Positions 1 through 64,000 of a DNA stretch of 64,000 bases are shown piece after piece. The position numbers and the translations under genes were made by a program. Numbering within the stretch: position 1 is the stretch's first letter; every line of letters begins with the position of its first letter. The DNA comes from Monocercomonoides exilis PA203 (taxonomy: Eukaryota > Protista > Preaxostyla), in the NCBI GenBank assembly GCA_001643675.2, contig LSRY02000068.1, forward strand, positions 124,001-188,000, in the 5' to 3' direction. The notes below the pieces were generated by a model that saw only the letters and a list, made by a program, of their open reading frames with translations, was not told where the DNA came from and searched no databases.

Positions 1-1629
1 ATGCTTGTTTTCAATTATGAACTTCGAAAGCGTCTGAAGCATCCATCAACAAATATGCTAAATAATTAATTAAAATAGAAAAGATTGTTGAAGGTGTTTG
101 CATAAGAATTGAGAATGACAATTTTTGTTTGATGAAGTTTGTAGAACCATGCAATTTTCTTCCCTATCAGTTGAAGATTTCTTTATCGTTCAAAAGAATA
201 TCAAATGTTTCAAAATGATTAAAGATACACGGAGCAATATATTTAGTGACTTTCATAAAGATTTCAAAAGGAGATATTTATAAATAAGGAAAATGAGGAA
301 TGAATGAAATCTTTCTGGTTTATCTTTGAGAAAGAAATTCAATATTGCGCAAGAGTCGCATTTTACCAAAATTGCTGAATGTTTTTTGAATTTTCTGCCT
401 GGATGCCATATCTGGAAAGAGGAATGAGGGAAATCACGAATGGAAGTGAAAATGACATCACTTTCGTTGAGTTGTGTTGCAATGTCTACAGTATGGAATT
501 ATTCTTCTTTTCATTCTTTATTGTTTTTTCTAGTTCTTTTGCAAAGAGTGAAAAAAGAACCTTATCAAAATTAGAAAATAGAAAACATCATATATCATCG
601 TGAGTATTGAAATTTTCACAACTTGCATTTTATTCTTCTTAGAAGTTTTTATTGGAAAATTTTGACAAAAAAGTTGGAAAATGCAATTGTTTTAGAATTT
701 CATATTACGAAAGATGCAGCAAGAGAAGTGGAAGAGCAGCTAGAATATGTTGATTAGAAAGGAAGGGAAGAAGAAGATATAGTTTTATTTCCTCAATATT
801 ATTATATGTAATAATATTCTAAGCATTATATCTTGTGAGAATAAATCATAAATAAATATTAAAATGGAATGAGTGGAATTCAAAGATTGACCGAGTGTTA
901 AAACGAAACATTTGCATTTGGAAGCACGTTTGTCATTGTGTGTGATTAGTTGTTAGAATGTTATCTGATGATTTGCTGAAATCTGATGTGATTGTCCTGA
1001 TTTGTGAGAAAACTACATTTTAATTAAAGTCGAGTATAACAATAATTACGAGAGCTTCTCCATGTTTATGATAGAATGATAGAATGATTTATGGATATTA
1101 AATCAATTAATAAGTTATTTCAGCAAACGATTTTGCCTTAAAAATGTTGTTTGATGAATTCATTAACTGCTTCATCAATTTTTGAAACGTTCCATAACAT
1201 GTGCTTTTCGCAATAAAGATTCGAGAAAATATATTTTGTTGAATTGTAAAAAAGCATTTGAAAAGAAATAATCAGAAGAAAATTATTTACAAGTTCATTT
1301 GAGCAACTGAATTAGAATTTTGTTAATATTTGCATATGTGAGTTAAACGTATATATCACTATTTTCTTTGACGTTCTGAGAAAAAGAATTTTACTGAAAT
1401 AGAAAGAATATTTTGATATTTGATAATGATATTTTCATTCTTTGTCCATATTCTAACAGTAAATGGAAATTTTATAAGAAATGATAAATGAATAAAAATC
1501 AAAAATTAGTCAGAAATAATTCAATCAATTTCAAGTTTTTTGGTTTTGAAATGTGAAATTTTTTCACTTGATATTTCAAAAAACATAATTATGGTTTGTG
1601 ACAATAACTTTAAAACAATAGATTTCCTG

Positions 1630-4600
1630 ATGAAGAAGGCACCTTTATCTTCAAAACAACAAAATCAAAAGGCAAAAAAGGATATAAAATTTCATACAAT
1701 GGCTGATTTTACTCAGCGCCGTCAAAATACAAAGCATCCTGTTGTAACAATGAATAAGCGAAGGGTGTCTCGAACAAGCGCAGATGTCGCATTAAAACAG
1801 CGTGAGCAAACACTAGGAGAAGAATTAGATTCGTTAACAAGGAAAAATGTGGTTATGGATATGCGTTTTACACGTAGCGAAGGAATGGATACGGAAGATA
1901 AGGCACTGCGTTCTTTTGTGAGAGAAAGACAAGAAAGAGCAAAGCAGCAGTTTAATTTAGATAATTTTGATGATCAGTTATCGGGTCATCTTGGAGATAT
2001 GGTGCAAGATACTGAAAATGATGACGATCCTTTTTTTGAATTGAAAAGTCAAAGTCATTCAGATCTTGACAGTGATCCAAGACTTGAGCAAGATTTTGCA
2101 GAAGCACATTTTGGTGGTGGAAAACGGGGAGAGCGTTCAGTCCAGGAGATTTACAAAGAAATTATCGCAAAAGACAAAAGATTTAAAGCAGAGAGAAGAA
2201 AACAGAGAGAAGAAGAAGATTCGAAAAGAGAAGAATTGGATGAAAAATTCTCCGAGTTTCGTGATTTAATTATGTCGTATGCGCGTCCTAAAAGGAAAAG
2301 AAATGGGATGGATGAAATAATGAAAAGATTGGAAGCGAAAGAAAAAGGAATGGAAATCGATGAGCAAACAGAAGAAAAAGAAGAACAAAATGAGGAACAA
2401 GACGATGATGACTTTGATAAACGATTAAGGGAATTGGCATTTTCAACAAAAGGAATTGCAGGAGAGCGTGTAAAGACTCCAGAAGAGATTGCAAAAGAGG
2501 AAAAACGAAAACTGGAGGCTTTGGAGGAGGCAAGAAGGCTTCGTATGAAAGGAGCGCTTGATGTTGAAGAAGAGGAAGACGAAGAGATGGAAGAGGAGGA
2601 AGAAGAGGAGGAGGAAGAAACTGAACATAGCACTGAAGATGAGGTATCAATTGATGAAGATTCAGACGAAGAAGATGAAGATGCAACTGGAAAGAAAAAG
2701 AAAAAGACAAAACTGTCAAAATTAAAAGGACGTAAAGCTCAAACAGACGAAGATGAAGAAGAAGAATCAGATTTTGAAATGAGTGATGGACATATTTCTT
2801 TGAGTGGGAGCATGGAGGAAGATGATGATGTTGGCAACGATGAGGATGAGGATGAAGATGACAATGAGGAAGATGATGATGATGGTGATGATGGTGAAAA
2901 CAGAAAAATGAAAAAATCGAAGTCCGCCCGCTCCCTCTCTTCACTTCATCCTTCTCTTTCCTCGTCTTCTCTTCTGTCTTCCTCCATTTCACTCAAGCAG
3001 GAGCGTGCCCACAGTGCCAAAGCGCGGCTGCTCCAGCAGGCGAAACGAGAAGTTCTGAGCAGAGCAAACAGACAGACCGATCTTCCGTTCATCATGGACA
3101 AAGTGCCAGAGTCGCTGCAGGAGTGGCTGGAGATGGTCGAAGGGAAGTCTGCCGAAGACAAGAAAATAATGGCACTCAGAATAGAAAAGTCGTTTTCTGT
3201 GCACATCGATCACAACAACGCACTTTCCATTCAGCGGTTCTTCTCAATTTTGCTGCTGCACATCACCCTTTTGTGTGATGCTGTGGGAACTGGGTATGGC
3301 AAGAAGAGGGAGAAGGAAGAAGGAAGAATGGACATTGAGGGAGAAAGAGAGGACGAAGCACAGATTCCTCATCCGATGAAAGATGTGGCTGAAATATCGA
3401 AGGCAGCAATTGAGATTGGAAAGACGATTCCATCATTTGCTGCGAGGTGTGCGAGAGAAGAGGTGAAGAGGCAGATGAAGCTGCAAATGGCGCCTTCTTC
3501 TTCTTCTTCTTCTTCTTCTTCTGGCACAGCAGGAGCAGACAGCCAGACAGCCACAGTGCCATCTCTCTCGTGTGTTATGAAGCTTCTTCTGTTCGCTCGC
3601 ATGTTCCCCATCACAGACACCAAGCACCCTGCACTCACTCCAATCATCACTTTCATATCATACATCTTGTCTTCCACATCCAAAGCAATGGTTCCTTCCT
3701 CCTCCTCCTCTTCCTCTTCTCCTTCTTCTACTTCTACTTCTACTTCTACTTCTACTTCCTCTTCTTCTCTTCTTTCTGGGAGTGAAGTTTCGAGAGGTCT
3801 TCTCTTTTGTGCTGTGATGTTTGAGTGTGTCTGCTGCGGAGGAAGATTGTCGAGTGAAGCTGTGTGCTATTTGCTATCCTCACTCCAGTGGGCAAATGCA
3901 ATGATGCACAAGCTGATAAAAGAAGAGAGAGGAGAAAGAGAAAATGCGAAAGAGAACGAATCTACTTCTTCCTCTTCCTCCTCCTCCTCTTCTTCTTCTT
4001 CCGCTGCTTCTTCTGAAGAATCCAGCAGTCCTTTTGATGCAGTATCTCTTCAGAGGTTCTTTGATGAGCACAAAATTCCAGTTGAGTGGTGTTCTCATGT
4101 TTCTTCTACAATGTCTTCTTCTTCTTCCTCCTCCTCTTCTTCCTCTTCTGATCGCAAAGAGCGTGTTGTGTGCATCTTCTTTTCAGTCTGCCGGCAGATT
4201 CTTCTTTTTGCCCGACTTTATTCGACTCTCCCTGCCTTTTGCGAGATCTTCTGTCCATTCATCGCTCAAATACAGCAGTTTGAGTCTCTTTTGAAGGAGA
4301 TGGCAATCGCAGAAGGAAGCAAAGCGAATGAGAAGAAGAAGAGGAGGAGGAAAAGCAGTGGAAAGATTGATCAGACAGAAAAGGATGTCAAATCTGATGA
4401 GATGAAAGCAGCGCTTCTGTTGAGAAGGATAAGAGCGTGTGAAACGATCTCAGCTTCTTTGCAGAGCAGCACGAGTGCCCAGCAGGCAGCGAGGGGTGTT
4501 CTGAGGATGGCAGCGAGCGAGGTGAAGGAGATTAAATCGTTGGAGCCAGCATTCAGTCAGAACTACATGGCAAAGGGGACAAAGGAGAGGAGTGTGGAGG

Positions 4601-4845
4601 AGATGCGGAGGCTGAAGAGGAAGAAGGTGAGGGAGACGAAGGGAGCGATGAGGGAATTGAAGAAGGACTCGATGTTCTTGATACAGCAGAGAGAGAAGGC
4701 GGAGGAGAGGAAAGCAGCGATTGAGAGAGAGAAGATTAAGGACTACATGAACCTTCTTGAGACACAGCAGTCAGAGAAGAAGATCATAGAGAGAGTGAAG
4801 GGAAGAGCTAGGAAGCACAGAAAGCGCGATAAAGCAAAGAAGTAA
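1630..4845 (+). CDS. NOP14: Nucleolar protein 14 (SSU processome, Nop14 family)
   Basis: Single long ORF; first plausible ATG at 1630. Nop14-type motifs: N-terminal KNVVMDMRF, HFGGG..RSVQEIYKEIIAK, acidic middle, FPITDTKHPALTP (cf. SDF.HPV.TP), C-terminal RETKGAMRELKKDSMFL. Confidence 0.88.
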   Translation: MKKAPLSSKQQNQKAKKDIKFHTMADFTQRRQNTKHPVVTMNKRRVSRTSADVALKQREQTLGEELDSLTRKNVVMDMRFTRSEGMDTEDKALRSFVRERQERAKQQFNLDNFDDQLSGHLGDMVQDTENDDDPFFELKSQSHSDLDSDPRLEQDFAEAHFGGGKRGERSVQEIYKEIIAKDKRFKAERRKQREEEDSKREELDEKFSEFRDLIMSYARPKRKRNGMDEIMKRLEAKEKGMEIDEQTEEKEEQNEEQDDDDFDKRLRELAFSTKGIAGERVKTPEEIAKEEKRKLEALEEARRLRMKGALDVEEEEDEEMEEEEEEEEEETEHSTEDEVSIDEDSDEEDEDATGKKKKKTKLSKLKGRKAQTDEDEEEESDFEMSDGHISLSGSMEEDDDVGNDEDEDEDDNEEDDDDGDDGENRKMKKSKSARSLSSLHPSLSSSSLLSSSISLKQERAHSAKARLLQQAKREVLSRANRQTDLPFIMDKVPESLQEWLEMVEGKSAEDKKIMALRIEKSFSVHIDHNNALSIQRFFSILLLHITLLCDAVGTGYGKKREKEEGRMDIEGEREDEAQIPHPMKDVAEISKAAIEIGKTIPSFAARCAREEVKRQMKLQMAPSSSSSSSSSGTAGADSQTATVPSLSCVMKLLLFARMFPITDTKHPALTPIITFISYILSSTSKAMVPSSSSSSSSPSSTSTSTSTSTSSSSLLSGSEVSRGLLFCAVMFECVCCGGRLSSEAVCYLLSSLQWANAMMHKLIKEERGERENAKENESTSSSSSSSSSSSSAASSEESSSPFDAVSLQRFFDEHKIPVEWCSHVSSTMSSSSSSSSSSSSDRKERVVCIFFSVCRQILLFARLYSTLPAFCEIFCPFIAQIQQFESLLKEMAIAEGSKANEKKKRRRKSSGKIDQTEKDVKSDEMKAALLLRRIRACETISASLQSSTSAQQAARGVLRMAASEVKEIKSLEPAFSQNYMAKGTKERSVEEMRRLKRKKVRETKGAMRELKKDSMFLIQQREKAEERKAAIEREKIKDYMNLLETQQSEKKIIERVKGRARKHRKRDKAKK

Positions 4846-5244
4846 TGATAGAAATATCATTCTTTTGAAAAAATAAAATTTAAACTCACATCAACTCATT
4901 TCATAACTGGATAATTTATCTGATTTTTAAAAATCAAAATAACAGTATTTATAATCTAATGTTAATATGCACATATATTCAAATTTATAAAAGCATTAGA
5001 GGAATTAATAAGAACATAAATAAAAAAATGTTGATGATTGTTTTAAATAAGAAAAAACATAATGGTTTCGACAAAGTTAAAATATTGTTATTTTCAAACA
5101 AGAGATTTGAATTAAGCTTATTTCTGATTTTATAAGCAGGTATTGTATTGTTTTGCATGTTAATGTTTCAAACATTTTTTTCAAAACATTGTTATTTGGA
5201 AATTTTAAAATTTAAAGAGAATTAATTTTTAACTCTGTAATAAG

Positions 5245-8200
5245 ATGGAAAGGTCAACATCCTCTGTATGCTCCTTTCTTAACATTTTAATTTTTATTTA
5301 TTTTTTTGAATAGTATGAATCATCTTCTTCTTCATCGAGAAGTAATATGACATCTTCTTTTCCTTCGTCTCAGAGCTCCGATTCTTCAAAGCAAACCTCA
5401 ACTCTTGGATCTGAAACGTTGTCATCTGCTTCTTCATCGTTATCAAGGAGTAGAAAGGAAAGGCTCGAAAGTAGGTTATTTAATTCGTCTGCTTCTTTAG
5501 TTGAAGCATCACAAAAATCATCCGTATTTGATGATCCATCCTCAACATCTTCATCATTTTCGTCAACTACTACTACAAGCACAACTTCTTCTTCAAAGTC
5601 ATCGAAATCTTCACGAACTACAAGTAAGGACTCTGAAACAAGTAGTTCTTCCTATTCGAGTCATTCTTCTGAATCTTCTCGTTCAAATGATTATGGAAAT
5701 TCGTCTTCAATGTCTAATTCATCATCGACAACAGTGCATGTTGATCAATTAAGTCCTGTAATTGCTTCTGAAAATCAGAGACTTTTTGAAGATGATCCTT
5801 TGGCAAATGATTCATCTATTGCGAATCAGCAGCTTGTTCTACCTCTTTCTGGAGCACAACCACGCGCATTTTTGCCATTTTATGATTCATTTCCAGCAAC
5901 TTCTCAGTTGCCTTTGACTGAAACAAGAAATATGGGCTTTGGCCAACCTTCTTCAGAGAATGATAGGAAAGATCATAGTTCAATTAACATTGAAGAAAGC
6001 ATTGAATTTCAATCAAACACAGAACGAGAAAAAAGAAAAAGACTTGAAGAGGCGTCGAAAAGGAGAGAATATGAACTGAGAGTGCAAATAGAAGAGGAAA
6101 GAAAGCGAAGGAAAGAGGAAAGGAAGAAGCTGGAGGAGTTGGAGAACAAGCTGGAGAAAGAAAAAAAGGAGAAGGAGTATGCAATGCAGCAACAGGAGCA
6201 AGCAATGCAAAGAGAAAGGGAAAAGATTGAAAGAGAGAAAGAAGCATTGGAACTTGAAAGACAAAGGAGCATCCAGCAGCGCATTGAGGAAGAGAAGAAA
6301 AGAGGAGAAGAAAGAGAGAAAGAGTGGAATGCTCAAAGGATGAAAGAAAAAGAGCTGATTGAGAAGGAGAACGAACTGAACGACAGAAGCCAATATATCA
6401 GTGCAATGAATGAGGAGGTGAAGCAGAAGGAGGAGGAGCTTGGAAAACTGCAGGTTCAATTTCAAAAGCAGCGTGAGCAGTGGAAAGAGAGAGAAAGAGA
6501 GATGGTAAAGAGCAGGGAAATGGAGAAAGAAAGGCAGAAAGAGTACGAAGAGAAAATGAAGAATGAGATTGCTACAAAACTTGGGAAAGAAAAAGAGCAG
6601 GCGATGTTTGAGCTGAATCAGTTCAAGTTGGAACAGCAACGACAGAATGAGAGAGAGAGAAGAGAAAGAGATGAAAGAGAGGAAAAGCAAAGGCAGCTGA
6701 TGGCTGAGCAGCAGAAGCAGCTGCAAAGCAGACTGACAGAACTCAACAATGAAAAAGATGAGTTGTACAAAGAAGCAAAAGGGATGAAGGAAGAGAGGGA
6801 AGAAATGCAAAGGAAGATCCGAGCACTTGAGAGAGAGAACAAAAAGCTGGCAGAGATGGAGAAGGCAAAAGAGGAGGAGAAAGAAAGAGTGCGGAAGGAG
6901 ATGGAAGAAGCAGCGAGAAGAGAGAGGGAAGAGAAAGACAGAGCAATCGACGAGGAAAAGATGCTGAGACATCGCAACGAAAGGGAGAGGAAGGAAATGG
7001 AAGATCGGATAGCGAAATCTGAAGCTGAGTGGAAGAATATGTTGCATCAGCAGCAGCAAAGACTGAAAGAAGAACAAGAAAAGGAGAGGAGACGAGTGGA
7101 AGAAATGGAAAAAAGAGCAAAAGAGGAGAAAGAAAAAGCGATTTATGAAGAAAAAATGAGACTTCAAGCGATTTTGGATAAGGAAAGGCAAAAATATGAA
7201 GCAGAATTGGAGAAAAAAGAGCGGGAGCAGAAAAGACTGGAAGCTGAGAAGAAGGAGAAAGAAGAAATGCTCAAAAGGAAGGAAGAGGAGCTGTTGAATG
7301 AAAAGAGGCAAGTTGAGGCAGTGAAAGATGAGATGAATCGAATGGAAGAAGAGAAGATAATGGAAGAAGTGCAGAAACAACAAGAAGAGGCGAAAAGAGA
7401 AATGGAAAGGAAAAGACAGTTTGACATTGAGAGAGAAAGACTGTTGGAATTGAATAGAAAGTGGGAAAGAGAATATCAGAGAGAAAGAGAAGAGAGAGAA
7501 AGAGAGGAAAGAGAAAGAGAGGAAAGAGAAAGAGAGGAAAGAGAAAGAGAGGAAAGAGAAAGGGAAGAGAGAGAAAGAGAGGAAAGGGAAAGAGAAGAAA
7601 GGGAAAGAGAAGAAAGGGAAAGGGAAGAGAGAGAAAGAGAAGAGAGAGAAAGGGAAGAAAGGGAAAGAGAAGAAAGGGAAAGAGAAGAAAGGGAAAGAGA
7701 AGAGAGAGAAAGAGAAGAGAGAGAAAGGGAAGAAAGGGAAAGAGAAGAAAGGGAAAGGGAAAGGGAGGACAGAGAAAGCATAGGTTCAAGATTAAGATAC
7801 AATTCAACACCAAAAACGAGCAGGAGTGGACATTTATATGCAACTCCACGTTATCCATCATCTGTTCAAACCACTCCAAAATCCACAAGAAAATCAAAAT
7901 CAGATGAAGCACCAGAAGAATTGGAACAGTCCATTCACACGCCTCCTCCTGCAGCAGTTAGGCAGACGCCTGCATCAAATGTCTCATCTTCTGTTTCTCT
8001 GGTCCCGCCTTCTGCTTCCAAATTTATGTCTTCTGCTCCTTCTTCAACTTTGAGAAGTGCTCGTTTTGCTTCCACTGGAGCTGTCGACGAGGCTTCACTA
8101 CACTCAAAATTGAGTCAAACAGACACCGCAAAGGAAAAGACAGGACACTTTTCTAATCCTCATTTGTCTTCTCTTCAGACTCCTTCAAGACAATCTCATC

Positions 8201-9297
8201 TGAGCGATAATCAAGAAGCAAAAACATCTCGTCCTGCCTCTCCTTCATCTTCAATCAATCAAATGTTTCCGTCTGCATCAACTTCTGCTTCATCATCTGC
8301 TGATATTCCATCCTATCAGCCGAAGTCTCATTCACATCAAGAACAAAAGCCATCTTCCCTTCCAACATCACAGCCCACCCCTCTTTTTGTGAGAACCCCT
8401 CCAGTCCCATCTGTTTCTAATGTGCCAATGGAGGTGCCTCAAACACAGCAGCAAAGAGCATCAATTCCATTGCCTTCGTCTTCATTGCCAATAAGCATTA
8501 ATATCAACACCACTTCGGCATGCCATCCACCGCAATGCAGTTGTGACAGCCAACATTTCCATTGTGAAAAGGAGAAAGAAAAAATTCTTATCATTTTGAG
8601 GGAAGAACAAAAGGAGAAGCTGGTTGTGTTGAGCAAAGTTGGAAGAGTTGCGGATGAAAATGGCATATTATATGAGAAAGAGGATAAAGGAGCCTCCAAC
8701 GAAAAAGATGCAGAAGATACAAAAGACAAGCAATGTGGAACAAATTCTTTTGACACTTCAACACATTCTCTCTCTTTGTCTCTTTCGAATGATCGAGAAA
8801 TGGATGATGACGCATTAGCATCTTGTCAAAAGGGTACAAATACATTAACCAATAAAGCAGATTCAGATGCTTCCTCTAATCCAGAGGAGTTTGAACCAGA
8901 CTTTCTGAACTGCTCACCGCAAACTGTGTCATACCCCTCACAAGCGATGTTTCCGCAGCAGCCTTCTGTTTCACTTCCATTGGATTCATTTAACTCAGTC
9001 CATTCTGTTTTCACTCGTCCTTCATTTAACACAAGGCCTCAATCACTTCAGACTGTTTTGTCTTCTGGCACTCCATATCGTCGCTATTCTTCATCGAAGC
9101 ATGTTTCTCTTCAAACAACTAATCAAACCCCGAAACAGGTTAAAACAAAGAAAGGGGTTGCATTTACCGTTTCATTTCGCAACGGCAAGCCACACACAAC
9201 GTCAGCTCGGACGGAGCCTCTTTCTGCAAAGTGGGATAAGCATCTGATGAATGAATCAAAGAGACTGTCTCCAATGTATTTGAATGCTTGGCGTTGA
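5245..9297 (+). CDS. Large Ser-rich / ER-K coiled-coil protein of unknown function
   Basis: 1316-aa ORF from 5347. A 21-nt first exon (ATG 5245, MERSTSS) joins in frame through a GT-AG intron at 5266-5313. The central ~600 aa are E/K/R/Q-rich. Confidence 0.8.
7480..7770 (+). repeat. 15-nt coding tandem repeat encoding (EREER)n, about 19 copies
   Basis: Pure-purine repeat (agagaggaaagagaa and synonymous variants) translating to REEREREERE... Confidence 0.95.
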
Positions 9298-10178
9298 ATG
9301 TTACACTGAAAAGGAAATACACTTCAAATTTTTATAATTGTGTTTTTTTGAAAACACTCTTGTGTGAATATTAGTTTTGGTTGTTACAAAGAAAATGTTT
9401 TCTTTTTGCTTTTGATAAATATTTATGATTATTGTTGTATCGGTTATAATGTCTTTTTCCTCCTTTTTTTTATCAGAAAAGAACAATTTCTTTCATCAGA
9501 TTTCATTTAAAGAAGAGCAAACAAAAGAAAAAGAAAAGGTATTTCCCTTAAAAAGGGGAATGATTCTTAGGCATCAATATAAGTGTTTAAACAGAAATCA
9601 TAACGCAAAAACAACTCACATGCGTTGAGGGGAAATGTCGAATTGAAAGAATAAAAATTAGAAGTTTGGATGAAAAAAGAATTCTAACAAAACAAATACA
9701 ACAAGATAAAAGAGTGGTGGCATTGGAGAACCCAAATGAAATCTATAAAAATGGAGCACAAAAATCTTAAAGCAATGACTTATTTACAATGCAGAGAATG
9801 AACATCGATTGAAGATGGTGAACTGAATATGTGAAATGGAGAGGTGTATGATGAACGCATCTGCAAGCACAAGATTATTCATAATCTGAAACGCGAAATT
9901 GGGTGAAGGATAAAAGAACACAAATCCATAAAAAAGCACAGTTTTGGAATGAAATGCAACGAACAAACAAAAAAATAAATTATTGAACATTGTAACTTCA
10001 GTATTTTCTTCAACATAACAGAAGAAATACTGATTGTTTGGCGCTTAGATAGAGTTGCATAAGAAAGATACTACAAAGTTTTTGCAGAAGCATAAAAAGC
10101 AGATAGAAGAAAATAACAAAGAAATGTAAGGCAAGCAAGATAAAACAAATACATAAAAACAATAATTTACTAGCTGCT

Positions 10179-12002
10179 TCATATCACAGGTTCATGAAGG
10201 TTAGCATTGGCAGTGTTTCTTCCTTCATCATATGGAATAGTCACAATTATCTGCTTCTTCTTCTTCACAAGCTTCTTCTTCTTCTTCTTCACAACAGGCT
10301 GTGGCGGTGGCGTGGCTGGCTGTGAGGACACAGCTGCGCTATCCACATTTGACACTGCTGAAAGATCGTCTGCTGCCAAAGAGGACGGAGCAGTCGCGTT
10401 GGCTGAAGCCGAGTTGCTGTCAAATGAAAGTGGCGCAATTGACTTGGAGGCTGTTGGTGTTGCAGTGGTTATTGTCTGCATCGCCACAGAAGTTGCTGGA
10501 AGCCCACCTGAAGTGCTGCCAGCTGCTGATGCTGCGTGGTCCACGATTATTCTCTTCTTCTTCTTCTTCTTCTTCACAATGTTTGTGCTGCTGTTGCCGC
10601 TTGACACGTCAACTCCGCTGCCTGGATGGTGAAGTGAGGCTCCTTGTTCTGATGGGTCTGAGTCTGCGGAATAGGCGCTGTTGATAGAGAAGGAAGATGC
10701 TGGTGCGTTGGAGGCTGATGACTGAGACGCGGCTGAGTGTGAGTACTGTTGTGAGTGAGACTGCTGTGGATGTTGCAGGAAAGTGCCTGTGAATGTGGCA
10801 TACTGCGCTCTGCCGCCTCCTGATCCGCCCTCACGAGGCAAAAGGGAATCCTTTGCTGAGGAGTGAGAAGAGGAGGAAGAAGAAGAGCTGCGGGAGGAGC
10901 TTGATGAAGATGTGGAGGCAGAAAATGAAGAAGATGAAGGAGATGCAAAGTAGAAGGTGATCAATAAGGTTATGCAAGGAATTGTTTCCAAGACAAAACG
11001 GAAGCAAAAGAATTCCCAAAAATAGATGTCGCTATAATCACATGAATTGAAGCATAAATGAAGCGTCAAGGATAGAAGGCAAACAGCAATGCATCAAATA
11101 CAATTTATCCGATATAAAAAAAAAAAAAACAAACCAGTCAGCTTCGGTTGTGAAGCATTGGATAGTTGCTCGATCGAAAGCATTTTGCAATTTGTTAGAA
11201 TTTGTGGCATATGTTACTCCCCAGATAAGCCTGCAGAAAAATGCAAGGAAAACAACAACCACCATCACAATGAGCAGCTGAACTCTCCATCGAAAAGCAG
11301 CAGTAATTTTTGTTCGATGATACATCAATATCAAAAGAAGTCCATAAAATCCCGTTGAGCAAACAACAACAAAATAATTCACAATTGAACTATATAGTGT
11401 AATTTTTTCGTATCCGTACTCCTTTTTGCTTTCGTCTCCTAAGTAATGCTTCAAATCGTTGAATACAAGTTTGTAAAATATTATTAAAAAATAAAGGATA
11501 AAGAGCATTGCATACAGCAGCAATAACGGATGTAGCTAATGAAACTAAAAACATAATTCCAAGAGTTATTATGAATAATATGTCGAATCCTTTCTGTATT
11601 TTTCTTGACTTAAACATTGAAGTTAATATCGTTCGAGAAAACCAAACTGCCAATGATTGCCATGATAAAAATAAAAAGAATTCTGGAAGTTGATCGGATA
11701 TAATGAAGTATGTGTAGTTTTCAAAAGGAAATGGAACAACTAAGAAAAGAGAGCGAAGAAAAAGGAATAGCGTCAGCATTGACAGAAAAAAATTCTTTTG
11801 AAATCTTTTTCTCCACTTCTTTTTCCGTATTTCGGCAATGGCTTCTCTAAGACTAAATAGGCATGTCAAGCATGTGAATACAAACGCAATATAAAGGGGA
11901 TAGCTTGATTGGCCAAATATTACTTTCAAAAAAACATATAAACGTTTCTAAAACATATAAACGCAAACCTGGATTTCCAAACGAAAGAACATATTGTTTC
12001 AT
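10179..12002 (-). CDS. Multi-pass (about 7TM) membrane protein, GPR137/THH1-TOM1-like, with low-complexity C-tail
   Basis: Exons reconstructed from ORFs 11390-11929, 11038-11523 and 10179-11069 with GT-AG introns (MKQYVLSFGNP|VIFGQ..., ...IAA|HYLGD...). Successive hydrophobic helices, LFLRSLF, LPEFFLFLSW, final helix VLETIP, then a Ser/Lys-rich tail. Confidence 0.6.
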
Positions 12003-12640
12003 AAAATTCTCTTCACTAAAATTACTGTTCTTTTAGCAATCTCTCCAAAATCAGAACATAAATATGGGAAGATAAATTTTATTAACAATAAGAGTGATTT
12101 AATAGACCGAAAGGAAAACTTTCAGGCAATGGTCACTAAAAATACCTTGATGGAAACACTTGTTCAAAAATCCTGACTCAAAAATATTTTTAAACTTAAT
12201 AATTAATTTTCTTTGAAAAATCTGAAAAAATCACCTTCATGTCTCATTTTCCCAATTTGTATCAAAAGAATTCACATGATGTCTTTTTATTTCAAATGGA
12301 AAAAACAAAATAATTTCTTTGAAATTTGATGTTGTTTATTAAAACGATTCTGCATATCGAATACAAATTTCAAAGTATATCCAACATTCAAATATTGGAA
12401 CATATGTTTGAATTTCAAAAATTACAGATACAAAAAGGCAAACTCCAGTCAAATATTATAACCAAATCCAAAAGTTTCGACAAACTGAATTTTGCCACAA
12501 AGGGTCAAAAAGTTTTGTAAAAAAACACAATAAAAAATAGAAAATAAATATTAAACTGAACAGAAATGTTATAACTCTTGTCCGATATTGTGAGAAAAAA
12601 AGAAAGCAAGCAAAATAATTCTCTTTTCAAATGTGATTTT

Positions 12641-15218
12641 TTAAGCAATCAGCGGTTTCTCTTCTGGAAGTGTTTGCTTTCGTGCCTTTTTCTTTTTGAA
12701 AGCAATTACTGATAAAACAGTCGCTCCAACAATAACAAGAGCACCGCATACACATCCGATGGAAATTGAAACAATAGCGCTCAAGTTTGATTTATTTCCT
12801 TCTTTTTGTTTTTGTTTTGTTTCCTCTTTTGTATTTTGAATTCCCTCAAAGGAATAATCAAATGTCGAATTCAAAGGCGCAATCTTTGGTGTTTTGAGAC
12901 AATATGCCATAGGTTTAGTATAATAGCCATCTTCACATCTTCTGAATTCACACATAGAACGATTGAATTCACCTCCTTTACAACGATATCCAAATAGCAT
13001 GTGCTGATCACGCATAGGGCTGCATTTGTCAGCCTCTATCACCTGGAAGTCAAAGCACTTATCGAACATGTATTTCACTGCTTGAGCCATTGACACATAT
13101 CCTTCCTCTGTAAATTGCGTTTCCACATTTGGATATATAGGATAAACTTCGTCTGGCTCAACAATTTTGTATTCGAGCTCTTTCTGAGGTTTGTTCCAAT
13201 CGAATGAATATCCAGTGCCATAGACCCATGAAAGGGAAGTGCCCCGGCGAGGGAACTTTTTAATGCCTGGAACATATGAATTCTCAAACGCATCTGTGCT
13301 AATCGCACTTCCACCCGCAAATGAACCGATGTCATGAGGCATTGTCTGTTGATTTAATGCTCCACCAAATCCAATCACTTTTGCTTGCTGTGATTCCTTC
13401 ACATGTTTCAAGAACTGTGAACATGTTGAGCCACATTCACCGTTTGTTACGAATAAAAGATCGTTTGCATCAAACAACTGTTTGTCAATGTATTCTTCAG
13501 GAATGAAAGGCTTGAAGAGATAGTCAAAGTATCTGTCTGTGTTTATTGCTATTTGCTGTGTCCAGTTCTGCTCTCGTTGCTCACCTGAGATATCTCTAAT
13601 GATGGTTCTGGTAGGAAGATCAAGCAAATGAGGAATCTCTTCCAATGTGGAGTAATTTGTCATCAAAGTCAATGGAGCATCGTTTTCAATAGATTTGATC
13701 ACTGCATTGTTGGCAGGCCCTTCCACAAACGAATATTTCATATTAATTGGAAACATGTTCGGGAATAGCAAGTGATAAAGCTGTGAACCAAGAAAAGCAA
13801 GTCCTCCACTGTTCCCTCTCATATCAATGATCATTTTGTAACCAGCCTTTTTCGTTTTAACTAAAACATCCACAATTGCACCAATCCAAGATGCAATCTC
13901 ACTGTCTGTGGATGGTGCAAATGACACGATGTGCATGACACCAAGCTTCCAGTCATGGATCAGTCCTGTGCGAATGTTTTCATCAGACACTAACACTTCC
14001 ATTTGAGGGAGTGAATCTCCACCATTGGTTTTGCCAGTGGCCTTTCTGGCGCTTTCTAACAAGTCTCTGGCATCATCTGATTTGTTTCTAATCATCCCAA
14101 CTTTCTTCAGATGATGAATCTGAGGTAATGAATCTCTCTCGAGTTGGAATGACGTTCTTCTTTCAGCAGTTATCATTTGCTTGAGAACATCATCGTTTTT
14201 CAACCTGTCATAAACCATTGTGAAGGCAACATCCTCTGAATGTTCTTTAATCACTTGCTCAAAGTCTTCTTCGGGTTCTTCATCCTCGAGTTTAAATAAA
14301 TCCATTTGATCTTCAGTCACCAAAGATCTCGCAGGGCAGATGCTGTTAAAGAAATCCGTCACATTATTTGTATTCGCAAATGGCATTGCATAAAATGGAA
14401 TTTTAACTGTCCTTTGAATTAATCCTTTCGTCACACGGAGAGAAATTGGTTCCGGTGGAGGGCTCATCGACGGTACTCTCACTGTTAATTGGCTGTCTAA
14501 CGCATAGTTGAACTTGGCTGCTGGTGTTCGTGAAAGTGAAACATGTTCGCGACTCCATCGAGCAATGGTATTTGCTGGTGTTTCGGTTGTGTAAGATTTG
14601 ATGTCAGGAAGGACCATAGTCGTGACTAAACTTCCAAGAATATTTGCTCCGCCTCCTCTGATGAAAGTTTCAGTCACTCCTTTAACAACGGATTTAGTCA
14701 CAACAACTTTGATGTCGTTTGGCTCCGATGGATTCGGGACTTGAACCTCAAAGTTATATGGAAACACATAAGCAAAGGCGTTGGAGCAAGGATAGCGATA
14801 GATTGTGTGAGGATCATTCAACTTTGAAACAGCATTAGCAATTGCTTGGTGGAACTCAAATCCGTCTTTGAATGAAGTTCCTTTTATTTCATTAATTGCT
14901 TTGACAATGTCGAATTTGTCTTTTTTGAATGGATCAGGGATATCGGCAGTTGTATCTCGGTACGCATATTGGTTGAAGTATGTTTCCAATGTTTCAAGTG
15001 TTTGATTCACTTCCTTTGGTGAATTTTTGTACTATTATGAATAAGGTTAAGGTTAAAAAAAAGCAATTCAAAAGATAATCATGTTTTAAAACAAGAAAAC
15101 AGACCGGAAGATGGCGTAAACATTTGACAGCACTGTCAACTGTAACAAGTGAATAAGATCGAAATTTGCAATCTTCTGCGAATATCTGGATTGCGAAAAG
15201 AAAGAAAATTGATAGCAT
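12641..15218 (-). CDS. Peptidase S41 family (tail-specific protease-like), signal peptide plus C-terminal TM anchor
   Basis: Motifs LNDPHT, IIDMRGNSGG and NGECGSTCS (putative catalytic Ser). Exon 1 MLSIFFLFAIQIFA is signal-like and is spliced through one GT-AG intron to YKNSPKEVNQT. Cys-rich region, then TM helix and KKKKARK. Confidence 0.8.
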
Positions 15219-16223
15219 ATCAACAATACAAGACTTTCTGTTTCACAAAAAATGATCACAAAAAACTACCCTTTATGAAAGGTTTGTTTTTTTAAGATTT
15301 CATAACAAAACGTTCTCATTGCAGAATAAGTTTAACTTTGGGATTGAAACTATATTTGTTTCCTTTGAATTAAAAAATTCTCCTCTAAATTTTTGTGGAA
15401 TGAAAAAGATCATTTAATCAGAGAACGAAATTGAATTCAGTTGTGTTTTAATGGAGAAAATCAAAACAACAAAATTTATTGCTATTTATCAATTCTGTGC
15501 AAAATGTTTTTATTTGTGTTTTCGATGTTTTTATATTACAAAAAATGAAAAGTGTGCTTCATGTGGATAAAATGCATCTTTAATAATCTTGTAATGTTCA
15601 GCCTTTCTTAGAACAAATGCATGAAATGTCCGTATTTTCAATGCATGAATTAGATGCACTTTTTAAAAAAGAAACTATTGTTTAATATTATTCTTAAAAA
15701 ACAACGGCTTTATTTTTTTCAAAATCTTATGAACAAAATCAGGAAATGAGATACCTTATTGTAATGGACAAATGATGTATTGTTCGATATCCTATTGTGA
15801 ATTTCAAATTAAGGAAGCAATTTTCAAAAAACAATTGATGAAACAGTGCATTAAATTAAATCAAAATTGAGAAAACAATAAAGAAAGCTCGAAAATAAAC
15901 AGGAAAAATAGATGGGAAATAATTTACAAAGTCACTTCTAAGTACAACTCGACACTCAGGATAAGCATGAAAAATTAAGGCGTTGAGGTTTTTTGAGACA
16001 AAATTGATGGAAAAGGAAGACCCAGTTCCAAAGAATGCGCTATTCACCTAAATCAATATTCATAAAAACTTTTAATCCTCTCGCGTGCAATTCTCGTTCC
16101 TGTAGCCTCATATCGCGATTTTTTCAATAAAAGTTGTATAAAACATGGATTGTTGTGAAGTTCAATCACTCATCAAATCAATAAATTATATTGAAAGATT
16201 GCACAAAAAGCATGTATTCACAA

Positions 16224-18515
16224 CTATGAGAGTTCAATTGTAGAATTGTGCATGGCTTCGCGAATCAATGATTTAATTCTAAAGAAATCATCATTATTGT
16301 TCACATGCCTATTGCACAACGAAGTAAGTGCAGTGATAACAGTGACAATATTCTCATCCGAAATCATCGAATCTTCCTCGTTCTCACTTTGTTGAATGGT
16401 TGATGCTCCGTCATTTTGATCTAACTTATCTTGTTCTTTACTGTCATTTAATTGTATCTCCTTCATAACTATTTTATATTCATCAAACAAACCCTTCAAA
16501 CAAGAAGCATTCCTTGCTCTTCCATCTATTTCACCCAGCCAATCTTCCCGAAGACGAATAAGATTGTTTCGCTCTTTTTCTTCTTCTCGTTTTTCATTTT
16601 GTGGTTTCCTTCTTATCCATCTCACAAACCCCTTCCACGCTTGATTCAGGTTCTGAGCTGCAATGTTCTTTGTAGAAACAGCTTTGATCCATCCTTTTCT
16701 TGTTATTGATGGAGGCTGATGATTAACCAGAGAAGAGTACGACGCGTGAAGTGATGAAGCCAAGTTTTCAATAGTTTTTTGTGTAAATTCCTCTTTTTTC
16801 AAATAACTTTCGATGGGTGTCAGTGAAGTATCTGCAGCAGAAGGAAATGTTGTGTTATCTGAAGGAGAAGCAGCTTCAGCTGTTCTGGTTCTATTTTGCA
16901 TATGCGATGCCTGCAGCTGCGTCAGCTCAGCAGCACCATTCGGGTTTTTGTTGTGGTTCAAAATTTTGTGCAGTTTTTTCTGATGCTTTTGCATTGCAGT
17001 GGATAAAATGTTATGTTTGTTTTGAAATAGCTTGCCTTTTTCACCCTGATTAACAATTTGTGAAAATGAATCATTGCCTCCATTTGAGTTAATTGGACGT
17101 TTGACTTCATTATTTTCTCGACTCTTTTTCTTGCATTCGTCGCAATATTCTTGAACATAACGACGAAATCCAACACTTGCCAGCAATGCTAATTCATCCA
17201 TTAGCAGAGTTTCTTTTCCACCAGCATCAACAAAATCATCGTCAATTTGTTCAAATTCGTTTTGTTTCTCATTTTCTGCTTCAGATGAAGAAGAATTAAA
17301 CTTGGGAGGTGCTTTAAAGAATGATGACAAAGGCTCATTCAAGATGCTTTTTTGTCCAAAGACGCAAACTCTGCTCAGTTTCGTCTTTTGCTTCACATTA
17401 TTCACTACTGCTTTTACTGTGCCTTTGTTCTCATTTTCATATCTAATTGCTTTTTTGCTTGTTTTCATTGAATTTCCCTTCTCTTTATCTTCTTCGATTT
17501 TCATCATCTCAACATTTTCCATCCAACCAACAGAAAACTCGTCTCCCAAACAAATCACTCCATCTCCTGGTGCTCGAAATCTCTGTTTGTTGTTCGTTTC
17601 TGATTGCATCTTCTCTTCTTCAGCCCAATCTTCACAGAAGCACGCCCAGCTCTCTTCGAATGCATCAGCGGATGAAACCGCTAATACTCTTTCATTCTTC
17701 TTAAGCAAGTCCTTAAACATAGACGCTCCATAGCACGCTTCCACAAACAGCAGACAGTTATTAAAGTGGCCATCACGCGATAAATTGTGAAGGGTTTCCA
17801 CAAGATCCACAGCATGTAACACTTCATTCTAAGATTTAACATTTGTGGATTGAAACGGGAAATGTATTGATTCAATGAGTAATGTTTGGTTGATTAAAAA
17901 ACATCACACATTTGGGAACAGCAGCACTCCAGGAGCACCGTGATCGCTATAAAAAATGAAAACATTATCGCTTCTGGTGCTATTTATCACTCTCCCCTTC
18001 GAAAAAGAAGAATTTCCAGAAATAACTGCCAAAAACAGCTCTGGAGATATTTGCTTTCCATTGTAATCAACATGAATAGATCCCTATGATAATAACAGAA
18101 CAAATTGATATTTCAGAGACAAACATTGAAACTCAATTCTCATTTCATAAGCATTCATACTGGATATACATTTGAAGAATTTGGAGAGTTGAATAATGTC
18201 TGTGGAAGACGGTTTTTTGGATGTTTTGGAACATCATCATACTATGTGCATTTTATTTAAAGGAAAAAAATCAAATATCACGTTTGAACAGTCTTTATTT
18301 ATTTTGTAAAAAATGCAAAAAAACAAAACTGTCATATATATAATATGTTCATCATCAAATCCATTATCTTTCAGTAAAGAAAATGCATGGGATATATCGG
18401 CCTGGTGTCTGTAATTGTCCCATCCCTTTGAACCAGACACAACTAGAGCCCAATTTACGCATTTAACATTTTCGCAAATATAAAACAGAAATCCAAGAAA
18501 ATAAATACAGTTCAT
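16224..18515 (-). CDS. Legumain-like asparaginyl endopeptidase (peptidase C13)
   Basis: NWALVVSGSKGWDNYRHQAD, SDNVFIFYSDHGAPG (catalytic His), FVEACYGASMF (catalytic Cys), EESWAC, CLGDEFSVGWM; several short introns; signal-like N-terminus. Confidence 0.9.
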
Positions 18516-19129
18516 GAAACAACAAAATTAAAATTGTGGTCCATATTTCCTGATAGAATTCAGGAAGAATATTTCACCAGACACTTTGCAGGAAGCAGGA
18601 AAATCAATAACTTCTAAAAATTATAACTTTTATTTTGAAAGACCAAAAAGAAATTAAAAATGATTAAAACATTTTAAAAAAATGAAGTTTAAGTTTCAAT
18701 AATTTCAATTTTAAAATTAAAACTTTTCTTTGATGAAAGCTTTGTCTCTTTTTTGAAGATAATGAAGCAGCTTTAATTCTTCACTTCTCGCTTAAAAGAG
18801 ATATTTTCATCCTTTGCTATTCCCACGCTTGTATTTCTCCAATAAAAACAAGGATTAATGGAGTATGAATTCATGGGTTACTTTAGCAAAATCGTGTTCC
18901 ATCTATTTCATACTTCTTTTTCATAAATAGAGTGAATATTAATCTTTCAGTTAAATCAGCATTGATTTGTAAAAGTTAAGCATATGCAACAATCAATCCA
19001 TTTCTAAAAAAATCTAATTGTAATTATCGGTATTATTTGATCAAAAATGACTCTTTTATTATTATTTACATGATCAACGCAGAAATATAAAAAGACTTTT
19101 TTTAGAGCGTAAAAGAAAAATTTAATATT

Positions 19130-22100
19130 ATGACTTTATCTTTGCGTTCTGAAATTGATGTAAGTGATGAAAACAAAGAGCATATTTCCGAAATAGGAGA
19201 TATGTCCCCAGAATCTTTGTTTGAAATTATTGTCGACGATGCTGATCCATTGATAAAACGTCTATCATTCACATTTGAAGAAAGCGATGCTAAAAAACTT
19301 GAAAAACGAAATAAGCAATTTATTCCCAGAAAAGATGATGTACTTGGTTTCGTAACTGAAGATTTTGCTGTTCCTCCATTTTTGAACAATATTACACATC
19401 TTTCCGACCTTTATATTCATAAATCTTTAATTCAAGAATGGTATTCAATTCGTGGTCAGAAATTTCCTTTGAGCATTGATCCTTCCTATTTAACGATTCA
19501 AGGAAAAGTTGGACCAATAAAAGAAACAACAAATATTATTCAAAGGCCATTTTTACAATCATTATTCGGTTATGAAGACATTTTGTTCAATCGTTTGTCT
19601 CCAACAAATGAGAGGCATCTTCGCCAAATAGTTTTATTACATTTGGTCAATCATGTTGTGAAGTCTCGAGAACTTATAGTTTCTCACAATTCGGTGTTAA
19701 GTGAAAAGAAACAAAGCGGACGAGATAAAGATGATGAGTTATTAACAGAATATGGACAGCTTCACAGACTTGATGAGTCGCGTGCATCTAAAACATCGAA
19801 ATCTGCGCCTTCTTCTTCTTCAGAAAGCACATCTCAGCCAAACAAGTACAGAGATCAAGGTTTTGTTCGTCCCCGAATCTTGATAATATGTGCCACGAGA
19901 AATGCGGCATATGAACTTGTGAATGATTATCTTCTCAAACTAATTCCGAGCATTCACAGAGGGAATATTTCACTGGGTGCGAAGTTTAACAGGCTATTTG
20001 GTCCAGAGCCGGAAGAAGAAGAGGATGAGGAAAGAGAAGAAAAAGGTGAAGACGAAGATGAAGATATGGATGTTGAAGAGGAAAATGATGAACTTGGGGA
20101 GGAGGATGAAGGAGAGGAAGATGGAGGAGAAGTGAAGAAGATCAAGCGGCGTTTTAAAAGCTCACACAAAAAGAATATGAAGCCACAGCCCATTCAAACT
20201 GTGAGTGAAAAGCCAGAGTCGTTCAAGCGGACATTCAAAGGCAATGTGGATGAGACATTCTGCTTTGGCGTGGGATTGACGAGGAGAAGTGTGAAGTTGC
20301 TGTGCAATCTGTCAGACGCAGACTTTATAATAGCGTCACCAGCTGGTCTGTCGAGTGTGTTAAGAGGAAGGAGTGTGCCTGACGGAGAAACCGATTTGAA
20401 TCCTGAAGACTCACACAAAAGAGGACGAGGGAGAAGAGGCCGTGGGAGAGGCGGCAGAGGTGGAAGAGGAGGAGGAAGAGGAGGGAGAAGTGATAGAGGC
20501 GGAAGAGGAGGAAGAGGAGGCAAAGGAGGAAGGAAAGGAAACAACGAGGATTATGCCAATGAGAAGTTTCGAAGGCATACAGTCAAATTCTCACTCACTC
20601 CGAGAGCGCTGCTGTCGTCCATTGAGATTGCATTTGTGGAGAATGCGACGCCACTTCTGATGCAAAACTGGGAGCACATAAACAACATCTTCTCTTCTCC
20701 ATTTCGATCAGTCAGCACATCAGCCTTTTCAAAGACACGACGCTTGAGTGAAAGCGAAGGAGAGGAAGTTGATGAGGAAATAGGAGCGGAGAAGAAGAAA
20801 AGGAAGAAAGATGAAGAAGACAGCGAGAGTAAAGAAAGCAAAGAAAGCGAGGAAATCGAGGAAAGTGGAGAAAGTGGAGAAAGTGGAGAAAGTGAGCAAA
20901 GTGAGAGTTCAAGTGAGAAGAGCAGCAGCACTTCTGACAAAAATCAAAGCGAAGAGAGTTCAGAGTCAGATGAATTTGATGTTTCGAAGCAGATCTGGTC
21001 GGGTCTGAAGGCGAAATCAACCACTTTGCCCTCAGAAACGCTGCCTAAACGGAAGCATCCGTGTCTTCACACAACGCCCAAGAACCTCCAGTCCATTGAC
21101 ATGTCGCGTGTATACATCCAAATGCTTCGCGGGATGGGCAAATTCCTTCGCCAGACGATCATCTTCTCTGAGAGCGAGACACCCGAATTGAACTCTCTCT
21201 TCCGACAGAGCGAGTTTGTGTGCAATGCGCTGGGGGGAGGACTGAAAGTGCCGCCTCTGCCGAACAAAGAGTGCATCAGAACAACAATGCCAATCGTGTT
21301 CCAGAGGCTTCACTCGACCAATGCGGAAAAGGCAGAGGACATGCGATACAACTTCTTCATCAAACAAGTGTGTTTCATTCATTTATATAACAAGAATTAT
21401 TCAAATATTCTCTCTTTATTTTATTTTATTTATTTATTTATTTATTTATTTATTCTTATGTTATATTATTTATTCATGTGACTGTCAATATACTTCTCCA
21501 TCTTCCAGTTATTGCCTCTCCTCCGCCCAGTCTCCCGCAGCGCGACCACTCCGTCTGGTGCTCCTCTTCCTCCTCGCCCGCGCACTCTTGTTTATTTCCC
21601 CTCATTCTTTTCGTTTGTGCGTGTGAGGGACTTTCTGCAGCGCCGCTTCCCTTCCCTCACCTCTTCTTCCACCAAGCACCCGCTCTTTGCCGAGGCGTGT
21701 GAGTACACAGAGACACCCGACCTGACAAAAGGGCGTGTCTCTTTCTTCGACGGCAGGACGCGTCTGCTGCTTTACACAGAGCGACTCCACTTTTACCGGC
21801 GGTATGAGTTTAGAAAGGTGGAAAGGGTGCTCTTTTATGGGCCTCCTTCAAACAGGGAGTTCTGCAGTGACATCATGCGGATGCTGGAAAGGGGGATAGA
21901 AGAGGAGAATGATGACAGGAGGCTGAGAAGGAAAGTGCTGAGGAAGACGATGATGGGGGGTACGAAAAAAGCGAGCAAGAAGAAAAGAACAAGAAAGGCT
22001 AATCGGATGGAATTGAGTGGCGGTGCAGATTCTGATTCAGATTCAGACCAGTCGTCGAGTTCTGACTCAGAAAGCGAAGAAGACTTGGAAGATTTGGATG

Positions 22101-22297
22101 ATATTGACGATCCATCGCTTCTTCCCATTGTGCCTTCATCATCGTTTTCAAATGCTGGTTCGGCTCTGCTCCTTTTCTCTCCATTTGATGTTCATGCCCT
22201 TGATCGCATTGCAGGTACAAAACTATGTCAAAAGATGGTATCGTTATCTGCTGATGATTCCTTTGTCATACTCACTTCAGACAAACATAAGGAATGA
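19130..22297 (+). CDS. UTP25: U3 snoRNA-associated protein 25 (UTP25/DIEXF)
   Basis: HLVNHVVKSR, RDQGFVRPRILII, FKGNVDETF, DFIIASPAGL, LSSIE, LLMQNWEH, LLYTERLHFYRRY, VLFYGPP; in-frame intron 21368-21508 joins the two ORFs. Confidence 0.92.
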
Positions 22298-22502
22298 ACT
22301 TGAGAAATGACTATCTTTTATTAACAATTATACACACTTCACAAATAATCACTTCAAAAAAGAGAAGAAGAAATTTAGGTGAAAAGTTTGCACATTCCAT
22401 ATAAGCAAAATGAAAAGCCTATTTTATATTATTAATCGCATGTATTTTTATTGCAGTAATTTTTTCTTCGTTGATCTAATACCATAACATTGGACTTTAA
22501 AC

Positions 22503-23587
22503 ATGACCGAGGTTTCTTGTCTATTTTTGTGAGTTTATTGACATATGTCATATTAATGATATTTATTTAATATGTACCGGTTCTTTCTTTGTGCATTTTA
22601 AATGATTTGCTCTTTAGAATATCGTCCCAACTCGAATGGTGCTTCAAGCACAACAAGCCAAGATGGTTGCAGCTAAGAGAGGCCATGAGCTGCTAAAGAA
22701 AAAATCTGATGCACTGAGTGTAAAGTTCAGAGATATTCTTGGCAAGATCTTGGATGTATGTGCATAATAGAACTTGTGATTTAAATATATTTTAAATTAT
22801 ATTTTTAACTTTCTTAAAAGGCAAAAAATGAACTTGTCACTCTCGTAAATGAAGCCCTTTTTTCCACTTCACATATGAAATACACCACAGGAGATCAAAT
22901 CAAGTTTGTTTATTGATGTTTCATGTGCTCATGTATTTTATGAATTGTTATTTGACAATAGATATGCTGTTCGAGAAACTGTTTCTTCTACAACGCCAAC
23001 AAAAGTTACAATGCATATGGAAAATCTTGCTGGTGTCTTGCTTCCTGTATTTGAACTTCAGCAAGAGGGATCCGGAGGTTGAAATGCTTTTTGTATAAAT
23101 ATATATATTTAAATTAATTATTATGAAAATAAATCATGACATTTTCTTTTAAACAGGAACGGAACTTACTGGTCTTGCAAAAGGTGGAAAGCGTGTTCAA
23201 GAATGCAAAGATAAGCATATGGCAGTTGTTGAACAAGTCGTGAAACTTGCATCACTTCAGACAGCTTTTTCAGCGTTAGATGAAGTTATAAAGGTGACAA
23301 ACCGAAGAGTGAATGCATTGGAATATGTTATGATACCACAATTAGAGGAAATTATCCACTACATCGACAGCGAAATGAGCGAAATGGAAAGAGAGGAATT
23401 CTTCAGGCTGAAGATGGTGCAAAAAGGAAAGAAGAAGAAAGCTGATGAACAGGAAAGGGAGCAAAAGCAAAAAGAAGAGGAACTTCTTGCAGCTGGAATA
23501 TCAGTAACTTCTTCTTCGTCTTCATCTTCGTCAGAAGGAGCAGAGAGCTTGTTAACAAAAGACGAAGACGATGATATTGTGGTGTAA
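22503..23587 (+). CDS. ATP6V1D: V-type proton ATPase subunit D
   Basis: Spliced exons give MTE|NIVPTRMVL...KRGHELLKKKSDAL, ENLAGV.LP, LTGLAKGG, LASLQTAF..LDEVIKVTNRRVNALEYVMIP, EREEFFRLK. Confidence 0.95.
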
Positions 23588-24250
23588 GGTTATTTGGAGT
23601 GAAATGGAAGTGGGGTGGCCAAGTTTTTTTGCTGAGGTTTATACGAGAGTGAACGAGAAGACTAAATAAGAAAGTGAGGGAAATTGTCAATAATTCAAGG
23701 AGTGTGAGATGAATGCGGAAGAGGGCGTCGATTTCTATTTGCTTCTCGTTATTATTCTTTATTAAACTTTTATGCATTTACAAGGCCAGCAAAAGGTGTA
23801 ACTATCGAATATTTCTCTCTAAACTAAAAGTTTCTGATTAATCTTTGCACTATTCTTTTCGTATATATTTCTATTTCATTCAAAACTTGTCTTTTATCAA
23901 ATGCTTCGAATTTTTCCTTCATTTCTATATTCACAAATATCCACACAATTCTTGATTAATACAATTCAATAAAATATTTTCTGGTTCCAAAGATTTAAAA
24001 ATTGTATTTTATAACGTCGGAATTTTCCATTTGAAAATAAATAACAAATATTTCTTCCAAATTTTTTTGTGAAAATTTCAAACAGTATCGAAAATAATTA
24101 AAAATTCAAATTTTCTTTCTGTTAGAAAATATTCATTTTTTATTCTTTTTATCTGTGAATCTATTTATTATTTTTTATGTCAGTGTGTTTGTGTCTGTCG
24201 AAACTTTGGAAAAAAAAACGATAAATAAAAAGAAACAAGGATTGAATGTT

Positions 24251-24255
<5 letters not shown>

Positions 24256-24301
<46 letters not shown>
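24256..24301. repeat. Poly(T) tract, 46 nt
   Basis: Uninterrupted T run about 90 bp left of the foldback element. Confidence 0.95.
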
Positions 24302-24302
<1 letters not shown>

Positions 24303-24909
24303 GAGAAATCTGACGGATTCGCATCAAATATTATCTAAATCAATTGTTGTTTTGTCATTCTGTGCATTAGCAATTGGTTCATATTTTATAAGTAAGTATT
24401 TTTATTGGCACCAGTTTTTTTATTGGCACCAAAAATTATTTTCATGATCTTCATTTCATTAAAGCTCATAAATCTGTTTCATAACTTAAGAACAATAAAC
24501 AAATAAAAATTAAGCTGTACGTCAAATATTTTTTTAAAAAACTTTCTCAGAAAAACGATCTAATAATTTTTAACTTTTATTTTTCGATCAACGTTTTGCT
24601 CGTATTTTGTTGACTGATTGCGGTTGCGAGTTTTTATCACTGTATTCACAAAAACAACTGTATTTTCCGTATTTGTTACTTATTCGTTTTTTTTTTTTTT
24701 GAATCATTTATTTAAGTGCATTTTTGCATTTCACCACTTTTGATTAAACATGCAAAATCAAGTGAATGCGTATGTTTTGTAAAAAAAAGGTCAAAAGATA
24801 TCGTTAAAATTATCTTTTTTTGTATATTATGCATGTTTTGAAAATAAACTTTTATTCAAAATTAAAAAGAAATCTAAGAATCATATTTTTCTTAAAGAAT
24901 TGCATTTAT

Positions 24910-26418
24910 GGCATGATCCGATTATATCGGCACAACCAAAAATGATTTTAATCATTATATTTTGATTTGTTAAATATTATTACAAAAGAATATGCAAATA
25001 AAAATCCTAGGAATTTATTTATTTGAATGAACTTTTGAAGAAAAATATATTCACCCATAATAATTTTAGAAAATTATTTGTATTAAGGGTTCGTATTTTT
25101 TTTGATCTCATGGCACGTGAACGAGACCTTCATGATGAGGAAACCATTTCTTCGCTGAACAAACTCTTCTACGACGAAACAAGCACATGGGAATGGTTCA
25201 AAAGAGAAATAATATCCATGAACCTCCCGATGTGTAGAATTCATAGATGCTATCAACGAATATATCATGATAAGAATTATCACTATTACGCTTGTCCAAA
25301 ATGCGAGATCAAGAAAAGCATTCTTTCAGGAACATCTTTAAGCAGAATAAAGATTGGACTAGGCGTTACTCTTCTGATTTGTTTATATTACTGGCTAGGG
25401 ATTCAAAACAAAACAATTTCTTTGCTTATTTCTGTTGATAAGGACACAGTCGGATACTGGGGAAGTGTGATTCGGTGCGCTTGCTCATAAATGTGGAACG
25501 AAAGACAGCAAGCAATTGGAGGCGAGGGAACAACAGTTGAAATTGATGAAGCAATTTGGCGAAAACGGAAGTACAGGAGAGGAAGAAAGAAAAAGCAAGT
25601 GTGGATTTTCGGAGGGGTGGAAAGATTAGAGGGTGGTGGAGCGGGGAAACTGTTTATGGTCGTCGTGCCAATCAGAAAAAAGGAAACTTTGATGCCAATT
25701 ATCCAGAAACACATAAAAGCTGGAACATTAATTATTTCCGATGAATGGCGTGCTTATTCTTCACAAGAAACAGTTGGATATAAGCATCAAACTGTGTGCC
25801 ACAAAAGACGTTTCAGAGACCCAGAAACTGGTTCGTATACAAATACAATTGAAGGGTTATGGCAACATTTGCGATGCACTTTCCCTCGATTTGGAACAAG
25901 GATCAGACTTATGCATGACTATCTTTCACTGTTTTTGGTGAAATCAACATTTAATTTTACGTTCATTCAATCAATAAAATATCTGTGTTTTGAAAAGGAA
26001 ATTGAACTTGTTCAAATGGAAGAAGAAGCAGAAGAAGAAATCATTGATGAAGACGAGGAGATTCCAGATATGGATGATGTTGTCAATGAAGATAGCGATG
26101 TTGAGTCTGATGAAGATTTCGGAGCAGGAGATGGAGCTAGTGCCTCTGAATATGAGCCTTAAATATTATTCTAATTTGAATAATATCATTTTAAAATGTT
26201 TTTATATATTTTCGAAGCTTTTTAAAAACAAATCAGTCACTTTTTTAATGAAAATTCGAAAATATTTATTTTTGATCAAAAAAGTTTTTTAACATTATTT
26301 TCTCCAAAAACACGTTTCCGCAATTTATCATACTCATATTACTTATGTACAGCATGTATTATTATTATCAGTAAAGTTTCAGAGAAATCTGGGCATACCG
26401 ATATATTCGGATAATGCC
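24910..26418 (+). mobile_element. Merlin / IS1595 (ISXO2-like) DNA transposon, full length, 1509 bp
   Basis: Left TIR GGCATGATCCGATTATATCGG (24910-24930); right TIR 26398-26418 matches 19/21. Perfect 8-bp TSD GCATTTAT at 24902-24909 and 26419-26426. Encloses the transposase ORF. Confidence 0.93.
25110..26162 (+). pseudogene. IS1595/ISXO2-like DDE transposase with one in-frame stop (TAA 25488-25490)
   Basis: Intronless frame with Zn-ribbon-like cysteines (CRIHRC..YACPKC), an HTH-like region (ISVDKDTVGYW), IGGEGTTVEIDEA, WIFGGVER, GTLIISDEWRAY, HQTVCH, TNTIEGLW and an acidic tail. The two track ORFs abut in the same frame. Confidence 0.9.
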
Positions 26419-27501
26419 GCATTTATCTAAGTAATGACAAATTGGAAGTTATCCAATATCAATAATTTGTTTTCAAAAAAACTTACTATATATAATACAC
26501 TTCATGTCAATCGAAAAAACATACACATTAACTTGATTTTGCATGTTTTAACAAAAATGGTGAAATGCAAAAATGCACTTAAATAAATGATTCAAAAAAA
26601 AAAAACGAATAAGTAACAAATACGGAAAATACAGTTGTTTTTGTGAATACAGTGATAAAAACTCGCAACCGCAATCAGTCAACAAAATACGAGCAAAACG
26701 TTGATCGAAAAATAAAAGTTAAAAATTATTAGATCGTTTTTCTGAGAAAGTTTTTTAAAAAAATATTTGACGTACAGCTTAATTTTTATTTGTTTATTGT
26801 TCTTAAGTTATGAAACAGATTTATGAGCTTTAATGAAATGAAGATCATGAAAATAATTTTTGGTGCCAATAAAAAAACTGGTGCCAATAAAAATACTCAC
26901 CTACTAATATTTCATTAATTTTTCACTGCATTGAATCGAAGAATAAATCACTGACAATACCAATAAATTCTAAAAATAGTGGTTATCTCTGAAGAAAATT
27001 CAAAAGTTTGAACCATTCTTTACAAATTTTGAAGTTTTCGAAAATATGTTTATCTACATATGTGATTGTTTTTGAAATCACATTTTTTCATGCAAAATTT
27101 TCGGTTTGAAATTTTCCTTTGAATAGCAACAAAAGAACACAGAAAATGGAAAAGTCATGCAAAAGATATTTTTTTTTTATTTGAGCAAAGGCATTTGTTT
27201 TCAAAACAGTTGTAAATAATTATGCAATTGAAAAGAAAATATTTTCTCAAAAAAATAAACAATCTTTGAAAAAAAAATATTCCGAAAAAAGTTATGTTTC
27301 AAAAATGATAATCAATATATCATTATTCTTATTCGAATAATTGATCCTTTTTTATTCATATTTTTTTGTTCAAAAAGATAATCAGGAATGTTATAATTAT
27401 TTGCATAAAAAGTCGAACGTTTGAAAATTTTTCCCAATTATTGAATGAATGATTCAGGTCATAAAATAACAAATATTTTAATAACTTTCGAATAACACAT
27501 A

Positions 27502-30471
27502 CAATATAAACCGGTAATAATCACATCGGTTTTGCACAACTTTTTGTGACTATATCCGATTGTGACAATATTCGATGCTGCTTTGCACAGAAAAAAATAA
27601 AAATTAATTTATGAAATAATAAATTTTGTGTCGATTTTTTTTTCATTTTTGGAAATTCTACACAAATACACTTTTTTAACTTGCTTGAACAATTTTGATC
27701 ATAAACACACATTATTTTGACTTATTTGAGCACATTTTTGAAAAAGCGAAATTTTTTTAATTTTTGATCAAAAAATCGATTTTTCGGCGAAATATTATCT
27801 AGGTGACAGTCGAATTAGGTGAAATGCATAACATTAAATTTTATATTTGTTGCTTCTTATGTTTATAAAATTACGATTATTGAACGACTCTCACTCCTTA
27901 TCGATCAAGTTTATTTAATTGCAAATAAATTTTTATAATGGGTTGGATCAACATGATGAATTGGTTGTTTCCATATCTTTGAATGGAAAACGAAAAACAC
28001 TTTGCAAGCTCGTATGCGCATATTAATTTTTGATTGTAATTCGTGTTCTGTTTGATATTTTTGGAAAAACATTTTGAACAAAGGAAACAGAAGAAAGGAT
28101 CATTGTTTTTCTGATTTTGTTGGAGATCTGTATAAATAAAAATCAACAGCAAACAAATCGTTTGTCCATTTTACAAATATTTAAATATACTCCTTTTTAA
28201 AATAAATTTATTTGTTATAAACAATTTTGTGCAAAAATAACATTTTCAATCAGAATAGCTGTAGCAATACTAAAAGAAAATAGAAAGTGGAATAAATGAA
28301 TGCATTGATAGATAAAATAATGAAAGAAGTATTTGGTAAGATTCTTTCAAGAGAATTATCAATATTATTTAATAAAATGATTTTGGAAGTCAAAGTGGCA
28401 ATGGATAGTATATTACAATTTTTGATAATGATTTTGTAACATATCTCACTTTTTAGCTTTTTGTTTATTGATTTGAAGAATCTCAGTTGTTTTTGAGCAG
28501 CATTTTGCGAGAGAAGCAACAGCAGAACAGGAAGAGTTCACAAGATGGATAGATTGGAAGAAGAAAGAAGGGTAAATAAGCAAAGAAGAAAAGAAGGAGA
28601 TGATAAGGAAGAAAAAAAGAGAGTAAACGAGAAGGAGGAGAAGATAAAGAAATGTCAAATGAAGCAGTGATTGACAAGTCAATATGGAAGGCAGGAGGTG
28701 CGGGAACAGACAGCTCAGCCAAACGAAACAGAAACAGAGGAAAAGTCGAAGGCGACCGAAGAATAGCAGAAAAGGCGCTGATGTTGTGTTGCACCAGCTG
28801 CTATAAGGAAAGCTTCATTGCTTTGCATTTTTCCATCTTCCAGCGGAACGACAGGTTTTCTTTTTCGCAGGGAAAGCTTTCAAGAAGAAGATGAGGAGGA
28901 GGATTGAAAGAGGAGAATTGGAAGAGAAGGAGAAGGGAAATGGAGATGGACAAATTTAGCTGCTTATTCACTATTAATTTTATTTACGATACTAAATATT
29001 CTTTTTTGATATTTTGTTTATATATATTATTTTTTCCCTCGATTTTACTGTTTTCATTTAACAAAAATAAAGCGAAGGTAATAAAGTATTTGGTTTCCAA
29101 AATGTTTGAAGCCTTAAAGAAAAAATGGAAATGTTGTTTAAGCAATTATCAAATGTTGGTGATGTATTTGTGATTTGTTTCAAACAAAAAAGAATTGGAT
29201 GCTTGTTTATTTTGTTCTCAACAAAAAACAGTTAATTTTGTTTTTATTGAATTTGAAATATAAAAAAAAATCATTGATTGTTTGATCTTGTTCATTTCTT
29301 GAAATAAATCAAAAGTTTATTAACAATAAACAAACTTCTCATAATGACAAACATGAAGCTATTGTTTCAATAATTTTTCATCTCCTACCTTTGTTTCATC
29401 GTTTATCTTCTTTTCCTCTTTCTTCAACACAACTTTCAGAAAGAAGAGCACACGAATTGATAATCAGCTCAAAGTGTAATTATAACCAAGCATTGTGTAG
29501 CATTCGCAAAAATCAGTTGAAGCTTTTTGCTCTTTTCTTTTAATTTTCTTCCAATCTTTGAAAAAAATGATCTCCAAAATTTTCTTTCATTTAGAATCGT
29601 TATAAAATTAATAATATTCTATTTTCATCATTAAGCAATATCCTTTTAACTTATAGAACTCATTTGTACCTCTCAACAATCGTATTTTTATTTTTTAATT
29701 CAAAAAGCTTCTTCAAATTGATAATTCTCTTGAAAGAATCTTACCAAATACTTCTTTCATTATTTTATCTATCAATGCATTCATTTATTCCACTTTCTAT
29801 TTTCTTTTAGTATTGCTACAGCTATTCTGATTGAAAATGTTATTTTTGCACAAAATTGTTTATAACAAATAAATTTATTTTAAAAAGGAGTATATTTAAA
29901 TATTTGTAAAATGGACAAACGATTTGTTTGCTGTTGATTTTTATTTATACAGATCTCCAACAAAATCAGAAAAACAATGATCCTTTCTTCTGTTTCCTTT
30001 GTTCAAAATGTTTTTCCAAAAATATCAAACAGAACACGAATTACAATCAAAAATTAATATGCGCATACGAGCTTGCAAAGTGTTTTTCGTTTTCCATTCA
30101 AAGATATGGAAACAACCAATTCATCATGTTGATCCAACCCATTATAAAAATTTATTTGCAATTAAATAAACTTGATCGATAAGGAGTGAGAGTCGTTCAA
30201 TAATCGTAATTTTATAAACATAAGAAGCAACAAATATAAAATTTAATGTTATGCATTTCACCTAATTCGACTGTCACCTAGATAATATTTCGCCGATTTT
30301 TCATTGAAAAAAGTACCAATACTGAAATAAATTGTGATTATATATTTTCCTCCCTGTGATTACATGCGATGGAAAATGAATGAAAAACAAGCAATAAATG
30401 TCGGTGCATCGAAAAATGTGACAATAAACGAATGTGATTATATTCGACGTGATTATCTCCGGTTTAGACTG
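27502..30471. mobile_element. Old short-TIR non-autonomous element (possibly Tc1/mariner-pogo-like), split by the 578-bp-TIR insertion
   Basis: 27502-27528 CAATATAAACCGGTAATAATCACATCG vs reverse complement of 30445-30471 CAGTCTAAACCGGAGATAATCACGTCG (22/27). TGTGAYWATA-like motifs recur on both sides of the insertion. Confidence 0.5.
27786..30294. mobile_element. Non-autonomous DNA transposon with 578-bp TIRs and 8-bp TSD (Merlin- or Mutator/foldback-like)
   Basis: 27786-28363 is the reverse complement of 29717-30294 (the same 84-aa ORF appears on both strands). Termini GGC...GCC; TSD GATTTTTC at 27778-27785 and 30295-30302. No transposase motifs inside. Confidence 0.92.
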
Positions 30472-31004
30472 AATTTGTTTCCGTTTCAATAAAATGCATT
30501 TCACTTTTTTTGTATAACAATTCAAAAATTCGCAAAATCAATAACAAACTCGAAATATTTATTTGAATAAAAAACTCCCTCATCAATTACAATTAAAAAT
30601 TTTCATTTGAATATTTTTTTCGAAAAAATGTTCTCATTATTGACAAAAAATGAATTCATAATGAAACCAATCAAATTGAATCTCATCACCATTATTCGAA
30701 TGTTTTTGGAAGATATTATTATTACAATACGACCTCTATTCATTCCAGTTTTAACACATTTCGATATATGAAAAGTTGCAATTCATGCGTTAAAAGATGA
30801 AATTATAAAAGAACCATTAAATGGGGTCAAACTTATTCATTTATGAAAAAAACTCCGATTTGTTCCAAACTTTGACTTGAACTCAATCATTATTATTCTT
30901 GCATTCCAATGTCAAAAAAATACAGAAAAATTCTAAAATTGAGAAAAAAAATATGTTTGAAAAGAATGGAATAAAATTCAGAAAAGAAAATATTTCGTCC
31001 CAAA

Positions 31005-31252
31005 TGTCTGTATTTTTTTTTTTTGAAAAGTTCTTATTGTTTAATTTTAAAATAAAATAAAAAATTAATATTTCGATCAAATTTCGGTTCTCACTCACGA
31101 AACTTTACAAAAATGGAAATAATGACATAACCAAGATTTTATTTTCTTAACAGCAAAATTTGGTGATTGGAAACAAAAATTTGATCGAAAGATGAAATTT
31201 TTATTTTTATTTGAAAATTAAACTTAAGAACTTATTCAAAAAATATTAGACA
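31005..31252. repeat. Degenerate inverted repeat / MITE-like hairpin
   Basis: Arms of about 100 bp: TGTCT..TTTGAAAAGTTCTTA..GTTTAATTTT..TTTCGATCAAATTT mirrored by AAATTTGATCGAAA..AAAATTAAAC.TAAGAACTT.TTCAAA..AGACA. Confidence 0.7.
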
Positions 31253-31260
31253 AATAAAAT

Positions 31261-31466
31261 GGCTGATCCTTTTTGAAATCATACTTTCGTTCGAGTTTTG
31301 ATCAGAATTTTTATCTCAGTGGGATAAAGAAAAAATGAACTTAAACTATTCATGCATATTGTTCATGATGTTGTTATTGCAGAAACATATTTTATTCGAA
31401 AATCTCATAGAGAACAAAATTTTGATCAAAACTCGAATAAAAGTGTGTTTTCAAAAAGGAACAGCC
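31261..31466. mobile_element. 206-bp MITE-like hairpin with GGCTG...CAGCC ends
   Basis: GGCTGATCCTTTTTGAAA..TTCGAGTTTTGATCA vs TGATCAAAACTCGAA..TTTCAAAAAGGAACAGCC; no intact TSD. Confidence 0.7.
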
Positions 31467-31864
31467 ATATTTTCATTTCTTTTTCTTTTTCTTTCTTTTG
31501 TTTTTTGAATTTGATACATCCTGTCTGGTGCTTCATAGTTCTTTTTCTTTTTTAATTTGAAAAGTTTGTTCAAAAAGATAAGAAAAAATGAAATGAAAGT
31601 TGCGAAATAAAAAAATGGTAATGTGTGGAGAAATGCTATTGATGTGCTCAATAATAAAAGAAATATAAAAGCTAACATTTCATTGGGAATTTTTAAAACA
31701 AAAATGAAAACAATACAATATTTTGGGAAGAGAGAATGAGGAAATGTTAAACAGTTGTATGAAAGAGCATTGAATACCCGCGTGATAGCAGATGGAACAA
31801 TAGCCTTTTTAATAAAAAGAAAAAGAAAAATCTGCAAATGCAAATTTCATATTTTAGTTGCAAT

Positions 31865-34800
31865 TCACGATTCAAATTTCTCCCATTGTCCGTCTTCGCC
31901 ATTGTCTTCTTCAATTCCAGCCATTACAGAATCAATCTCACCGTCTCCAATATCATCTCCTCTTTCCTGGTTCTTTTCTTCTTCGGGTCTTTCTCCATTT
32001 TCTCCAATTGATTCGTCACTCAGCATTTCATCTTGTTGCATCTTTTGAGGAATTTGCACTTTTTGAGTGTAAAGAAGAGGATCCGGTGACAAATTGTCCT
32101 TTTCTTCTTCACTTCCATCAAAATTTTCGATATTTGCAGATTCTTCTTGCTTCCTAACGTTGTATTCATCTTCTTCTTTGTCCATTTCCGTAAATGACAT
32201 GTTATTGTCTTCTGTCTTGTCTGAAGTATCATTCAGGTTGTATTCATTCGAAACGTTATCATGTTGAATATTATCACTCAATGGAAATGGCTCCTGTCTG
32301 TCTTCGTTATATGCCCTTTGGTCTGATTCTTCAATTCTTTCACTCTCTTCTATTGGTTTATCTTCTTCTTTTCTTTTTTCTTCATCATTCCATCTTTTCC
32401 TCATTCTTTCTTCTTCCTCTTCCTCTTGTCTTCTTCTGTTTTCAGTTTCATTTTGATATCTTTTTTCTTTTTCCCTTTCCGATCTTTCCAACGAAGAGGA
32501 ATTCGAAGAAGGACGAGAGAAACTCTTCTCGTTTCTTTCAAAACTGACATTGCTCCTAACACTTCTCCTGTTATCTCTTCTTTGATCATCCAAATTGTCA
32601 TCAAACTGCACAGCTGGAGAACTCGAAGAGGAGAAAGGCGATGAATTGCGTGACACGGACATAGACAGATTGTCCTTTTGTGATGTTCTCGGGGCAGATG
32701 CGAACGAAGAAATGGGGGCTGTTTTCTCTAATCTTTGAGAAGGAGCAAACGCAGTCGCAGAACCAGTTCGTGTATGTGCTGAATGAATATCACTTTTTGT
32801 GCGATTGTTGGATCTCATTTGACGATGCTCATTTTCTGGTGTGTTTCTGCGTCTTTGGCTCGGCTGGTTGTAGCTGCGTTGTTGTGCTCCTTCTCTCTCA
32901 TCCCCTAAAAAATGCTCGTCTTCATCTTCATTTTGTCTTCCTTCTGGCGAATAATTCGTTCCATAATATCCATCATCACTTCCTCTTCTTCTATCTTCAG
33001 AGTATTCTTGCTCTTCGCTTCTCATCGGCATCCTTTCTCTTCTTTCTCTGCGACTGTCTGCGAAACGACTGTCGCGTCTGGGCATTTTCTCTTCTTCTTC
33101 ATCTTCATATCCATCGAACCTGTCTCTGCTGAATCCACCTCTATTATACCGCTGGTCATTAGCTCCTGCCTCCTCTCGTTCTTCCTCGTATTCTTTTTGT
33201 CTCATCTCAACATTATTTGATGGGGTGTTGCTTCTACTAGACGGTTCTGGTTTTGCCTTTTCTTTTTTGCTTTCTTTTTCTTCTTCACTTTTATCATCAT
33301 CTTTTCCCTTTTCTTTTCTTTTCTTGTCTTTGCCATCAGTTTCGCTATCAGTACTTTCATCATCTGAATCCTTCTTCTTCTTCTTCTTCTTTTTCTTCTT
33401 CTCTTTTTTGCTATCACTTGAGTCTTCGTCTTCTTCTCCCAGCTTTTCTTGCTCTGTCTCTTTGATCTTTTTCTTCAGATTCTTCAGCATTTTCTCCATT
33501 TTCTTGTTCGTCTCAACCATTTCCAGCAGTTCAGGCGCCTGATCCAATTTGAGAGCCTCCAAACGAGCAGCTTTTCTCTGCAGCCGCTCGTTTTCGTCGT
33601 GAAGAACACTGTTTTCGTCAATCAGCGCATTCAGCTCAGCTTTCAGCTCGGCTTCTTCGGCTGTTTCCTGTTGGATCTGTTGCTGAAGTGCATTTGTTTC
33701 ATCCAGAAGAGATTGAGTGGAGGTTGCTTTTGTTGACAGGAAGGCTTGGATTGCAGCAAGCTGTTTCGAATAGCACAAAATGTTTCAAATGATTTATGAA
33801 ATGGCACAAGAAAAATCATATTTAAAAATATATGTGAAAACAGATCGAAAAACGAAAAACAATTGATGCACACCCTTTCATTAATTGATTCTTTTTCAGC
33901 CATGGCAACTCCAAGCTGTGCAATTAACCTTCCTCTTTCTTCTTCATTCTCCTTCTTCTTTTTGTCCTCTTCTTCTGCTTTTCTTTGGATTTTCTTTCTT
34001 TCTTCTGCCTTTCCATTAAATGAATCTTCAGTCCTTTGCTTCTTTTTCTGTGCCTTTTGATATTCATCTTGCAATGCTTGTACAGTTGGCTGAAGCAGCG
34101 AGTGCTCTGTTTGAAGTGCTGAATTCGCTATCTAAAATATGCGCATGATTTTATTACGATACATTTACAACAACACAAAAAAATAGATGTTATAAATTAA
34201 AACATGTGAAAAATTGGTACATTAATTGCGATGAAAGAGAATAACACTCATTTGTAATCAAACCAAAGTTTTTGCGAGTGCTTCAGAGCTTCTTTTTATT
34301 TGCTCCTCAATTGTTGATACTTCGATCTCTCTTTGTTTGAGTGTCAGCTCATTCTGCCTTGTTTTCGTCTCCAGCCTTCGGATCTCCTCTTCCAGCATTT
34401 CCTTCTCGCGGGAAAATTCAGATCTGCTTCCTTCGCATTCGCTAAGCTTCACATTCAAGTCGTAGATAGACGATTCTATCTTGTTTTTCTGTTGAAGCAA
34501 AGGTTGAAGCTGAGACTAAAAGGATAAGAAATCAATAAAAATTGTCGTTATATTTTTGAAAACAATGCATTTTAGGTGAAAACAAAATAAAACAAGTCGT
34601 TTTCTTCATACATCCTTTTCTTTTAATTGTTTATTGTTATCTTCAATCTCTTTCGATAGATCAGATATTTTTTCGTTCTCCTCATCAATTAATTTCTGCA
34701 ATTTTTCCAAAGTGGACTTTACAGTTTTCAATTCTTCATCTTTTAAAGCAAGCGTAAATTCAAGACTTGCAATTTCCTGTGCCAATGGCTTTTTTTCTTC

Positions 34801-35359
34801 TTCACATGCTTCTCTAGCCAAACGTGCAGTTTCCTTTTCTGTTGCAACAATCTGTTCCAAATCTTGCTGAGCTTTTAACAAATTCTCTTTATCGGCTGTT
34901 AGCTTGTCAATTTGCTCTTGAAGCCTCTATTTAATGTAAATTTACGAAAAATTATAATCTAATTTTCAAATATTTAAAAAAAGAAATAAAAACTTTTTGC
35001 TCTTCTTGAGTATCAAGCTCAAGTTTTTGATAAAGTCTTCGAAGCTCTCTCATCGTTGGATCAACTTCAACATCGTCATCATCACCACTCGTCAAAAAAT
35101 TACCTCTTCTTTCTGATTGCCCTGAAGCAATCTTTTCTTTCAATAGTTTTGTCTCCATCTCCAATAAATGAATTTGACCTTGCAAATTTGCGATAAACTG
35201 TTGCGTTGCTAACTCTTCTTGATTTTTTTCTTGTTGAGGTGTGGCTGACCTTGCTCTAGGAGTTGATGTTAATGTTTGGCCTCTTTTCGCGCTTAAAGGC
35301 CGCGAATGAATTGGCCTAAACAACGAAGAACTTTGAGGCGATTTTCTCCCTCGTATCAT
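31865..35359 (-). CDS. Multi-exon coiled-coil protein with charged low-complexity C-terminus
   Basis: Consecutive heptad-rich ORFs (34952-35359, 34606-34881, 34258-34500, 33643-34074, 31865-33778) separated by short AT-rich introns. Confidence 0.75.
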
Positions 35360-35463
35360 TCAGATGTAGACCCTTGTTTTATTCCAAAACGAATAGAAAC
35401 AATTTACAAAAATTTGAATTCCCCATAATTAGAGAGCTTTTATTTTTGATTTTATTTTAAAAA

Positions 35464-38400
35464 ATGGAGTTATCTGGGGTTCAGTTGGATGAATGGGAAA
35501 GATTTTTTCAAGAAATAAACATACTATTACCTCAGTTACGAGCACGAAGTTTAAAATCTTCAGTTATTTGGTATCATTTTTATTATTGATTTTTTGTAAT
35601 TTTTTTCATATTTGCTTCATAATCGCATTAATTTTGACGACAAGGGCATCACACATCCTTATAAATGTATCTCCAAAAATTCGAAGCGAAATGAAAATGA
35701 TGCAACCAATTGTCACAGAATTGAATCCTTCTCACGAATTTAGTCTTGCAAACCTGTATTTTGAATCTGGCGAATACACACAATGCTTTTCACTTCTAGA
35801 ACAACAAAAAAAACTTGTTGGGCTTCCAAGAGAAATGCAATTTTTGAGATTATATTCTTTATTTTTCGTTTGCTTTGTTTTTTTATGTGAATTGATGTTA
35901 AAACCAAGATAATTTTCAGATAGGAGAAAGGGAAAAGTATGCAGAATTTGCTTTAAGAAAAAGCACTGGCTTGGCCCAAAAAGATGAAATGATTAACAAA
36001 AGACTTTCTCAAGTTCTTTCGGAAATAGAAGCAATTGAATCATACGAAGATGATGCATTTTTAATATTCTTGTTTGTGAGCACTTAAAAATGAATGACAA
36101 TTTTCATTCTTAAATTTATATGCGCTCTTTTAGAAAAGCAAAAGTCCTCAAGGCGAGCAATCGTTTGACTGAGTGCATTCTGAATTATGCGAAGGTAATA
36201 AAAAGAATGCCCTGCTTTTGGGAGCCCTGGCGAGACCTTCTTTCACTTAGCGACTACCTTCACACATACTCTTTTAAGTATGTTGCAACACCTGATGGAA
36301 GGGCACGCACGTCTGTACCAAGTTTTTACAGTCTTATTACACATGTTGACCCTTCTGCATCGCCTATTGAAACGTTCAACAAAAACATGCTTTTTATGAA
36401 ATTACCGCTATCACATCCATGCGGCCTTCTGTTTTTGTCTCACTTGGCTGTCTTATCATCATCTCAACCACTTTTATACACACTTCCACCCAATTCATCT
36501 GCATCCACTTCGGCATCTTCATCTTCTTCATCATCTTCTTCAAAAGCACCAACACAATCACCTCTTTCAACACTTATTCCGATCGGTTTTGTACAACATC
36601 CCACTTCACAACCTACATTTTCACTTACACTTTCTGCACTTCGCCAATGCTATGCTGTTCTTCCCACATGCCCTGCCATCATTTCACTGATTATTCAACT
36701 CCATGCAGCTCACTCAAATCACAAACAAGTTCTTAAATGGGCAAAGCATCTTAGAGAGCTCCATCCAGGGGTCATTAACAGCGCAGATGTCATATCCGAT
36801 GCGCTGTTTGTGTATGGAGACAGCAACGGGCTCAGTGCTCTGGCGTCTGAGCTGTCTGTCGACCATATGTTTCATCCCTTCACTCACTATGTGCTTGGCA
36901 ATCTTCACTCACTTTGCGATCGGCCAGTTGAAGCTGTTGGGGAATTTCAGCTGGCTATCGAAAGTGTGGGATTTGGAGGAGCGACGATTTTGGGCACAGA
37001 GCAACTGAAGAGGTTGAAGGAAAAACTTGAGGCCTCCAAACCTCCACAAGCTTCTATTTCAGAATCGTCTTCATCATCGACATCATCATCATCATCATCA
37101 TCTTCTTCTTCTTCTCCTTCTCCTTCTTCATTATTCACTTCTTCACCTCCTTCTTTTGCTAATGTAACTTTCCCACTTCCATCGCCTGTAGCAGTCATTC
37201 AACAGAAGCGAGCTGCGGCAGCAATACCAACTTACATTTCAAATTCTCCTTCCTCCTTCATTTCCTTACTCAACATCTCAGGGATGCCCACAACCTGCCT
37301 CTCGTCAATGCTTCCCAGCAATTTTCATGCATTTTTCGACATGTACCCTTTCGGCACATCTGTTTTTGCTTCTTCCTGTCTTGTTCTGATGGGACACGAG
37401 CTGATCCAACTGGGACGAGCAGCTGAGGCGCTGGTTGCATACAGAATGGCTACGCAGATGTGGAAGTCGGATTATCGCTCGTGGTTCGGGCTGGGACAGG
37501 CACAGGAGCTTTTGGATATGGAAGAAGAATCAGAGGCATATTACGCAAGGGCGTGCCAACTGAAGTATGCATTTTGGATATTCAAATTTCATTTTTCTTT
37601 AAAATTGAATAAATTTGTGTCGATTTTTCATTTGATGGACACAACTCTCATATTATTTTTTGATTATTCCATTCTGTTAAATGAAATTACACTGAATGCA
37701 TTTCGAATGCTTTCAGACCAGAAGATCCGAGAATGTGGATGGCATTAGGGATCTGTCAAGAAAAGCGAAAGCGCATAAGTGCGGCTCTCACATCTTACAA
37801 AAAGGCAGAAAAGATGTTATCGTTTGACTTTGCTTGAACGAATTTTTATTTATTTATTTATTTAAATATTCAAACAGCACGCCTTCAGTGAAGCTTCCTG
37901 GAGAATTCTTCATCAAAGATGTCAAAGAACAGGACCCCATGCACCCAACACTCCCAATGTTTTCATCCACACTTTTGGCAACAGCCTTGCTTCCACTTCC
38001 ATCCTCTTCTTCCTCTCCTTTCGAGTTTCCATTCACTTCATCTTTCATTTCACCATTCACAGTTTCATTGTTAGCTGAACAACAAGACACAACACCGACA
38101 TCCGCAACTGATCCAAGTCAGCCTCCGCTTGTTGATTACAACGTTCTGTTGAGAAGAATGGTTAGACTGTTTCATTTGCTTGGCAATGAAAAAGAAGAAG
38201 CACATTGCCATGCAAAACTGATGATGGGGAAAACAAAAGTTTGTAACAGCACTTCTCAAAATTTTCGATTTTAAAAAATGATATTTTGAAAATAATCATT
38301 TTCTTTTTCTGACTTTTGCTGCTTTCTATTTTCTATCTCTTGCTTATCAAACATATAGCCAACAAATGATGAAGAAGCAGGCTCTTTCTTCTTTTTGGCT

Positions 38401-38687
38401 TTGTACTTTTTGAAGAAGAAGAAATTTGACGAAGCAGAGTCTCTTTTTTCCGCTATAATTGGGAGCAAAACATCGGTTTGACATTCCTTTGAATATATTT
38501 TTGAACATTTGTCATCATCTGGAATTTATCTACATTAAATTTTCTTATTTCAAAATGTTATCAATTTTTTTTATTAATTTGACTTATTGTTTTTTCAACA
38601 AAGTTCGATGATCGTGCTCAAGATATGCTTCGACATGCTCGCTCAGTGCGCAACACTCCATTTTTAAAACACAAGACATTGAAGTGA
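35464..38687 (+). CDS. CDC23: Anaphase-promoting complex subunit 8 (Cdc23), TPR protein
   Basis: LMGHELIQL..A.EAL.AYR.A...WKSDYRSWFGLGQAQELL matches the Cdc23 LMGHEY..DYRAWYGLGQ motif. Also YVLGNLHSL, LRELHP....ADVISDALFV, N-terminal LRARSLKSSVIW. Multiple introns; last exon ends with TGA at 38685-38687. Confidence 0.82.
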
Positions 38688-39110
38688 TTTCTAAGTTGAA
38701 ATTGATTATCTTTAATTCAACAATTATTTTTTGTTTTTTGTTTATTTGTTTGCTTTTTACTTTTGAAAATGAAAAAAATAAAAATTGAATTTTTAAAAAT
38801 GCATCAATTACTTTTCTTTAAAACTACGTTGAATTTACAAGATTTTTTTTAAAAACAAAAATTCATCGTTTGCTATTGCTCATTTGGATTTGCATAAACT
38901 ATTTATTCAGTTTATTTTTTCAATAAAATATCATCAAATATCCGTCAACGAACTTCTTTCTAAATTATTTTGAAAGTGTTGAAAAAGTAATTTATGTGAG
39001 AATAAAATGAAAGCAAGAAGTTTGTTTTGCTTATGCTGTTGACAAATTTCAAAAACTTGAAAAGTGAAAATTTAAGGCTTAACCAAAAAAAAAAAAAAAA
39101 AATTAATCAT

Positions 39111-39806
39111 TTAAACTACTTCTCCGCATTTGCTAACAATAACAGGCACTCTGGGCCTGTGATATCTAGTTGGAACTTTCTCTATTTCCTTCAAAATTTC
39201 GATTCCTTTCAAAACATGTCCAAAAACAACATGCCTGTCCTTGAGCCAAGGAGTTGGTCCAAGAGTGATAAAAAATTGTGAGCCATTTGCATCATTACCT
39301 TTTGAAAAGAACAAGAAAAGAAAAGAGTTTTTAGAAATATAAAGAGATTCTCTTTTATTCACTATCTAACCTGCATTCATCATTGCAATTGTTCCAATTC
39401 CTGAATATGGAATACTTCTGTTTTCATCAATAAAATGAAGACCATAGATGCTTTTCCCACCAAATCCATTCCCTTCCGTGATATCTCCACCCTGCAAAAA
39501 CAGTCCAGGAACAATTCTATGAATTGGACTTCCATTGTAGCCATAACCGAATGTATGGTTGCATAAAGCAACAAAATTTTTTACAGTTCTTGGGACAGCT
39601 TCTCCAAATAGACCAATTTCAATCCTTCCTATTAAATCAAACATCTTTATCTTTTTTAAATACTCAAAACAAATGAAACCTATTTTTTTCAAATCCATCT
39701 CAATATCAAAAAAGACTTTTTGAGTAATCTTATTACCATAGCTCTGGTCATCTTCACAGATAAAATATTTTACAATTACAGCAAAGAGAAGATGAAAACG
39801 GAACAT
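39111..39806 (-). CDS. Cyclophilin-type peptidyl-prolyl isomerase, secretory (cyclophilin B-like)
   Basis: KITQKVFFDI, GRIEIGLFGEAVPRTVKNF, HRIVPGLFLQGGD, GGKSIYG, AMMNAG, NGSQFFIT, WLKDRHVVFG; hydrophobic N-terminus; two introns. Confidence 0.93.
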
Positions 39807-39935
39807 TTATGAAAAATCATTCCCATAACAAAATGAGAATAAAACGAAAAATGCTCAACAAATATAAAGTTTGTGCCAAATATATAACTCAATCCAACAT
39901 AATAAATAAATGAAACGAAAAATATTTCGTTTCCT

Positions 39936-40681
39936 TTAATCTGCATCATCTTCCCCTGTGCAAAATATTTAATAAAATGATTTTCACTGCAAACAAAAAT
40001 GAAAAAAATTGTACAAACATGATTCTTCAACAACTTCTCGAACTTTTCTGTCATATTCTCTTTTATTTGATGAAAAGAGTCTGGCTGCTTCAGAGTTAGC
40101 AGGAGAAGCTGGATTAGGATCGGTCAGCAAAGACTGAAAACATTTAAAAAACAATATTTATGATTGAAAAACAAAAACTACGTCAAAGAAAAGAAAATTT
40201 ACAACATACTTGAATGGATGTCAAAATTGCTGTTACATCATAAATTGGGCTCCATTGCTTTTGAAGAATATCTAAGCAAATACTTCCATCCGTATAAACT
40301 GTTTATGAAATATAAAAACAATAAATAATATACAGTTATGTTATCAAATAAGATTAAACGTTGTAACTTTTTCAAACCATTCGGATGAAATATTTTTGTG
40401 ACAAATTTCACTAATGGTGGTTTGTTTGGATACTCATCAGTGAACTGCATTGTTAACTTGAAAGTTCCACCTTCCCAAGGGGTGTCATCTGGGCTATAAT
40501 TTTTTAAAAAACAAAATTTTGAACTCACAAATTAAGTTTGAAAAATTCATTCAAACCCAAAAATAATCGCGTTCCAAAACATCATATCATCTTCTTTTGG
40601 AGAACCAGTTATTCCAGCTGGAGGGCTCTGCGTGAGATTTTTCAAATCTCTCATCAAACGCCTTTGTGCAGCTGATGACAT
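39936..40681 (-). CDS. RAD6: Ubiquitin-conjugating enzyme E2, Rad6/UBC2 type
   Basis: Spliced product [14 protein letters not shown]...[67 protein letters not shown]; four introns. Confidence 0.93.
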
Positions 40682-41095
40682 TTCAATAAAAAGTCATAAT
40701 GGTATATTTAATCTGAATGTTATTTCGTCTTTCATTTCAAAATTCAGATAATGAAATGCTTTTGTGATTGTTCTTTATGCATCAATGAAAAATTGAGATT
40801 AACATTGACAGAGTTATTCGAATATTTGATCTGAATGGAATAGAATTTTTCAGAAAAATTTTGTGAATTTACAAGAAAAAAGTGAAAGAAATTCTTTTAC
40901 TAAACACAGTTAATGATTTAACTGATTGTATGCTTTTTCAAATACAGAGCGTTTCGAGTGGAAAGCGAAGCCTTTGCGTTGAAAGCGAAAGGTCGAATGA
41001 TAATTTTGATTTAAATGTGTGTATAAAAAACCACTGCAGTATCTCAGAATATATCTTTGTACAACTAATTTTAGGATAGAGCACCTACTAATTCT

Positions 41096-43558
41096 TTGTC
41101 ATTTGCTTCATCAGCACCTTTTTCTATCCGTTCGACTGTTCATGATTCTTCAAAAGATGAAAATATGTTATTTTACCCTAGAACACAAAAGAGAGTGTTT
41201 GATCAATTTTTTGCTAATCATTGTTCGAATGAAGATGCAGGACTCACACAAACAAAAACTTCTTCAAATGAAAAAGAATTCACTAAAAAATTTGCATTTC
41301 CGATTCAAAAGGACAAATGCTTTCAAGCAAAATTTCAACGAAATCAAGGAATGCATAACGACAATCACTCAAACGGTCGACAAGATTTTGAAAAACAGTC
41401 GAACTCTTTCGAAGATAAGTCCAACACAACATGCAAATCTGATTTATCAAAAGTTATTCTATCAAAAAAGAACTATATAAAACCAACCGAACTATATACC
41501 CCATTCCATTTGCTATTGGAAATACAGCAGCTGTATTTTTCCAACAAAGAAAATACAAACAGTTCCCAGGAAAAACCAAAAGCGACAATAAAAGGAGATG
41601 AATCACTTCAACTGACTGAGCAAGATTTTCATCAAATTTCCGGCAAACCTTTTGAAGACAAAATATTTGTTTCAGATGAACTCACGCAAACTGATCCGCT
41701 GATTGAGGGCAGCATAAAGAAATGGGGCATTGGAAACATTCAAAAGCAGAAGCTGTTGAATGACATGGATGTGGTTGTGAATGGGAAGAAGCAATCGAAC
41801 ATAATTGAAATGAAACGGTGCTCGATGATGAAGAAGTGGGAGGATGAAGACAAGAAGCTCATGTTAAAAAGATCGTGTGGAGATGAGATTTGTGAAGAAT
41901 GGAATGAAAAAGAGAAAGAAAAAGAGAAAGAAAAAGAGAAAGAAAAAGAGAAAGTTGAAGGATGTGATAGCGAATTCTTTGAAACAAAAGGCGAAAGCAC
42001 GAAGATGTCAACCAAGCGACATGAGCTTATTGCAAAGCAGATAAAAGAAGCAAAAAGATTTTGGAAGATTTTTGGGATTTGGGTGAGGAAGAGTTGGATT
42101 AAAGATGATGCAGAAGCAGCAATGTGGGAAGAGGCAGAAAGGAAGATGAAGAAGAAGAAAGAGGAAGCAGGTGAAGAAGCAAGTGAAGAAGCAGATGAAG
42201 GAGAAGGAAAAGAAGCTAGTCAATTTGGAGGAGGGGACGAGCTATTAACATTGGAGGAACTGAAATATAAGATATCGTTGTTGAAGGAAGAAGGAGGAGA
42301 TGAATGCAAAGCAGAAGAAGAAATAAAAGCACTGCAATTGAAGGCAGCGATGATAGAGAAGATGAAAGAGAAGCAGGAGAAGAGGAATCAGATGAGTGCG
42401 TTTGAGTATTATTGGCTGAAGTCGCAGAAGGAAGCGAGGAGACAGCTGAAAGAAAGAGAAAGAGCAGAAGAAAAGAAAAGGAACTTTGAATTCAAAACAG
42501 CAAAAAAGTTCAGTCAACTCTTAGAAAAGTCTGATTTTGAATGTATCGAACAACAAACACAAAAAGAAGGGGAAGAAAGAGAAGAAGAAAGAGAGAAGGA
42601 TGTTTATTCGAGACAAAACAAGAAGCAAAATGAATTATGTTTTAGTGCAACTTGTTCAAATGAAACTACAGCTGAATTAAAATCCTCAATGCATCCATCA
42701 TTTTTAACACAACCAGCTTCTTCTTTTGCTTTTCTTGTTCCAGTTCATTCATGTTCTCAGCCAACACAAACATTATCAGCTTCTGTCAATGCACGAATGG
42801 TACCTGCTGCTTATATGCAACCTTCACCTTTACGTCAAAATGAAACATCGATTAATTGTATTAATAAGTCAAAACACGCATTTTTACCTACAACACGTAG
42901 AGTCTCTCTGCTTCAGAATTGGAATCAGCCATTCAGTTGCACTCAGATACAAGAGGTACAGCAGGCACAACCACGTATTCAACAGTGTGTTAATTCTTCA
43001 TTGAAATACAGTTCAAATGCAATGCCATTTGCATCATATAATCCTATGAAATGTTGTGATACCTCTTTCATGCAGAAATTATCTGTTCTCAATAAACATG
43101 CAGCATCTTCAGTTCTTTCTGCTGTTTTTCCTTCTTCCATTGAATTCGAGTCCCCCATTTTTGCTCTTTTGCCTGCCTCTTCTGTGTCTGTGCCGCTCAG
43201 CAGGCAGCACATTGTGCTTGATTCTGAGGAATGGCTGAGCAGATTCACAGACCCCGACTTTAGCTCAAAGACAAAGACAAAGCTGATAAGGAGAGGGTTG
43301 GATGTGGAAGATTATATCCAGAAAAAAGCACAGTTGCTGAGCAGCGTCAAACAAGAACGAATTGTCATTGCGTCTTTTTTCTTTTTGGCTCCAGTACGCA
43401 CTCTGCCTTCGTCGTTGCTTTTCCCTTTACGCGATAGCTTATTGAAGAAATCAGAAAGGAAAATGAAATTTCGCAATTTTCTACAGGCTCAAAAAATGAA
43501 GCTTACAAAGAAAGGAGAGAATTTAGGGAAACGTTCAAATTCATTTGTAATGCTTTGA
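41096..43558 (+). CDS. Hypothetical protein (main exon; true start lies in upstream exon(s))
   Basis: 820-codon open frame whose track start is not an ATG; AG acceptor near 41074 and a probable small exon at about 40948-41016. No family recognised. Confidence 0.65.
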   Translation: MSFASSAPFSIRSTVHDSSKDENMLFYPRTQKRVFDQFFANHCSNEDAGLTQTKTSSNEKEFTKKFAFPIQKDKCFQAKFQRNQGMHNDNHSNGRQDFEKQSNSFEDKSNTTCKSDLSKVILSKKNYIKPTELYTPFHLLLEIQQLYFSNKENTNSSQEKPKATIKGDESLQLTEQDFHQISGKPFEDKIFVSDELTQTDPLIEGSIKKWGIGNIQKQKLLNDMDVVVNGKKQSNIIEMKRCSMMKKWEDEDKKLMLKRSCGDEICEEWNEKEKEKEKEKEKEKEKVEGCDSEFFETKGESTKMSTKRHELIAKQIKEAKRFWKIFGIWVRKSWIKDDAEAAMWEEAERKMKKKKEEAGEEASEEADEGEGKEASQFGGGDELLTLEELKYKISLLKEEGGDECKAEEEIKALQLKAAMIEKMKEKQEKRNQMSAFEYYWLKSQKEARRQLKERERAEEKKRNFEFKTAKKFSQLLEKSDFECIEQQTQKEGEEREEEREKDVYSRQNKKQNELCFSATCSNETTAELKSSMHPSFLTQPASSFAFLVPVHSCSQPTQTLSASVNARMVPAAYMQPSPLRQNETSINCINKSKHAFLPTTRRVSLLQNWNQPFSCTQIQEVQQAQPRIQQCVNSSLKYSSNAMPFASYNPMKCCDTSFMQKLSVLNKHAASSVLSAVFPSSIEFESPIFALLPASSVSVPLSRQHIVLDSEEWLSRFTDPDFSSKTKTKLIRRGLDVEDYIQKKAQLLSSVKQERIVIASFFFLAPVRTLPSSLLFPLRDSLLKKSERKMKFRNFLQAQKMKLTKKGENLGKRSNSFVML

Positions 43559-43791
43559 GGAAAAGTACAGATATTACCATATAAAGAAAAACCTTTGTTT
43601 TATTTCATTTTTTTTTTAACAAATTTAAAAACAAAAGAAATTTAGGTTTCACATAGTGATTGTTATGTTATATCAAATTGACTTTATCCAAATAAATGCG
43701 AAAGTCCGTTGTATTCCAATAAGTTTTTTTCTTTTTCATTGAATTAATGAAGATCAGTAATTGATCTAATAGATCATTGAAAAACTGCTGA

Positions 43792-46700
43792 ATGGCATCC
43801 GCCATTCCCGACGCTGCATCCATTTTTTCAAATGGGGGCATCGATGGGATATCAACAATGAAATTTAATCCCGTTGACCAAATGTTTGAACTTGCTATAA
43901 TCAAAGAGAGAGATTGATCATATTTTATTTTTTTATTTAACCATCTTCTAGATTTTTTACGTGGATGTACGGAATATCAAAGGTGTGAAAAATCATTATC
44001 TATAATATTTCGTAAAAATATTTTATTTTTGTTCTTCAATTCCTATTTATAAATGATTTATTTTATCCTGCAATACAAAAAAAATTATTACGCTATTTTG
44101 ATAAGATGCGAGATACCAATTTTATATTCGAGTGGTTCACTATAATTTACTCGTTTATCCTTGTGCTTGGGGTATTTTTTCAGAATATTATTTGGCCAGT
44201 TTCAGAACCCGATCAATTAAATGAAATTGCAAGTTACGTAACCATATGGGGAGTAATTAAAGGAAGTCCTTGGCACACATATATATCATTTAGCGTTGCA
44301 TTTTTAGCAGTTGTTTTTATGTATTCTGTTTCAATTGTGCTTGCGTATTACACTTCACATAAAAAGCCAATGAATGCATCTATCAGATCTTCACTTCGAT
44401 ACTGCGTACTAACCCTGGGACAGGTTGTTTATGTGCAAGTATTAACTGTTCTCACTTCACCACTTATGTGCAAGTCCGATAATACTTTGTACAATTTCCC
44501 AGATATCCAGTGCTTTGGAGGATATCATTCGATTGCATTTGTATTTTCTCTTTTGGGAGCTTTGGGTTTTGTGTTTCATAGTTTATCACTTAGCGGATTC
44601 GCATTTTCGGCTGTTATGAAGCACAAAGGCTCTTTTGCACTTTCTTCTGGAACATTTCCATTTCTTCTCCATCTCCTAATCAGCATCCTGGCAATCATTT
44701 CATCTTCATTGCCAGACAAACATCTCCTGCAAGCCATCCTCGGCTTTGTGGGCTTTTTCTTATTGACGCTAATATGCCTCTTCAAACAGCCTTTCTACAC
44801 AACCGTTGGAAACTGCACGTTCAGCGTATATTGCGCTGTTTGCGCTTCAGTTGGGCTGTTTGCGATGATAGCTGCCTTGAACAGCGACCCAACCACCCCC
44901 ACTTCATCTCTGGAGTTGGCATCGCCGTATTCTTCCACTATTTCTACCGGCGGCTCACGAGCAGGCTTTTGGGTGGGCTTTTTTGTTACATCGATTGGGA
45001 GCGGTGTGCTGGCTGGGTGGAGTGCGAGGAAGATTGCACGGAGCAGATGGGCGATTGACGAGAACATGGACATTCCGATTGTGGGGAAGAAGAAGAAGCA
45101 CCACATCTACCCGAACGGCGCAGGGAACAACGAGGTGTTTGGCGCTGTTGAGCTGTCGAAGAAGCGGAGCGGGCTGTTTGAGACGCGGAATTCGTATGGA
45201 TCAGGCTCCCACCACAACACTTCTCCCAATCACAACAATGAATCTTACAGACAGTCAATTGCATCTTCACACTCACACACTCCTACACTTGGACCAGGTC
45301 TCAACACTTCACCTGAATCTCATTCACACGCACACACACAGTCTCCAAATATCCCCTCTTTGACCTCCACTCCTGCCTCCCTCCTCTTCGGCACTCCCAT
45401 TCCATCTCCTTCACCTTCTCCATCTTCCTCTCCTATGCCATTCACAATGCATTCTCCTTCTTCTTTGTCTTCTTCCACCCCACAGCACGAGCCGCGCTAT
45501 CTGAAGAAGTTCTCCTCTCCCTCAGACATCGAGCCAGCCACGCGCTTTCTTCACGTGCAGGCCATCAGACACAACGACGACTGTGTGGCGTTTGTGGACG
45601 ATCTCTACACATTCTACGAAAGGCAGTTCCCAACCGACCCTTCTCTCCCTCTGCGTCACGCCCTCTTCTGCCGCTCATTCACACACAACAACACGAAAGC
45701 GCTGGAGCTGATCAAAAGATCGGGGATGCTCTTCCCCTTTCTGATGGACAAGTGGCTCATCTTCTCTCAAAGCGGCGAGGTACAGCAGCTGCTGACAGAC
45801 GAAGGGAATGGGCAAGCGCTCCTTTTGGAAGGAGAGGAAGGGTTTCAGCACACACTGGAGCAGGCGAAGTTGGAGTATGACAAAGCAATGGCGTCGATCA
45901 TCCACATGTGGCGACAGCTGACGAAGGCGTCGTCGCCGTCGATGGTGGATGTGGAGAAGATTCACATATATGCAGTGATGGGGGTGAGGCACGCCCAGCG
46001 CTGTCAGCAGATTCTGGTGAAGACGCTTGTGAACCACCTGGACTCTTCTTTGGTGATGAGACTGTTTGGCAATCTGCTGCAGAATGTGTTCAGAGACACG
46101 GAGGCTGCCCAGCTGCTGTTCGAAGAGGCAGACATTGTGGAAGAGAACGCTGCAGCGATTGCAGCTGCGAGGAGTGCAGAGGAGAGAAGAGGAAACGAAT
46201 CGGATGAAGAAATACTGAGAAGAGAGATTGAGATGGAGAAGGAGCGGAAGCGGTGGATGAAGGAAAGAGAGAGAGAGAAAAGAAAGAAGGCCATGAATGA
46301 AGGAGGAACAGGACATTCACTGACAAAAGAAGAAGAGGAAGAAGAAGAGCGCAAATGGCTTGCCAAAAAGCGACTGTCTCGTTCAAAGGGCACTCGCTCC
46401 ACACTCCGGCTGATGGCACTGGGTCCAAAAACGAAGAGGAAAAGTGAGGAAGACGGGAACAAAAGCGGAGAAGGCACAAAACGGAGCAGGGCGTCAGGCA
46501 ACATGAGCCGCAAGCAGAGTCAGCTTTACTCGAGAAGAGACTCAGAAGCGCTGTCAGCACAGAACAGCATGTTTGACATGAGCTCAATCACAAAACGATC
46601 GCTTGGTGCGACAAGCAGAAGGAACAGCACCGATCTGATGGGGACGAAGAATGCGAAGGAAGTGGCAGGGCTTATTGGCTTCACGTTCAGCGAAGACGAA

Positions 46701-49700
46701 GATGAAGACACGTCAAACAACAACAGCCTCAACAACTCAACCCGAATGCCTGGGTCGGGTGCGACTCCAAACACAAACAGGGTTCTGACTGGTAACAAGG
46801 CTGGTTCGCCGGAGAAGGAGAAGCTTGCACCTATTCAGCGCATGTCATCGTTTGGGTCGTATATGGGCCTGTCTCTGATGCTGCCCAGCCAAAAAGACCC
46901 CTTCAGAGAAGAAGAGACAGACAGATGGTTTGGAGGAGATGGCATTGATGATGAGTCAGACTATGCAGACGAGGATGATGGCGGCAACAAAGACAAGAAT
47001 GGAGCAAATGAAAAGGAAAAGAAGACAAGAAGGCAGAAAAGTGCTGAGATGCTCTTGCGTTCGGTGAAATCCTTAAGAAATGTGAAGAAGCCCACATTTT
47101 ACAGAGTGATGATTGGGATTCTGATTGTGGTGACAGTTGTGATGCTGTCGATTGGCTTCACACTGGCGATGGTGTTGGGGAAGAACACACAGCACTCACT
47201 CAACAACATCAACGACATCGGCTTCTTGGCATTCTACGCGAACTCTCTTTCGATAGCAGCACATGACTACTACGAATACATCCTGAATCCTCTGATAGAC
47301 AACAGCACAGCCTACATCCAGACACTCGACCAGGTCAAGCAGCACATGAAGGTCGCATCATCGTCCATCAACTACTATCTGAAGATGGCATACGATGAAA
47401 CTCCTCTGCAATTTGATATGTGGTCGAAGAACATGTTTGTCGAGTTCTATCCGATTGAGCACGACAATTCGAGACACATCCACGTCTTCCAGAGGCGGAT
47501 GGGGCTGCTTGATATGCTGGGGAGGATGGCAGACTGTGGGCACACGGTGCATGATTCAGAGATTGTGTCGATGAGCGATGTGCATGAGGAGATTACGCTG
47601 CTCATGCTGAATGCGCCAGTCGCTGCGACTGAGGCGATTAAGCATATGCTGCTGGCAGTTGTGCAGGACGGGACGAAAGGGAACATTGCAGTGTTTATTG
47701 TAGCGATTGTGTTGTGCACGTTGGATGTTGTGGTGTGTGTGGTGATTGTGATTGTCGCCATCATCAACATCGCCCGGAAGGTGCGCCGGCTGAGAGAGGA
47801 GAACATGTTCCAGCTGTGCAGCCTGCCACATGAAAGAGCGATGAAGTTGCTGGATGTGATGGAAGATGCGAAGCAGAAGGAAGATGGGATGGCTGAGGAA
47901 GTGGAGAAGGAAGTGCTGCAACAGGAGAAAGAGGAGATGGAGAAGATCTTAGACACCATCAAGAAGAAGAAGCAGAAAGAAGAGCAGGAACAAGAGGAAG
48001 CACAGAAGAACAGCAAGCAAGACACAGCACCTGAGCAGAACAAAGAAGACTCCTCAGACAGAGCGAAGCCTGAGGATGACGCCAAGCCGATGCTATTCTC
48101 AGCCCATTCAACTGTTTACACAGCCACCTCGAACAACTCACCTGATTCTTTGCACACGTCTCACTCATCAAGCTCGGGGATTGCATCCACCACAGCCTCT
48201 GCTTCAGGCATCGGCAGCGGCAACTCCACAAACACGGGTGCTTTGTCACCAGCCTCATTGCCACAGTCATCTTCCTCGCCAAACATCTTCGGATCGCTCA
48301 AGTCAGTCATCATGTCTCCACTCAACGTGCCTACCCCGCCAGCCCCAGCTGCATCTGCCTCGTCTGTTCAGAACGGGCAGACAAGCTCCATCTCACTCAA
48401 TCTCAACGACATCTCTGAAATCACCAGTGCTCGTTATCCTCCTCCTGTGGCATCGATCCCTCCTCCCTCATACTCTCCTTCAACACACCCAGTCATCCTT
48501 CCTCCGCGTCTGGCCTCGTTTTCGTCGGGAAGTGTGGTGATCTCCACGCCTGGCACGTCTGTCTCAGACAACCTGATATCTTTGCAGTCGATGACGATTG
48601 TGATGGCAGACGGAACTGTTCAGCCGCTGCTGATTTCTCCTTCCGAAGTGGAAAACTTTGCGATGATGAATGCACAACAGAGGCAGCTGGTCATCCAGCA
48701 GCAACAGCTCTCATTGGGTATCCAACACGAACAGCAGGCAGCGCAGTTCCAGCAGCTGCCACCTGCACAACAACAGGCCATTCAACTGCAGCTGACTCAG
48801 CAGATGCAGATGGACCAGATGCAGCTGAACCAGCTCGCTCGGCTGCATTCCATTCTTCTCATGCAACAGCAGACACAACAACAAAATCAACAACAGAATC
48901 AACAACAGAATCAACAGGGCCAACAACAACAGACGCAACAGAATGAGCAGCAGAATCAACAGCAACAACAGCAGGGACAAAACTCTAATCTGCCCTTTCA
49001 ATCGTCGTTTTCGTCAGTCCATCCGTCTTCCTTTGCAACCAGTCTGATGTGGGGCCAGCAGCAGAACATTCCCTCTGCCAGTGGAGGCGCCTTTTGGGGA
49101 GCTCTGCAGGACGAGAAGCCAAACTATGATATCGAAGTGATGCTGCCGGAGTCACTCACAATGCAGCCAACGGAGATGGTTCCTGCGTCTGACGGGAAAG
49201 GCAAAAAAGAGCAGAGCGCGGCAGATGCAGAAGAGGAGATGAACAAGAAGAAGAGAGAAGAAGAGGAAAGGATGGAGGATCTGATTGTGCTGCGGGGGAA
49301 GTGCGAGCACATGAACAACTTCATCCCGTCGCACTTTATGTTCTGTGCTACTTTGGGTGTGACACTTGCAGCCATCGCCACACTTGTGGTGGTTGTGAAC
49401 TTTATGATTCTGACGACATCTCTCAGAGGATACTCAGACCTCGCCCTGTTTGCCACCATCCGCTCTTCTTTGTTCCTGCAGATCGGCTTCTTGAGCCAGA
49501 TGCTCGTCTATTTGGATGCTCCTGAGCTGACCTTGAGCGCTTCAGCCAGTTCGAATGAGCTTTCTTTCAATGATTCTTCATTGCTGCCATCTTCATTTCA
49601 AATGAGCCTCAATGATTCAAGTGATATTCATTCTCTTCCTCTCACTTCAGATAATTCTACAACACTTCAACAAAACATTTCATTGGCTGTATCTGACACT

Positions 49701-51368
49701 TCCTTCTCTTCCTCTCTTTCTCCTTCCACTTCTTCAGATGCCCATTTTTCATTTCATCATTCTATGCACTCGCCAAATGAACGCACCAAAGACAATTCAT
49801 TCGATTCCAATCCCACTTCATCATCTCACTCCACAATCAATCCTAATCTCAATTCATTCTCCAACCACGACGATGCCACTGTGAGCAATGCTGTTGTCAT
49901 CGACTATGCCACCAACCCTGTCTGGAGGGACCTTCGGCACTTCAGCCGGAACGAGACAGTGATTGCCTCAATCCTCTCAGATTCGCTCTCTTATTTGGTG
50001 TCTGTCTCGACTGCGGTGATGTTCGGGTCTGTTTCGCAGAGCGGGGTGAAGGTGGAGACGAAGGATCTGCCGCTGGACAAGCTGAATGTGCGGAGGACGA
50101 AGGGAAACTGGAGCGACATGGACGACTTCACTGGGCAGCCGAAGAGCTGCTTCATGCGCAATGCTGCTGAATGCACAGAGGACAGGCTGTTTGGAATGTC
50201 TGGTGATTTTGTGGGATTTGACAACCTGCTCAGCACAATACAAACACACGCACTGAAGCTGGCGAGGAACGACCAGCCATCAGGTGTGTCGAGTGCTTTA
50301 AATGGAATGAATGCAAATATGGCTGAAATATCTCATCCTCCTCAAAAGGAAACAAAGAATAAAAAACATAAACTTTTCCCAAACACAAATTGGTTAAAGA
50401 AGAAGAAAATGGTCTGCACAACAAATTCCAGACGCTGTCCACAAAACAATGCAGTTACTAGTTCAGTTAGAGCATCTTCATTGGTATCTGATCCAATTTA
50501 CAAGATCCCTTTACCGCATTCATCGAACAAATTACCTTTGAACACTTCGTATTCGGCTGAATCTTTTCATTCTGTTTCTGAAATATCATCTGCTTTTGCA
50601 CCATCCTCTTTGTCAGCATTCTCTCCCTCTGCAAATATTATCCAAAGTGCTAAAACTACCTCAAAATCAAACAACATCATACGTTCTTCAACAGCTCCAT
50701 CTGAATCGAGTACTTCACATTCTGAACAGAAGCACACAGAATCCAATGCAGTTGCACGAACACTCTCTCCTCTTTCATCTGACTATGGAGCCCTCTATTC
50801 GCTTCTCCTGTTGGATGGCCACGATGGACTGATCACGTTTCAGGAGATGCTCTTTAACCATCTGCAGGAGCAGGTGAACAGGCACGTGCGCATCACAGTT
50901 GTTCTGTTTACAGTCGGCATTTCTGTGGCCGTGCTGTCTGCGCTGCTGTTTCTGATGCCATTGGGATCGAGCCTGTCAGATGAGGACACAGTGAGCATGC
51001 TGATTGAGCAGCTGTACAAGAGACAGAAGGGAGATAAAAGGAGCAGGGTGAATGGAGGAGAGGAGGATGGGGCGATTGATGACGATGACGACGAAGACAA
51101 TGAAGAGAAGGCGCTGTTGAATGGCACACGCAGCACAGCCAAGCTGGATGCATCGAAAGGAGGGCGAAGTCAGAAGCGGCTGATTGAATTGGTGAAGAAG
51201 CAGCAGGAGGAGAAGGCAGAAGAGGAAGAAGGAGATGATGAAGAGAATGAGGATGATGCGAGTGTAGAAGCAGGAGCAGATAGAGCATCAAATAGAGGCA
51301 GCAATTCAACAAAGAATTCTCTCAAAAAGATGAACAGTGTGGCAAATACGAAGAGTGGAGGAGGCTGA
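43792..51368 (+). CDS. Large multi-pass membrane protein, TmcB/TmcC (tiny macrocysts)-like
   Basis: 2420-aa exon plus probable short 5' exons from ATG 43792. N-terminal TM bundle with C...P.IQCF..YH and QPFY..GN, a TPR-like helical region, then two further TM-pair/extracellular modules. Family call is by architecture only. Confidence 0.6.
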
Positions 51369-52886
51369 GCATCTGATATAGTCATTGTTGTTATATGGTA
51401 TTTTTGAGTAAGTGCTTGAGAAATGGCAGCATTCGAGTATTCATCAACAGATTGTTATTAAGATATGACATATGCATTTGGCAAAACCACATCTTCATTT
51501 TTTTTCCTATTTCAATTCAACTTTCTCGCATATTCTTATTTTAGCAAATTGTGATGATCAACTTTTTCCTTTTTTAATTTTCTGTTTAAATTGTTAAGTT
51601 CTGTGTTTTGTCTATCTTTGTTTGTGTTTGGCCGAAAGATTAGTTCTTTAGTTAAAGTGTCTTGTCAGAAGGGAATAGAAGAATTGCTGTTTTCAGTTTT
51701 CATGTTATAAAACTCTCGCACTCAATTTTTCAATAAAGAATTTTTTTTAAGTGTCTTTTTTGTGTTGTTATTGTTCCTATGATTACGTTATAATTCAGTT
51801 TGACTGGGTATTCCACGCCTCTTGGACAGACTGCTGCATATTTGTCTGTCTTTTATAACATACTCCTGTTTTTCCCTTTTTATAAGCTTGTTTAATAAAC
51901 CGTCTGCTGAAGTGTTTTTTTATTTTTTAACATGAATTTCGAAGAATAATATTTGCGCTTTTGATTTTGTTGTCTGCTGACTTTATTTGTTATGCATCAA
52001 CCACAACAAGCATCGCATCATTTCATCTTTACGTTATTCTATTTTTTTTACTGAATTAGCCACAAGTCTTTATTATTTTTTGTGGTTTTGTTGAATTTCA
52101 TTTTATTTATTCATTCATAAATTCTGCATTGTTCAGTGGATTCTGTTCAATACTCGAATTGTTTTTTGCTCTTTCTCTGCACCTTTTTTTGTTTGTAATT
52201 TTCCATCAAGCACAAACTCAGCAAAATTGAATCAAAAACTGCTTTTTGACCGGTTTATTCAAATTTTTGAGCGCTTTTGTGTTCTGATGGAATTCAAGTC
52301 TTTCTTCGGCATATTTGGTTTCTATTTATTATTCATTGCTTGTTTAAGTATATTTTTCCGTGAATCTTTGGAACTGCTTTTGCAGCACAAAGTGTTAGCT
52401 CCTCTAATATTTGATTTTTTTTCCATTAATAACATATTCATTCAACTTATAGCACTGTGTGTTTTTTTAATTATTCTGGTGATGACAATTTAAACGATTT
52501 TTATGAAAAACTGTTAGTTGAAATAATTTCGTAAATCCAAAAAAAGAAAAGAATAAGTATCTTTTCTCTTTTGAAATGGAAAAACAGCACATCCGACATT
52601 TTTCAAGTTTTCATTGGAATGAACAATTCATTTAAAAACATGATTAACATTATGAAATGTTGCATTGTTTCAATTCAAAAGCTGAATTCATAACAGACCA
52701 AATAAGAGAAGTGTTTGTCAAAGGAAAAAATAACAGGTTATAATCCAATTAAGGAATATCATGAGATTTGTTATTCTCTTATAAAATCTGCATTATTCAA
52801 CTAGTTTTGAACATCATTGCAATTTCATTGGTGGAGGGATGAATGGAGAATTGCAAGATTGCATCATTTAATGAGCCTCCCTCCAT

Positions 52887-54483
52887 TCAAGACTTTCCCG
52901 ATCTGTTGCGAATGACATTAAGCTTTTTCTGTTGTAATTCAGCTTTTGATAGTTTTGATTCCTTTTTTCTTTGTTCACTTGCAGAAAGCTCAGATGGTTT
53001 CTCTTCTCTTCTTTTTCTTTCCTCCATCTTTTTTCGTTCCTGCTTCTCTTTTTCCTTTTCTGCTTCCTTTTTCAGTTCTGCTTGCGAGATTAGTCTGTTG
53101 GATCTAATACGGGCTGTTACGTCTCGTGGAAGCGGTATTTCTGCTATGTTGTCAGCAAGGATAATAAAAGAAGAAACAACTTGTTTCAGATCAGGTACTT
53201 GCTTTCTATAATCTGTACTGCTGTCATTGTCTTTATCAACGAATGTTTTTTGATGCTGCTTCTTCAATCCCTGCGAGGTAGTTTGTGAAGTGGATTGCTG
53301 CTTTTGTTTGGAGGATGCTCCGCGATTGTGAAATGATTCACCTGAAGTATAACTTGAGCTTGAGTCTTCTTCTTCAGATTGTTCATCTTCATCGAAGTCT
53401 TCATCAACAGGTACAGATAACACAGCAGATGGGAGATGTAATGCAAGCTCCATGTTAAGTCTATCTGGATATCCACAAGGCGCAAGATGAGTCTTTGCAT
53501 GAGCATCGGAACTGACTGCTGCAGAAGAAGAAGAAGACGATGATGATTGAAGAGTTTCATTTGACTTACCTGCATTTGTTTCCTTTTCTTTGCTTTCATT
53601 AATTATTTCGTATGATCGATCGTGATATGGGTCATCAGTGCACATAAAGCGGATGATATGAAATCCCGTTTCGACTATTTGAGATAATCCCCTTTTCAAA
53701 ATCTCTTCCATTAGCAGTGGATGCTCTGGAGCAGCTACAAGTTGTGGCTGGAAAGGCTTTGGAAGAAATAGAAAGCGCTCCGTTGTTGATTGTACAGATC
53801 CTCGGTTAAATGCGTCATTGACAGAAGGAGGAGAAGGAGTAAATTCTTTAATTTCACGACGTGTTGAACGAAGATTTAATTCGTCTTTCCTGTGTGAAAT
53901 AAGAAAAATAAATGGGGTAACGTTGTCATCAAATTGCGTCGATATAATCTGCAAATAATAGGGAGAAAATGTTTCAAAATAATAATCCGATAGTTTTCAA
54001 ACAATTTTATCTTTTTCAGAGTTAAAAAATGAAAACAAGAGGCCAACAAGATCTTGACGAGGAAGAAGCTGAAGACAGATGTCAAATGTTTGGATATTTT
54101 TCCTACCAGAAGCAAATATATGAAAGCAATTGTGAGATTCCTAGATAATGTAAAAAATTCTCAATTTAATTTTTCGAAATTTTGAAAAAAGACACCTTAA
54201 AAACTTCAATATCTTCATTGTCTCCAATTAATGAGAAATTCTTTTTCAGAATTGCCTCTAGCTGAAGATAAATGTTTCTTGCTATTTTTTCATTTTTTCT
54301 TTTTCCAAAGATGAAGAATCCTCCAAGGACTGTTAAAATAAATAAAAATCCAAGTTCCATCCAGTAATGTTCTTGGCTCGGAAGATGAAGCATAGAAATT
54401 GAATGTTTGGAGTCAGTTCTTTTCGGAGAATTTCTTGATTGAGTGGCTAGAGCTAAATAAACTACAATAAAAAATTTCAACAT
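52887..54483 (-). CDS. CCDC47: CCDC47 / DUF1682 family ER membrane protein (PAT complex subunit)
   Basis: Signal peptide, TM helix followed by GKRKNEKIA..LKKNFSLIG, FASGRKN and RQDL in a middle exon, C-terminal coiled coil ending LSASEQRKKE.K...KK. Confidence 0.78.
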
Positions 54484-55333
54484 TTATCATAATATTTATT
54501 TTGGGTGAGATATAATTGTTTTATTCGTTCATCAACATGAATTGAATATAATCACTTATAAAAACCATTTCATAATGGAAATTATTTTGTTTCATTCAAG
54601 AATTGACCTGATTCATTTTTTTTTTTTTTTGAATTCACAATTTAAAGACATCGTGATAAACATTTCAAAATCACTTTTATTCATTATTGAGATAGGCAAA
54701 TTCTAATATCTTTTTGTTATGTGTTCCTTGAAAAAAAAAATTATCGTTTCAATTTCTTGTTATTTTTCCTTCCTTATATATGATGAAAGAATTGAGGAGA
54801 AATAAGGACAAGCCTTTTTTATCCCAAATAAATTTTTAAAAAAATTAAAAAATTTGAATAAAATAAAAATGAAAATGAAAATGAAAACAAAAATAAAAAT
54901 AAAGGAAAGAGAGAGAAAGAGAGAAAGAGAGAGAGAGAGAGAGAGATCCTTTCGTTGAAATTATAAAACGCATATTTGACTCATTTTATTAATTATGTTT
55001 TTTAATAAAATGCATTTTCTAAATATTCCATGAAAATGTTGATAATTTTATATTAATATAACTTTTGTTTATATTTTTCTTTTATTTTCTTCAACATTCT
55101 TTTCAATTCTATTCTATGCTTTTTCTTTCTCTCTTTCTTTTATTTATTAATTTTTTTTTAATTTTTCTCTTTTTCTTTCTTTTTCATTCTTTTTTGTCAA
55201 AAAATTTGTAAAAAAACCTCAACAAAACAAAAGAAAATTCATGAAGTTGGGTGATTATTTTTATTAGGCCTTTGCGACAAGGAAAAATAAAGCGAGGCAT
55301 GTCGGTCGAAAGACAAAATCAATGTAGAGAAGT

Positions 55334-55334
<1 letters not shown>

Positions 55335-55398
<64 letters not shown>
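55335..55398. repeat. Poly(T) tract, 64 nt (poly(A) on the minus strand)
   Basis: Uninterrupted T run 70 bp inside the left end of the hAT-like element. Confidence 0.95.
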
Positions 55399-55404
<6 letters not shown>

Positions 55405-55949
55405 TAATTATAAATTATAAAGAATTTATAATTTCTGATATTATCTGCTTGTTTCTGAATTTTTTTCTAACTTGAAAATTAAATTAAAATTTATTTTCAC
55501 ATGAAGGAATAAATGAATTTAACTAGTTTAGAAAATTCTTTTTTTTAAACTTCAATTATGAAATAAGAAAGCCAAAACAAGAATTATTGAAAACAAAACT
55601 AATTTTTTTAACTTCAGAAGATGAAATGAAAACACGAAAATGTTTCAATCAAACTAAAAACAAACAAAAAAATTGAAACATAAATTTATTTCATAAATCC
55701 AAGAAAATATTCAGTTCAAGTTCAGACAATCGAAATAATATGAAATTGCAAATTTTGAAGCTATATTGTTTGAATTTGTTTTCATCTGCCTGTTCCATTA
55801 TTTGTTAATATTTTAGTGATCTTAATATATCACTGTCAATGGACTGCATCCAGTTTCTTTTAATATAATTGAAAAAGCTCATTACAAATACAAATGAAAG
55901 TTGATGAGCAAAAGCAAAAATTGATTAAAAAAGCATTTCTTTAACATAA

Positions 55950-58260
55950 GGAAAAAGAAGAAGATGGAGTGAGTGAGGAAGGCTCATTGTTTTGTGTTTA
56001 AATAGCAGAATTTGATAAAAGCGAAGCCTGAGAAGATGGTGAAATGAACACAGGACATTGAGGAGAAGGATACGAAGTTGTATTTGATGTTGAGAAATGA
56101 GGTGCAGATGCTGGATATGTGGAAATTGATCTCATGGGCTGGTTATTTTGTGATTTTGCTGTTAGTCGTGTGCAGTCAGTAATGGAATCTTGAATTGGAA
56201 CATCGTGTGTTGTGGAAGGAGCTGTTAGCTGATGAAGAGTTGACTGAAAATCAAAAAGAGACTGAAGCAAAGCTGGAGTTTCAGAAAATTCGCTATTTGA
56301 AGAAGCCTTTTCGAACTTACTGAGCTTTCTTAATTTTTCTCCTCATTTCATACCAGTTCTTTTTCTCTTTCTCTCCCCCTTTCTCTCTTTTTCTTCCTTC
56401 TCGCTTCTTCTCCTTTTGCATATCGTCCTCTGTTCTCTACTGCACATCTCCCAACACACGAAAGTTCTGCATGCACACAAACTTGTATCCCACATCTATC
56501 CTTTTTATCTTTATCATCAACTCAGCTGTTATCGCCAGAACTTCCAGTCGCTTCTCATTCAGCAGCTTCCGCCTCTTTCTTCAGCTTGTCGCGAATCTCT
56601 GCAAACTTCTTCTCGTCGTGCAGCCTTTACGCTTCTTCTTCTTTCTGTTCATATTGGATTCGGCTCTGTTCAACCTCCTCCTCCTTCCGCTGCTGCTTTT
56701 CTTGATCTGCCATTTTCTTTCGCTCACCTTTCAAAATTTTCTCAATCTTTTTTTTTCTTTCTCTTCTCATTTCAGGTCCAATCTTCTCTGCACATGTCGC
56801 TCTTCAATCTCCTGATGCTTCTGATTTGCTGCAATTGTTGCTTCCCTCTGCTTCTTCTTCTGTTTCTCTTGCCGCATCTGGATCTTCCTTCCTCCCTCTC
56901 CCATCCGAACTCCTTCGTTCGCTCGCCCTGCTGCACTCTTCCACGGTCTGTCGTTTTTTGTGTCTAATTTGTCTTTCGAGTCATCTGCTCCTTCTTCTTT
57001 TGCTTCTGTCTTGCCTTTTTTTCTTCTTTGTTTCGTATTCTCCAATCAATCTTGTAAACAACGTGTCATCTCTTGCATTTCCCTCCGGAAAATTATTCCT
57101 CATTCTCTCCAAATTCCTCTTGTTCCTTTTAAAGTGCTAGTTCATCATGATTCCCCAGACCTCCGCAAAAGACTCCTTCACTCTGTCTCTCATGTCCTCG
57201 CCCAGCGTCTCTCAATCCATCGCTCGCAGATACCGCACCCTCTCCATCATCTATTGCAACCCGTCGCACCTCTGCTTTTGGTTGATGTGCTGCCAGTTCC
57301 AGCTCTCTCGCTTCCTCCTCTCGCCTTTCAGCACATTCTGGATTGCCCACTTCCACAGGTCCCACAGCCGCTTCCGCACAACTTTCTGCCCTATGGCAAT
57401 CGTGTCCAGCATCCAAAGATGCGCCGAATCGACGTTAACTGACTCAGCTGAAGGTGAAATTGAAGGTGATTGCAAAGAGATGGGTTTACCGTGTGATGAA
57501 AAAGATGCAGCAACATTTGAAAAAGTTGTGTCGGAAGATGAAGAAGGAAAAGGCGAAGATGAAGAAGCAGATGAATCAGGTGATGGAGATATACTGTTGT
57601 TTTGAGGTGAAGTCATCTTAGGAGGAGTTTGATTATTTTGAAGTGTTGCGTAAGTATTTGCAATTAGTTGTTGTTGCTGCTGTATGTTATTTTACTGTGG
57701 ATGCAGCTGAGAATCAGAAATATAAGAATTTAATTCTGTCATTTGTGAGTTTGCTTTGCTTAATGGCAAAGTCTTTCAATGAGCCGTTAATGGAATGAAA
57801 ATAGGTTGGTTCACAATTTGTTGTGCATATTGCGAATGCGACATTGATGACATTGATGGAGAAAGCGTTTGCATGGAAGAAATTGCAGAAGGATGTGATG
57901 GAAGGTATATTATAGGAGAAGTACTGTGAAGAGGTAACTTCATGACAAGGTTGGGATTGCTGCTAAAATTGTTGATGGAATTGTTGATGATGATTAAGCA
58001 AATGCACGTTTTGAAGGAAGTTTTTAATCAGAAGGAGCACTTTTTGTTGCTGTACCTGCGATAAAGACCTGAAACTGGGGCAGAACAAGGTGATGTTTTG
58101 AAATGGGATGGGAGGTGATGGAGGAGAGAGAAGAATGAGTAGGAGGAGGAGAAGTTTCAAATCCTTCCTCTTCATGTTATTTTTTGTTTGATTCTTTTTG
58201 TTCTTCATCATCCTTATCTCTTTTCCTTTTTCCTTTTTTTTATTCTTCCTTTTTTATTTC
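55950..58260 (-). pseudogene. Decayed host-like gene inside the hAT-like element
   Basis: Coding-like composition (Ser/Pro/Gln-rich region, GC-rich W/R-containing core, E/K-rich helix), but every frame is broken by stops or frameshifts, e.g. ...QRCDGLQ*MMERVRYLRAMD*ETL...; boundaries approximate. Confidence 0.65.
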
Positions 58261-58736
58261 ATCATTTTTTTTTCTGGATGAATGAATAAATTTTAAGCAC
58301 GCAGGTTCAATGATTTTGTGCAAATTATCACTTTTTATTTACTAATAATATAAGCCGCAAACAACTCTATCAAACTTCAATCTTTATTCATCGTATTTAT
58401 TATTCAAAGCAATGGCTTTTGCAAACCTTTTTCGTGTGTGTTGACCTGACATTTCCACAAATCTGAGTTTTTTAAAAAAACTTCAAATGAGTAATTATTA
58501 TGGAATTTTATTAAAAACTATTTTCAAATAATAACGTGAATAACGTGATTATCTGCAAGAAGATGAAGTGTTTTCAAAATGTGGTTTTGGACAAATAATA
58601 AATTAATCAAACAGACAAGGACTCAATTTCTTTTTATTCTCAAAATTTTCAAAATTAAATATGATATTTTTGATGAAAAAAGTTATAAATGTCCGTTCAC
58701 TGAAATGAAGAAATGTTTTCAAAAAAGTGAATCTGT

Positions 58737-58806
58737 TCGACAGATTGATCTTTTCGACAGACTGATCTTTCGACCGACTGATCTTTGTCGTTCGACTGAT
58801 CTCGAC
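58737..58806 (+). repeat. Subterminal tandem repeats (TCGACNGAYTGATCTTT, about 4 copies)
   Basis: tcgacagattgatctttt-cgacagactgatcttt-cgaccgactgatcttt..cgactgatct-cgac, about 240 bp from the right TIR. Confidence 0.8.
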
Positions 58807-60353
58807 AAAGATATGTCGATAACCCATTGAAATTTCTAAAAATCAATAAATAAAATATTTATTTGTTAGAATCCAGTGAAATTGTATTTTATAATTTATA
58901 AAAAAGAATTATTCAATGGAAACAAAAGTGCATTTTTTTATTTGAATGTTTTTTAGTTAATCAAAAAAGAAAAATATGATTCATGTCTTGTTGGTCGACT
59001 TGTCGAGCTGATGAAAAAATGTCGGTCTGTCCCAAAGGCCTAATTTTTATAAAATCATATTATTTCATTCATATTTTTCATTTCGAGAATTTGCACACAG
59101 CAACAGTAAACGACAAATGAAAAGTGAACAGAATTTTCCAAGAAATGTTTTTCTATATTTCAGCTTCAATTTTGTTTTTGAAACATAAATAATGATATTT
59201 TCATAAGAATTCAAAATCTCATCCCAAATGCAAAAAATCTTAGAAAAATCAACAACTCGAAAAATGTTATGATAGCAAAATAATCATCCAATTAGAAAGT
59301 GAAAAAAGAGATAAAAATGCGTTTGTTTTTAATTGAGAAAAACGAAACAAATTCTGATTTAATTGAATGTTTGATTTCACCAAAAGTGAAATCTAAAAAA
59401 TGGCAAATCGAACAAATTTTTGCAATTGAAAACTGAACAAAATATTCTCAAGCACAACGTTTCATGTCTAAGAAAGAGATATTCACAATTGAGGACAAGT
59501 GATTCTTTTGGAGATTATTTTATAAAACAATAAATAAAAATTTAAATCATGTTCTGAATATTATTAAACGGGCATTGATAGGTTGATACGCAATTTCATG
59601 ATATCTTTGTTTAAATCACATATGAAATTATGGCTATTGTCAAAGCTTCGATGAATATTTTTTTTCAAATCAAAATATTCTTTTCAATGATGAAAAACTT
59701 TCAACAATCAACACCACGAAAAAAGTTTTGATTTCAAAAATAATTACCTAGGAAAACTAAATTTTTTTATTTGTGATATATCACGATGAAAAGGATCAAT
59801 AAATGGTGGAATGAATGACTTTTTCGAGAAATCATTTTTGTTCAATTTTCTTTATAAACGAACCTTTCAAAATTTTATCAAATACGAGTTCTTACTCCCG
59901 AAATTTCACTGGAATAATGATGAAGGCTTGACAATGTTTCATTTCCTCACAAATGATTTTTCATGTGCGGGAATAGAAATTTGATGAAAAAATGAAAAAA
60001 AAATTATTTTCGAAAATATAACAAAAGGAAGTTTTAAAAAAAAAATGAAGAAGACTTTAACTGAAAAAGATAATATTTTCCTGTTTGTGAACAAATAATT
60101 GATATTGAAGTTTGAATAATTCTTATTTATCCATAGTTGAAGCAACATTATGGAGTAATTAAAAAATAACAAAAACAATTTGTTTTTACGAAATAATAAA
60201 TATTACTAAAAATACAAACACAAAAGAAAATTATAAATAATTTATTGAAACTAATCGATGAAAGGTTCTAAAAAAAAAATATTATCTAAAATTGTTTGTG
60301 TTTTCCCATATTATTTTTTGTTCCATTTACAGTATATTTTTAGTTGAGCTTTG

Positions 60354-63300
60354 ATGCTTGAAACAATTGTTGCCAAGCTTCTCGGGAAGATCCTTGGAAA
60401 ATACTGTTCAAATTTTGACAAGAAATCATTAAATATGTTTTTTCTAAGTCTTTTTCATTTTTGACATTAAAAGTTAATAATTTCGAAAGTGGCCTTTCAG
60501 GAACATTTGAATTAAAAAATTTGAGGCTTAGACGTGATGCATTTCATGAGTTTCATGAAGGAATTCAAGTTATTGATGGTTTTAATGTTTTTTTCCCCTG
60601 AGAAAACAGTTATTTATGAAAATTGACGCAATTTCAATTTATCAAAGGTGTAATTGGTTCTGTTAAAGTATCACTGAGTTGGACTGGAATAATGTCAAAG
60701 CCAATTATTATTTCAATCGAAGATATAGCTGTAATTTTGGAACCTCAAGATATATCTGTATGACTATTTTTCTTTTGTTTCAAAAATTGACAAACCAAAT
60801 AGAATTCTAAATCAGCAATTAAAAATAGAATACAACGATCTGAAAGACAAAAATTGATAAAGTTAGATGATATCGAGCAAAACATGGCAATGAAAGAGGC
60901 TGAACTGGAACAAAATGGAAAAAACAAAGAAGATCAATCATTTATGAACAGACTTATTACGAAAATACTTCTAAACTGTCAGATTACGATGAAGAATATA
61001 CATTTTCGAATGGAAGATACGCGGAATCCTCGGAATCCTATTGTTATTGGAGTTTTGTTTTCTGGACTAACTGCACACTCCACAAATGCAAAATGGGAGC
61101 GAGCTTTGAACACAGAACCTCCAATAGCATACAAGCTTGTTGAATTATCATCATTATCAATTTATCACTCATCGACGACGCTTGCTGAGGAGCGCAGTGG
61201 ATTTTCTTCAGCATTGTCTGTTGAAGATTTTAAGCAATCAATGTCAAATTACATTCAAAAGACGATTTCTGCTTCACCAGAGTTTGCTTTTGGGCGCCCC
61301 ACATCATCATATTCCAACGAAACAGGTACAAACAATCAATCGCTCGCCATTTCACCAACGAGCAATACATCATCTTTGGAATCTCCTAATCAAATTGTTC
61401 AATCCAACACAAACAATTCAATCAATTTGAATGGAAGAGATGTAAGCAAAGACAGTCAACTGGACTTTATTTTACACCCAGTAACATTCACAGTGAGAGC
61501 ATCACTCCTTCTCTCGTCAATCACTGGGCAGCCTTCTTCTACTCCTGCATCTCAATCTTCCTCTCCTACTGCTTCTCCTGCCTCTTCATCTTCAGAGTCG
61601 CCTGAAGAAACTCCTGTTCAGGGAAATAACCAAGAGACGGAAGACAAACCAAACATTCCGATGATAAAGGCAGACATCTCCATTACCCAAATGTGCTTGA
61701 GCATGGGCTCATTTCATCTGCCCCGCCTCAAACGGATAACCGACTTTCTGGCAGATCATCGCGTTTTCGATGAATACCAGAAGACAAGGCCCAGACGCAC
61801 ATGCAAATGCGGCAGAGGTTGCCATATCAACACAACAGATGACGCAGATGAACCTTCTCCAATATTATCTGAGACAACTACTGATGCAAATGGAGGAGAA
61901 ATGACGCTAAGAAAAGTGCGTGCAAATGATGTTGATTACTCTTCTGTTCATTGTGTCTGTGGCTGTGCGACTGTCAATGCACGGCATCCAAACTCTGTGC
62001 ACACACGCAATTTGTGGCGATGGGCGATTGGATGCGCTGTGAAGGATGCGAAGAAGAAGCGCAAGCCGTTCACGTGGGAAGGAATCAAAGAGCGGAGAGA
62101 CGACAAGAACAACTACATTGCACTGTGGAAGGATTACCTGACATCTCAGGCTGAGATGTCAGAGAAGGATAGAGAGAAAGAAAAAGAGGCAAAAAGGGAG
62201 CTGCTCGCCACACCTTCTCCTCTAAAGGCAAATGCAAAGTCTCCTCAAATATCTTCACCGGATGGTGGAAACGGAGTTGTGGTGATTGATGCGGAAGACG
62301 ATGATGAATCTGATTCCAACAACGGAAGTTCTGCTGAAGATGGAGAAAAAGATGAAACGGATGAGATGTCATCCAACGTCAAGGATATCAATAAGATTCC
62401 ACTTTATGCGCAAAATCCGTTGCGTCAACTCGAGCTGAAGTATTCGATGTCAGACATTCTGTTCTTCCGAGCGCTTGCAGAAAAGCAACTTGCAGCAGAA
62501 AAAGCGAAGCGGAAGGAAATTGCGGAGAAGCGCGCTGAGCGAGCGAAAGAGGCAAACGCGCAGAAAGGCTGGATGAAGCGGTGGTTTGGGCGGAAGACAG
62601 CGGAAGAGAAGGAGGAAGAGGCGAAGAGCATCGAGGACGAAGAAAACGTGTCCTTTGACTCTCTTCCAGAAGAAGAAAAAAGAAGGTTTGTGGAGGAAGT
62701 GCAGTACGATGCATCACTAAACATTTTGGAGGCATCACATCCACCTGAGTTTATATTAGTGAGTGCTACGCTTGACATTAAGCGTATATCCTTCACGCTG
62801 CTGGAGCAGACGAAATATCTGCCTGCCTTCAAAGAACTGATGAATAAAAACAGCGTAAATGGACAATCACCATCGTCGTCATCAGCATCCTCTTCTTCTT
62901 TAAGCTCTTTCTCTTCAACTTCTTTGAGTCCTGTTCCATCTGTTTCGATGGTTGTTCCCATTCTTTCGTTTTCTCTTCTTTCGATCGGCGGATCTTTTTC
63001 GTATCGGCCATATAAATCTGGCACGGATGTTGAATTCAACTTAGACAATTTGGAACTTGTCGATTTGAGTGGAAATTACGAAGCAGCCTCTCCTTCACAA
63101 CAAGGCAGGACTGGAAATTTGAGTTATTCTCCATCTGCTTCACCAACTTTCTCAACAAATTATTCCGAACCTTTTGTCACTCTGATCTCATCCAATGCAC
63201 CAATCGGGTCGCCTTTCATCTCCAACCAGGATGATGATGAATACGATGAAGCCAACACTGAAGGCGAAGAAGAGCAAAACGAACAGGGCAAAACAGCTGA

Positions 63301-64000
63301 GCAGTCTGCATTCGCCTCAGCTGCCAGTGAAGCGACGTCGATGCGTGCTGTTCAACTGGTGCGGCATCGGCGTCTGATCGAAGTGAAGTTTTCGCAGAAT
63401 TCTCTGTCGCTTCCAGTCGATCTGTTTGTGGCTGCTTCAGTTGCCCCGCTGAATGTTGTTGTGCCGTCTTCCTCGATTGCACGACTGCTTCCGTCTTTGA
63501 AGCGCTTCTCGTCTGCTGATCCGCAGATCACAACAGCTATGCGGAAGACATTCCGGTCGCAGTATGCTTCGCTCACTCAGCGCACTTCACTTCAACTTCT
63601 GAATGCGCTGGAGACACGGAAGATGATGGACATATCACTGAACATCGAAGCACCACACATTGCACTTCCACTTCAGCCACTTAATCCAGCATCGCCATGT
63701 CTCGTTGCCAACCTTGGCACAGTTAAAATTGTGACGAAGCCGACGGAAGCAGCTCTGAGAGAAAAAGAAAAAGAAAAAGAAAAAGAAAGACAGGAGAATG
63801 CAGAGAATAGCAATGCCACAGAAGCGTCTGAACCAATGAAATCAAATGTCGAAGGAGATGAAGATTCAGGACAAACGATGGAAAAGAAACACTCACGTGG
63901 AAACTCCACAATTGTGACCACATCGGCGCATCCAGAAGGAGTGGAGATCAGCGAAAGAACAGTTTTCGATTTGTTCCAAATTGAAATAGCGAAAGTTGGG
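60354..64000 (+). CDS. VPS13: VPS13-family lipid transfer protein, 5' part (runs off the window)
   Basis: MLETIVAKLLGKILGKYCSNFDKKSLN (Chorein-N start), GTFELKNLRLRRDA, ITKILLNCQITMKNIHFRMED, RNLWRWAI..A, KGWMKRWFG, MDISLNIEAPHIALP..CLVANLG. Three short 5' introns, then a long exon open to 64000. Confidence 0.88.

Follow-up and report, generated by a model that had tools for sequence, protein, structure and literature searches.

A published Merlin family F2 copy of Monocercomonoides exilis has an interrupted transposase gene and most probably lies, as a single nested insertion, in an older element of apparent pogo type

Merlin transposons are characterized by 5'-GG ends, target-site duplications of 8 or 9 bp and a DDE_Tnp_IS1595 domain in which blocks 1 and 2 lie 50 to 70 residues apart (Feschotte 2004, as cited in PMC8101967). 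For Monocercomonoides sp. PA203, more than 100 Merlin copies in at least 7 families, all with 8-bp duplications and many copies being pseudogenes, were described by Lopes et al. 2021 (PLoS One 16:e0251133, PMC8101967), and the protein was found to be only 28 to 42% similar to the Merlins of other taxa. Their supplementary alignment of family M.sp_F2 lists LSRY01000081.1:60539-62063, a stretch of 1525 bp (1509 + 2 x 8) which starts with gcatttat-ggcatgatccgattatatcggcac, ends with cggataatgcc-gcatttat and has the same TAA codon as the copy that we analyze here (PMC8101967). A sister family with the ends GGCATGATCCGAAGATATCGT corresponds to F1 of the same study (PMC8101967). The main text of that paper does not use the word "nested", and neither the position of this F2 copy inside another transposon nor the outer element is described there.

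We analyzed a stretch of 64,000 nucleotides of Monocercomonoides exilis PA203 (contig LSRY02000068.1, positions 124,001 to 188,000), referred to here as the window. An earlier note, made from the letters of the window, had reported a complete Merlin/IS1595-type transposon lying inside a different element with long inverted repeats, which we refer to as the shell. Judged by its sequence, this Merlin together with its duplication is the entry in the published F2 alignment (PMC8101967), and both the copy and the family were thus already known. The features of the locus are collected in Table 1.

Table 1. Positions in the window of the Merlin, its transposase gene and the surrounding shell
Feature	Position	Strand	Basis
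TA at left shell end, presumed 2-bp target duplication	24389..24390	.	All shell copies flanked by TA...TA
Left inverted arm of shell, probable pogo-type nonautonomous element	24391..24778	+	Inverted-repeat pair; tip compared with those of 14 copies
Central loop of shell, left part	24779..24901	+	Aligns to empty-shell loop
Target-site duplication GCATTTAT, left copy	24902..24909	.	Single octamer in empty shells
Merlin family F2 element, 1509 bp	24910..26418	+	End points common to nine other copies; published as LSRY01000081.1:60539-62063 including duplications
Left terminal inverted repeat of Merlin, starts GGCATGATCC	24910..24930	+	Sister-copy ends and genome-wide end pattern
Transposase gene, N-terminal 126 codons: helices, Cys/His zinc-ribbon-like motif, helix-turn-helix	25110..25487	+	Translation, relatives' alignment, structure model
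Cys/His zinc-ribbon-like motif, codons 42-65	25233-25304	+	Translation, alignment, structure model
In-frame TAA stop, private to the window copy	25488..25490	+	CAA in all sister copies; 454 assembly
Transposase gene, C-terminal part (223 codons and stop): DDE_Tnp_IS1595 domain, basic patch RKRKYRRGRKKK, disordered acidic tail	25491..26162	+	ORF, Pfam, alignment, model
Catalytic D146	25545-25547	+	Present in window copy and aligned relatives
Catalytic D211	25740-25742	+	Present in window copy and aligned relatives
Catalytic E248	25851-25853	+	Present in window copy and aligned relatives
Right terminal inverted repeat of Merlin	26398..26418	-	Sister-copy ends and genome-wide end pattern
Target-site duplication GCATTTAT, right copy	26419..26426	.	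Repeats left octamer
Central loop of shell, right part	26427..26515	+	Aligns to empty-shell loop
Right inverted arm of shell	26516..26901	-	Inverted-repeat pair; arm comparison
TA at right shell end	26902..26903	.	All shell copies flanked by TA...TA

The ends of the Merlin were found as the earlier note had described them. The GGC-ended terminal inverted repeats of 21 bp (24910-24930 and, inverted, 26398-26418) match at 19 of 21 positions, both start with GGCAT and each contains a CCGA..TCGG mini-palindrome. They are flanked by a perfect 8-bp duplication (24902-24909 and 26419-26426), and at ∼28% GC the calculated probability that a single octamer matches at 8 of 8 positions by chance is ∼6e-5. 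The true Merlin unit had been proposed to measure only 1509 bp, and this size (24910-26418) is confirmed by nine other copies that have the same first and last bases as the copy in the window.

These copies were found by searching the M. exilis genome (82,301,135 bp in 101 contigs), and all copy counts from this search are lower bounds. Including the window copy, at least ∼10 full-length or nearly full-length F2 copies are present, the nine others lying at unrelated sites with 88 to 94% identity, and F2 fragments as well as more distant families were additionally found on many nuclear contigs. Perfect 8-bp duplications, every octamer being different, flank five of the eight F2 copies that have both ends; the other three of these eight full-length copies have no matching flanking duplications, indicating that decay or rearrangement happens in the family. 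The 21-mer end pattern, with two mismatches allowed, occurs 26 times in the genome compared with 0 times for the reversed control, and all of these occurrences are ends of F2 copies or of copies of the sister family, with which the first 13 bases are in common. Since the occurrences lay at full-length F2 and sister-family copies only, no short nonautonomous derivatives with F2 ends were seen among the 26. From the common end points, the pattern count and the duplications at five of eight copies, we conclude that the ends and the duplication are genuine features of a mobile family. With ∼10 full-length copies, fragments and at least 150 genome-wide PF12762 matches above cut-off (from 575 candidates), F2 is a resident multi-copy element of this eukaryotic genome.

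The transposase frame extends on the + strand from an ATG at 25110 to 26162 and appears as two pieces in the list of open reading frames, being split by a TAA at 25488-25490. The description of the Merlin as complete thus holds for its ends but not for its transposase gene. Similarly, the DDE reading frame is intronless, as had been claimed, in that the colinear alignment needs no intron, but it is not intact, with the TAA separating 25110-25487 from 25491-26162. In an alignment of ten copies, codon 127 is TAA in the window Merlin and CAA in all nine sister copies. An older and independent 454 assembly of the locus (paper supplement) has the identical TAA next to alignment entries with CAA, and the codon is therefore not an artefact of long reads. 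Both T and C were seen at position 25488 in short-read contigs, as expected from the window copy plus its paralogues. The alignment indicates that the TAA is a private C-to-T nonsense change, Gln127 to stop, in the window Merlin, which consequently does not have the uninterrupted transposase reading frame required of an autonomous copy. Among the ten translated F2 copies, a single one has an open frame of 351 codons, and the rest have at least one stop or frameshift. This intact sister copy (L002:1763-2815, minus strand; G000 C14:1519204-1520718) is also flanked by a perfect 8-bp duplication, ACATTTTC.

The HMM search that the earlier note had suggested as a check on the family gave a match to PF12762 DDE_Tnp_IS1595 on 25491-26162 (E 9e-19; 68.4 bits, cut-off 27), and the same result was obtained for the intact sister copy. 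Together with the GG ends, the 8-bp duplication and the DDE triad, the domain upholds the Merlin/IS1595 assignment. The window copy has the catalytic D, D and E of the three conserved blocks; across 60 aligned relatives D211 is invariant, while D146 and E248 are found in at least 90%. When the intact sister protein was modelled, the model was confident (pLDDT 85.7, pTM 0.78) and the predicted order was N-terminal helices, then a small beta ribbon that includes the Cys/His motif and a helical region of DNA-binding-like type, then an RNase H-like core on which D146, D211 and E248 are located, and last a disordered acidic tail. The closest solved folds in a fold search were retroviral integrases and the ISCth4, IstA and Mos1 transposases, all generic DDE/RNase H-like matches with TM values of 0.2 to 0.3; we know of no solved IS1595 or Merlin structure for comparison.

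Pfam gave no significant match of Zn_ribbon_IS1595 on the window Merlin transposase and a weak match in 3 of the 60 relatives. At 25233-25304 the window protein has a C-x3-H-x-C ... C-x2-C motif that aligns with the relatives' conserved CxxC...CxxC zinc-ribbon pattern and is followed by a helix-turn-helix. A zinc-ribbon domain in a few eukaryotic Merlins was already noted by Lopes et al. 2021 (PMC8101967), and an N-terminal zinc ribbon is therefore not new. The published statement that Merlins lack Zn_ribbon_IS1595 may stem from detection limits.

The outer inverted repeats, put at 340 bp in the earlier note, turned out to be longer: the two arms of the window shell (24389-24778 and 26516-26903) measure ∼390 nt and are 97.7% complementary. 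The shell is typically ∼985 bp long with inverted arms of ∼385 bp, has no coding capacity and is present in ∼17 or more copies in the genome. Every copy is flanked by TA...TA, with no longer repeat in common and no pre-insertion site found, and it is from these flanks only that we infer TA as the target duplication. All shell copies begin GGTGAGTATTTTTATTGGCACC; the left tip in the window reads AGTAAGTA compared with GGTGAGTA in the family, with two G-to-A changes in the first eight bases, and the right tip is intact. Importantly for its classification, the tips of the shell, 42 to 45 bp with two 18-bp subrepeats, match at 90 to 96% those of a 2.0-kb element (L063:111-2127 and L064:98-2115), which in L063 contains an ORF matching the pogo-type transposase domain DDE_1 (PF03184; E 4.4e-12), although the gene is decayed. 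Because of these shared tips, the shell is best read as a nonautonomous pogo-type element of the Tc1/mariner superfamily, with the 2.0-kb DDE_1 element as its likely parent family.

The 2.0-kb element (G000 C73 and C36) is itself TA-flanked with 42-bp inverted ends, and a 44-bp tip was found at at least 11 loci. We also considered the shell as a Foldback (FB-type) element and rejected this, as each tip has only two 18-bp subrepeats and the remaining arm is unique sequence. Two other shells hold unrelated inserts, one of ∼4.8 kb that starts GGGTGATTTT and lies at a different position and one of ∼0.4 kb, which shows that other elements now and then insert into shells. The ∼4.8-kb insert splits its shell between L045 (from base 1961) and L053 (up to base 1345; G000 C1:2543876-2548670), has the inverted ends GGGTGATTTTTTTTGA and is not Merlin F2.

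When the two halves of the window shell were joined with one octamer, they aligned without gaps to 14 other loci of ∼985 bp at 85 to 92% identity, and at least 14 empty shells have a single GCATTTAT octamer, or a close variant of it, at the insertion point. No shell sequence was found in the 1.5-kb flanks of the other Merlin loci retrieved, and no Merlin F2 in the other shell loci retrieved, so that among ∼10 Merlin copies and ∼17 shells the combination of both occurs in the window only. The earlier note had wavered between a simple nested insertion and a composite in which the shell travels together with the Merlin, and had proposed counting solo Merlins, empty shells and composites at other loci. 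This count (Merlins without shell flanks, at least 14 empty shells aligning through the junction with one octamer and no second composite) is the outcome that the earlier note had named as reducing the find to a one-off nested insertion, and it speaks against the composite. We thus consider it very probable that a single cut-and-paste event of the DDE type placed Merlin F2 in the loop of an older pogo-type shell and thereby duplicated the octamer. Joint transposition of shell and Merlin as one 2.5-kb unit via the shell ends would be in keeping with the intact right tip, with the ability in principle of pogo-type ends to move any DNA between them and with the foreign insertions carried by two other shells, but it appears very improbable given that the combination was found only here, that the left tip differs from all sister copies by two substitutions in its first eight bases and that the only pogo-type relatives seen are decayed. 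Even less credible is that the arms arose as an inverted duplication or palindrome during Merlin insertion rather than belonging to a pre-existing element; they are symmetric about the Merlin and nearly identical, yet the same arms plus loop exist at at least 14 other loci without any Merlin, and their tips are in common with the 2-kb pogo-type element. At the locus itself, the read evidence consisted of assembled Logan contigs of one sample and strain, short pieces that are unable to show rare excision, and these contained neither a joint skipping the Merlin nor an empty-site allele. A 124-bp read contig crosses the left shell/Merlin junction with no differences, having 30 letters on the Merlin side compared with the 31 needed to count as a bridge.

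Another explanation for the compact, intronless, IS-like form of the Merlin would be contamination with, or recent transfer of, a bacterial IS1595 element, for which the Merlin's length of 1.5 kb, its single ORF, and the Pfam domain and 8-bp duplication that it shares with bacterial IS1595 members would speak. Nevertheless, the sequence around the Merlin is a eukaryotic repeat and belongs to a large nuclear contig, the Merlin has an AT-rich composition like that of the host, and the genome also contains the at least 150 PF12762 matches mentioned above. The nearest named relatives of its transposase outside the species are arthropod proteins with ∼35% identity, the other relatives being unnamed short metagenomic contigs. 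A scan of bacterial and archaeal genomes, one for each species, with this single protein, which had limited sensitivity, gave one bacterial match, at 27% identity, and no bacterial insertion sequence with more than ∼60% protein identity and matching ends was found in it. In the published tree, eukaryotic Merlins stand together with IS1016, separated from it by an ancient split, and no recent transfer from bacterial insertion sequences was reported (PMC8101967). Taken with the position of the Merlin in the nuclear repeat, this makes bacterial contamination or a recent transfer extremely improbable.

For the nested insertion, we propose the following course of events. A family F2 transposase of ∼351 aa would have catalyzed the insertion in trans or in cis; its N-terminus would contain a zinc-ribbon-like motif and a helix-turn-helix, its DDE core (D146, D211, E248) would have an RNase H fold, and its tail would be acidic. 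The Merlin would have entered the central loop of the older, ∼985-bp, TA-flanked shell, and the 8-bp target GCATTTAT would have been duplicated. The window copy would later have gained the C-to-T change at Gln127 while its ends stayed recognizable; with this stop it can no longer make full-length transposase. Any mobilization of the shell would be the work of a transposase of pogo type, with Merlin having no part in it.

Comparing the arms of the shell copies (the window and loci L032-L047 and L057), we observed that partner arms within a copy are 98 to 100% identical (mean, 99.3%) while arms of different copies are 89 to 99% identical (mean, 93.7%). In a tree of the arms of 15 shell copies, the nearest neighbour was the arm's own partner in 30 of 30 cases. 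The shell arms thus show strict concerted evolution, arm by arm. The window shell has the lowest arm identity (97.7%) of the 15 copies. A slowing of arm homogenization by the Merlin insert, which widened the loop, was rejected as the cause: in the shell that contains the 4.8-kb insert, the arms are 100% identical over 374 bp. It is conceivable, although we regard it as rather unlikely, that during transposition or through intramolecular conversion one arm serves as the template for renewing the other, which would turn arm divergence into an LTR-like clock for a DNA transposon. Were this clock true, the window shell (97.7%) would be among the oldest, and the age of the Merlin insertion could be bracketed. 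The clock reading has no bearing on the Merlin itself, which is ordinary.

A run of ∼49 T (24254-24302) lies a short way upstream of the shell. Another element is located 1.4 kb downstream of the Merlin, at 27778-30302; its inverted arms of 580 nt are perfect, its ends read GGC...GCC and its 8-bp duplication is GATTTTTC. It has seven genome copies whose inner parts differ in length, giving totals of ∼1 to 5 kb, and we regard it as a probable nonautonomous, long-armed relative of a different Merlin family. Between 24.2 and 30.3 kb, remnants of transposons lie clustered in a gene-poor region, and a UTP25-like gene (ORF 19130-21481; PF22916, E 1.5e-58) is located upstream of it.

Altogether, the analysis confirms a published Merlin F2 copy on a long-read assembly and shows it, most probably, to be a dead nested insertion, which has little significance beyond annotation. 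The clean series of empty sites offers a textbook demonstration of the 8-bp duplication of Merlin in a metamonad. The shell, previously an "unclassified" repeat, can now be classed as a probable pogo-type nonautonomous element, a small help to the annotation of a genome in which unclassified repeats make up 35% of the sequence (published ONT assembly of M. exilis).

Compared with known systems, the shell resembles nonautonomous elements of the pogo/Tigger type in its TA flanks, its lack of coding capacity, its ∼17 or more copies and its sharing of tips with a DDE_1-encoding element. It differs from these in that its arms are 98 to 100% identical within a copy whereas copies differ from each other by 1 to 11%, and it differs from a MITE in its unusually long arms, which take up ∼385 of 985 bp each. 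With the IS1016 group of the bacterial IS1595 family, the window Merlin shares the catalytic domain family, the 8-bp duplication, a similar length and the single gene, but it resides in a eukaryotic nucleus and its protein has a long, acidic, disordered C-terminal tail together with a basic patch. With the Merlin superfamily it has in common the 5'-GG ends, the 8-bp duplication, the DDE_Tnp_IS1595 domain and a spacing of 64 residues from block 1 to block 2; what sets it apart there is the N-terminal zinc-ribbon-like Cys/His motif, uncalled by Pfam in the window protein and called weakly in 3 of 60 relatives.
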